This document shows positions 1 through 64,000 of a DNA stretch of 64,000 nt, in pieces. The DNA is taken from NCBI RefSeq assembly GCF_963676685.1, contig NC_092348.1:8866001-8930000 (forward strand), given 5' to 3'. Position 1 is the stretch's first letter, and every line of letters starts with the position of its first letter. Source of the DNA: Mytilus edulis (Eukaryota). Both the position numbers and the translations under genes were made by a program. The notes under the pieces were generated by a model that saw only the letters and a program-made list of their open reading frames with translations, did not search any database and was not told where the DNA came from.

Positions 1-240
1 TGGTTTTATATCCTCAAACTCCTCCCTTGTATGATCATCAAGTTCCGTTATATTTACAACGATTCGTGAACAAAACAGACATAATAAATAAAATAATCAA
101 AATATGGGTAGAACATAGTGACAAAAATAGTCAAAATATGAGTACAGTATAGTGACAAAAATAGTCAAAATATGGGTTCAACATAGTGACAAAATATGGG
201 TACAACATAGTGATAAAAATAGTCAAAATATGGGAACAAC
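1..240 (+). repeat. End of an interspersed repeat with a locally amplified ~20/39-bp tandem unit (aaaatagtcaaaatatgggtacaacatagtgac)
   Basis: 1-110 matches 25495-25630 (ggttttata...ttccgttatatttacaa.gat..gtgaa..aaacagacataataaataaaata.tcaaaatatgggta). The last part repeats about 4 times at 90-240. Confidence 0.7.
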
Positions 241-922
241 ATACCTCTTCATGTCTTAGGTCCTTATGTTATTTTTTTACAGTTTATATCAATAGTATAT
301 TCACCTGTTACCTATTACCTTATCTGTACGTTCCGCATCTGACAGGCGCACCACCAAAAGGTGTATTTAGGATTTTGCTATATATACGGGTCATACTCAC
401 AGTGTTGGCACTTCTTTATTCGATCATTGTCAAATTATTTTCCTATTGTAATATTTTGATCAGTAAGACTTTCTAAGATAACAATACGAATACTAGAAAT
501 CTGAACTTGAAAGAAGGCGTATAGGTATAAGAATTTAAACTTGTTAACGGGCATGACGTGAAACAGCGAATAAAAGAATTCAACTTTATGTATAACTTAT
601 ATAGGACAATGTTGTTGATTGAAAAATACTTCATTCCAGGACCTTTTGTTTTCCAAGTAATTAATATTACTTTAGTACAAATAATTGATAAGTTCCAGGT
701 CGACGGGTTCAAACAGAAAGAAGATGATTATTCTACCTGTTTTATGTTTAAGGCAAACACAATATAGTTTGATTATTAGCCAACTGCATAGCTAGTGCCC
801 CTTTAAGACAACCAACTTGCTTTAAGCCACATGGTACAATAAAACAGGTTTAAAACACATGTCTGATGTTTTTGTTTTGAATGGAAGGATGTTAAACTAC
901 TCGACATTCTTTATACTTCATT

Positions 923-1283
923 AGTTTAAACATATTTATTTATAGTGGATTGGGAAACACGTTTTACAACTTATATTAATCCCTTTCCACTTTGCGGGTG
1001 CGAGTGCTGCCTTGTAGCGGCATTAGCCTACTCTTTTTCGAAATCTACAAGGGTGTCTTTAACGTGCAAGAGATATGGCTCTCTCTTAACACGGGCCAGC
1101 CATTTATCGTCCCCGTCCGACGGACTATCATCGTTTCCTCAAGACCATACTCGCAAATGGTGTCAACGGAGAGCCGAAAATTAAGTTCCTGAAATTTTCA
1201 TCCCAAACGGGAATCGAACCAGGAACCTTTGTGTTAGTAGTCCGATGCACTAACCACTACACCACGGCTCTCTACAACGGCTC
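923..1283 (-). mobile_element. tRNA-derived SINE, probably with a Deu/Nin-type central domain and a CR1-like 3' tail
   Basis: The minus-strand head has Pol III box A (TGGTGTAGTGG) and box B (GGTTCGATTCC). The centre contains gcacgttaaagacaccctt and the tail ends aataaatatgtttaaact. A 12-bp TSD ttatacttcatt lies at 911-922 and 1284-1295. Confidence 0.88.
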
Positions 1284-1569
1284 TTATACTTCATTGAGTA
1301 TTTTATAGTTTAAAAAAATAGAAGTAATGTAACAGTTATTATGGTCCGGTAGTAAAATGTGTCCGCCAGACATTTTTTCCTAGTTAATCAAGTACATGTC
1401 CATAATTTTACTAGGAGAAGTCCTAGGACAAATGTGTCTAAAAAAATAAGTCCATAATACTGAGTAATAAAAATATGTCTGGTACCCATTATAATAGGAA
1501 AAATTGTCCCAAGACTTGTTTTTCTATTAGTTTTCATGTTTATATGACATGTACGTTATTACCTAATAG

Positions 1570-1862
1570 ATATAGGAAGATGTGGTGTGAGTGCCAATGA
1601 GACAACTCTCCATCCAAATAACAATTTAAAAATTAAACCATTATAGGTTAAAGTACGGCCTTCAACACGGAGCCTTGCTCACACCGAACAACAAGCTATA
1701 AGGGCCCCAAAATTACTAGTGTAAAACCATTCAAACGGGAAAACCAACGGTCTAATCTATATAAACAAAACGAGAAACGAGAAACACGTATATATTACAT
1801 AAACAAACGACAACTACTGTACATCAGATTCCTGACTTAGGACAGGTGCAAACATTTGCAGC
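1570..1862 (+). repeat. Unclassified abundant interspersed repeat starting aagatgtggt.tgagtgccaatgagacaactctc
   Basis: A near-full second copy lies at 34633-34850. The terminal motif recurs at ~14220 and ~25175, and reversed at ~24965, ~52060 and ~57110. Confidence 0.75.
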
Positions 1863-2247
1863 TAAACATGTTAATGACATGGACATGATATTTTCAAAAA
1901 ATTATCTGGGACATACATTAAAGTTAACTAAAATAGCTATACACAACTGTAAAATAATATTAAACACAGCAGTTTAATTTACCTTTTTGAAATAAACTAT
2001 AAAGAGCATAATCACTTTTATGGAATACATGGACATGATTTCCTAGGAAAAGTAGTCTGGGGACAAAAATTCTATTAAAAGTGAATGCACGACCCTTTAC
2101 CAATATTAAAAGATGAAAAGTGAGTTTCCATTGTTTATAAAAATTTCCCATTGAAAATAATGGACATGGACATTTTTACATAGGAATTTTGATAACATGG
2201 ACATGATTTCCTATGAAAATTTGTCTGGAAACATACATTTATTAGAA

Positions 2248-2572
2248 AACAAGAATGGGTCCAAAGTACACGAATGCCCCACTCGCACTATAATTTTCCA
2301 TGTTCAATGGATCATGAAATTGAATAAAAAAAATAATTAGGCATTGAAATTAGAAAGATAATATCATAAGGAACATGGGACAGGGTACTAAGTTTCAAGT
2401 TGATTGGACTTCAACTTCATCAAAAACTACCTTGACCAAAAACTTTAACCTGAAGCGGGACAGACGGACGAACGGACAGACAGACAGACGGACGGACGAA
2501 CAGACAGACGGACGAACGGACGCACAGACCAGAAAACATAATGCCCCTCTACTATCGTAGGTGGGGCATAAA
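2248..2572 (+). mobile_element. Non-autonomous Helentron-type element (HINE/DINE-1-like), copy 1
   Basis: 5' aacaagaatg..tcc with subterminal atgcccc, one core unit, a GACA/GGAC microsatellite (2460-2528) and a 3' hairpin atgcccctctactatcgtaggtggggcat followed by an A run. Confidence 0.8.
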
Positions 2573-2627
2573 AACCCATAATATCTTCATTCTTCTTAAT
2601 TTGTCTGGAAACATACATTTATTAGAA

Positions 2628-3670
2628 AACAAGAATGTGTCCAAAGTACACGAATGCCCCACTCGCACTATAATTTTCCATGTTCAATGGACCATGAAAT
2701 TGAATAAAAAAAAATATTAAGCTGGGGTCACACATTCACGATTTTTACTGCCGTCCTTGACAGGACCATTCCCGATTAAAATTTATCAAAAGTCTGATCA
2801 AGATCCTATGAATCGTGGATGTAAATTCAAACTTTAAAAATTTAATCACGACAACAATCAGATATTGTTCAGGAAGCGTCGATATTCAACCGTTTCCAAA
2901 CGAATTTATCCCGATAATCCCGTTCTTAATCCGCTTCTAATCCGATTTTTATCTTTCGCCAGGTAAAATTCGACCGAGTCTGTCACGACTGCGACCCGAT
3001 TCTACCGAATGTGATCCGACAGAGATCAGATAGTGACAAGACAGTGAACCGACGCTGACGGAAGTTATCCGTTCGAACAAATTTCTCCAGATCATTCCCG
3101 TTCCACAGGACACCGTCCCGAATACACAGAACATTGTTAGGAATTCGATCCGATACAGCAGAATCTGTCACGACATAGGCACGATTGTAATACGACTAGA
3201 CAAAATCGGCTGAGTTTCCCCGAATGTTACGGGACGCACCTAACTGTCGGGGTGCTTTGCCGAACTATTCGAACCCTTCCCGACCAGTAGGAATCTGTTA
3301 CGAACTAAAACGACTGCGTTCAGACAATAATAGGACATTCCAGATAATTGAGGATACTAATCCGACTTTTTCACTTTTCGTGTCGTATCGCTGTCTGATC
3401 TCAAACGGGAGTAATAATCGGCAATGTGTGAACCCCGCATTAGGCATTAAAATTAGAAAGATAATATCATAAGGAACATGGGACAGGGTACTAAGTTTCA
3501 AGTTGATTGGACTTCAACTTCATCAAAAACTACCTTGACCAAAAACTTTAACCTGAAGCGGGACAGACGGACGAACGGACAGACAGACAGACGGACGAAC
3601 AGACAGACGGACGAACGGACGCACAGACCAGAAAATAAATGCCCCTCTACTATCGTAGGTGGGGCATAAA
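2628..3670 (+). mobile_element. HINE copy 2 (tandem duplicate of copy 1), interrupted by a MITE
   Basis: Nearly identical to 2248-2572 once 2720-3442 is removed. Confidence 0.8.
2720..3439. mobile_element. PIF/Harbinger-type MITE (720 bp)
   Basis: Imperfect TIRs gctggggtcacacatt / aatgtgtgaaccccgc. TTA TSD at 2717-2719 and 3440-3442. The empty site is visible in the adjacent duplicate (ataattaggcatt at ~2333-2345). Confidence 0.85.
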
Positions 3671-3904
3671 AATCCATAATATCTTCATTCTTCTTTTAAA
3701 ATTAAGAGCATGAACGTTTTTTTCCTATGAATATTACTGACACGCATTTGATTTCCTAGGAAAATTAGTCCGGAGACGTAATTTTAACAAGGATATAAAT
3801 ATGCAACTCTTAAAACAACATTAAAATATATCATATAAATTTCCCTTACTCATGTAATTGAATTTATTTTTAAGAATTATTTACTGAAGTCAAACGGAGC
3901 TTAA

Positions 3905-4233
3905 GGGAGCTACAATTTGATTTTTATGAAGGGGGGGGGGGGGGGGGGGGGGGGCTAGGATGAAATTTGAAAAAAATAGGCAGGACAAGAGTTTTGATTA
4001 AAAAAAACCAGGATGAGACACTTGCAAAAAAAAAGTCAGGACGACAATTTAGGTAAAAAAAAGTCAGGATAAACTAAAAAAAAAAGGCAGGACCGAACAG
4101 AGTGAAAAATAAAAAGGCAGGACAGAGATAACAGCTAACAAAATGCAGGACACAATTTTTCATCCTAGGCCCCCTCCCCCCCCCCCCCCCCCCCCCCCAC
4201 ATCCCTCCACATAAAAATCAAATGGTAGTTCCC
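3905..4233. mobile_element. Tourist/Harbinger-type MITE with poly-G and poly-C arms
   Basis: TIRs gggagctacaatttgatttttatg / cataaaaatcaaatggtagttccc. TAA TSD at 3902-3904 and 4234-4236. Internal aaaaaggcaggac subrepeats. Confidence 0.85.
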
Positions 4234-4616
4234 TAAGTCTTTGATTGTGTACAATAAACAGAAAATTTCACTGATTACATAATGTTTAAAGCGTACTAGA
4301 ATGAACTCTTCTATAGTATTCAACATTAGTACTTTAATAAGTGATTATGAATGGAAAACATTGTGTATTTAAAATTACATGCATGCCATACACAACATTA
4401 AAAAAAATAATTTCTAAGCTCCTCCCTTCCTCTGTAAAATTGGCGATATGGATAAGCTCTTCCCACAATCTGCAATATTGACATTTGTTAAGTCCTTCCC
4501 TATCATATTCTTTATTATGACAGACACTTTTACTAGCCCTTGTATGTGAATGCATTTGCAAAATAAAATTGAAGATAGTGCAAATGCTACAATTTGTTGC
4601 TTTTGCTATAATTTAC

Positions 4617-4908
4617 TTTTGACCCTATTGATACGCGAGAGTATAGCAAATGCTACATTTAAAACAAAAATAGCATTTGCAGTTTTAATTTTCGCATTTG
4701 GAGTTACAACTGTCGCATTTGCAGTTACAATTGAAGCATTTGCAGTTACAATTTGTCGCATTTGCACTTACAATTACCGCATTTGCACTTACAATTACCG
4801 CATTTGCACTTGCAATTACCGCATTTGCTATATCTATTATAGCATTTGCGGTATTTAATATAGCATTTGCAACAAAATATACTTTTGACCCTAATGATAC
4901 GCCATAGA
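4617..4908. repeat. 21-bp tandem array (gcatttgcacttacaattacc) bracketed by direct repeats
   Basis: About 9-10 gcatttgc units at 21-bp spacing. ttttgacccta.tgatacgc occurs at ~4617 and ~4883. Confidence 0.75.
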
Positions 4909-5779
4909 GGCATTTTGCCTCAATGAAGTTACTGTCGGCCCTGTTAAAATAAAAGTGAGGTAAGGTTTTTTGAGACAATATACCTCAAGTTAAATGAAAC
5001 CAATTTTCAGACATTTCAAGTATATTTAAATAATATTTATACTTTTATTATTAAAAAAATGTGTAGTGTTTCCCGATTTTTTTTTTTTTTTTGAAAAACG
5101 ATGAAGAATCTGGTGATATCTCATACTTTCGATTAGACCTGCTGAGTTAATTATTTTCAATACATTGCAAGTCAGGTAATTCATTTTCAAAGTACCGCAG
5201 AACAAACCATTTATTTTTGTGATTATCAAGGCAGAGTTATTTATTTACAAAATCCTCCTGCCCCCCCCCCCACAAGGCTGAGTTATTTATTTACAAAATC
5301 CTCCTGCCCCCCACCCGAATATCAAATGGTCGTCCCCTAATTGTAACTCCAGAACATGATATTGTGTATGTAGATATGACCCCAATCAAATGACAAACAA
5401 CCATAAGCAACGAAAAATCCAACTGGATAGAAGAGCTAAATGAGACAGCATAAAAGAAGATACTTAGATAGTATGATGAATAATGAGCTATGTAAACAAA
5501 GAAAAACAAAATGACAATTTTTTGGATATGAAAATAGCATAGAAGAGCATAAAGAGACAGCACCAAAGAAGATACTAGACAGTATGAATTTGCTCTAAGA
5601 GAAGAAAATCTGAAAAAAGGATCAAAACTTCATTACTCTCTGGCAAATGTTCAAGGACGGCCTTGAAAAATGAAAGCTTCACTCTATAAATTCCATGCAT
5701 GCGTTCGAAACGTATTTCTGGATCCAAATTACCTGATCAGGAGCGCTGAAATCCTTACATTTGAAACCAGACACAAGTT

Positions 5780-8325
5780 GTTTCCTTTTTCCATTTTCGA
5801 TATTCAAATTTTGAAAAAATATTACAAGTCCAAACTGATTTTTTTTTTCCCTCAAAATTTTTTTCACAATTTTTTTTTTCCTAAATTTTTTTTTCCTGAA
5901 AAATTTTTTTTTCAAATTTTTTTTCCTCAAAATTTTTTTTCCTCAAAATTTTTTTCCTCAAAAATATTTTCCTCAAATTTTTTTTTCCTCATTTTTTTTC
6001 GTTTCCTTATTCGTTTTCTATTCCCTTTTTCGATTTTCATTTCCTTATTCTGTTTCTATTTCCTTTTTCGATTTCATTTCCTTATTCGTTTTCTATTTCC
6101 TTTTTTGACTTTCATTTCCTTATTCGGTTTCTATTTCCTTTTTGATTTTCATTTCCTTATTCGGTTTCTTTTCCTTATTCGGTTTCTTTTCCTTATTCGG
6201 TTTCTATTTCCTTATTCGATTTTCATTTCCTTATTCGGTTTCTATTTTCTTTTTTGATTTTCATTTCCTTATTCGGTTTCTATTTCCTTTTTCGATTTTC
6301 ATTTTCTTATTCGTTTTCTATTTCCTTTTTTGATTTTCATTTCCTTATTCAATTTCTTTTTCTATATTCGGTTTCTTTTTCCTTATTCGATTTTCTTTTC
6401 CTTATTCGGTGTCTTTTTTCCTTATTCAATTTTCATATCCTTATTCGGTTTCTTTTACCTTTTTCAATTTTCATTTCCTTATTCAGTTTCTATTTCCTTA
6501 TTCGATTTTCATTTTCTTATTCGGTTTCCTTTTTCCTTTTTCCATATTCAAATTATAAAAAATATTACAAGTTCAAACTGATTTTTTTTTTCCCTCAAAT
6601 TTTTTTCACAAATTTTTTTTTTCCTTAAAATTTTTTTTTCTCAAAAATTTTACCCTCAAAAATATTTTCCTCAAATTTTTTTTCCCTCATTTTTTTCGTT
6701 TCCTTATTCGTTTTCTATTTCCTTTTTCGATTTTCATTTCCTTATTCGGTTTCTATTTCCTTTTTCGATTTTCATTTCCTTATTCGTTTTCTATTTCCTT
6801 TTGATTTTCATTTCCTTATTCGGTTTCTATTTCCTTTTTCGATTTCATTTCCTTATTCTAATTCTATTTCCTTTTTCGATTTTCATTTCCTTATTCGGTT
6901 TCTATTTCCTTTTTTGATTTTCATTTCCTTATTCAATTTCTTTTTCTATATTCGGTTTCTATTTCCTTATTCAATTTTCTTTTCCTTATTCGGTTTCTTT
7001 TTCCTTATTCAATTTTCATATCCTTATTCGGTTTCTTTTACCTTTTTCAATTTTCATTTCCTTATTCAGTTTCTATTTCCTTATTCGATTTTCATTTTCT
7101 TATTCGGTTTCCTTTTTCCTTTTTCGATATTCAAATTTTAAAAATATTACAAGTTCAAACTGAATTTTTTTTTTCCCTCAAATTTTTTTCACAAATTTTT
7201 TTTACCTTAAAATTATTTTTTTTTCAAATCTTTTTTCACGGTTTCTATTTCCTTTTTCGATTTTCATTTCCTTATTCGTTTTCTATTTCCTTTTTCGATT
7301 TTCATTTCCTTATTCAGTTTCTTTTTCCTTATTCGGTTTCTATTTCCTTATTCGATTTTCATTTCCTTATTCGGTTTCTATTTCCTTTTTCGATTTTCAT
7401 TTCCTTATTCGGTTTCTATTTCCTTTTTCGATTTTCATTTCCTTATTCGTTTTCTATTTCCTTTTTCGATTTTCATTTCGTATTCGGTTTGTATTTCCTT
7501 TTTTGATTTTCATTCCCTTATTCGGTTTCTTTTTCCTTATTCAGTTTCTTTTTCCTTATTCGATTTTCATTTCCTTATTCGGTTTCTTTTTCCTTATTCG
7601 ATTTTTATTTCCTTATTCTGTTTCCTTTTTCCTTATTCGGTTTCTATTTTCTTATTCGATTTTCATTTCCTTATTTGATTTTCATTTCCTTATTCAGTTT
7701 CTTTTTCCTTATTCGGTTTCTATTTCCTTATTTGATTTTCATTTCCTTATTCGGTTTCTATTTCCTTATTTGATTTTCATTTCCTTATTCGGTTTCTATT
7801 TCCTTTTTCGATTTTCATTTCCTTATTCGTTTTCTATTTCCTTTTTCGATTTACATTTCATATTCGGTTTGTATTTCCTTTTTTGATTTTCATTCCCTTA
7901 TTCGGTTTCTTTTTCCTTATTCAGTTTCTTTTTCCTTATTCGATTTTCATTTCCTTATTCGGTTTCTTTTTCCTTATTCGATTTTTATTTCCTTATTCTG
8001 TTTCCTTTTTCCTTATTCGGTTTCTATTTTCTTATTCGATTTTCATTTCCTTATTTGATTTTCATTTCCTTATTTAGTTTCTTTTTCCTTATTCGGTTTC
8101 TATTTCCTTATTTGATTTTCATTTCCTTATTCGGTTTCTTTTTCCTTATTCGGTTTCTATTTCCTTATTTTAATTTCTATTTCCTCATTCGGGTTTCGGG
8201 AGAAAAACATTTTGATGAGTTTATTTTCTTTTCCCTTATTCGATTTTCATTTCCTTATTCGGTTACTTTTTCCTTATTCGGTTTCTATTTCCTTATTTGG
8301 ATTTCTATTTCCTTATTCGGTTTGC
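5780..8325. repeat. 19-bp pyrimidine-rich minisatellite (tttccttattcggtttcta / tttccttattcgattttca) with higher-order blocks
   Basis: Continuous 19-bp periodicity. A spacer block (tattcaaatt...aaaatattacaagt.caaactga plus aaattttttttcctc units) recurs at ~5800, ~6545 and ~7128. Confidence 0.92.
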
Positions 8326-9461
8326 GGGAGAAAATCGTTTCGTAGTGCTGGGACACTACAACTACCATGGCATGCAGTCGTTTTGTATACTCATTTTTCA
8401 ATTATATTTGTACAAAACAATTAACAAGGGTTAGTACCATGTAATTTTCAGTATGTTTTTATCAATTTAATATTGAGTTGATATCAAATACGACACAATT
8501 TGTCCACTACGAACGGTTTTGTAAACTACTAAACTCATCAAAATGTCCACTAAGTAGCATGAGACTAACTCATCAAAATGTCCACTAAGTAGCATGAGAC
8601 TGAGTTGTTTCTTGTATGTAAAGTACTGTCTAATACCGCAGTCCCACTAGGCCACGATCGCACTACGATCTGTTAAAAAAATGCAAATTTTGATGATCGT
8701 AGTACGATCGTGTAGATCGTAGTAAGGTCGTATCACGGTCGTGGTGAGGTCTTCAAGATCGTGATGAGCGTGGACAACTTTGAACATGTTCAAAACAATC
8801 GTTATAAAGCTGAACAAACAGTAACATACCTTAAAAAACATGCAAGATTACAGATCAAAACCAATGTCTAATTCAGGAAAGCATGCAAAATTAAAGATTA
8901 AAACCCATGGATAATTCAGGGGGAAAACACGTATGAGACAAGAGACCGAAGCTGCAATCATACCGGACCCAAAATCAAACAAACTCCTAAAATCAAATGC
9001 AAACATAGCAAACGATGAGAGAAAATCAAAACAAACTTATTGGACATATACGAAAGACATAATAACTACAAAAGACAAGTCCATCTACCAACGAAAAGTA
9101 TATATAATATGGGCCTACTTAATATATGAATATTCATTTTTTTTTATTGTATTCTATATTTTAAAGAAATCGATATCTTTTATACGCTGACCCAGAACAT
9201 GAACTTTCAATTATTTGTATATTCCGAAGGCATACTGGTTATTTTACGGAGGGGCCAACTTAACATGCATTGCATACGTCTTCTTAAAATAAGTAGTGTC
9301 GAATTAATTGAAGTTTTTCTTCTAAAACTATCGGCCAATAAATTACGTTTCTTTAGGATGTTCGATTGTCATGTTTTTTGGAATTTTTGTCAGATTTCAG
9401 AATCCTCTGGGTTTATCTATTTGAATGCTTTAACAATTTGCCCATTGACCCCCATTTTTCT

Positions 9462-10663
9462 TTTTATGACCCACCTACGATAGTAGAGGGGCATTATCTT
9501 TTCTGGTCTGTGGCTCTGTTCGTTCGTTCGTCCGTCCGTTCGTTCGTTCGTACGTCCGTCCGTCCGTTTGTTCGTTCGTCTCACTTCAGGTTAAAGTTTT
9601 TGGTCAAGGTAGTTTTTGATGAAGTCCAATTAACTTGAAACTTAGTACAATGGTCGCTTATGATATGATCTTTCTAATTTTAAAGCCAAATTAGACTTTT
9701 GACCCCAAATTTCACGGTCCATTGAACATAGAAAATGAAAGTTGGAGTTTCAGGTTACAGATTTTGGACAAGGTAGTTTGTTATGAAGCTGAAGTCCTAT
9801 CAACTTGCATCTTCGCTAGCCAAGGGTTACGATCCACTCCCGCTCTCTTCACCCTTGGCAGATTGAGCCAACATTTGTGATATCAATGTTGCGCCATCTA
9901 TCGGAAGATTAAAGTCACGCCCATTCCGAATACATTATTCTTGACCAATGGTAGCACTTGAACTCTTCAATTTGGAGGTAAAAACACTGTAGAGTCTAGA
10001 TTCTACCCACTTGGCAAAGCCGAAAACGAAAATATACGTCAACATTCATGCATTTGTGCATGAAACATACACAGGAACTTCTATTAGTTGATTAAAAACA
10101 TTCAAGTTGTCACTAAATATAGTCGTATGTTTAGTGATGTAAAGACTTGTTGCACAATAAACACGTGGCAATTGTTTACAAACACTTTCTACATTTACAC
10201 GTGATCATGTTATAGGCGCTTTTTGATTGGATGCAGCGAGTTTCTACTGCAACCAATAAAAATCCTTACCTTGTGTCTCCGAAATATTATCTCAATCCGC
10301 CAAGGGTGAAGAGAGCGGGAGTGGATCGTAACCCTTGGCTAGCGAAGATGATCAACTTGAAACTTAGTCCACTTGTTGCTTATGATATGATTTTCTAATT
10401 TTAAAGCCAAATTAGACTTTTGACCCCAATTTCACGGTCCACTTAACCTAGAAAATGAAAGTGTGAGTTTCAGGTTAAAGTTTTTGGTCAAGGTAGTTTT
10501 TGATGAAATTGAATTCAAATCAACTTAAACTTAGTACACATGTTCCCTATAGTCTAATCTTTCTAATTTTAATGCCAAATTAGATTTTTACCCTATATCA
10601 CGGTCCATGGAACATGAAAAATTATTGAGTGGGGCATCCGTGTACTTTGGACACATTCTTGTT
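9462..10663 (-). mobile_element. HINE of the same family as 2248-2572, with about 3 tandem core units and a nested MITE
   Basis: Reverse complement of the same ends (..ggggcatccgtgtactttggacacattcttgtt; ccacctacgatagtagaggggcat), a cgtt/cgtc microsatellite and a repeated ~155-bp core (caggttaaagtttttggtcaaggtagtttt). Confidence 0.82.
9808..10350. mobile_element. MITE with 60-bp TIRs and a 9-bp TSD (Mutator/MULE-like)
   Basis: TIR 9808-9867 matches the reverse complement of 10291-10350 with one mismatch. TSD atcaacttg at 9799-9807 and 10351-10359. Confidence 0.9.
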
Positions 10664-11235
10664 ATTAATCTTTTACATATATAAGTATAAGCCATCTGTA
10701 ATAGTCTTATGAAATTATTGTTATATCTCGAAAACAAGTGTATTGACCTATATATTTTTTTGCTTTTTTTGCTTCCTTTATTATCCCCTATCAATATACT
10801 AGTGTTATGAAAAGCTTATTATTTTGAAACTGAGTAGCGAACTTCCTTAAGGAGAATATAACAAAAAGAAGTTGTGTGCATATGTTTCTAGCTTCCGTTA
10901 TGCTTGTACGAATAAAAGTAGATGATGGGGAAATTTGACAACATTTCCAAAAGATATTATGATTACTATATTAATTAGAGCAACGTCATTTAGATATAAA
11001 GGTGACAGTGTATATCAGTGATGGCTCTTAGGGTATACATCTTACTTAATCAATTAAATGTGTTGCAGGAAGGCATTTAGGCTCATTAAACATGGTATCA
11101 TTTACTAGTAACCACTTTCAATAATGAAACAGTAACGTTAGTTTCTTAAGACCGCAACAGAAAAAAGAATTACAGTAAGAGGTATTGTATTGTGTTGTAT
11201 TGTATAATCGTATCGTATCGTTTCGTATCGGATTA

Positions 11236-11508
11236 NNNNNNNNNNNNNNNNNNNNNNNNNNNNNNNNNNNNNNNNNNNNNNNNNNNNNNNNNNNNNNNNN
11301 NNNNNNNNNNNNNNNNNNNNNNNNNNNNNNNNNNNNNNNNNNNNNNNNNNNNNNNNNNNNNNNNNNNNNNNNNNNNNNNNNNNNNNNNNNNNNNNNNNNN
11401 NNNNNNNNNNNNNNNNNNNNNNNNNNNNNNNNNNNNNNNNNNNNNNNNNNNNNNNNNNNNNNNNNNNNNNNNNNNNNNNNNNNNNNNNNNNNNNNNNNNN
11501 NNNNNNNN
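11236..11508. other. Assembly gap (273 N) preceded by a tattg/tatcg pentamer microsatellite
   Basis: Run of N; the microsatellite is at ~11183-11230. Confidence 0.99.
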
Positions 11509-14500
11509 TTAAATTCCTATACATTTAAGATTCAGAAAACTCACATACATCAGTTCATTGACTCATACTTCAAGAATTATGCAAAACTACCCATACGATC
11601 CAACCAACTGTCTTAATATTGATATGCCGGGGAGATAATGAAATTACTAACAGTCACTGCTTTGTACAGTTAAAGAATAAATGAGGTGGTATCTTGAAAG
11701 TATCTCATATAGTATTTCCATGCTATTACCAAAATTTAAATGTATAATGAAATACGATCGACACGTGTTGTATACGGTTTTTCGTGTTTTACATAATATA
11801 CTGTATCAATCATATGACCAATGACGTTCTACTGTACTTTTAGGTGAAAGGATACACATTGAACAACACCTTTTAAACCTGTTTTCCGGATATACTACGC
11901 AGTATTTACAATAGATGAATTGGATGTTTACCTTGTAAAACAAAACATAAATGCAAAAAAAAAAAAAAAAATAGGTGAATTGATTGTTTAAAAAAAACGA
12001 CACGAAAACGTAGTTCACGGTTTAATGGATTGATTTATATAAGTCGGTTAACAATTATACTGTACTGACAACTAGAACATATTAATTACTAAAATGTTGA
12101 AAAGGCATCAAAACTGCATTGAACAGGTATATATCGACTGACAACGATTGATTTATCCACCTGTGAGTCAAACTTGTTTTCTATAAAGTTATTGGTTGTA
12201 GGATGACCAATTGTTTGCTCTATTTATACCTCTTTCTGGAATGTTGATGAAAATAAAATGAAGAACGAGAGACTTAGAATTTTGTTACATTTTATTATGT
12301 TATTGTTCTTCAGAGGGAAACATCAAGTCATCTGCAAAATCCAGGAATAAAGAAATAAATGGGGGGTTGAAGCTGTTTTATGGCTTGCCAAACCTCCCGC
12401 ATATATGGCAATGTAAAAAAATATCGCTAAACTGAAAATACTACGTGACAGAAATACAACACAAACATGCACACGTAAGAACACTCATCACAGAGAAACG
12501 CACAAATAAATGATATGATAGTATTAACAACATGTAAATCGCCGAAAAACAACGAAACTACAGGATATTGTATAACGTGTCGTTTACTTTTTGAATGCTG
12601 TTCCAGTTTGTAGGTCTGTTTTCGGCTGTTCAACAAATTACCTGATAGTATATAGAATGTTGAGGGGTTAAATGTTTATGTACGCGCATCCCTTCCCTAA
12701 CCTGAGACAGTGGCTATACAGCACAACATAAAAAACAAACTGTAAATAAAGTCAGTTGGAAATGGATTGAGTAATAAGATCGACACGAACGACCAGCACC
12801 TCTAACATAAAGACAAAAGATCCACAGTGCCGTTCTAAGAGTAATCGAAGTTAATGAAAGCGTGTTCAAACCCAATAACAACTAAATTATAGAAAAATCA
12901 TCTTATTCCAGACGATTAATCAGTATACATGCGTCGAATTTGATGTGAAGACGTCATAAACAGTCCGTTTAAGAATAAATTTGTGCTAGAATTAGTGAGT
13001 TCAATTCGATCGTATTCAAATTCACGAGCTTTATAAACAATATAACCGTAAAAGATTGGATGAAACATCCTATATTTTTTTTTAGGAGAAATGATATAGT
13101 AGTAAGCATTATAAATTCTCAACTTGTCAATTTATTTGTCTGAAAACTGTTTATTTTCCTGTAGATGTCTTGTTGGGTTGCTGTATCATTGACGTAAAGT
13201 CTTTAATTCCCTTATTTCATTCTGGACATTTTGGAGGTAGGGGTTTGGTGTTGTGTGGTTTCATTGGCGTACACTTCACATTATTTATTGTTAATTCGTT
13301 TGTTGTAATTGCTCTATCATGCTGCAAATACGTTTAATGTTACAAATGAACAAATATAAATATTTTGTAGAAAAAATTATTGAATTGATAATTGTTCACT
13401 TAATACTATTCAGAAGGAAGCATTCAGTTATTTCGATCAAGACGACAAAAGACAACATAGAATCATAGTAGTATGAGCAATTAATGGCAATTTATGGAGT
13501 GTTTCTTCTAAAGAGAAAACATCTTTAATTAACTAGATTAAATGCTAGCACACATGAAACCCAGAACAAATAAGACATATTTAATTGATAGATTAAAAAA
13601 ATGGACTCACAATACTACCACATTAAGTATCCTGTGAAGGATCATCTACAAATACCTTATAACATTTTCATTGAATAAAGTAGATTTTAAAAAGACAAAT
13701 TAAAAATCAATAAAATTCAATATGTCATTAATGTCACAAAATATAAGATATCATATCTTGACTATTTTCGTTTTATCTAAATCAGATAAGAACTTAACAT
13801 AATTTTTCCAGTTATGAGTTTTAATAGCGACAAAAAAAAAAGCATCAACATGGAGTCTCACATCTAAAATAAAATAAGGGTTATCATAGCCAATCAAATT
13901 TCAGGAAATGCATTATTTGGTTTCTTGGATAATTTTACAAAACGGCGGTTGCACATTACCAATAATATAAATTTGGAGATCCTCACGTTTGACAATGCCA
14001 TCAAAAATACCAAAACATTACATTATACAAATATAGATTATGTTTTATGTTTTCAAATATGTTGCATTATTTAATAATATGTCAGTAAATAAATGACCTT
14101 TTCAATTTCATATATTTTTGTTGTTCAATTTCGATTTCATCAACTTTGGTCGGCTTTACTATGTCACAGTAAGTGGAATGATTTGATACTTATACTAAAA
14201 TAAATTTATAATGTAAAAATAAGATGTGGTATGATTGTCAATCAGATTGAGTATGTAAACAACTAAAAGTTACGTAGGGTCTTGGAAAATTTATGCTGCA
14301 TTTTTTTAAAGCAAAGTTTTTAGACTGACACACCTAGCTCTTTTAACACGACCCTCAACTTATCTGCATACAAATTCTTTGTTAGGATGTTTAATATATT
14401 TTTTATCATATTTAATAACAAACACTAAAATACCGAAAACGTATTAGAAAAAAATGCAACATGAGGAACTTTGAGATAACTTAGCGTTTTAGATATGTGC

Positions 14501-15158
14501 AGTGTTGAAAATGAATACATATACAAATAAAGAGATGTGGAATAATGATAAAAATATCAATCAGAGTGCAGATTTAAGCAACTTTATTAAAGTGTCGGCT
14601 GGGATCAAGATTTTTCAAGTGATTTGACATGTGATTACGTTTTTTCTTCTTTCGAGTAAATCTGATCCCAAATGTAGACAAACAGACTTCTTTTCTCGTA
14701 AGACCTAAACTATATGCTTTAACTTAATGTACAAGATCATACAAAGTAAATTCGTATTTGTTATAAAAAATATCATCATTTCATTATTTTGTGTTATAAA
14801 AGTTATTATTTTCTTTTCAATGCTTTTTTTTTTTTTATCTAAAAATATAAAATACAGCCATTTTTTATCAAGACATTAATGAAAATGTCAATGAAAAAGT
14901 ATACATATTTATAAAAAGAAATCATCGATTTATTAAAACCCTCACCACTTGGACAGTTATAATAGGGCCCGACATGGCAAAATGTGAATAAATTCAAAGG
15001 AAAAACCCCACGGCATGATTTGGGAAATAAACAATAGACAAATATGCCTGATAATAACAAACGACAACCACTTCATTACTGGCTCCTGACTCAGAACAGC
15101 CGTATCAACATTTCAAAATAAGACCATTCCAGACTATTTAAGTGATAAACTAGAAAAT

Positions 15159-15863
15159 ATGCAACTTGAAGCGGCTAGGATAGTAACTGGTGGTACTAAG
15201 TTATCGTCCATAAATAAATTATACGACGAAACAGGATGGGAGTTACTATCAGAAAGACGTAAAAAACACAAAATTATAAAATTTCATGAAATGTTTCATA
15301 ACAAAACCCCTGATTATTTAAGCGATATTTTCCCTCAACAATTGTTTAATATTCATAATTATGACACAAGACGAACAAATGACACGCAACATATAAAGTG
15401 TAGAACTGCATTTTACCAGAAATCTTTTCTTCCCTCAGTTATTCGATCCTGGAATGCTATTCCGGACGATATCAGACTAATTCCATCTAAGTTTACACTT
15501 AAACGTTACCTTAATCAAAATGTAAGTAAATTACCAAATTATTATTTTTATGGAGACAGGAAAGGACAAATACTTCATGCCAGACTTCGGTTGGATTGTA
15601 GTAATCTGAACGAACATTTATTTAAGAGAAATCTTATAGAAAGTAAAAACTGTACCTGTGGTAGAATCGAGAGCAGTAAGCATTTTCTTCTCAAGGGTAA
15701 TAATTACTCCCTTGTCAGAAAACGTACAATAGAAAAAATTCCGTTCCCATACAATATAGAAACACTCCTATTTGGCTGCAATAACCTCAATCAAGAGGAA
15801 AATCTACTCGTGTTTAAACAAGTGCAACATTTTTTGGTAGATTCGAAGCGTTTTGGCTTATAG
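15159..15863 (+). pseudogene. C-terminal (post-RT) fragment of CR1-like LINE ORF2
   Basis: Motifs QLEAARIVTG, LYDETGWELLSERR, SFLPSVIRSWN, HARLRL and CTCG..ES..HFL are typical of CR1-group ORF2 ends. The RT core is absent. Confidence 0.85.
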
Positions 15864-16651
15864 TCCTTCGTGCATGATTAGGATCGTAATTAGGTGAGAC
15901 AGTCTTGACAAAGTCCTGTAAACACACTCCGCCGCCGGTACATAAGATAAGATAAGATAAGATAAGATATTTTTATTTCCAATTATGGGCCCCAAAGGGC
16001 ATAAACATTACAACATCAATAATTTTTTCATAATACAATACAAACAATGAGATAAAAAAAAAAAGAAGTTAAACGAGAACTATTTAAGTTCTTAAAGAAT
16101 ACGTAGATAAAGAATCTATAGTATGTTGGTTTTTTTTAATACTAATGCATTTTATTACAAGTGTGGTTGATATAGATAACAAACAAGCAGCCCAAAAAGA
16201 AAAAAAAAAGAAAAATAGATATCCACATATGTATAGTACACAAAAAGTTGGATCAATTAAATATATAATAATTAGCCAAAAAGAAAGTAGAAATTAAACA
16301 TGTCCATGACTCATCCTGTGTCAGCAGCAAATAGGAAAGCATTATGGTTTCCTAAAGGCAGCTGACACCAGGGGACGATACCTTATGGGCCATAGGCATG
16401 TAAAATGTGTGTAAATGTCTCTTTCCTACCTGTATCAAAAGCAAACAAGGAAGCATCATAGGTAACTTGAATGCAGTTGATACCAGGGGACGATGCCTCA
16501 AGGATATAAGAGAACATTTGAATAAATAATATATCTTAACAATTATTTTTTTTTTTAATCGGCTAGTATGTTTGTGATATTCAGATGAATATAATTTTCT
16601 ATGTCCAATCAAATGTATATACACACATAGATTTCCTTTAACTAATCTTCA

Positions 16652-19600
16652 CTAAGGAAGATGTTTGTATATAAAATTACATATTATTTTAAGTAACTCA
16701 ACATTTTCTACACTAAATAACCAGATAATTTTGCTTTGACTGTTCATATGATTAAAATAAGAATTATATTGTGCAATACTAGCTAACATACAATTTCTAT
16801 CATCCTCAAATTTGTTACAATCAAATAGAAAATGAGCCTCATCTTCGACAGTATTGGAAGAACATTTATTACATATTCTGTTAATTCGGGGAATACCCTG
16901 ATATCTACCAAAATTCTATTTGTAATCTATGAGAAGATACACGTAATTTAGTAAAACTTCTTCTAAGTTCAAAATTCTTGATCAATGTTAGATATTTTTC
17001 AAAACCAAAATTTGTTTTATATAAAAGGTAGGTTTTCAGTTTAATTACTGTCTGAAAATTTATCTATTTGTTTTTTCCAACAGCTAATAAACAATATTGA
17101 TAGCTTGGTTTGTATATATTTCTTAAATTTGTATAAGGATTCACAAAATGGAGCATTTATGGCATTTGTATAGTCAATACCAAGTATTTTAAAAACAACA
17201 TTTATTGAACCATACCATGATGTTATATTCATGTGATGTAGTGTCTTTGATTGTGTATATGCCTCTTTTAATAGAGGAAAATTATTACCTAAATTCTCTA
17301 ATCTATACCAGTACAATAACATTCCTTTTATAATATTAAAATATATTGGAAATCTTCCAAGTTCAGATAACACTGCAGCATTTGTTGTTTTCTTGTGTAC
17401 CCCAAGTATAAATTTACAAAATTTTATATGAAGTTTCTCACAGGGTAAACCTGAATATAATTTTTCAAAAGATATATCTTCCTTCTTACATTTAGAGGAA
17501 AGAGAATTAAACATCCCCCATATTTCGCTACCATATAATAAAATAGGTTTTACAGTGTGGTCAAAAACATGAATACTTGTTTTTACATCAGGATTAAGTG
17601 ATAAAAGATCTTTCCTTAATTTGAAATGAGCTTTCAGGGATTTTTTGTATAGTTCATTTTGAGCATAACTGAATGAACCAGATGAGCTTAAATATAAACC
17701 TAGGTATTTGTATTTTGAAACACATTCCAGATTTATATTCTGAAATGTGAATATCTGTTTTACATGTCTGCCTGCCTTGTTGAAAATCAGCACCTTTGTC
17801 TTATTAGTATTCACATTGAGACCCCAATCTTTGCAAAATTTATCAAGCATTCCCAGCTTTTCTCGTAGTCCTTCAGCTGATGTAGATAATAAAACAATAT
17901 CATCAGCATACATTAAACAATGTAGATCTTTGTCATTGACATTAACTGGGTCTCTAGTATCTGACAAATATCTGGGCAAATCATTTATGAATATCTTGAA
18001 TAAATTCGGACTGAGGTTGTCACCTTGTTTGACTCCAATATCTAATGGGAAAAAATCACTTACTTGATTTTGAATTTTGACACATGATTTGCTAATTTCA
18101 TACATACTTTTAATAATGTTATAAAAATAAGACCCAGCCCCAATATCTAGTAGTTTAATCTTGATCCCTGTATGTATAACAGTATCAAAAGCCTTCTGAA
18201 AATCAACAAAACAGGCAAACAGTCTACCTTCTTTTGAATTACAGTATTTGTTAATAAGACAGTTTAAAATAAACATATGATCTGCAGTTCTGGCTTTCCT
18301 TGTGAATCCAATTTGACTATCATGTATAATATTATGTTCCTGAAGAAATTTGTCCAGTCTTAGACTTAATATTCTATTAAAAAGCTTTCCAATTGCACTT
18401 GTTATTGTTATTCCTCTATAATTGTTAGGGTCACTTGTATCGTTGCTTTTAAAAATTGGTGTAATATAACCTTCAGTCCAAGATGTTGGGTATATACCTG
18501 AAGACAGACAAGTATTAAACATCTGTTGAAACTTTTTAAAAGGAAAGTCTGTCCATTCTTTATCATATTATTACTAATGTTATCCAAGCCTGATGATTTA
18601 TTGCATTTTAAGTGTGAAATGGCTTTGGATATTTCAGACTCAGTGATAAAGGAGTCCAACTCGTTGAAACATTTTGAGTTTTCTAACTGTTTCAGTTTTT
18701 CACATAGCTCTGTATATCTACTTTGAAATTCACCTTTCAGTTGTGACAACTTTTGGAAATGTGATATCAAAGTTGATGGTTGTACTCCACATTTTTTTTA
18801 GTTTCATTTTTTTCCTGTAGTTCATTAATTAAGTTCCAATACAGTTTTGGATTCTCTTCGTGCAAGGAGTCCAGCTGACTAATCAATGATTGTTTGTATT
18901 GTTTGTATTTATATTTCCTTAGTTTGGAGTATTCACGATTCAGTTTATAAAAGTGATTTTTGATAATTGGATCATATGGAAATCTTGAATAAATTTTTCC
19001 ATAATTAAGCAAGTTAGTTCGAGCTTGTTGTAAACTTGCGTCAAACCACTTTTTGTTTTTTTGTTTGTTTGTGTGTTTTTTTAAAGGTCGTTTAAGTGAT
19101 AGATTTGCTGCTGATAAAAAGATGTTTGAAAGTTTTGATGATGCGTCATCTACTGATGTCTGAGTAAATTGAATTGTGCTGTTGTTGAATTCTAGTATGT
19201 AGTTTTGTAGTGTATCTGAAGAAAGTGTTTCTTGAAATTTTATTGCTGAACAGTCAGTCCAGACATAATTAGGTGTCATATTTTTCAACTGGATTGGAAT
19301 ATCATTTTCTCCAGGAACACAATATTTTGCAGATAATTCCCACTCAAGTTTACAATGACAATCAGATAATGTGGGAATAAATCTGGATACTTTAAAATAC
19401 AGTACATTTTCAAGAATTTCTTCCGACACAGCAACATAATCAACCACACTTGCACCATTGGGGGTATAGCAAGTAAAATTACCAAATGTATCACCAAGAA
19501 CTCTGCCATTTAAAATTCTTATTTGTTTACTAATGCAAAAATCCAAAACTTCTTTGCCTCTTTGATCAATTTTTTGGTCTCGACTTTTTCTTGTCATAAT

Positions 19601-20179
19601 GTTTTTGTCAGTAGGGTATGTATCAAAAATTGGAGTAAATTTTGAATCATCGTTTACTATAAAGTCATTTTCAGAGCCTATTCTGGCATTAAAATCTCCA
19701 CATAACAAAATTTCACCCATTTTTTTATACTGAAAGATATCTTTTTCTATGCATTCAAAAACATCAGAAGAGAGTTCTTGGGTATATTTAGACGTAACAG
19801 GGGGGTTGTACAGTACACAAATAAATAGGTCACTTTTAAATCCAAAAAAGGATTTTTCTAATTTAATCCATTGATAATCTGGATTACTGTTAATCAATAA
19901 TTTGACATGAGGTTTAACGTGACTTTTCTGTAGAATTGCTATACCCCCAAAATGACGGTTATTATTTGATAATTTTCTACATATTGGATGATAATGAAAT
20001 TTGCCAATATTGTGTATTTGGGAATTATATCCCACATGAGTTTCGACTAAAAAAACAATGTCGTAATTCTCTATATGTTTCAGAAAAAGGGGATCCTCTG
20101 CTTTATTCATGCCCTTTGAAAATAAGCCACCTATATTCCAATAACCAAATTTTACAGATGATTGGTTTGATTTTGGCAT
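16652..20179 (-). pseudogene. LINE ORF2 (APE endonuclease, reverse transcriptase, CCHC zinc knuckle), frameshifted
   Basis: APE motifs WNIGG, LVETH, GDFNAR, VDY and SDH. RT motifs NYRGI, FVDFQKAFD, QGDNLSP, YADD and YKYLG. The C-terminal RICNKC...EDEAHFLFDC lies beyond the ORF track. Frameshifts near 18790, 18530, 17040 and 16920; stop at 16652-16654. Confidence 0.93.
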
Positions 20180-20780
20180 TTTGGTTGATACAATTAAATC
20201 TGGTATAAATAATAGAATAGATTTTCTATCTATAAAAAAAAAAATAATAAAAATTTGTCTCTAAATAAAAGGAAGAGACAACAAGGAAAATATTCAGAAA
20301 TGTAAATATTTGAAATAAGTAGATTTATTTAGAGGATAGTTTTTACAATGGTTTTCTAAATACAAATAGTCTATGATATAATGACAGATAATTTCTTTTC
20401 TATGTATCCTCTTTTAACTGAATAACTATTAAACTGATTTGGGTTGAATAACCTGATATCCTGGGTTAATTCAAGATCAAAAGTATGATTCAAATGTGAA
20501 AACTAAAAATAAAAATGAATAAAATAAAATAAAAAAGGCGAACTTTTATACCTAGCAGAGGTTACATATATATGACCATGTAATAGTGTGACTTCTTCAC
20601 ATAATGGCTGTTTCATTTGAAAAATCTATTCAAATGAGAATATGAATTTATCAGCCCAAAAAAAAAAGAAGAAATATATAAAGTTGTACATGTATATATA
20701 AATTATATGTAAATGACTTTAAACATGTTAAAGGAAGTCAACATAATGATATGGTAATATGTATAATATTAAAAAGCAAG

Positions 20781-21170
20781 TTATTCATGATGACCTCTGC
20801 CACGTCCACGTCCACGTCCTCTTGTGTTGCGCGATTTGGATCTACCTCTTGAATTTGGCATGGGAATGTTTAAGGCAGTGTGTATTCCACGCTTTAAGTT
20901 TGCCGATAGCTGAGACACGCCAGAGTCAGAGAGATGAAATTTATCTTGACTTAGTAGCTCTGCAATTGGGTTTCCATTTCGCAACATATTGCCATGATCA
21001 ACAAGTAGAACATCTTTATTGTCATCATATATTTGTTTCAACAAGGCATTTATGATTTGTCCATTTGTGTTAAAAATTACACTGTCGAGTCGAGGAGTAG
21101 TAAGAGAGATGATGCAACCACTATTTTGCCATTTTTGAAGTGCAAGCTTGACAATATCTTGTATTTCTTC
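20781..21170 (-). pseudogene. 3' part of LINE ORF1, SGNH-esterase-like domain with an RG-rich tail
   Basis: IISLTTPRLD...INALL...DHGN...DKFHLSDSGVSQL (DxxH block) followed by RGRGRGRGRG. Confidence 0.8.
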
Positions 21171-23383
21171 TACATATATATAGGAAAGATCTGACGAAAA
21201 AAAAAAATCCACTTTTTTATTTTGCAGTTATTTCCCTTTATCTTTTTTCTACAGGGAGACGGATTAATATAAGGGAAACCTTGTTTCCGAATCCCTTTGT
21301 AATATTGTATCACTGTATTTATATGTGTATGTCATGCACATGATTTTTTGAAATAAAATATGTTTAAATTAAAATAAGACCATGGGTGTGTGATTGGCAA
21401 CGAGGCAGCTTTTCACTAGAGATACATGAACGGCCTTCAACATTGAGAAAAGAAAACCCACAAAACTAGCTATGAAGTGTTGCGATATATGACAAATGTT
21501 AGCGAATTTATATGAAAATAAGACGAAAAATAAAAAAATAAAATAAATTTAAATCAATAATGACCAGACGTTTTTCATTCTTACCATCATTAGATAGAAA
21601 ACAACGAGGGGAAAAGTTCTGAAGTGCACCACCTAGTCTCTGATCTTTTTTCAGGATCATTATCATTCTGGAAAGTATAAAATAATAATATTAAAAACTT
21701 TCAGAGCACATTTGAATTTTAAACAAATACAAAAGATTTACAATGAAAAGACCGTCACGGGGTCGGAGCTAATCGCTCGATCTAAATATTGAAAGTCGCT
21801 ATATATATTATAAGTACCGTTTTTGTTTAACTAATGGTTATAGCGGAGCGACGAAATCTAAAAATGTGCTTAGTTAAGGAGTTTAATGCAACCGAAGAAC
21901 ACATACTCTGAAAGTTTTGAAATGAAAGGATAAATAATAAACTTATTTTTAAAACATGCCATAAGAAAATCTTATTATAGAATTTCAGTAAAAATAACCT
22001 TTTTTCTGCGTCATACAGATCAAGTTTATAAGAAGAAATCGCTGATTTACTAAAAAAAGATTATTTTTACTACAAATCATCAGATCAGACTATATTTGAA
22101 CATGAAAATGTAAGAATAAATCATTATTGATAAAAATTGTCAATTATTTCATTTTAAATGTGAGTTTTCTTTTCAGTAGTTAAGTACGTGGTTAACACGA
22201 AATATATACCGATTGACGTTTATAATAACCATTCGCATCACATATATTAATTTTGAATATAAATACATTGAAACATAGTTGATACAATAAGACTTCACTT
22301 GAAATTCGTTTTAATTCTTTTATTGAGAAATTTCAGAATTTAAATAACACACACGAATCCGTAACAGGGTGCATTATATTATATGCAAATCACGTGCACA
22401 TTGAATTGGTTTATTTTACAGGGTGCATTTTAATCCTCAACCCGATCAGTTCCATCAGTCATATATGCAAATTACGTGCACATTGCATTTGTTTATTTTA
22501 AGTTTCTGTTAGTGGTCTTTAAACCAAAATTTGCGTTTATAACATATTTCGGATCTTTTGTGAAAAAATTCCGGAAAGTGTCACAGTTGATTTGTCCAGT
22601 GAATCAACATCTTTCGATTGTCAGGAATGTATTATTTGTTAAACTGAAATTCGGGTGAAATTCTTCATTTTCACTGACAATAGCAAAGTAAGTTTTATTG
22701 AAGCTACGGAAGTACAAAAATATAAGATAAATAAGAGGATTGAAGTTTTTTTTCTTCTGTCAATCATTATTTCGGGAAAAAATAAACAATATTAGTAATT
22801 AGGTAATAGATAATGTCATAAATTATACGATAACAAACACAATCTTGCTCGCTATATTTATAAACAAGAATAACTGGAAACGGTTGGTTGTAATCATATC
22901 TAGAATAACAACCCGATCTGATTGGAATTCCTGCATATATATGGTAAGACTGACAGAAAAAAAGACAAGACTGCCCCCATTTTAACTAGAAAACAGAAAA
23001 AAAAATTATCACAGAGGCAACCAGAAATAAATCATGAAACTGAATCAACAGTTTTGCTTATTTAAATTCTGATTCGTCATTCGTCCTGTTTAAATTCCTT
23101 AGTATCTATTGAATACACACACACAAAACAAAAAACAAAAATCAGATGAAGAAAAACTTTAAACCGGAATAAACTGCATTTGTGAATTTGATATCAGAAT
23201 TTGATTCTTATCTAATAATGTTATGTATAAGGCCTTTATGTAGACATTAATTAAAAATGTGTGTGCCTTGTCTTCAATAGAACATGCTAGCAAAAGGCAC
23301 AAATGATACATTGCCGCAAAATTGGTTGCGAATTTATTACGGCGATTATGGAACTACACCACAGCCATGGTCAATCTATCATC

Positions 23384-23540
23384 CATAGGCGGATCCAGGG
23401 GGACCCTGGGGGGCCCGGCCCCTCCTTTCGTGGGAAAAAATTGGTTGATTATATAGGGAATCATTAAAGCATGACTGGAGCAGGCCCCCCCTTAAGTCAG
23501 TCAACGGCCCCCCTTAGGAAAAGTTCTGGATCCGCCACTG
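23384..23540. mobile_element. Short GC-rich MITE with hAT-like TIRs
   Basis: TIRs cataggcggatccag / ctggatccgccactg. No clean TSD. A solo right end of the same family lies at ~50795-50821. Confidence 0.7.
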
Positions 23541-25324
23541 CCATCGCATTCAGCAGTTCCATTTATATGGCATATAATGCAGGCACCGTTAATGTTATCA
23601 TTACCAATGTGTTATTAAAATTTTCTATAATAAAAAGGTTTGAAATTATTTTTAAATTAAAGAAATGAATGTATCTCCTTCATGCAAGGCTCCGATTCTT
23701 TGCACAGCTTTGGTAATACGTTTGTCTTTTTGGTTTATGATATCTTCATTTGTTTTAATCAGTTTTGATTTTTCAAATATCTTAACCTCGATCATCACTG
23801 AAGAGACATTTTTGTCGACATTCCCATTTGGTGAATTGTACCAATAATGTTGTTACTATTGGCAATGCCATTAAAGCTTTCGCACAAATGGATCACATTT
23901 CTGCATTGTAGTTTCATTCAGGAATAGTTACTAGTCGTAAGGAAGGGTCGCCGGAATATTTATATAGAATGAAAATAACCGCAGATCTTTTGAACTGGTT
24001 TTCGGTTTTAAAAAAAAATCACACAAACAAAAAGCATTGCTTATGTTTCACTTAAACCATGTTCTCTGTTTGTCAATGATGGCCTCCTTCAGAGATGTAC
24101 AAATATCGTAAACATCATCACTAGTACAATGCTCAAATACGTCTATTTAAAGTTCCATAACGTAACAGCGAGTCATTGTTTTTACAATTGTGTTCTATGC
24201 ATAGTGATTTCATTTTTGTATCAGATTATGTCTCTTAACGAATAAAAGAAGATTCCGGGATTCTACGCCAGTTACTCAACAACGACTAACCAAACAATAT
24301 CGAGAGGACAGCATACAGTCTTCAACAGCTCTCTTTGCAATTTGTCAATCTTTTTATCGCCTCAAGTCAAGAATAAGTTATACTCATAAATATGATTAAG
24401 GACAAATATAAGACCAAGGTGCACAATTCCCACTCAAAACCATGATTTACTGAATATCTAAATCAAAACATAAAATTAAATATTTTTGTGACTCGCCGGT
24501 GGTGCTCGCATCTAAACATTTGGAAGTATAAAAAAATATTAAGTTGAACTGGAATGAAAACCAAATAAAGTTATGCGTGGGAGCAGAAAATGGTAAATAT
24601 ACAGAACATGACTGCTGTGTTGACTAATGGACTCGTTATGACATTTGAGTTATTTAACCGTCTCTGCACGGGCCAAAATTCCAACATAAACAAGTGGTAA
24701 TAATATTTTTGTTTTAGATAACCTATAAATGAAATTAGGTTGAAAAGTACAAGTCATTGAACATTTGGCGGGAAATGGGCTTGTAATGCCACGTGAGTGC
24801 CACTAGTCACTTTATAATATGTTTGTTTTTTTTGTTTGGTGTTTTTTTAACTCATTTACATTTTAATTTCGTCGTGGCCTTTTATAGCTTGCTGTGCATT
24901 ATGAGTGATTATTGTTAAAGGCCGTACGGTGACCATATAGACGTCATTTAGTCTCGCGTGGATATTTGTCTCATTGGCAATCATACAGCATAGATCTACT
25001 AATTATATATTACGATGCAATTTCGAATTGCCGCAAAATAGGAGTAGAACAGGGTAATTGAATTGCAAGTAGTAAGATTATAATAAAATATTGAATCTGA
25101 ATCTCGAAAAAAAGTATCCGAGAGAAAATTTGTTTTTAAAATATTTCAATAGTTGTATTAATTATAAAAAAAAAGAAGATGTGGTATGATTGCCAATGAG
25201 ACAACTCTAAATTATTAAGTATGTTTACAGTTTCATCATAACTTTTCCTTCATCACAAAACTGAACCGTGTCGAACATGAACTAAACCATGATACAGAAT
25301 TGTCAGTTATCCTAATTTATATGC

Positions 25325-25680
25325 AAAAAGTAAAATCACAAAAATACTGAACTCAGAGGAAAATCAAATCGGAAAGTCCCTAATCACTTGGCAAAATCAA
25401 ATGAAAAAACACATAAAAAACGAATGGACAAGAACTGTCATATTCCTGACTTGGTACAGGCATTTTCAAATGTAGAAAATGGTGGATTAAACCTGGTTTT
25501 ATAGCGCTAAACCTCTCACTTTGTTGACAATCATACCACATCTTCTTTTTTATATCATCAAATTCCGTTATATTTACAATGATGCGTGAATTAAACAGAC
25601 ATAATAAATAAAATAGTCAAAATATGGGTACAGCAGTCATCATCGTGAAACAATTTTAAAAGGAACTATTTAACAGAACA
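25325..25680 (+). repeat. Interspersed repeat (aaaagtaaaatcacaaaaatactgaactc family)
   Basis: Copies at 59442-59670, 46537-46625 (5' part) and 1-110 (3' part). Confidence 0.75.
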
Positions 25681-27495
25681 CAAAAAATCTAGAAGCGGTT
25701 TTTTTTTCTGAAAAAATGCGGCAATTGTTTATTGTAGCGAAATACGTGATGTAACAGACACCAAACCAATATTTTTGCATACGCTAACACTATACTGTGT
25801 CAAATAATTAACCATTATATACAAATTGGAATTTACTAACATATTAGCTATAATAAAAGATATTTATCAGCTTGAATTCATATTTAAAAGTTCCCTTAGC
25901 AAAATCAGAATGTTTATATTGTCATTGTCATTGTCATAACACAACCATGTCTAACTGAACCAATCTGTATGACAAAATCAACGTTCTAAACCCATCAAGG
26001 TATGACGATGCTACTACCCGTGTATAATAAAGGTTTTTTTTTTAATTTTGAGTTTTTTTCATCGGACAAATATAGATTTGATCCTCCCATTGCAAAGAAC
26101 ATGTCAAACTTTATTCAAATTGTTTGCAAACGATCAATGCTTATCAGGCGTTGTTGTGTTGCTAGATTCGACGACGGACAAAAACAACTGATAACGCGAC
26201 ATTTATCTTCAGATAACACCATTGGTCTGACTAATATGAACTGATAAATAATTTCAATATGTGATCTACTGTTGGATTTTTTACTGTATTTTAGACACAA
26301 TTGTACAAACTGAGCACCAAAGAAAGACAAAGAAACCATTGAGGTAAAAACAATATATTAAAATACAGAAAATGTATATTTATGTTTTGTTTCTTTGAAA
26401 TTTTCCCAAACGTAACATCAAAAATAGTTTTCTGACTGAGGAAAATGGCGGACCGGAAGTATTAGGTTATTTTTTTTTAAATTTTGAAATAATTGAAAAT
26501 AATATTTTTGAATTTTTCCACATCCTTTAAAAAACAAAACCGCAAATACTTGTGCATCTATTCACGTCAGATGTAACTAGTGGTTTTGCATATGTCGTGT
26601 TTAAGTTGGATAAAACCACTTGAAACTTGACAATTATAAATAGTGCATTTTAAATCGGCCTCATCAATCTTGCTCGACAAATAGCTTTAAGTTTATATTT
26701 ACACAACTGCTGGTCAAGGGAGTCTTATATATATATTTTGATTTCAGCTATAATTAAGTTTTCAAAATATTTATTTTTAATCTTTCATACATTTGGTGTT
26801 GTTGTTCTAATCGAATTCTGAACATTAGAAGAAAATATGTTGATGTAACAGAATACATTTTCTTTTTCGAATTGCTCTCTCAAGTGATTGTGCTGGAAGA
26901 ATCTAATTCGTATCAAAATGATTTATTCAATTGAAAATATATTAAAAACGAAGAAGTAAATACATGTACGCCAATCATATATTATTGGAAATTGATTACA
27001 ATATTGAGGTGGTATACTTTCATAAGGAATATGGTTTAGTATATCAAACAAGATTAACACAAAATGCATGTATAATTCAAGGTAAGATTTGCCTAAATAT
27101 TTTGTCAGAAATTAAAAAAATGCATTCACATTTGGATATAAAAGAAAAACTTTTGTCTCATGAAACTCAATTTGTCTGAGAACAAAGATGAAATTTACAT
27201 TTTCCCGCTCGATGCAATATTTAATAATTCTGCACCAGAAAATACCAGAGCCAAAGTTTGGAAAGTCGAACCAAACGTAGCAAAGAAAATATGTCCAAAA
27301 CAGTTTCTCGGTTAGGAAGATGCCCACTACGTTAGGTAATGAAAATGGGGAAATGAATTACCTGAAAATGTATCGACAATGAATAAAATGATGTGCGAGT
27401 TATACGTGAGTGTGACAGCAACCCTACACAACCAACAAAAGGGCATTTACAGGTCAACATATGGTCTTCAATTATAAACCGGTTTTTAAACAATG

Positions 27496-28292
27496 TTAAT
27501 GGTGAACTTTCCATGTGTTACTATTAATTGTCCAGCAGCGCTTACATGTATATGTGTAGAATGTGATATCTCCCAGTTAATACGATATAACAAAACATGC
27601 ATTTCCTTTAAAGATTTCCTTGATATATGGTCACTTCTGACAAAAAAAAACTATTTTTAAAAAGCAAGTGTTCTAAGAGGTGAATATATAATCATCCCTT
27701 CAAAAATATTACTGACGCCGTTAAGAGTTTGTTGACCGTTATTGAATATCTGTTTCACAGATGATAACAGACATGCTCCAATTGTCGTAACTTCAAACCC
27801 TTCCTCTCCTCCTCGAAAGTAACCAAACGAATGAGACTTATCATTTGACTTGTACTTACATAAGCAACACGACGGGTACCACAAATGGAGCATGACATGC
27901 CTACCCTTCTGGAGCACCGGAAATCACCCCTGGTTTTTGCAGGGGTTCGTGTTGTTCAGTGTTGGGTTTTCTATGTTGTATTTTGTGTACAAATGGTTGT
28001 CTTTCGTCTTTTTAGTTGTTTTGTGCAATCACATAATTTGTTTGTTTTCTACTTATAATGTTGAAGTCCTTTTGGCGCAGAATTTGCTTACCCTTCCAGA
28101 GCACTAGAAATCAACCCCGGCTTTGAGGGGGTACTTGTTGCTCTGTCTTTGATTTTCTATTTTGTGTTGTTTTTTGTACTGTTGTTTGTCTTTTAAACTG
28201 TGTTTTCCCTTTTGGTGCCATGGCACTGCCAGTTCCCCCCCCCCCCCCCCGACTGATTATTTTGAATACCCCTTTAGCGTCTTTCGCTTCTC
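27496..28292 (+). mobile_element. Degenerate Penelope-like RT remnant and downstream region
   Basis: Diverged reverse-complement match to 44960-45540 (gtgaactttccat..ccagcagcgc..atctcccagttaatacgat; cttaccctt(c)cagagcac units; end cgtctttcgcttctct). Confidence 0.55.
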
Positions 28293-28769
28293 TAAATTGC
28301 CTCAAAAGTCAAAAGTTAGGAATTAAAATACAGCAATTTGTATGTATTCCATAATGACTAAAACCGAATTGCCCTATGCCACTTGTTTATATTTATTTGT
28401 TGGTACACTTATTGTTTCATCATATGAATTTTTGTATTTATTGGTTTCTCAAAAAATATTTCATATTTGAATAAAAACTGGAAGATCAGTAACAAAAGAA
28501 GAAACCCAACAATAAAACGTGATTCTCTTGTTGTTTTTATGATATTTTGTGCTTTGTCAAATATGTCATGAATAGATTAGTAACTTAATACCTCATTGTA
28601 TAGATATAAATAGAGGAACCTGGGAGTGAAACAAATGGAACCACATTATTCTGAAAAGGAGTGAAATGAGTGCGTGTCTATATAGGAAGTTAGATACAGA
28701 AAAACTGTGTTAATAAGTTTTTTCTTTTCTCTTTTCAGGCAGTACTATTTGAAACTTCAAATGTGAAAA

Positions 28770-29728
28770 ATGGCGCGAAGAAGTTTAACGGGATGTTCAT
28801 TATTGATTAGAGCTGCCCCTTGGGTCATTGTTTTATTTTGCCATTTTGTTCTGGCGGGAAAATATGAATGGATGAAACGTGATAATTTTGACATTATTGA
28901 TGATTTGTTTCAAGCAGTAAAAGGATCAAATTGTCGAAGTAAATCAAAACGGGAAATGTTGCTTCTCCCAGATGTAGTGTCGCAAATACCAAAGGCAAAT
29001 CAGTTGAAAAGTACAATTATCTATAAAAATAGAACAAATCTTGTTCACATGCATAATATGGCTTTAAATCGAGCTTATTTCATGAGTTACATTTTACAGA
29101 AGATGAATGACACCGAGTTATTTTACCAACAACCAAATATTCATTATCTATATATGTCCGTAACTGCTGATATGAACGCCAACCCAAGCAATATAAACGG
29201 AAGTTCTATAGTCTTTGACAACAATTGTTATTATCCAAATTGGTTCGTTACTCTTGATTTCAACAACACAATACCATTATTTGGCGTCAAAGGTTGGCGT
29301 TGGGATGACACATATGACCAAGATAATTATTTACGCGAGCCTACACGCCGAGCGGCATATGTAACGGACATTGGAGCTGGTACAAATAAAAACTATACTA
29401 CGGATGGTTATAAAATGAACCCGTGGTACAACTTCTGGTTACCTGATACTGACAGTGCATTGGATAAAAGTAAAAAGTTTACATTTGGTGTAGGAATAAA
29501 GTATTCAAATGTCACAGGAGAGTTTATTAATAATCATTTCGACAATTTTAACTTCTTTGGACCTAACTTACCAAAACAACAAAACTCGGACGATACGTTA
29601 TTGCCAGTTCGCTTCACACAGCCCTATTTCGATTGTCGTGGATCTAAGAAATGGAAAGTTAGTGCTGTGGCTCCAATAGTGGATTTTATGCCAAGATATT
29701 CTAACTGGACACATTTAAGGAGACAGAG
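28770..29728 (+). CDS. Gene A coding exon 1: signal peptide and first GPR158/179-like Cache domain
   Basis: Acceptor ttttcag ending at 28738, ATG at 28770, hydrophobic AAPWVIVLFCHFVLA, motifs NPWY..W and FTQPYFDC...WKVSAVAPI. Donor gttagt at 29729 (phase 2). Confidence 0.9.
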
Positions 29729-30639
29729 GTTAGTTTTTATCGTTCGTATTTAAACTTCATTGTAACAACAGAATAAAAGTTTTTGTTTAGTGAGAAATGG
29801 ACTATTTTCAATTTCTAACTTATGATAATAGAAACTAGAAGTTAATGGTAATTTATAATAGGTAAACTGTCAATGAGAAAGCAACTAAAAAACAATAGTT
29901 CACCATAATTAGCCATCTAGAAATCGCAACACGTTTTCAGCGTTGACTGCCAAGACTATTTAGTAAGCTCTAAATCGTCCATAGTCCATACAAACGATGG
30001 GAATAAACTTAACGATCAGTGTATAACAAAGACCAAATAACGTACATTAATTATCACACAATTCTAATAATCATATAAATATCAAAACTTATAGCAAGTG
30101 ATAATTGTTGACGAATACTACGACCTTTGCATATTTTTTTTAAATTGCATAGTGAGAACGATTTAAAGCACAATAGAAATCAAATTGAAAAATGGTTTCA
30201 ATTATATCGGTACAACCTAAAAATGACCAAACTATCCAAAAGTTACAAAAGATAAATAAAACCACATCAAAGAATGTTGTTTTAAAAATCGTAAAATAAA
30301 AAGTTCAACTAGATTCAGAAGATTTATCTAAAGTCGATGTGCAAGTTCACAAATAACATAAGCCCCGAAGAGCTTTTGAATCCATTACATTTATATAAGG
30401 CGGAAATACATATAGAATAAACAATACAAATAGTACAAGGACGATTACATATATTGACATACAAGGTTATAAAACAGCACACCTTTTAAAAACAGATAAG
30501 CTTAATAAAACAGCTAATTTTTCATTTCTTTAAAAAAAACACTAATACCCTTAAAATCTTTATAATGTGATATATTTAAGCCTAAATGTCAGGACTCATT
30601 AGTTATGCATTTTAATTAACATTCATATTTGTTTTCCAG

Positions 30640-30769
30640 AATAGTTGGCGTTATTGTCATTGATACAGATTTTCAAGAGATTGACTTTAATGCCTGTGGT
30701 ACCAGTCCTGGTAACCCTGGACCCAGTTTTCTGTCCGGCATTTCAAGATGTAAAGGGCCTTCTACAGGG
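30640..30769 (+). CDS. Gene A coding exon 2 (IVGVIVIDTDFQEIDFNAC...SRCKGPSTG)
   Basis: ttccag acceptor and gtaaaa donor, phases 2/0. Paralogous to exon 5. Confidence 0.88.
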
Positions 30770-31544
30770 GTAAAATTCTACCTTTTAAAGCTTAGTTGTA
30801 ACATTTACATTACAAATTAATGCGTATGAATATGGCCTTATTTATTTGTATTTGTCAGGCCCAGTTCTTCTGGGTGTCCAAGTAATTTTATTTACTATTC
30901 ATAAACGTTCCGTGTTCAATTTGTGACTTTTATCTTCTAACAGTGATTTCTCTGAAAAATCAACATCAAATCATAGCTCTTTAAACTTATATTATGTAAT
31001 TGTGCTTTGAAGAAGCGGTTGGATTATGTTTATGTTTAAATGATTTGATCCTTAATTTCTTATGGATGTGTACGATAAAGATAAGGACATTTTCTAGTAT
31101 TCAATAAAACCAATGCTTTATGAAATCTTTAAAAATTTGAGTTATCTTTCTCTGTCCAGAATAGTAGTTGAATCAACTTAAATTAATACTAAATACAATA
31201 TACATTCAGTGATTACAAGCACTTTGATTATCATTCTAAGGTTATGCCCTTTTACAAATGGAAAAATGGAAGAATTATTTAGTATCTTAAGTTTGTCTTA
31301 ACTAAATTGAGTGAAATGTGTATATAATGCTTATTACCTCTAAACTCTTTAAGTTCAATTTTTGGCAGCTTCACTTTTACAGTTCTTGATTTATGTCCCT
31401 TTATAACGTTGTATGCTAGCGGGGGCATCGTCACCTGACCATGACTGTATGCCATTTTACATTTTAATATATTATGATGTATTTAAATGAGTAGTTATAT
31501 AATTATTGTTGCAAACTCCATTAGAATTTTGAAATGAGATCATT

Positions 31545-31885
31545 TTTGTACGACCGCAAAAATTGAATTTTTTTTGGTCGTATATTGGTATCACGTTGGC
31601 GTCATCGTCGTCCTCCGAAGACATTTGGTTTTCGCACTCTAACTAAAGTAAAAGTAAATAGAAATCTATGAAATTTAAACACAAGGTTAATGACCATAAA
31701 AGGAAGGTTGGGATTGATTTTGGGTGTTTTGGTCTCAACAGTTTAGGAATTAGGGGCCAAAAAGGGCCCAACTAAGCATTTTTCTTGGTTTTCGCACAAT
31801 AACTTACGTTTTAGTAAATAGAAATCTATGATATTTTAAAATAGGTCTATGAGCACAAAAGGAAGGTTGGGATTGATTTTGGTAG
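31545..31885 (-). mobile_element. Truncated HINE-like element of a second family with a ~160-bp satellite-like core
   Basis: T run, hairpin tacgacc...ggtcgta, gtc microsatellite, then a core repeated at ~31628 and ~31787 (ggttttcgcac...aaggaaggttgggattgattttgg). Confidence 0.6.
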
Positions 31886-33963
31886 TATTCAATTAAAAAA
31901 TAGGATTGTTACTAAATACATAATTATGTAATACGAATAGACAAATAAGTACCATTGACCTATTACTAATTAAGAAATGTATGTTAATTTTTTTTTTTTT
32001 ATAGTAATACTAAATAACATGCCTCTTCTCCAATTAGAATAACAATTCTTATCTTGAAAGAAAAACGAAACTGATAAATTTTCCTGTCTTAGTATGAAAG
32101 GGTTGTAGGTTAGAGAAATGCTTCAACATATTTAAACATGTTGGTCTGGCAAAAAATCAACGGGTTTAACAAGGTTGGCAAGTGTTGTAGACCAATTTGA
32201 ACCCTGAGTTTTAAAGTTGTGTTTTATGAACTATAAGTTAGTGTCTATTTTTCTCTTCTCTTTGGGTTATGTTATATCTATCTCCGAAAAACAAATTCTG
32301 CCTGATTGGTATGCTGTTACTTTGGAGGTGTTTTTATCTAATTATGTTCAAATTATATTATGATAATTCTAACGAAAATATACATAGTGCACATTGATGC
32401 AACAGCAATATCAGAAAAAAAATTAATTGGTAAAATCAAAAACATTAAGATCGCATTTTTCACATATGGCATGATATGTTATCCACGTTCTGAAAATTAG
32501 CATATAGTATGTCTATAAATTACTAAAACGGTTGTCGTTTTAAGTTAAATTTCTTTGACATAAAGCGAATATTCAAAGACGTTAAGGGATGAAATGCATG
32601 AAGCTGTTGCAATACGAATAACTGAAGATGTGTTAATGAAACAGGAACCCAAAGACAAAAATAACAAAAAGACACATATAGTCAAGTTCTTTTAAATGTT
32701 CCGAGTCTATAAAAGATGACAATACATTCAACATGTTCAATAGAAACTATCAGAGATCAACCATCAACCAAAAATTCTTCAGGAAACCCATAAAAACCAT
32801 CAAGATATGACATGAGACAATCATTGATGAGATATCTTTTTTAGAACAGGCCCATGTATATTAGATATTCACATTTACATTCCTTATTATGTTAGTCAAT
32901 CTAAAGTGTGTCATACCATTTCAAATGCATTGTAGACGATGCTATATATTTTTCAAAATTATTTGCATTAAAGATAGAAGTTCCTGAAACACAAATAAAA
33001 CCCTTAATCCTCTAGATTTCATGTATTTGGCCTCCAAAATTGTCAGTCTTGTCTGTAGTCGTAAAAGTGATTCCAGACACACGTGCAAGTTGTATTAAAA
33101 TCGACATCATTAAATAATGTTGCATCTATTGCGAAAAAAACAGAGGATAAATTTGGTTGAAATAGAAATTAATGCATTGGTTTTTCGAACCTGTTGTATT
33201 CACACCTTTCAATAGTAAAATTAATGCAGATCGCATAGCACAACTCTCAAATAACAGACATGTCCAAATACCAAAAGTCTAAATAAAGGCGACAGTAGTA
33301 TACCGGTGTTCAAAGGTAACAAATTAATTGAGAGTAAACTAATCCGGGCCACAAACCAAACGCGAGGAAACACATCAACTATAAGAGGAAAACAAAGGAA
33401 CACCGAAGTGCAACAACAATAAACGCCAGGATGGACACATAAACGAACTATTTAATAACAACTGCCATATATTTACTTGGTACAGGTTATTTATAGAAAA
33501 TATGATAGGTTGAACCTGGTTTAATGGCATGCCAAACCTCCCGCTTTATGAAAAAGTAAAAAAAAATATTACTAAACACTACTTGACAGAAATACAGTAC
33601 AAACAAATTATATACAAGTCGACACAACATGGAAACTGCAGAACATCGAACATATTCCATCAACGGTAAACACCACAAGATAACTAAAACAGTGCCGCGC
33701 TTACGTACGTAACCAACATGCAATCTCGAACTTTTTACAATTATTTTCACAATATTCATCCAAACTAACCATTTTCAATCCGCCTTTCAACTAGTCATCT
33801 TTTGATTTTCAAATGTGTATTTATAGTTAAAACATAATATAGGCTACGGTGTAGACCTGGGGATATGTTGTCATTGTCAAGGTCTGATTTTAGTGTAAAC
33901 ACAAGATTGGCTATGCGCGTAGACGAGGAGGATATGTTTGTCATTGTCAATGTCTGATTTCAG

Positions 33964-34129
33964 TGTAAACATAAGATGGGTTATGGCCGAAGACGTGGAG
34001 GATATGTTTGTCATTGTAAGAATCCATATCGGTATCCAAGATGGATATCTCCCCCATTCCAAGGTGATGACGTAGAAAGAGCAACTGATGAAGAATACAA
34101 GAATAACTTTGAATGTGTGAAAGATGGAC
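33964..34129 (+). CDS. Gene A coding exon 3, EGF-like (CKHKMGYGRRRGGYVCHC...FEC)
   Basis: tttcag acceptor and gtaagt donor, phases 0/1. Paralogous to exon 6. Confidence 0.88.
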
Positions 34130-35381
34130 GTAAGTTTTTCAAAAATATTTTTAATCATAATTAAGAGTTTGTTTTTTTTTAAATTGTGGTTGCACCAGTC
34201 GGTGACAACATTTGATTTTTGCAGATGTTTGTTTGAAAGAAAAGATTTTTTTAAATAGTTTATGATATTTCACCCAAATCTTTTTATGCCAATGTATATA
34301 CAGGTAGGCAATAATAATGTTTGATAAAATTAATATCAAACTTGTTTAAAAGAGGGACGAAAGATACCAGAGGGACAGTCAAACTCATAAATTGAAAATA
34401 AACTGACAACGCAATAGCTTAAAATGAAGAAGACAGACAGACAAACAATAGTACACATGACAGAACATAGAAAACCAAAGAATAAGCAACACAAACCCCT
34501 TGAACGATAATTTTCTGTTTATTATCCGCTTAAGATATCGTGTAACATTTTAGGTGGATATATTGTATCAACATCGGTCTTAATTTCAGATATATATATA
34601 TATATATATATCAAATATATAAATATAAATAAAAAGATGTGGTATGAGTGCCAATGAGACAACTCTCAATCCAAGTCACAAAGTATAAAAGTAAAAAATT
34701 ATAGGTCGAAGTACGGCCTTCAACACTGAGCATTGGCTCACACCGAACAGCAAGGTATAAAGGGCACCAACATGACTAGTGTAATCTTTTCATACGGGAA
34801 AACCAACGGTCTTCTCCATATATTAAAAAAACGAGAAACGCGCATGAACTACACTAACATCTTTATTTGCAGATAAAACAGATTAAAATTTTAGACATTT
34901 AAAAGATAGCAAATTGAAAATAAATATCTTGCATTTGATAGATATGATTATTGCCTTTACATTCTTCTGAAAAATAGAAAGTAATATTAATCCTGGTTGT
35001 TTATGTTCGGACAAAGGACAGAACTTTTTACGATACAAATTTCCAACCACCTTAATACTCAGTGTAGAAATAATATCCCTTCAAAAATATTTTCGATTTG
35101 CATTACGTCCTAATCGTGGGCTGTTATGGAGAAAGTTATAAATTATCATAAACTTATTTCACTTTTAACGATTTTAACTTTTGTTGAGTTTGTTCCATCG
35201 TGGGCTCTTTAAAAGTTGTGCCAATTCAGACCAAGACCAATGACACTTGGTGGTAAAAAAACTGTTTAATTATTTCAACATTTTATACATAGTAAATTTA
35301 CAAGAAGTGAACACATCAATGACATACATTTTCAGGAAATTGAGTCAATTTCTTACTATAAACTATATTAAATAATTTTAG

Positions 35382-36402
35382 AACTTGGAGTACTTCCCAT
35401 TGTCGACAAGACAGAGCAAGTAGTCGTAGAGTTTGGCGTAGGAGATATTAACGTCAGAAGAAGAAGATCAGAAAACTACTTAAACGGGTCTGAACCAAAT
35501 GTTATAAAAAGTCGATCGTTAAAATCCATTAATGTGGACGATGACACGGTTAACAAATATTCAGAAAAAGCACAAAAAAAGTTTGAAAAAAGACAACAAA
35601 AAGAAAAGCTATCGCCAATCCATTTAGAAGATAAGTTACGAAAAAGGAGAAAGAGAACGGTGAATAGTGGTGAGAGATCCGAATTTGATCAGATGAGGTT
35701 TGAAAAAATGATCAGGATTTTCCGTCAGAAAGCCAGTATCAATAAGGTGAGCTGTAGAACTTCAGCACCAAGTCTATTACATCTACCAGGAGACGTTGCC
35801 TATGGCGTTGACAGACAATTTGATTACCAAGGAAGAACAGCACTTAGACTAGCCCACTTTTTGAGTAATTTCTTACAAAATGTTCAAGCTAGCGACAACT
35901 TTGGTAATTTAAGGGGTGGTGGACGATTGCACATGGAACAAATGTTTGGAGAGGTTATTGCCAACGTTATGGCTGATCATAAAATTCTTTCTTGTGGGCT
36001 TTATTTCGAACCATACACCTTTGAAAACCAAGATGGTTCCAAAAGAGAAATGTTTGGTCCCTTTGCTTACATGCAAGATGGACGAGCTCTTGCCCTTGAT
36101 ACTGCTGGCAATCCCAGAAAATACATTTATGAAGATTTTTATGTTAAGATGAAAGCTAACTGGAAAACCAACTTTGAACACTTACAAACGTATAAGATGA
36201 GACCAATGGTAAGATACGATCCTGCTGGGACCAGTCAGATTCGATTTGAATACTTCCCTATGCGATACAAGGCACCAGATTATAACGATGGACAATGGTC
36301 ACATCCATATTTTAGATGTGATGGAATGGTGGATGAGTGGATCATGACATATTCTGCTCCATTCTTTAAAAAGAACTACATCTCAAATAAAATAGAATTC
36401 GC
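35382..36402 (+). CDS. Gene A coding exon 4: linker with furin-type sites and second Cache domain
   Basis: ttttag acceptor in frame with ORF 35534-36406. Contains RRRR and RKRRKR, and WSHPYFRCDG..DEWIMTYSAPFF. gtaagt donor, phases 1/2. Confidence 0.9.
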
Positions 36403-37498
36403 GTAAGTATGAAACCAAAGTTACATCCAAACAATTATATGTTAATTATATGAGTACATCACAACGATGGCCAGTATAGTTGGACAATTAGTTATAATAG
36501 AAATACCGACTGTCTGTTGAAATATCAATCCACCAAACTCAACAAATATGCTGTCGATCAAAACGTCGGGTATTTTGATATTATTATATTTTGGTGTGGT
36601 TGATTTTGAAATCAATGAGTTTATTGTTTGCAGAAATAGTTATGTTTGATGATGTTTGATGATACTATGAATCCCATCTTTCAATTTAGTATTTGGGAAT
36701 AATGGTTTAATGCACAGAAAAACCAAAAGTATTGATATTATTGCAAATTGCAAAAAATAAATTGGTTGTCTTGAAGATTTTGCAGTACTTTAGTAGAACT
36801 TTAAAATATTAACCAAATTCGGGAGTGTTCCTTCTTACAGTATTTCTGCATGTCACATTTACTGTAAAAAGCTTAGCGAGTTGGTAATAGCTTTGGAATT
36901 TAAATACTTGAGGGTAAATGTCTTTTACTCCCTTCTGTGCTTGAAAATGTTGGATGCAATAGATTTGGTGTAGTTCAATAGTGAAGAACTGGTTTTTTTG
37001 TGTGTACAAATTTGGGAAGGAAATATGTAATGAAACAACGGACAGTGTTTTCTAAACGTATATTATATACATTGTTATAATTTATTGTGGTTTCATGGTA
37101 TATTCTAAGAATTTATATACCCAATGAGAGGGCGGTATATACAATGACTATAACCGTTCTTTTGCCATTTTAATGTTCGGTCTTGAACTTTATTATGTTG
37201 AAATTTTAGATCTACCAGACAGTCAATAATTGATTCTTATCATATATTTGTCAACGTGTTATTAAGATTATGGTCTATTTTGCATGACATCGTGTTAAAT
37301 ATTTTTATATGGTTTTCCTATTCAAACAATTAAGTAATGTACATTATATAAAATTTATATCTACAAACCAAACTATTTGAAATAAAAAAACTTACTTAAA
37401 AAATGATAAACTTATTTACTTAAATATTTAGGCAAACAATTCAAAGCTTAATAACACAATGTTTACATTGTAAATGCATGTCGTGTTTCTTGTTACAG

Positions 37499-37616
37499 AG
37501 GAGTTATAACAGTAGACGTACCACTAGACAAACTCGAAGTAAACCAGTGTCCACAACCATTCAATGTTGCCAACGCATTCAAAAATACAGCTAGATGCCA
37601 TACAAAGTCTACAAAG
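37499..37616 (+). CDS. Gene A coding exon 5 (GVITVDVPLDKLEVNQC...FKNTARCHTKSTK)
   Basis: ttacag acceptor and gtaaaa donor, phases 2/0. Matches the GPR158-type GV..VD....dinQC..F..T..C pattern. Confidence 0.9.
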
Positions 37617-37869
37617 GTAAAATATTTCTCTTTAATATATTTGCTAAATTTAATTAACGCTTTGTAGTAAATATAAGAAGTTAATTGGTTGCGTATTTTA
37701 CAGGAGTGATTTGGTTGTTTATAAACATTATTGGCGTAGCAGTCGTTCGTAATGTGCCGAACACTACTTTTGCCTGTACCAAGGCCAGGAATATGACAGT
37801 TTTGTTGCCGTTTGTTCCCTTGGTTGATATAGTCTAGCGTTTAATTTTGTTAGTTTCTATGGTCGTCTC

Positions 37870-38279
37870 TTCTTGCCACAAAACCAGGTTCAACCCGCCA
37901 TTTTTTTCTTTAAAAATGTCATGTACCAAGTCAGGAATATGGCCATTGTTATATTATAGTTCGTTTCTGTATGTGTTACATTTTAACGTTGCGTCGTTTG
38001 TTTTCTTTTATTTTTTAGTGTAAATTCACATTGCGATAAGACGTGTCACGGTACTTGTCTATCCCAAATTCATGTATTTGGTTTTGATGTTATATTTGTT
38101 ATTCTCGTGGGATTTTGTCTGTTGCTTGGTCCGTTTCTGTGTGTGTTACATTGTAGTGGTGTGTCGTTGTTCTCCTCTTATATTTAATGCGTTTCCCTCA
38201 GTTTTAGTTTTTTACCCCGATTATGTTTTTTGTCCATGGATTTATGAGTTTGAACATCAGTATACTACTGTTGCCTTTA
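37870..38279 (-). repeat. Interspersed repeat (aaaggcaacagtagtatac family)
   Basis: Related copies at 33284-33640 (+), 46810-47048 (-), 63880-64000 (+) and 12350-12560 (partial). Confidence 0.7.
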
Positions 38280-39185
38280 CTTGAACTTACATTGGAGTTT
38301 GTTAATATTGTTTAGTATGGAAATTAATTCAAGACAAATAGAAATATAAAATATTCGGTAGCTTTGAAATATCACTGAGAGCAAAATCTGTAATCTCTGA
38401 TTTTTATGACGTTAGGTTCATTCACATCTATTCTACATTATATGTCAATGCGAAACTTCATATCTTATTCCCTGTTAGAATTTCAACTCCCTATAGTCGT
38501 TAGACGAAGTCGATATAGGGTACAGCCTTGAAATATTTATGTCATCTGTGAAGTCGATTTGTTTTTATCTTAATACTGGAGTACCCTAAAATAAAACATA
38601 AAACATTAATCATCGCATTGGTCTTCTTTTATGTCAACAGGGATATAGTCCTGTCAATGTAGGTAACAAATCAAATTGCATGCTTAACCGGAATATATCA
38701 CTCCCTTTTGTCAAGCAGATAGAAAATGGACAAACATCATGCATTGACTTTGGTGATCTCAAATGTTAGCGGTTATTGAAGTGAAGACAAATATGCTAAT
38801 AAGGGTATTGTACACATAATGGACAGAGAATTTTTTTTTAAAATGCCACAATTATTCATTAGTTCAAAATAGTGCATACTTCTATTTGTTTTCCGTACAA
38901 TTTATAAACTAACCTTATGTGTTCCTTTGATGTATATGTTAATGTATGGGAATTAGAAAAGTCCAACTCGTTAATCCAGATTAAAGCTAACGTTCTATAT
39001 TGATTTTCAAAGCAAAAAGGACGACTTAACGTTTACGCAAAGTCAGATTTGATGAACGGATTGTTTTAGTTTCTGTTAGCTGTATAATTAACCTATCTAG
39101 TTATCAACAAATATATGAAGGAAATGTTTTAAGATATAATTGATAATTTTAATATATCTCACATATATCTGAATCTGTTTTACAG

Positions 39186-39340
39186 TGTAAACCACAAGCA
39201 GGCTTCAAGTTTTCGCGTGGAGCATACCGATGTGATTGCAAACAAGGACACGAGTATCAAATTAGAGACGGTAAATTCTGGATTGAAGGTTCTCTCATTG
39301 AACTTGAGTATGAAAAGAAACAAAAGAAACTGTTTAGCAG
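39186..39340 (+). CDS. Gene A coding exon 6, EGF-like (CKPQAGFKFSRGAYRCDCKQG...)
   Basis: ttttacag acceptor and gtatgt donor, phases 0/2. Confidence 0.9.
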
Positions 39341-40990
39341 GTATGTGCAAAAGAAAAATAAGAAGATTTTGTAAATCCCTGAAATTACAAATGTAACACA
39401 TCTCAAACAATAAAATAAATGGCCTTAATTATAAAAAAACAATAATAAACAAAACGGAAAACCACTGAATTACTTGTTTAAAAACAAAGATCTAAATACG
39501 AAAAATGAACAAGTAAGATGATATCTATACACCAAAAAGGAAAATGGAAATTTGATTTAAAAAGGAGAAGGCAAAATGTAAATTGGTTACGTTTTAGAAA
39601 CAGACTGTTGGATGGAGAGTTATCTTAATGGCACTTATAACATATCTTCTTATATCTATGTAGCTCCTATTTAAAAAGCAACAGTTTGTAAAATATCTAC
39701 AGACATAATTAGGATCAACGCTAAAAGTTGCAATCATGATCAGGTAGGAACACAAAATCTGGTGTTGTATTTCCAGACACTGTACATACGACATGATTCG
39801 ATAGCGCATACCACGTTTTCTGGAATTAACCTTGTCAGATACGCCGGATACCAAATTTTTCAGAAGCCAAAATATAAAATGTTGAAGAGCAAAATTCTAT
39901 ATAACCCAAACAATCCAAAATTAATCTGCATATAAGGCTTTCTTGGCCTAAATACTCGGAATCTTGCCGACAAACAGTCCTAGCTATTAAGCGAGTAGCA
40001 TATAAATGTTCTGTTAATTACAGTAATGTTTTAGTGACAGTAAAGTCATACGTTCGCATCAAACCAAATGACACAAAATCAGATATACAGATTATATTCA
40101 TTCAACGTGTCCGATTCCCGAAGCTTTATATTAAGACAGCGTCAGAAAAAACCCGAATTTTTATACTTTGACATTCAAGTGTTATTGCATGGTAAACTAC
40201 ACCTGTCACATTTCCAGGTATCAGGGTTTGAACTACTAGTATATCCGAACAAAGAACGATAAGCCTAAAGAAATATATCTATATTTGTGAAATACCTTTT
40301 ACGTGACGGTTCGTAAACTCACTAATGCAGCCATACAATTTCAGTTGTGTTAAAACAAATTCAAACAAGTTACAGCGTTGTAACAGTATTGTGTTGTGAC
40401 AATAATCGTATATTTACAAATTATTCACGAAACTCGACACAAAGCTTCATCTAGAAATCTAACATGGGACGCCGGAAAGTGATTACCTACTAATTTTTTG
40501 TTTTGTTAATGCATGTACTATCAACTTATGCATATACTACTGATCCAATACGGGTGTTGCTGATATATATTTTAGAAATTAAAAATATCTTAGAGGCAAC
40601 AGTACTATACCGATGACTAAATCTCTTATCTAAGTTAGGAATACACAAATCAAGATAAAAAGCCCAGCAAATATGAGGGAACCGCATGAACTACAAACGA
40701 AGCGAGAACAGTTGTGTAGACCTGGTAAATAAAGGCAACAGTTGTACACAGCTGTAATCTGTTCAACAGTAGATATGAATAAAAACAAATTTACAGAAAG
40801 ATGAACAATGTTAGCACAAATATACACGAAACAAGCCCCAATATATTCACACTACATTCACAACGGATTGAAGAATCTGAAATGATTGTTTAGTCTTCTA
40901 AAATAATTGATACAAACATGTTCTGTCGATTAGTTTTTTCATACAGACATCTGAACAATTTCAAATTGTTTAAAACGTTTTATATTTCAG

Positions 40991-41096
40991 ATTTGACCAG
41001 TTAATCTGTCGAGTATCTGCAGCTCCTAGAGCCGTGGGATCATTTACTACGGCATTCGTAGTTACTATATATAGTCTTGTAATGCTACACTTGTGA
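40991..41096 (+). CDS. Gene A last coding exon with a GPI-anchor-like signal (FDQLICRVSAAPRAVGSFTTAFVVTIYSLVMLHL*)
   Basis: tttcag acceptor with compatible phase 2. Supplies the closing Cys. Joined CDS is 2655 nt = 884 aa plus stop. Confidence 0.82.
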
Positions 41097-41499
41097 GGCA
41101 TCCAACGAAAAGTGCTAAGTTAAAAACTATGCAAAGACATAATAGTTACTATGGCAACATTGTTATACACAAATGTGTAGTGAAACTTAAAATCGTTAAA
41201 AGAAAACTAAACTATTGAAGACAAGAGATATGATGATGTAGACAGTGATTTAATCTAACTTTGTTTAATATTTGCAGCTGACATAATAACAAATATTTTC
41301 ATTGTACATATATTAACATATTCATATCACAAAAAAACTTGTATAGTCATGCATGTGTACTTATTTTAATTGCATCAGATAGTTACATCTACTGCTTGAT
41401 TTATAGTGACCATCATCACCTGCTCGTTTTGTGCTTTATTGTATACATAACTTTCTAATAACGATTGTTTGCATCTCACAAATAATTTCCAACCATCTG

Positions 41500-43495
41500 C
41501 ACCGTGTAGAACGCCACATGCGGGGTGTCGGCTATGTTTGACATGGGGTGGCAATTTTGAAGCGACGAAAAAGTAACAAGGTAAGTTCAAGCATCAAAAT
41601 TTCTCATTTCTAAAAACTCTCAGTACCATATAATGTATTGCACGGAAGGAACCGCAACATAATCTATTTCCTGAAAGCAGAAGCAGTCGTTTTCAGTGCT
41701 CAGTTTTCTCAAACAACTCGCCCTAGTTTTCCGTGTTGCAGATTCTGAGGCTTTATATGCAAATTTCGGTATAAAAAACTACTTTACACAGCCATCAACC
41801 GTATCATTTATATAGAATTGTATTCCTCTCATTGACTTATACCAAATACCAGTTTCTTAGTTAAAATTAATTGGTTTTAAAACTGTTATTCATCAAAATA
41901 TAAAGTGTCGCTCGGGGTGTCAGATTTTGCGTCGCAAGGGGTAGAGGCTTGTCATAAAAAATAATATTAGTCTTCATATGATACATTTTATTTCAAACAC
42001 ATCTACTTTACTATGACAAAACAAGGATTTTTCATTTTGCCTGTTTTTGGTCTTATAAAATATATGCTTTTGATTTCATTCACATCTACTTTACCATGAC
42101 AAAGTAAGGGTTTTTCATTTTGCCTGTTTTTGGTCTTATAATAGTTATCAAAGGTACCAGGATTATAATTTAGTACGCCAGACGCGCGTTTCGTATACAT
42201 AAGACTCATCAGTGACGCTCATATCAAAATATTTATAAAGCCAAACAAGTACAAAGTTGAAGAGCATTGATGATCCAAATTCCAAAAAGTTGTGCCAAAT
42301 ATATCTAAGGTAATCTATGCCTGGGTTAAGAAAATCGTTAGTTTTTCGAAAACATGTGCTTTTGATTTCATTCATAGTAAAAATGGCTTAAAATATTTAG
42401 TTTTCAAGCTGGTAAACGATTTCTTTTCCTTTTCAGTCACTATCATGGTAAAAAAGTCAAGGCTATGGCTCAATAAACCAAAACATCATAAAATAGTCCT
42501 CAATATAAGATATGCCCGAAGCCTCCACCAGCCAAAATGCATCATAGTTCATCACCAGGTTCATCTAAAAAGCACTCGTGCACGCCGCAAAAATCCATTA
42601 CTCCTAAAGAATTAGAACACTCTCTTCAATGAAACACTCGCCGGCATCTTTTTCAGCGAATGACAACACAACTTCAAGTAATCCTGAAGACGATGATACT
42701 ACAATTGTCAATGAGAAAACAACGACTTGTACACAAATATACAACGGAACAGGTTTACAATAAAAAATGATTTAAGACAGTTATTTCGTTCGTAATCGCC
42801 CAGCTAGAATTATCCGTTTTCTGTTACACATCTATCATTTCATATCTACTTTGAAGGTCTACTCTGACTATATACATATCTCTAAATGAACCGGAATTGA
42901 ATAAAATTTGAAGAATTTGATGTAACCTGTGTTTTTCTAGGTTAAATTTCTGTTACATTTATGTTCATATTTGTGTAGGTGTGTTTGAATTTAAAAAGTA
43001 TCAGATAGAGATCGATTTATAAGAAAATGTATTCTTTTTTTATGACAAGCCTCTACCCCTTGCGACGCAAAATCTGACACCCCGAGCGACACTTTATATT
43101 TTGATGAATAACAGTTGTAAAACCAATTAATTTTAACTAAGAAACTGGTATTTGGTATAAGTCAATGAGAGGAATAAAATTCTATATAAACGATACGGGG
43201 GATGGCTGTGTAAAGTAGTTTTTATACCGAAATTTGCATATAAAGCCTCAAAATCTGCAACACGGAAAACTAGGGCGAGGTGTTTGAGAAAACTGAGCAC
43301 TGAAAACGACTGCTTCTGCTTTCAGGAAATATATTATGTTGAGGTTCCTTCCGTGCAATACATTATATGGTACTGAGAGTTCTAGAAATAAGAAATTTTG
43401 ATGCTTGAACTTACCTTGTTACTTTTTCGTCGCTTCAAAATTGCCACCCCATGTCAAACATAGCCGACACCCCGCAAGTGGCGTTCTACACGGTG
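41500..43495. mobile_element. Non-autonomous DNA transposon with ~460-bp TIRs, CACCGTG termini and a 5-bp TSD (Transib/RAG-type signature)
   Basis: 41500-41961 is the near-perfect reverse complement of ~43036-43495. TSD atctg at 41495-41499 and 43496-43500. The element itself is well supported; the superfamily is inferred from termini and TSD. Confidence 0.88.
42174..42218 (-). ncRNA. Type I hammerhead ribozyme motif in a retrozyme fragment (~42141-42348)
   Basis: Minus strand reads gcgtca-CTGATGA-gtc-ttatgta-tac-GAAA-cgcgcg-TC-tggcgta. The core is intact, with one stem II mismatch. Confidence 0.85.
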
Positions 43496-44959
43496 ATCTG
43501 TTAAACCTAATGATATCGTGCTACAAACTTCATTTTAAGGGTTTCCGAAAGCAAATAATCAACTTTGCTATTTGTGTTCAAATATGAGCTCAGGTATAAA
43601 TTTTTCTGTTCTTTCTGAACTGTTTTTTTCTTTTTGTAGAGTAAATGAATCTGAAATAATAATATACTTTGTGACGCCTTGCCTTACGTGGCCTTCTTTT
43701 GTTGCATGTTTGTTTTTAACGTTGATTTTACTTTAAAAGACAAGTCCTTTTTGAGAGGTTAAGAGATGAGTTTAACGATCTACAAGGACAGGAGCAAATG
43801 TTTCTAGTAAAACAATGTATTTTAATGAACACCCGCATTGAATCAAATTCGAAACGTAGAATTCATACATCTGTTAATTTTGATTGTGTATTTTACCATT
43901 ATGTAGACTGTCCCTGTCTTTTTTTTTGCATTTGCGATTGATATATTAAATGAAATAAATAAAAACAACTAATTGGAATCATACAAATCATACAAATATT
44001 TTGACCGGAATGTATATTTTTTCATTACTCGGTATCACCAATATTTTGTCCTTTAATTTGGGAATAATAATCATAGATTTTTTTCTTTCAGGTAATATTT
44101 AGTTATCAGGAATAGTTTATGTTTGTAAATATAAAACTGTATTATATGTAAATATGATGCTGTATATTATTTATACCTTTGCTAATGATTATTATAATAT
44201 TTTTTTAAGAATGAATATAAATTTATTATAAAAATTAATATTTTTGATTTTCTGCATTAATTCAAATAATTCTCAAAGCAACTAGTCCCGTCAAATATTA
44301 TAATTGATAATCGGAAATAGTACAGAAAAATAATTTTGACATCACCTCATCTAAAATAGTCCTTTCGTGTCTTTTGACATATGAGTTAAGACAGTATTAG
44401 TTTATTGATGTGCAAACCGCATAAAACAATTGAGTAATTGAAGTTCAAGGAAACAACAAAATCTGTGGGAATTACATGAACGTTTCAAAAGGAGCAAGCG
44501 CTGTTTCTTATCTGTTGTGTGTGTGTGTGTTTTGTTGTTGTGTAATAACAAATTTTGTGTCATGAATGGATACTCCACACCCTTTTTTTCTATTTAGACC
44601 AAGTATGTCGACCGGGTAATGCTTTCTTGCTATACATAAATCGCTCCGTCAAAATGTCACTCACAGGAATAGGACACCATCGATAGATTTATGAATATAA
44701 ATCTGTGATTTTAAGTAAGATACTGCTAACGGAGTCTGTATAGTGTGCATATACAAGAGTTTGTAATGTAATTGTAATTGAGAGGGTATGTAACTGCTGA
44801 TAAATGGTAATTTGAAAATATCAGGTTTGTACAAACCTCTCTCAAATTGTTTGCTAATAAATCTATAAATTATCAAGTAATTAAGGTAAAACTCCCTCAG
44901 GAAAAGTTGCGTTTGGTTAGATTTGGCAACATTGTTTTTAGTGTCTTTTTTTCCATAAA

Positions 44960-45540
44960 AAAGAGGAACGAAAGATACCAGAGGGACAGTCAAACTCATA
45001 GATCGACAATAAACTGACAACGCCATGGCTAAAACATAAAAAGACAAACAGGCAAACAATAGTACACCAGACACAACATAGAAAACTAAAGACTAAACAA
45101 AACGAACTCAACCAAAAACTTGGAGTGATCTCAGGTGCTCCAGAAGAGTAAGCAGATCCTGCTCCACATGTGGCACACGTCGTGTTGCTAATATTATTAC
45201 AACCCCATAAATAGTTTAATTCGGTATATCACATTCGCGGTGTAAGGGAAAGTGGATTGTAGTTACGACATAAGGTACATATCCGCTATCATCTGTGAAA
45301 CGGTTATTCCATCACGTCAACCAACTCGTGATGTCGTTTGTAAAATTTACGACGGGATGATTTCAACTTCACCATTTGGAAGTTTTGGTTTAATAGCTTC
45401 TTTGTGATCAGCAACCCTCTATCAAGGAATTCGTGATTTAAAATACAAGCCCGGGAATGTCGTATCAATTGAGAGATGTATACTCCGTATGCAGGCGCTG
45501 CTGGAATGTTGCTACAAAGAAATGGAAAGTTCACAACGGT
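44960..45540 (-). mobile_element. Penelope-like element remnant: RT C-terminal/thumb coding fragment plus 3' region
   Basis: ORF 45304-45534 reads NFPFLCSNIPAAPAYGVYISQLIR.SRAC...FLDRGLL...LLNQ. The terminal block gaaagataccagagggacagtcaaactcata also occurs at 34350-34500. Confidence 0.7.
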
Positions 45541-48500
45541 ATCTCAGCGGATATAAAAAGAGTAAAAGGTAAATAATGCATTTTTGCAACAACAACCTTT
45601 CTGTAAAACGCCATGAATGCATGCGACTCAAAAAGGAAAGTAGTATTTGTGTTTTCCTATGCGAAACCTTACATGTTGCTAAATTAAATGCTTATATACG
45701 TCAATAGGGCATAGCACTGGGACAATGTAAGTTCAACATTTATGTGATGATTAGCAACATATACAGGAAATACCGGTCAATCAAGTCATGATTGCAAAAT
45801 GATTAAAACCGATGACATATGAACCCCTTTTGAATGTACTGTTTATAAGGTAAACATGGTGAACAATTACTTACATAATGTGAACAATATCATAATTCTG
45901 ACAGACGAATTGATTAAAATAGCTTTAACTTCAATAGCTATCCTACAATGTATATTTAGAACTAAAGAATGCTTCTCTATTACACATCAGAGAACAGCCA
46001 TCCCTTTATGTAAAACATACAGCTTTTGAAAGACCTTCGGAGTAATGTATTTAGAAGTTAATTTAGTTGTTACACAACTTTATACCAGTCTTCTCCTCAA
46101 AATTATTTTTGAGTCGCCTCCCATTGATAAACTTTGGACATGTTTTCTTAGACAAACTATAGCCAGAAAACACATATAAGAGAGTTGTCTACGACTACAT
46201 GTACGTCGTGTTCATTATTGGCGTCGCAAAAGATACGGGGGAATCAATGGAAAAAAGTAAACCGCATGCTTTGCTTTCATATCATTGTCAGAACTGCTAC
46301 AACAATTATTTAACGCTTAACGCTGTTAACTGTATCGTAATGTTGTGGATCTATTATACAGCACACCATTTATCAACATTCGAATTTTCCGAGAAATGGT
46401 CTTTATGTGAATAGTGTCAACTTTTTGAAAGGCATATTGCGAAATCAAAAATTGTCACATTGACGTTGACATAGATGTAGAAATCGGAGCGACTGTGTCC
46501 GACAAATTTAAGCTGCATCATTCCATCGTACTACTAAAAAGTCAAAACACAAAAATACTGAACTCCGAGGAAAATTCAAAAAGGAAAATCCAAAATCAAA
46601 ATGCAAAATCAAAAGTCCAAACACATCCTAAACGTCATTATTGACTTGGCCGTCCAGCTGTTTGACACACGAGCGCCATTGCTTTATTTTAATAATTTTG
46701 AAAACAACACGGTTGTCTGCAAAATTCAACACCTTGTATATTTGATGACATTTTTGAGACGGTGATGCTTTTGTTGCTCCGTAAAGACTAAATCATTCTT
46801 AATTGTTCAACCCACAATTTTTTCTTAAAATGTCCTGTGCAAAGTCAGGAAAATGGTAGTTGTTATCTTATAGTTCGTTTCTGTGTGTGTTGCTTTGTCG
46901 TTTGTTTTTGTTGCACTTCAGTGTTTATGTTGTTCCTTTGTATTCATCTTATAGTTGATTTGTTTCCCTAGGTTTTCATTTGTGACTCGTTTTTGTTTAC
47001 TCTCAATCGATTTATGACTTTGGACAGTGGCATACTACTGTTGCTTTTATTTCTATAATACCATTAAAGTCTCACAAATAAATTACATACTACTCTCCAA
47101 ATTTGCACATTTAATTCAAGATCTAGATCAATTGTTATCTGCTTCTTTAAAATTCAAGATGGACAGTCGCCTTACAATTCAGTTCAAGAGACATGGAAGC
47201 AATAATAGATTTTACCAATTGTTGCAATGTATTTATCACCTTCTGGCTCCGAGCTTGATTTCCACTATGTATACGTACCTTGAACACTGGATTAGATTAA
47301 ATGTATTTTTACAGCACAAACTGACTAGTTGTGTTTTTTTTCTATTCTTTATTGGTCACCAATTTAAGATATTGTTTGTATTGTTTGTCTGACTTGTTAC
47401 GGTGTCTAAACTGTCATGATTGTTTTAAATAGAGTTCTTATTTCTACAAATGTTCAGTTGTAAAAATGTATGTGACTGGTACTCAAATAAATTAAATGTG
47501 AATGCATATCAGATAACCGCGTCAGACGCATGTAATTGATAAAGTGTTTTTTTTTCATTTTATTTGTCCTTTCATTTCAAATTGCGAAAAATCCAAATGC
47601 GTCGCATAAGAACTATTTGGTTGAATCACTTATTCCTAATACAAATTACAGAACATAATAGATTTCAACAACAACAAATCTTTATTGATCAAAGTAACAC
47701 AAAATAACATCAAAAGCACAAATAATAACAAAAATAACAATTAATAACTTTAGTTTTTGTTTACATGTGTTTATACAAACATATTTCATCTAGTGACAAT
47801 TTATGCATTGGCAAAAATCAGTGCCAGGTTATAACATATCAGTCCCAGGTTATAACTTATCAAACTATTACGTTCCATTGTTGAGATACATTCACCCATC
47901 ACAAGAGTCAAAATGTACCAAGTCAGGAATATGACAAATGTTATCTATTCGTTTGATGTGTTTGCGGTTTTGTTTTTGCCATTTGATTACATACATTTCG
48001 TTTTGGATTTTTCTTTTTATACTACCTAGAGCAAGCCAAAATTCATTTTTGCCCCTATTTTTTTATATGAATTTTCAGAATTTTGGTCTAGGTCGAACCT
48101 GGTGTCTGTACGTAATTCGGTCAAGAAACACGTATTATGCGCGCAAAATCGAAAGAGCTTATTATACGTTTATATAATACTGTTCGGTATTATATTAACA
48201 AACAGAAATAATACTATCTATCCATCAGTATTACAAGTGTTCCTATAAAATACAATTAATATACTGGTGATCATCCCTTCCAAATTTTCTAAAAAGCAGT
48301 TGTATATCAAAGTTTAACATAGATGGCAACGACTGTTACATAGCAATAACATAAATTTAAGATTACACATGCGGATCATGTTAATCGAATTAAAAATAAT
48401 GATTATGCAATGATTGAGTATCATAGAGATGCTGCAGAAAAACAAACAATGAATATCATTGAAAATAAAATGTTTGGCAGCATTTTGCAATTGTCTGTAG

Positions 48501-48887
48501 TTGTATTCAACAAGTTCAGAATGTCATGAATTATCGGCACCAAATTATATCATATCAATGAGAAAACAGATGGATGAATACGTTCACGACTCGAGGTTCA
48601 CGATGACAAATAATGTGCACAAGGTAATGGTTGCAGTCAGCAGAAAACTTGTCATGTCACATTGTATCCTCTAGTTGACCACTGTAAAATCGCGTATGCG
48701 CATGTCTTTGGTCCTCTATTTACGCCATATTGGAAATTTCATCCTTCATATTCTCTCTTACTCAAAGCAGCAAAGTACGACACAAAGTAAAAACGTAGAG
48801 TAGATTTGTTTTACTAGTGAGATCATTGCCTATGAACACATTATATTTGAGATAATCATTCAAATCTCATTTCAGTTCACATCGGGA

Positions 48888-48986
48888 TTACTCACATTCG
48901 GAAACACCAGTGTATTTAGGCAAAGTCAGTATACCAGCTGTATTGTCTACATTCTTGATACAACCTTCGAAATGTCCAGGTTTACC
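48888..48986 (-). CDS. Gene B exon 5, end of the laminin G domain (GKPGHFEGCIKNV...VSECE*)
   Basis: tttttag acceptor, phase 0. Contains the LamG hallmark FxGCI and a terminal Cys; TAA at 48888-48890. Confidence 0.9.
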   Translation of the reverse strand, partial: GKPGHFEGCIKNVDNTAGILTLPKYTGVSECE

Positions 48987-49189
48987 CTAAAAATAAACAA
49001 ATGATATTGAATTGTAAACTTTGTAATGTACAATACTGTTAGTTATTAATTATAGATATATCAAAAATAAGACTTCCAACACAGTCTACACACCAACTAA
49101 GTGATACATATATATTTCTCTTAATCGAAGTATCCCTTTCCTGAACTGTTGATTATTCTTATTCAATCAGCGTGTGATTCGTTTGATAT

Positions 49190-49890
49190 CGGTTTTTCAT
49201 TGGTCAAAATTCATTTATGACGTTTTTTAAATTTAAAATGTTCTGGCTTTCCTTTGAAATTCCTATTGTGAAGTCATGAGAAAAGGCGACCATGCCTGTT
49301 GACGTCACGTAGAGAGAATACATCTTTTTTGCAGGTCATTCGAAAGAACAGGACTCTAATTGTCTACACACCGTCCCAAAATCATTAAAGAAACATATTC
49401 CACCACAACGCATTACGATATTTATTCACTTTCGACAGTTAAACTTTAAATATTCAAAAACAATAATGTCCCAAGTACACTGATGCCCCATCTGAACTAT
49501 CATTTTTTTTATGTTCAGTGTGACCGTGAAAATGGGATAAAATCACTAATTTGGCATTAAAATTAGAAAGATTATATCATAGGGAACATGTTTCCTAAGT
49601 TTCAAGTTGATTGGACTTTAACTTCATCGAAAACTACCTCGACCAAAAACTTTTACCTGAAGCGGGACTAACTGTCGATAGTGGATAAATATCCCATCGC
49701 ACGAGATTTGGAGGTGGACAATGATTTACAGAAGATGTGCAATGCACAAATCCTACTTTTCGAATGATTTGCAAACAGATGCGTGCTTTCAATATGACGC
49801 AATCAGTCAATGTCGCTTTTTTTCAAGACGTCACAATAGCAAATTCAAGGAAAGTTCGACGTTAAAATCAAATTTTAGCCAATGAAGGTT
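49190..49890. repeat. Degenerate inverted-repeat (foldback) element with a truncated HINE 5' fragment (49460-49668) at its centre
   Basis: atttattcactttcgacagtta pairs with taactgtcgatagtggataaat; ctttcctttgaaattcctattgtgaagtc pairs with gacgtcacaatagcaaattcaaggaaag. Confidence 0.65.
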
Positions 49891-51262
49891 TGAGACGATA
49901 TATGTTGACAAAACAAAAATAAGGATACTATAGGAAAATTGTTATACAAAGGAGAAAGAATCCTATTGTACTTTACATTAAAACGGATATACAAAACCTG
50001 CATTTGAACTGAAGAGTGCCCGAATTAAGTTTTGATAAAATATATACTTTGAATAAAACGTTTCAGCAAAACTAGTATTTTTGTAAATGTGTCTGTTATT
50101 AAATATTTGTTATTTGACAACAGGCAAGTATAAACTATGTAAAATTTAAAACACTAAAAAATGGGGAACTTTTATGAATGCTGTCGTATTTCAATTATTA
50201 TGTGTATGGGCGGATTTAATATTGTTTAAATTTGAATACTGACATTTTCATTGCAAGGTTTCGATTTTGAAGCACTGTTTATGACCAAATTAACACCAAA
50301 GCAAGTGTCAATTTTCAAGATCATGAAAATCAATACTTGTAAATATAACTGATTATGATGTGTATTGAATATTATTTTGACACTTTGACATACAAAGTTA
50401 ATTTACTTTTTTCAATTAGCCAACTTATTGAAGTCCTTCATTTAAATAACTGATTGATTAAACGTACTCAAATATAAGAACTGTATATACGATTTTAAAA
50501 TAGCATTGAATTTATGTTAACGAACATTATTGAGAGTTAATTTGATGAAACGTGTCAAAAAGTGACATTTAACATACAGTGCAACGAAAGTACATATAAA
50601 TATAGTATGCCACGTGCCATAAAATTGTTTAATAAATATGTGGTTTTATTCATTTTGTTCGATAACGTCCTTGTTATTAAGTTATAATTAGCCAAAGTGC
50701 AAAAAGATACGAAGGCAAAATGACGTAACAAGACAAACACCGCCATGACCAAAACTAATAAAGATTTCTAATCGAAGAACGGAAATTACCATCCTTATGA
50801 AAAGTTCTGGATCCGCCACTGCGACATCCTCTCCAGTTTGGGCTATTTTTATATATGTTATAACTGAAGCTAATGATACGAAAAATTATTTCCAAAACAG
50901 GATAGACTATTATTTGTTAGGTTTCATATTACTTTTTTAAACAAAGAGTTCTTTATATATCCCACCTCGTTCGTTATGCCCGTGTGTGTAGTGATGTCAT
51001 AGATTTTAACGGGCGTAATCATGGTTTATTGGTTTTGAAAACCAAATTTAAACGTCTAGATGTTGTTTTTTTTGTGATTTTCCTTCTCTTTTAACAAAAT
51101 AGTTAGAATATGCAATGCGATAAAATGACAGATAAAGATCCAGTATGTATCTTGACGGATCTTAAGATTGTCAAATATATATGTTTTGCATTTAGGTAGA
51201 CAATGAGTATGAGTATAAATTGTTACTAATCATATTATGCTACAATATTAAGTTATTCATAC

Positions 51263-51418
51263 CTCGAAACTATCGACGAAATCTGCATCACTAGGATGAA
51301 TACCACCCAACGTCATGGAGGCAAATCCTTCAGTGTCACATGCAATTCTATAGTTCTGGAAATAATGTTTACCATCAACAATCAAACGTCCACGCTTCCT
51401 CTTCCGTCTGAACACAAT
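51263..51418 (-). CDS. Gene B exon 4 (IVFRRKRKRGRLIVDG...MTLGGIHP...)
   Basis: ttttttacag acceptor and gtatga donor, phases 0/0. LamG LxVDG and lGG motifs. Confidence 0.9.
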
Positions 51419-52108
51419 CTGTAAAAAAATAACAGCACAAATAAACAGACTGGGAGTAAACGTACATAATTCAGGTTATGAATGTTCATTTTAATGCATT
51501 TATTCACGTCTTTAGAATCCATTATCAAGCTAAAAGGAACTGAAAGTCAAAATATATATCAGGATGTATATTTTGATTTTTGTTGTAAGGAAAGTTATAA
51601 CTTTTTCGTAACTTACTTCGAATATCTATTTTAGCCATCTTTACTAAGGAAATTCTGATGATATGTATTGATATTTTGGTCATTTCCATATTTTGTGAAA
51701 TACCTAAGAACGTAGTTAGAAAATGACTTTCAATTCGATGAAGACAGACCTATGATTAATATATACGAGACAACTTTCCTTAAATATGAAAGAAAATAAC
51801 CTCAATCATGTTTAACCACATAGCATTCTTTATTTGCTTGTCCCAAGGCAATTACCAGTTATTCAGCTGGTTGTAGGTGGTTCAAGTCTGTCATTTAGTT
51901 TTTCGTAATTTGTGTATTGTATAAATCGGGCCGTTAGTTTTCTCATTTTTTTCTCTCACATTTTTCATGCCTTGGTCTATCAAAGCTGACTATAGATTTC
52001 GTCGTAGTTAAAGGCCGTACAGTGACCTATAATTGCTTTAATCTTCGTGGTGGCTAATTGTCTTATTGGCAATCATAATATCGCTCTTTATTTCAATGAT
52101 AAACTTAC

Positions 52109-52301
52109 ACTATGCCATTTTCCATCGTCGACCTTGGCAGCGGCCACTGTCAACACAGCTTCTAGACGACGACATTTTATATGATATGTCAGAAAGCCGG
52201 ATGCTATCTCAACTCCAACAAATTCTTTGGTATTTGCATTGTTCAAGTAAAATAAAACACCACTTAAGGACGTCGTTTTAAAGTCAAAACTCAAAGCATG
52301 C
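52109..52301 (-). CDS. Gene B exon 3 (HALSFDFKTTSLSGVLFY...VDDGKWHS)
   Basis: ttttcag acceptor and gtaagt donor, phases 2/0. LamG SFxFKT...GxLFY and DGxWH motifs. Confidence 0.92.
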
Positions 52302-53852
52302 CTGAAAAAAAAGATTTTATATTTACAATTAAATTCTGAATAGGAAATAAACGTGAAATTAATTTGCTCGATTCTTTATTATTCTAATAATGGGAAGCCT
52401 TTTGGAATCGCATACAGGATACGCTCATACAACTGTTACTATTGATTGATAACATTCAATAAAAAATCAACAATAGTTTGATAATAATTTTCAAAGGGAC
52501 ATACGATCTCACAAACAGAAATGTATATTTCTCACGAGTTGGGTTTATGGAATGGAGTGCACCAATGTTATTTCACGCTTATTATTTTCTGTTCGCTTTT
52601 ATCTTCCTCGACCTACATTAAAATTTCATACTTTTGAAGCTACTTTTTACGCCCTTTAGCTAGTACATATATACGTTTTAGGTGTTTTAAAAGTGAATGT
52701 ATCAAAAGATAACATGGACTAATGCATTTCAATTACAAAATGAATGAGGAAATTTCAATTCTATTTTTTTCAATAAATTGGGGGCGCTTATAAGTATATT
52801 AGACTGATATTTAATTGAAACAAATTAAATAATGGTATAGCTAAAACTAAGTTTAATTCAAATACCACTTAAGACATTGGGTGCAAATTTTGAAGATTTT
52901 GATAAATAATAATTTAATGATCGTAGACACATAAATGAAACATCGAAAATTGCTTTTAAGTTCACAGTTTTAATTCATTTTAAGTTAAATTATTATTACA
53001 AAAATGATGAATTTGAATGCACTAAGGATTTTTTTCCCCAATGCATAGCCAGATGAGTTAGATTTGACAAAACTTGTTTTCATTTTTCTACTCTAATTCT
53101 CCGCAAATTGATAATTGATTTAGCCATTCACCTGTTTTGGTAGGAAAGCCATTGTACAGTTCTTCTATATTTTAATGTTTTTTTAAATGAAAGTTTCGCA
53201 ATATTGTGGTATCCCATATGAGAATGCAGATTTTACCGATGTTAATATACACAAGCAAATATTGAAATGTAAGGTTTTATATTGTACGAAAGCGAACTTG
53301 GTACATAGATTTCAAAATGTTTAAAAAAGTCAATAATTCAAGCAAATGTTAAAATTTCGAGTTCAAGTCAAAGTTTTAAGATTTGATAAGACAAAAAATT
53401 GACTTTGAAAAAAAGATCAATTCCAATATTGTTTTACTATCGCCCCTAACTATACGCTTCCATAATATTGACACCAATATGAACGACCAAAATAAATGAG
53501 ACCATGAGCGGTCATTCCCTAGGCATCAAGATTATGGTCATGATGAAATCAGTTTACTGTCACATTTTTGACGTAGGGGATATACGACATAAAAGTAATA
53601 GCTTTTTAAAAAGTTTGCCATCTTATAGTTGAGGTCGTAGTTAGGCAGTGATGCAAAGTGAGAATGTCGTCATGATGCGAAAACAACAATGTACAGGAGG
53701 GTGCACGTTTTACCCTACAGAGTACAGACAAAGAATTTAATGTCAAGAAACTTCTACATTTTTCTTTAATTGGCTTAATGTAATACCCGTTAGCAACACA
53801 TGTTCAATCATACATGATACTCTCTGATTAACTTTAATAAAATACAACTTAC

Positions 53853-53950
53853 CCATTCCCAAATGGTTTCTTTAGTGAGTCTATCCGGACTCTACTTTTC
53901 GGTAAAGGTTCGATGTAGGCTCCTTTAGCGCTTAGTATATTGATTGGTGA
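53853..53950 (-). CDS. Gene B exon 2 (SPINILSAKGAYIEPLPKSRVRIDSLKKPFGNG)
   Basis: tttttcag acceptor and gtaagt donor. Open in phases 0/2, matching both neighbours. Confidence 0.8.
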
Positions 53951-56900
53951 CTGAAAAATAATAATGCAAGAAATATTGTAGATTCAATAGTCTATTTTAT
54001 TTAGTTTGTATTAATAGGTAGAGAAAGATTTTAAACACGATTTCTGCAGGTAAAATATTGTGACCTGTAAATGTTCACATCTCTTTCCTTTGATCTTTAT
54101 GGATAGCATAGTCTCGTAGACAGTCATACTTAAATTCAGTCTTTTTCAATAACGTGAAAAAAGGACGAAACAGGTAGTTTGAGGAGGATTCCCATTACGA
54201 ATTATTAATAAAAATCATAGCTGTCTTTGTTATGATCCCCGAGTGGGAAAGATACAAGGATGTTGTAAAAAAAAATTAAGAAGATACCAATAGTACTCGC
54301 AGTATAACCGTAGGAGGTGGAAAAGAAACCGTATAAAAAGGAAAGAACAGAGAATGATGGGTACCAGTTTGCCAAATAAGTAAACGTTTACGAGTTGGTA
54401 ATAAAAAGTCAGTTTTCTAATCATCAATTGACAAAAATTACACGACCTTCAGCAATGAGCAGACCTATTTTTAACTGACATTTAGTATAATGCTTACAAA
54501 AATAAATATCTTTACTTAGTACACAGAATTAATGTGGGGTTATAACTTATTTTCTTATATTTTATTAGTCTATTGTAGTATTATACCGATCACATAAAAC
54601 ATAATGTTGAACGTAAATTAACTCCTGGAGACTGGGAATCGTTGTGGAGGGTACAAACACAAAACTATTATAGTATTGTTCTCAATCAAGTGAAAGAATT
54701 TAAAGTTCACAAAACTTTTATCATGACATTACGGTAAAAACAACAAAAATTTATCTTATACAAATATGAAAAACAATATTGATCATATTAAAACGTGTGC
54801 GAAATATTTTAACGAGATAAATGATATGATTCGGCAGTTTATAGTATAAATAACACGACCGTCCTATCTTTGTTTGTACCTACTGACAGCTGTTATTGGT
54901 CAATGAAGAGCAGCTTGAACTACTTTCACAAATGTATAACAGACCCTCTACGTCTGGTTAAAAATCTCAGTAGGGGAGCTGTGTTTCGGATTTTTTAAAC
55001 CTATTTTATGTCATCGCTAAGCTGGTGTCACATTTCTGTGCCAAGTTTGTCTTTTAAGTACAAATTATAGTTTACCGTTAAAATTACTTAAACATTTTGT
55101 CACAAAATTACAAGTTTTTATGCTCTTGTTCTATTTAGAGTTTTCAGTTTAAGTTCCATTTTTGAGTTTTCAGCATTATTGAATAGTTTGCATTCCCAAA
55201 TCCTTTGCTGGTACAGATACATGCAGCTATCAAATTATTTCTAAGTTAGCTAAATTTAGTTTATGTCATTTACAACACATGTATTACATAATATGCATTA
55301 AACACATGAATAGCGCGTGTTTAAAGAATTGTTCATGATCAATGTGCACTTTATCACATATGAAACATGCGTTCTACATGTAAGGCAAGACCCATGCGTT
55401 TCCCGAAACGCATGTTTTACGAATGTTAAATATATATAAAAAAAAACATTAAATATACGCTTAATACATTTGATTTTAACTGATTGATTTAGAAGTTACT
55501 AATTGACTTATTTTATTATATATTGTTAACTTATATTTCAAGGCGTATGATGTTAAAAAAAACTGTATTTTTAGGAACTGATACGTCACAAGGAGAAACA
55601 CAGAAGAAGAAGAAGAAACAAATAAACATACATACATACAAACCGTTGAAACAAAAAACAAAAAAAAGAAAGAAAGAAAGAAAGAAAAGAAAACGATTAG
55701 TGTTACTTAAAGCTTATTAGAAGATATATCGTTCAGGAACCCTTTTTTTAACCTAATACGGTCATAGTAAAGTACACTGAACCTTTTAAGGAAACTGTTA
55801 AAACTATAAAATATTAATAATTGTGTGGGCGGAAGTTCCATAATCTATACAAAATGATTTGTTTTGAGAAACCTTTGCAAATTGTGCACTCGAAGCGTTT
55901 CTGTATTCTAAAATCCGTTCTCAATAGTTAATCAATGATCGAAAAATACGACTAAACTGTCAAAAGCAGACAAAGTTGTCCGCCTTCTGTAGCAGATAAA
56001 ATAAAGAAAAAACCCACCCACATTGAGATGTTTAATTATTTCTGTGAAAAGTGATGTAAATTGATATAATAAAAAAAAAAATTCGCAGACATTAACTAAT
56101 GCTTTATATAAAAGTACTAGTGAAAAAATTATTTCCAGTTATGGCGAATATAGATTTGTGTATATTTTTCAATAATGTACTGATTGCAAAATTTTGAATA
56201 TTATGATTAGCAAAATCCTAAGGTTTCTACTTCCAGATATAGACCGGTAACATTATGCTCTCTACCATTGTAAGCGAAACATAAAAAAGGTTACATTTTG
56301 TAACTTGATTTAATAGATTTACAAGCGAGGTGCGCGTACATGCATGTTTTATGGAAATATTGAATGGTAAAACACAATTCAAATAGTTTTGTTTTGTTTT
56401 TGTATTTATTTATCTAAACATCAAGTACAAACATGCGCTGTTTGACAAAACATTGTTATGGCTGTATATGTTATAACTAAGATAGAAGTACTATGATAGT
56501 GTATATCATGTTAAGGTATTTTATCATTATATAGTGAGTGGGAATATGAATGCGACAAATAACATTTTATGCACTCAAAATTATCGATGATATTTTTATT
56601 TTGATATTGCTTTTCAATGTTTTCTCATCCATGCAGCACAATTTTCAGCAATAAGTTATTTTACTTCATTGATTGTGCACTTGGAAACATGTGACTGTAA
56701 TACGGCATGGCTTATACCAAAATTAGTAAATTATAGAATGCATTGTTTCAGTGGATTAAGAATGATAAAATGCCTTTCCTGTGACTGAATAATTATTTTA
56801 AATTTCAAAGAAAAATAAGTGGGTTAGGTCTGTTTGATACATGCACAATTTAATATATTATTTTAAATTTCAAAGAAATAATTATATTATATGTGATTTC

Positions 56901-59900
56901 TGATTCAGCCTCGTTTTTTAAATATTGAATTTTATAGTGTTTTTTAAAGACAACTTTAGAAACACATTTGTATGGTTTGCTTAGGGAAGTTATTTCGAAA
57001 TATGATAGAACGTGGAGACTTTTTGAATACAATTATACTTTAATAACCTCAAACACTAAGGTGTACAAGAGGACCTGTTAATTTTTATGTCATTTTGGTC
57101 TTTTGTGGAGAGTTTTCTTAATTGCTATCATATATACCACATCTTCTATTTTATATATATATATAAATGTAAGGCTATTTTAAGATGCTTTAATAGTCGT
57201 CATTATACTAATGTATACAAACATATATTTTTATGATGAGATTTAACCCTATAAATGTCTTAAAATATCAACTTCGCCTTCTTATGTTCCAATAAATCAA
57301 TGTTAAAACGTTTTCGTTCTACAAAAAAATATCGAATGAAATTAAAGACCTATTTAGAAGTAAGAGATAACATGGCTGCACTTTAAATGTATGGGCATAT
57401 CCGTTTACAGAAATATTAATCATAACAGCTTAGACATATTTAATATTTTCACATAGTTTACAACTCACGAAACCTTTGGTCCAATTACCCTGGTTTGTCG
57501 TCGTGTCGTCAAAAAATACATTAAAACTCTAATCTATAGGACATAGTCTATTTTTGACAATGTTAGATTTAAAGAATATGGGAAATTAATCTTTTAAATT
57601 AAAGATATAAAAAATAACCATTAATTTGCGGTAATATAGATTTTTTCAAAAAATGTGTATTTCGTTTACCTGTTTTTGTGACTCATGCATCGTTATCTAA
57701 TGTCGCATGATAGCTCTTACTGCTAAAGGAATTTTGAAGGTCAAATATTGCGGTTAAAATGTGAAACACCAGGGCTGTTATTTAACTAGAGAAAAGATAC
57801 AAGGAGATTTGTAATAAACAGCAATACGACAGAAACCCAACGAAACAAATAAGCAAAGAACATCAAGAGGTCAGGATACACACAGTAGACTCGTGTCTCT
57901 ACAATATGACACACTCTTGACCTCCCGAGTCAATGAGAAGGAAATATGCCACCAACCACAAATCCTCAAATTAACAAACAAAGCATTGAATTATGACATA
58001 AATCAGGTAAATATAACACCAATGAATGCACCGTATATATGCACAGGTCATTAAATAGTCCTATTTCATTTTCCAATATAAAATGATGAAAACTTTAGAA
58101 ATAGATAATACTATATATATACTATTTTTGTGTGACGATGGCGTAGAATTAAAAAAAAAAAACACACATGTCTCATTGTGTACGCTCGGCTGATGCTTTC
58201 TTTGCAGAAGGGAATGCCCCTCAAAAATATCACGCGATATTATAATGTATTAGTACTTCTATTTATACTGCAATTGTTAATAAAGTTGAGAATGGAAATG
58301 GGGAATGTGCCAAAGAGACAACAACCCGACCATAGAAAAAATACTTGTCTCATTAGCAATCCTACCTCATCAACTTGTTTTTAAACGTGAAAATTTGGTA
58401 TTGGGTTCTTTCGAATTATTTATGATGAATTCAGGAACTTTGTGTGAAGACCTATTGTTGATTCTTTTGAATTCAGTTGAAATCTTGTCGGCAATTGCAG
58501 ACACTTCGCAATATTTATATTGATGACCGTATGCTGATCTTCAGTTGTCCGTTTTTGTCTCTTTGACATTTACACTTTATTACCAATCAAACCATTTTTG
58601 CATCTGCTAGATATACAATATGAAAAAAGGCTCACCAGCATCAATTACTGTAAAATTGGTAGTTAGCCAGTCGGTAGTAAGCCAGCATCAAATATTGTAC
58701 GTTAGTTTATTGACAACTACCGTAACGTCGACCGTGGTCAGCCTGCGTCAAATACTGTAATCTCGGCCGCTTAACAGGGTAAATCATATCTTTTTATTTA
58801 AATGAAATTTCACCGGTTTTGTGTCTAGAAATTCAATTTTAGTTTTTAAATTTATTTATTTGGGTTTAAATTCGACTTCAGATTTAAAAGTTGTTTGAAA
58901 TAAGCATGAATATGAATACGTGCAGGAAAAAATAAAAACGTTTTATTGTTTTTAGTCGTGCTGCTTCGTATAAAGAGAGGACAGTAATAGATATTTTACT
59001 GTGCACTGCTGTATACAGGGTTTAAAAATAAAATTAATTTAACACGTCCGTAATACAATGGAGTTTGACAAAGTCGGTGACTTTGAATTTAGCGCCGGTT
59101 GTCGGAAGGTACTTGTGCACATAACCAACTTTTATTTATTTATACTTTCTTCTGATTTCTAGTGGTTTCTTTTGCATTCTAAAAACTTGTCTCTTTACTA
59201 AAGTACTCAAAAGAGTTAAAATTTCCACTTAAACATTGGATAGTATTATTAAAAAAGGAAGATTAACACTAAACAAATAGGTTTCCGAAAAACCTTCACC
59301 AAGAACGCTCAAAACCAAAATTGTAAAAGCAGAGGGTGTTAATTTGCTTCTCAATATTTAGAAATTTACACAAAGGAAAATACCAACAGTTCAATTAATA
59401 TTCCAAAGATTATAATGGTACATTGCAATCATTCAGTAATCAAAAGTAAAATCACAAAAATACTCCGAGGAAAATTCCCAACGGAAAGTCCCTAATCAAA
59501 TGGCAAAATCAAAGGACAATACCCATCAATCGAATGGACATTTTGACTGTCATTTTCCTAGTTTGGTACAGGCATTTTCAAATATAGAAAATGGTAGATT
59601 GAACCTGGTTTTATAGCGCTAAACCTCTCACTTATATGACAGTCGCATAAAATTCATCAAATTTACAATACAGATTAAGAATGACGAGGATTTGAAAAAA
59701 AGTATTGAAATGAAGAATCATTGAACTATATACTCAAGGATAAAACGGTATCGACCATCAAACACAGTCGGCACTGTATAGGGATATGAAAAATAAACGC
59801 GAATAAAACGAACACCATTTGTACGAAATGTCTTTCTCAATAATTCAGTTATCTCGCATCAGCAGGAGAAATGATTTGCAGGCGAAATAACATTGCTTCG

Positions 59901-60286
59901 CTGTCTTAATTTGGGGAAAAAAACCCAAAAATGTTAGATGCAGAAAAGTCCAACAATACTTGAACAGATATATCTAACAGCCAGTTATCATATACGCGGG
60001 ATTACATTTTGCTATTCATCAAAACTTTTGTCACTGTTATATGCGTGCATTGTTTATCATAAGTTGCATATGTCAATTTCCTGTTATTTGTAACAATATT
60101 ATTGTTTCGATTGTAAACCAATAAAACTACTTTCCTTCAAAAAAGTAAAATAAAGGAACCTATTGTAAGAAAAGTACCATGCATGCTATGCTCGTGTCTT
60201 TTGAACGAATCTATAGTTTAGGATAACTACAATATCGAAATCCAAAGACAGATCAAAATATCTTCAGAATAAACAGAGACACTTAC

Positions 60287-60379
60287 CTGACATTTCTGGT
60301 TGATGGTCATCCCTCGAACAATTTCAATCATTATCAAAAAGTGAGCTATCATTTCGCCAAATGTCTCCGAAAATTTCAT
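60287..60379 (-). CDS. Gene B probable exon 1, signal-peptide-like (MKFSETFGEMIAHFLIMIEIVRGMTINQKCQ)
   Basis: ATG at 60379 and a strong cag|gtaagt donor in phase 0, with an upstream TATA. Joined CDS is 639 nt = 212 aa plus stop. Confidence 0.65.
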
Positions 60380-60511
60380 CTTTAAATATTTATTTTTCAA
60401 ACGATAAAATCTACGATTGAGATATCTGTTGCAGCAACTTCAACCCTTAATAACTTTTCTACTTTTGTTAGTTAAACAGCTCCTTACGTTTAATATTGGC
60501 GCGTTCAGGTA

Positions 60512-60519
60512 TATTTATA
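60512..60519 (-). promoter_or_regulatory. Candidate TATA box (TATAAATA) for gene B
   Basis: Consensus match about 135 nt upstream of the proposed ATG. The AT-rich background limits specificity. Confidence 0.45.
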
Positions 60520-61597
60520 CACTTATGGATTTATTTTTCTTTGGCGGAGTAATACAGGTGCAATTAAATTGCTATGTTTCATGAATGAAACATAAAATTG
60601 TTGTAAAATTCCAGCACGTGGTTAAAATCAATAAAATATTTAATTACTTCAGAAAACGTAAACACAATCCTTTGATGCGTAAATGAACATGTAATGTCAA
60701 CAAATATTATGAGAAACGTTTTAAAGATAAAATAGTTTTATTCATGGTCAAATATGTATGTGTATTTGACTAACATAAAAATAGCGTACGTGATCCTCCC
60801 ACGCCTTGTTTAATGTCATTTATCTTTTTTTTTTATTTGTGTCACTTCCTTATGAAGTTTTATATGTCACTAATGCTACATTATTGCCCCATACCTGATA
60901 CTAATATTTGGATAAAAAATCAATTACAGGTAAATGTTTCTTTGAATACCGAAAACTGCCTTTACATGGTAAATTTAAAATAAATTGTCTAAATTATGAT
61001 CATAACAATGAACCCAGTGTTAGACAAATACAACTAAAAAATTCGTTTTCAAGACGCTAAGTATCATCTATGTGACGTTTTATGACAAAAAATATTTAGT
61101 CATATAGCCCCATTGCAAAAAGACATTAAAACCTGTATTCAAATAACATGACGAATCCATAAAAAAGTTGTATTTACATTGCAAAGCGTGTTTACCACAC
61201 CTGTTCCCAATATCTGATATGACCCATTTTCGAAATAATTTGAAATAAAGAAATCAGTCACAAACAAAAACAAGGAAGCACAAAACCAAAAGCAATAGAA
61301 ATGTCAAAATCTGCTGGAAAAGTAATTCATTACCTTGGCAGTATTACGAAATAAACTTGGCCTACACCTTTCGCAGCAGACCTTCACATAAATTGCAATG
61401 TGTATGTAACAATAGACAGGCCATCGAAAAAAAATCAACCAGTCCTGATTTAAACTGTCTTCGGAAGATATCTCATACTTTTGTCTATATACTTTTAACA
61501 ACCTAGGGGAATTTAATATTATATTTAATTGTCAAGTAGTTTCTTAAAGATATGATTTCAACACTTATTAACGGACGCTTTTAGATAAACCCACATT

Positions 61598-61642
61598 TAC
61601 GCCAGACGCGCGTTTCGTTTACAAAAGACTCATCAGTGACGC
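61598..61642 (-). ncRNA. Type I hammerhead ribozyme motif
   Basis: Minus strand reads gcgtca-CTGATGA-gtc-ttttgta-aac-GAAA-cgcgcg-TC-tggcgta. Predicted cut between 61605 and 61604. Confidence 0.85.
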
Positions 61643-61962
61643 TCGAATAAAAAAATGTTCAAAAGGCCAAATAGATTACGAAGTTCAAGAGCAAAGAGGA
61701 CAAAAAATTCCTAAAAGTTTTGCCAAATACAGCCAAGGTTATCTATTCCTGATGTAGAAAAGCCTTAGTATTTCAAAAATTCAAAGTTTTGTTAACAGTT
61801 AATTTATTATTATGAACATATCTATGATAACTCAAATCAACACAGAAGTGCTGACTACCGGGCTGGTGATACCCTCGGGGAAATAAATCTCTACCAGTAG
61901 TGGCATCGCCCTAGTGGTTGTAAATAAACTCATCATAGATACCAGTACTAAAATTTTACACT

Positions 61963-62007
61963 TACACCAGACGCGCGTTTCGTCAACAAAAGACTCATCA
62001 TTGACGT
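61963..62007 (-). ncRNA. Type I hammerhead ribozyme motif with a C3-to-A core mutation
   Basis: Minus strand reads acgtca-ATGATGA-gtc-ttttgtt-gac-GAAA-cgcgcg-TC-tggtgta. Stem II is perfect but the core is altered. Confidence 0.75.
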
Positions 62008-64000
62008 CCGAATCAAAAAATGTCCTAAAGGCTAATACTTGACTGCTATTTATCATGTCAGTACCGAATTATTGACTACGGAGCTGATACAACCATCGGA
62101 GACTGATAGTCCACCAGCCAATTTATCGACCCATGCAGTGCTGAAAAAAAGAGAACATCACGTTGTAAATTGTATGCGTTGCTTTCCTAGAATTACCTTC
62201 ATAAAGAACGCTCAAAGCCGAATATCTGAAAGCCAGTGATGTAATTGATGCAGGCATACTGGTTTAATGATACACTTTACCAGGGACTTTACCAAGAGAA
62301 ATAAGTCAAAATTAAGCAAGAACTAGGGGAACAAATGAAAGAAAGAAACTTGCAGATTATTTGTTCACGAATGCTATGTATGAGCATTGTGCGGGGATAT
62401 AAATGTACTGTTTCCTCTAATTTTCTAGAATGTTATTGACGGAAATATTTTTAAACAATAATAGAATTCACTACATTTATCTCAGCATCTTCATGTCTTG
62501 ATTTGCGTGTAACATTTTAAGTAGACAGACAATTGAATATAATTGAATACAAGATGTTTCAGACAAGAGAGTTTTCAAGTAAGTTTAAACATAAGTGGAC
62601 AGTTATGGTGTGAAAATTGTATTTTACAGAATAGTCAATCCACGTTATTTCCATACATTCAAATAAACAGGGTTGTTGGTAGATTTACTGTGGAAAGTGT
62701 TATTCAATTATATGTGTAATCACATGATATACTATAATGACAGGTTTCCTATAACAAATAACCTATTTCTAATTTTTAATCCATTTTACTGTTTTTATAT
62801 TACACTGAAAGACGTCAACAGTTAATCATCTTAATTTTTGCGAGTTTAACCTAAAAAAAAAACAATGACGAAACTGAATATCAAAGTCATTGAAAGCCGT
62901 ATTTAAGTATAACAGCCCTCTGTGAATTCACCGATTGTGTCGTATCACATGGCGGGTAATATGTGCATAACAGGAGTTGCTTTCCGTCACGTGACGGGCC
63001 GTGTCGTTTCACACTGTCTCGCAGTTTAGAGTTCATGAAACTCCCTCAGTTTTTCGTTTTACATTACCTTAATCAGTCTTTCCTGAATCGATTTACAGAT
63101 TCGAACACTTTTAAATTATTGTCGCCTTTACTGATTGTGTGGTTAGATCTTTCTATGCTGAACAATTATGAAGTTTTTAGGGGGTATTTGGGTATTTCTA
63201 GCGATGACGTAAAGCAACAAACTAATGTCAACAGAATATTTCCATCGTTTGGTTAGTAATATTATTAATAAAATTCTAATTGTACTCAGTTCTACGCTTT
63301 ACACCGAATAATAATAGATGTGTTAAAAACTGAGATTTTGCACGTACATCTTTTGATTCAGAATACTGAGTTTCATTGGATAGACAAAGTATTTTGACAT
63401 TATTGACTTTAGATTATCATACAAGGGCATATAATATGCATTTACTTAATCACCTTGCACCAGTTGCAGTTTGTCATTTATAAACTGTAATGTCCCATCA
63501 ATCGGTGTGGTGTAGGTCAAGCCTCCTTGTAGGGCCAACATAATGTAATAGAGTGACTAAATGAAAATAAGATGTAGTATATAATTGATAATGAAGAAAA
63601 TCGCCTTCAAAGACCAATTGCGTCGATATAAACATCTGTATGTCACTGTGCAGCTTCTACCAACGAGCATAAAGCAAAGTAAGCTATACAAATCCCGTGA
63701 ATACAAATAAACAATACACGATAAACAATACAATAATAAACAATACAAAATAAAATAAACAATTACGACTAACGACAACCAAAAACCACACAAAAGACTG
63801 CATATATGGGCAAGCACTTGCAGAGAAAAAGTATCAACAAAAATACCGCACTCCATGCAAAAAGGGGAAGTCCATGAAAAAAGGCAACAGTAGTATAACG
63901 GTGTTCAAAAGTCATAAATAGATCAGAGTTACAAATTAAAACAGAGGAAAACACATCTAATATAAGAGGAAAACAAAGAAACAACAAGAAACTGAAGTGC

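What the first reader, a model, noticed from the sequence alone, without database searches (positions are those of the whole stretch)
28770..41096. A 'receptor without a receptor': GPI-type protein made of two GPR158/179-like ectodomains and no 7TM
Seen: seven phase-compatible exons give 884 aa with a signal peptide, [Cache-like + Cys/EGF-like] x2, and a C-terminal S-A-A, spacer and hydrophobic tail directly before the stop. Known: the PYFxC..W...sAP / GV..vD....nqC / C....G.....GxYxCxC pattern is the GPR158/GPR179 ectodomain, and the GPR158 Cache domain binds glycine. Tandem Cache domains, proteolytic cleavage and a GPI anchor also describe calcium-channel alpha2delta subunits. Inference: a surface-tethered amino-acid sensor, co-receptor or decoy, of interest in an animal that likely uses glycine/taurine as osmolytes. 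Uncharacterised orthologues may already exist in other invertebrates.
Basis: partly seen in the sequence, partly recalled or inferred. Interest (0 to 1): 0.82.

Follow-up and report, generated by a model that had tools for sequence, protein, structure and literature searches.

The report
GPI-tethered double GPR158-like ectodomain protein
A mussel gene, confirmed by RNA, encodes an 884-residue surface protein made of two copies of the sensor part of the glycine receptor GPR158, with a predicted lipid anchor in place of the membrane-spanning receptor part; it belongs to an old, widespread and unstudied invertebrate family.

Summary
Seven GT/AG exons (28770-41096, + strand) give 2655 nt, or 884 aa.

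- **RNA support:** Their overhangs read the end of E3. The stop lies in E7.
- **No 7TM:** there are no 7TM exons in the window, and the nearest 7tm_3 hit is more than 0.5 Mb away.
- **Two modules:** each module is a Cache domain plus a GPR158_179_EC Cys-rich stalk. This rests on Pfam hits on a 97%-identical Mytilus trossulus protein, profile-profile comparison, AlphaFold models and fold searches. The two modules are ancient duplicates with the same intron positions.
- **C-terminus:** the end (Cys-Arg-Val-Ser-Ala-Ala, spacer, 16 hydrophobic residues, stop) is a classical GPI signal. It is conserved in orthologues from molluscs, annelids, flatworms, tardigrades, insects, crustaceans and a nematomorph.
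- **New here:** a furin-type site is conserved in the inter-module linker. A complex prediction also places the two Cache domains against each other through the helices that form the GPR158/179 homodimer interface.

The ligand is unknown, and amino-acid sensing is untested. Orthologues are annotated only as "uncharacterized", and I found no paper on the family.

The parts
28770..29728 (+). Exon 1: start codon, signal-peptide-like N-terminus (MARRS + hydrophobic run ...VLAG), Cache domain of module 1 up to PYFDC...SAVAP; 7 N-x-S/T sequons
   Evidence: homologues; AlphaFold model; Cache-only hit list (3lic Z 9.8, GPR158 Z 5.8 over 153 aa); hhalign against module 2 E 3.6e-22
30640..30769 (+). Exon 2: last Cache strand (IVGVIVIDTD) and the first two Cys of the Cys-rich stalk of module 1
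   Evidence: weak PF22572 hit; colinear with Saccostrea/Candidula proteins that hit PF22572 at about 7e-19
33964..34129 (+). Exon 3: EGF-like part of module 1 (CKHKMGYGRRRGGYVCHC...) and stalk end (...EEYKNNFEC)
   Evidence: its last 30 nt are the overhang of RNA contigs at the E4 acceptor
35382..36402 (+). Exon 4: about 100-aa disordered, charged inter-module linker, then the Cache domain of module 2
   Evidence: PF22673 6e-8; 3lic Z 10.4; GPR179 Foldseek prob 0.99; GPR158 Z 6.6
35639..35656 (+). Furin-type site RKRRKR in the linker, about 62 residues before the ALRLAHF helix. A second site, RRRR, lies at 35456-35467
   Evidence: an R-x-[KR]-R motif lies 58-70 residues before the same helix in Octopus, Biomphalaria, Argopecten, Pecten, Gigantopelta, Solemya and Schistosoma orthologues. 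Cleavage itself is inferred
37499..37616 (+). Exon 5: last Cache strand (GVITVDVP) and the first Cys pair of the stalk of module 2
   Evidence: joints in 4 of 4 runs
39186..39340 (+). Exon 6: EGF-like part of module 2 (CKPQAGFKFSRGAYRCDC...) and stalk
40991..41096 (+). Exon 7: stalk Cys (41007-41009); candidate omega site S-A-A (41016-41024); spacer PRAVGSF (41025-41045); 16-residue hydrophobic tail (41046-41093); stop TGA (41094-41096)
   Evidence: joint 39340>40991 in 4 of 4 runs; same tail pattern in orthologues
41097..41299 (+). 3' UTR, at least to the end of the stretch laid; contigs run on 78 to 784 nt further
   Evidence: table 8

Best explanation
This is an expressed mussel gene for an 884-aa secretory-pathway glycoprotein. 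The protein consists of two diverged copies of the GPR158/GPR179 ectodomain, each a Cache domain followed by a Cys-rich EGF-like stalk. A long disordered linker joins the copies, and the protein ends in a GPI-attachment signal instead of a 7TM domain.

The proposed mechanism has four parts.
1. The protein is tethered to the outer leaflet. The lipid anchor is added 2-3 residues after the stalk cysteine, at the point where the GPCR relatives continue into their last Cys knot and TM1.
2. The two Cache domains pack against each other through their two long N-terminal helices. This gives an intramolecular pseudo-dimer that mimics the homodimeric ectodomain of GPR158/179.
3. A proprotein convertase probably cuts the linker, so that module 1 stays non-covalently bound to the GPI-anchored module 2.
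4. Having no intracellular part, the protein can only act as a ligand-binding subunit. That means a co-receptor for a cis partner, a sink or decoy, or a matrix or trans-cellular organiser.

Shown: the transcript structure, the domain identity, the absence of 7TM, and the conservation across protostomes. Inferred: the GPI attachment, the cleavage, the pseudo-dimer and any ligand.
For: - **Gene model and RNA joints:**
- **Independent identical model:** the 884-aa protein of Mytilus trossulus (P0284) is about 97% identical overall (82-98% by exon) and has 2x PF22572 (E 1.4e-41) plus PF22673.
- **Module-2 orthologues match solved structures:** they align to solved GPR158/GPR179 chains at 4e-10 to 9e-9.
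- **Module-1 orthologues:** they hit PF22572 at about 7e-19.
- **Modules are homologous to each other:** hhalign prob 99.5, E 3.6e-22 over 315 columns, and the intron positions and phases are identical.
- **Fold:** both Cache exons give hit lists made almost purely of Cache/PDC sensors, including GPR158/179.
- **No 7TM:** the stop lies in E7. The nearest 7tm_3 hits are C5:7.74 Mb and a weak one at 9.45 Mb, against the window at 8.87-8.93 Mb. None of the 120 best family members listed carries PF00003.
- **GPI-type end across the family:** of 119 members of at least 780 aa, 107 have a hydrophobic C-terminal tail, 111 have an N-terminal hydrophobic region, and only 1 has an internal TM-like segment.
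- **Paralogues:** all 4 loci in this genome pair an E1-type exon with an E4-type exon.
- **Furin-type site:** positionally conserved.
- **Pseudo-dimer:** Complex prediction on E1(30-319) against E4(98-339) scored 0.80, with the best of 3 controls at 0.00. This mark was reached by 51 of 78 solved complexes and 2 of 108 mismatched pairs. The runs agree in at least 71% of contacts, and the partner's pLDDT is at least 62. The interface lies mainly on E1 89-138 and E4 145-198, the long helices. PMC11437087 names these same elements (alpha-I and alpha-II) as the GPR179/mGlyR dimer interface.
Against: - No GPI predictor or experiment was available. A 16-residue tail that contains T, Y, S and H could be a short C-terminal membrane anchor instead.
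- The complex score may come from the model's memory of solved GPR158/179 homodimers. In that case it shows likeness, not binding.
- Interface residues are only slightly more conserved than the rest (p = 0.07 and 0.015).
- The AlphaFold models are of middling confidence (pLDDT 67-69).
- The furin motif is missing or displaced in the tardigrade, shrimp and copepod orthologues.
- The E1>E2>E3 joints were not seen directly in RNA.
- Contigs show only the dominant isoform.
Confidence: 0.7

Rival explanations
1. Same protein, but the hydrophobic C-terminus stays as a tail-less single-pass membrane anchor (type I), not a GPI anchor.
For: Some orthologues end with a few charged residues after the hydrophobic run (…ILRRH, …MLRPAVQR, …NLSRD). 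No GPI predictor could be run.
Against: The tail is only about 16 residues and ends at the stop codon. Small residues (S/G/A x2-3) precede it at a fixed distance after a conserved Cys-Arg, followed by a 5-10 residue spacer. This is the classical omega, spacer, tail layout, and it is conserved from flatworms to insects. Type I proteins normally have a tail of 20 or more residues and a cytoplasmic stop-transfer segment.
Confidence: 0.15
2. Functionally it is a glycine/taurine (amino-acid) sensor like mGlyR/GPR158.
For: Both modules have Cache folds with the conserved PYFxC and V-D strands. The GPR158 Cache domain binds glycine and taurine (stated in PMC12834959 and PMC11437087).
Against: GPR179, about 40% identical to GPR158 in the ectodomain, does not respond to glycine. 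Its pocket differs, and its Cache domain binds the matrix protein pikachurin (PMC11437087). The modules here are at most 29% identical to a GPR158-like GPCR ectodomain. Pocket residues could not be mapped, because the primary paper is not held.
Confidence: 0.2
3. It is a decoy or heterodimer partner that pairs in cis with the ectodomain of the GPR158-like GPCRs encoded elsewhere in the genome.
For: The genome has several GPR158-like GPCR genes: C3:60.83 Mb, a cluster at C3:36.7 Mb, and C5:9.45-9.50 Mb. Cache-Cache dimerisation is the family's habit (PMC11437087).
Against: The predicted intramolecular module 1 to module 2 interface uses exactly the helices that would be needed for such pairing. 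The tandem form is conserved in all four paralogues and across phyla. This suggests a self-sufficient pair.
Confidence: 0.12
4. The model is wrong: it is two adjacent genes, or the 5' part of a GPCR gene whose 7TM exons lie further on.
For: Several database models of other species split the locus into two proteins, for example Batillaria BaRGS_017864/017865 and Bulinus Btru_030619/030631.
Against: RNA contigs of 2.5-3.0 kb run from upstream of E4 through E7, with the E3 overhang at the E4 acceptor. The stop lies in E7. There is no 7tm_3 hit within 0.5 Mb. Full-length single-gene models of 800-1000 aa exist in dozens of species.
Confidence: 0.02

Closest known systems
GPR158 (mGlyR) and GPR179, class C orphan GPCRs
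   Same: Each module has the same ectodomain: an N-terminal Cache domain followed by the Cys-rich, EGF-like GPR158_179_EC domain (PF22572). The motifs are conserved (PYFxC..W, GV..VD....QC, GxYxCxC). The predicted Cache-Cache packing uses the same helices as their homodimer.
   Different: There is no 7TM domain, no cytoplasmic RGS7-binding tail, and no distal part of the stalk (CPEGC..C). There are two diverged ectodomains in one chain, not one. The protein is predicted to carry a GPI anchor. The family is known so far only in protostomes.
Calcium-channel alpha2delta subunits and CACHD1
   Same: These are extracellular, Cache-containing proteins that are membrane-tethered at the extreme C-terminus (GPI in alpha2delta) and proteolytically processed into two associated parts. 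They resemble the protein here in fold at Cache level (8x90_B Z 5.1-6.5; 8s7c_A Z 4.3).
   Different: No VWA domain is present (Pfam finds none). The Cache domains are of the GPR158 type, each followed by an EGF-like stalk, not dCache_1 inserted around a VWA. There is no sequence relationship beyond the fold.
SmGBP, the truncated metabotropic glutamate receptor of Schistosoma mansoni (PMC3206071)
   Same: It is a precedent for a class C receptor ectodomain that exists as a membrane-associated, ligand-binding surface protein without the heptahelical domain.
   Different: SmGBP is a Venus-flytrap (ANF) module, single rather than tandem, with no Cache or EGF-like stalk. It is lineage-restricted, whereas this family is pan-protostome.
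'GPR158/179 extracellular domain-containing protein' entries (automatic UniProt/NCBI names), e.g. Mytilus trossulus LOC134722188, Octopus bimaculoides XP_014776491.1
   Same: They are the same family and architecture. The Mytilus trossulus entry is the orthologue, with 884 aa and about 97% identity.
   Different: Nothing differs structurally. These entries are uncharacterised predictions without a published description.

Membership tests
GPR158/GPR179 receptors (class C GPCR) | Extracellular Cache domain | tested here: met
   PF22673 on exon 4 (6e-8). AlphaFold models of both Cache exons give Cache-only fold lists that include GPR158/179.
GPR158/GPR179 receptors (class C GPCR) | GPR158_179_EC Cys-rich/EGF-like domain (PF22572) | tested here: met
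   Two copies in the 97%-identical orthologue P0284 (E 1.4e-41). On the window's own exons the hits are only weak and partial, because the domain is split over three exons. The joined window protein was not searched, by rule.
GPR158/GPR179 receptors (class C GPCR) | Seven-transmembrane domain (7tm_3, PF00003) | tested here: not met
   The ORF stops in exon 7, and RNA contigs confirm that end. There is no internal hydrophobic segment. No 7tm_3 hit lies in the window or within 0.5 Mb. None of the 120 best relatives carries it.
GPR158/GPR179 receptors (class C GPCR) | Cytoplasmic C-terminus that recruits RGS7-Gbeta5 | tested here: not met
   The protein ends with the hydrophobic tail, so no intracellular sequence exists.
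Protostome tandem GPR158/179-ectodomain family (uncharacterised) | Signal peptide, two Cache + PF22572 modules, 800-1000 aa, C-terminal CR-small-small + hydrophobic tail | tested here: met
GPI-anchored proteins | N-terminal signal peptide, and a C-terminal omega site of small residues, a spacer of 5-10 residues and a hydrophobic tail that ends the protein | tested here: inconclusive
   The sequence pattern is present and conserved (S-A-A, PRAVGSF, 16 hydrophobic residues). No dedicated predictor or biochemical test was available.
alpha2delta / CACHD1 | VWA domain flanked by dCache_1 domains | tested here: not met
   Pfam finds no VWA or VGCC_alpha2 in P0284 or relatives. Only the fold resembles at Cache level.

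The most novel reading that the evidence does not exclude
A pan-protostome family of GPI-tethered, furin-processed single-chain mimics of the dimeric mGlyR/GPR179 ectodomain. The family acts as the ligand-binding subunit of a receptor complex whose signalling partner is a different membrane protein. This would be GFR-alpha-like co-receptor logic for Cache-type class C sensing. It would mean that Cache/EGF ectodomain sensing in animals is not confined to GPCRs.
Probability: 0.25. Interest if true: 0.8.

Novelty: new variant of a known kind. Interest (0 to 1): 0.6.

Why it matters
The Cache plus EGF-like ectodomain is currently described as the hallmark of the mGlyR/GPR179 branch of class C GPCRs (PMC12716839). 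This gene shows that the same ectodomain also exists, duplicated in tandem and without any receptor body. It does so in a conserved family of about 800-1000 aa proteins in molluscs, annelids, nemerteans, flatworms, tardigrades, arthropods and nematomorphs.

The family offers three things:
- A natural soluble or lipid-tethered form of the ectodomain for ligand hunting, with two diverged pockets per molecule.
- A possible single-chain model of the Cache dimer.
- An unstudied surface protein in parasitic flatworms and insects.

The finding is not new as a sequence, because orthologues are already annotated as "uncharacterized protein".

Tried and rejected
- **The joined 884-aa window protein** was not sent to any search or fold tool, by rule. 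I used exon products and the 97%-identical orthologue P0284 instead.
- **Direct BLASTP of exon 1 against exon 4** found nothing significant (E 0.14). Only the profile-profile comparison showed the homology.
- **phmmer of single exons against the PDB** found nothing. The exon-4 profile against the PDB gave only a weak bacterial sensor hit.
- **Foldseek on the exon-1 model** had no hit at E <= 0.001. VIA-align was needed.
- **P0210**, which looked like a GPCR with two ectodomains, has a near-identical internal repeat. It is most likely a model artefact and was dropped as evidence.
- **Mapping the glycine-pocket residues** failed, because the primary paper is not held and the other papers do not list the residues.
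- **Interface-conservation test:** only weak.
- **Literature searches** for a 7TM-less GPR158-like protein found nothing on this family.
- **Earlier scan notes** hold nothing on this family.


Full report
**1. The observation**

The window is AT-rich animal DNA (GC about 0.32). It lies at C5:8866001-8930000 of a 1.37-Gb assembly. On the + strand, seven stop-free segments with canonical GT..AG borders and compatible phases can be joined:

| Exon | Coordinates |
|---|---|
| E1 | 28770-29728 |
| E2 | 30640-30769 |
| E3 | 33964-34129 |
| E4 | 35382-36402 |
| E5 | 37499-37616 |
| E6 | 39186-39340 |
| E7 | 40991-41096 |

Together they give 2655 nt, which is 884 codons plus TGA. E1-E2-E3 and E4-E5-E6 have the same intron positions and phases: phase 2 before the (I/G)V..V.D strand, and phase 0 before the CK... 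exon. The gene therefore contains a duplicated three-exon unit.

**2. Transcription**

- Depth is zero in the introns, apart from a dispersed repeat at about 37700-38300. The runs therefore behave as RNA.
- All four runs show the joints 36402>37499, 37616>39186 and 39340>40991, all GT..AG.
- The overhang in front of 35382 is the last 30 nt of E3 in X5 and X8. Module 1 and module 2 are therefore on one mRNA.
- Single contigs of 3026 nt (X1) and 2550 nt (X8) carry 1343 and 1358 nt upstream of E4. E1-E3 need 1255 nt.
- Those joints rest on the contig lengths and on the independent NCBI model of Mytilus trossulus LOC134722188 (P0284). That model has 884 aa and matches the window exon for exon at 82-98% identity, about 97% overall.
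- No contig joins 39340 to anything else. The stop lies inside the contigs; one run has TAA instead of TGA.

**3. What the protein is**

*Module 2.* Exon 4 alone hits the PDC/Cache model PF22673 (6e-8), and the start of PF22572 (GPR158_179_EC) weakly. The PF22572 domain is split over three exons.
- Gastropod module-2 proteins hit PF22572 at about 1e-23.
- They align to solved GPR158 and GPR179 chains at 4e-10 to 9e-9, over the PYLEC...GAYECICKAGF stretch.

*Module 1.*
- Orthologues from Saccostrea and Candidula hit PF22572 at about 7e-19.
- The 97%-identical P0284 has two PF22572 stretches (1.4e-41) plus PF22673 and nothing else.
- Exon 1 and exon 4 are not detectably similar by BLASTP. Profiles of their homologues, however, align over 315 columns with probability 99.5%, E 3.6e-22. 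The two modules are ancient duplicates.

*Fold.*
- The AlphaFold models of the two Cache exons have pLDDT 69 and 67. The first ~97 residues of exon 4 are disordered.
- Both models give VIA-align lists made almost entirely of Cache/PDC sensor domains.
- Exon 1: best hit 3lic Z 9.8, human GPR158 Z 5.8 over 153 residues.
- Exon 4: best hit 3lic Z 10.4, GPR158 Z 6.6.
- Foldseek on the exon-4 model: GPR179 prob 0.99, GPR158 prob 0.97.

**4. No receptor body**

The ORF ends in E7. Across the family there is essentially no internal hydrophobic segment: 1 of 119 members of at least 780 aa has one. A genome-wide 7tm_3 scan finds the nearest hits on the same chromosome at 7.74 Mb and, weakly, at 9.45 Mb. 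The window lies at 8.87-8.93 Mb.

The 9.45-9.50 Mb hits belong to a separate GPR158-like GPCR gene on the opposite strand. More such genes lie on C3. The genome therefore holds both true receptors and this receptor-less form.

Module 2 is closer to a GPCR ectodomain (29% identity, 3e-30) than module 1 is (8e-16). The alignment shows the stalk conserved up to a Cys. After that Cys the GPCR continues with CPEGC..C and TM1, whereas here the omega site follows within 2-3 residues.

**5. The C-terminus**

The window ends ...FDQLICRV-SAA-PRAVGSF-TTAFVVTIYSLVMLHL-stop. The same layout appears in many orthologues: (F/Y)xxLxCR, then 2-3 small residues, a short spacer, and a hydrophobic run to the end.
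- Molluscs: Octopus, Pecten and Argopecten, Biomphalaria.
- Flatworms: Schistosoma, Macrostomum.
- Other protostomes: a tardigrade, shrimps, a copepod and a nematomorph.
- Among 119 long family members, 107 have the hydrophobic tail and 111 have an N-terminal hydrophobic region.

This is the classical GPI signal, and I rate GPI attachment at about 0.8 against a tail-less TM anchor. It remains a prediction.

**6. Family and distribution**

- The genome has four loci. Each has an E1-type and an E4-type exon on the same strand, 3-6 kb apart. They match the four Mytilus paralogues in NCBI.
- Full-length relatives of 800-1000 aa, all with PF22572 and none with PF00003 among the 120 listed, occur in bivalves, gastropods, cephalopods, annelids, a nemertean, flatworms, tardigrades, insects, crustaceans and a nematomorph.
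- The ESM Atlas cluster has 1026 members, mostly arthropods.
- All carry automatic names: "uncharacterized protein", "GPR158/179 extracellular domain-containing protein", and a few misnamed "Fras1 related" or "GPR179".
- I found no paper on them.
- Current reviews describe the Cache/EGF module as a feature of mGlyR/GPR179 GPCRs (PMC12716839).
- A conceptual precedent is SmGBP, a 7TM-less Venus-flytrap glutamate-binding protein of Schistosoma (PMC3206071).

**7.

*(a) A conserved cleavage site.* The inter-module linker carries RKRRKR (35639-35656). An R-x-[KR]-R motif sits 58-70 residues before the conserved ALRLAHF helix in mollusc and Schistosoma orthologues. It is absent or displaced in the tardigrade, shrimp and copepod. 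This suggests convertase cleavage.

*(b) A predicted pseudo-dimer.* complex prediction placed the Cache part of exon 1 against that of exon 4.
- The score was 0.80, with the best of 3 controls at 0.00. This mark was reached by 51 of 78 solved complexes and 2 of 108 mismatched pairs.
- The runs agree in at least 71% of contacts, and the partner's pLDDT is at least 62.
- The interface is mainly the two long helices of each domain. PMC11437087 describes these elements as the GPR179/mGlyR dimer interface.
- Homodimers of relatives are solved, so the pass may reflect memory of them. It shows likeness, not proof.
- Interface residues are only marginally more conserved than the rest.

**8. Mechanism and limits**

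My reading is a lipid-tethered, probably cleaved, intramolecular pseudo-dimer of two Cache/EGF modules. It reproduces the dimeric ectodomain of GPR158/179 at the cell surface and must work through binding alone.

The ligand is open. GPR158 binds glycine and taurine. GPR179, about 40% identical to it, does not respond to glycine and binds pikachurin instead (PMC11437087). Ligand transfer to modules at 29% identity or less is therefore not justified. The alpha2delta parallel is an analogy, since there is no VWA domain.

**9. Verdict**

It is ordinary as a database entry, because an orthologue is annotated. As a protein architecture it is undescribed, and it is broadly conserved. I rate it as a new variant of a known kind, of moderate to high interest.

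The joined spliced protein was deliberately not searched.

Noticed in passing
window 33861-34017: A 70-bp tandem repeat (2.3 copies, 88% match) spans the intron 2/exon 3 border. It duplicates the acceptor site and the first 46 nt of exon 3. Use of the upstream copy's acceptor (exon starting at 33894) would read CKHKIGYARRRGGYVCHCQCLISV and then hit a stop. That would give a truncated protein with module 1 only.
   Followed up: partly
window about 37700-38300 (intron 5): A dispersed repeat is very abundant in all four RNA-type runs, with summed contig depth in the thousands and many different loose ends. It is not part of the gene's mRNA.
   Followed up: no
window 17041-20179, - strand: Two long ORFs of a non-LTR retrotransposon: reverse transcriptase (PF00078, 4e-34) and an endonuclease/exonuclease/phosphatase domain (PF03372, 2e-12).
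   Followed up: partly
window 41299 onward: One RNA contig (X8, 1185 nt) runs 784 nt beyond 41299, and another (X1) only 78 nt. If the longer one is contiguous, the 3' UTR would enter the 2-kb element that another note places at 41495-43500.
   Followed up: no
window 41095: One run (X5) has G>A in the stop codon (TGA to TAA). The stop is kept.
   Followed up: no
G000 C5:9451256-9497801 (- strand); C3:60827530-60842881; C3:36.67-36.75 Mb: These are genuine GPR158-like GPCR genes (Cache, EC and 7TM exons) in the same genome. One lies 0.5 Mb from the window on the opposite strand, and there is a multi-copy cluster on C3.
   Followed up: partly
G000 C5:49545328-49551487, C5:49570931-49574707, C10:49193423-49197466: Three paralogous loci have the same tandem exon pair. 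Two of them lie 25 kb apart.
   Followed up: partly
protein P0210 (MetaClust, 874 aa): This GPR158-like GPCR entry has residues about 200-339 repeated almost letter for letter at 389-527. It is probably an assembly or model artefact, not a true tandem-ectodomain receptor.
   Followed up: partly
window 11236-11508: A run of 273 N (gap or masked).
   Followed up: no
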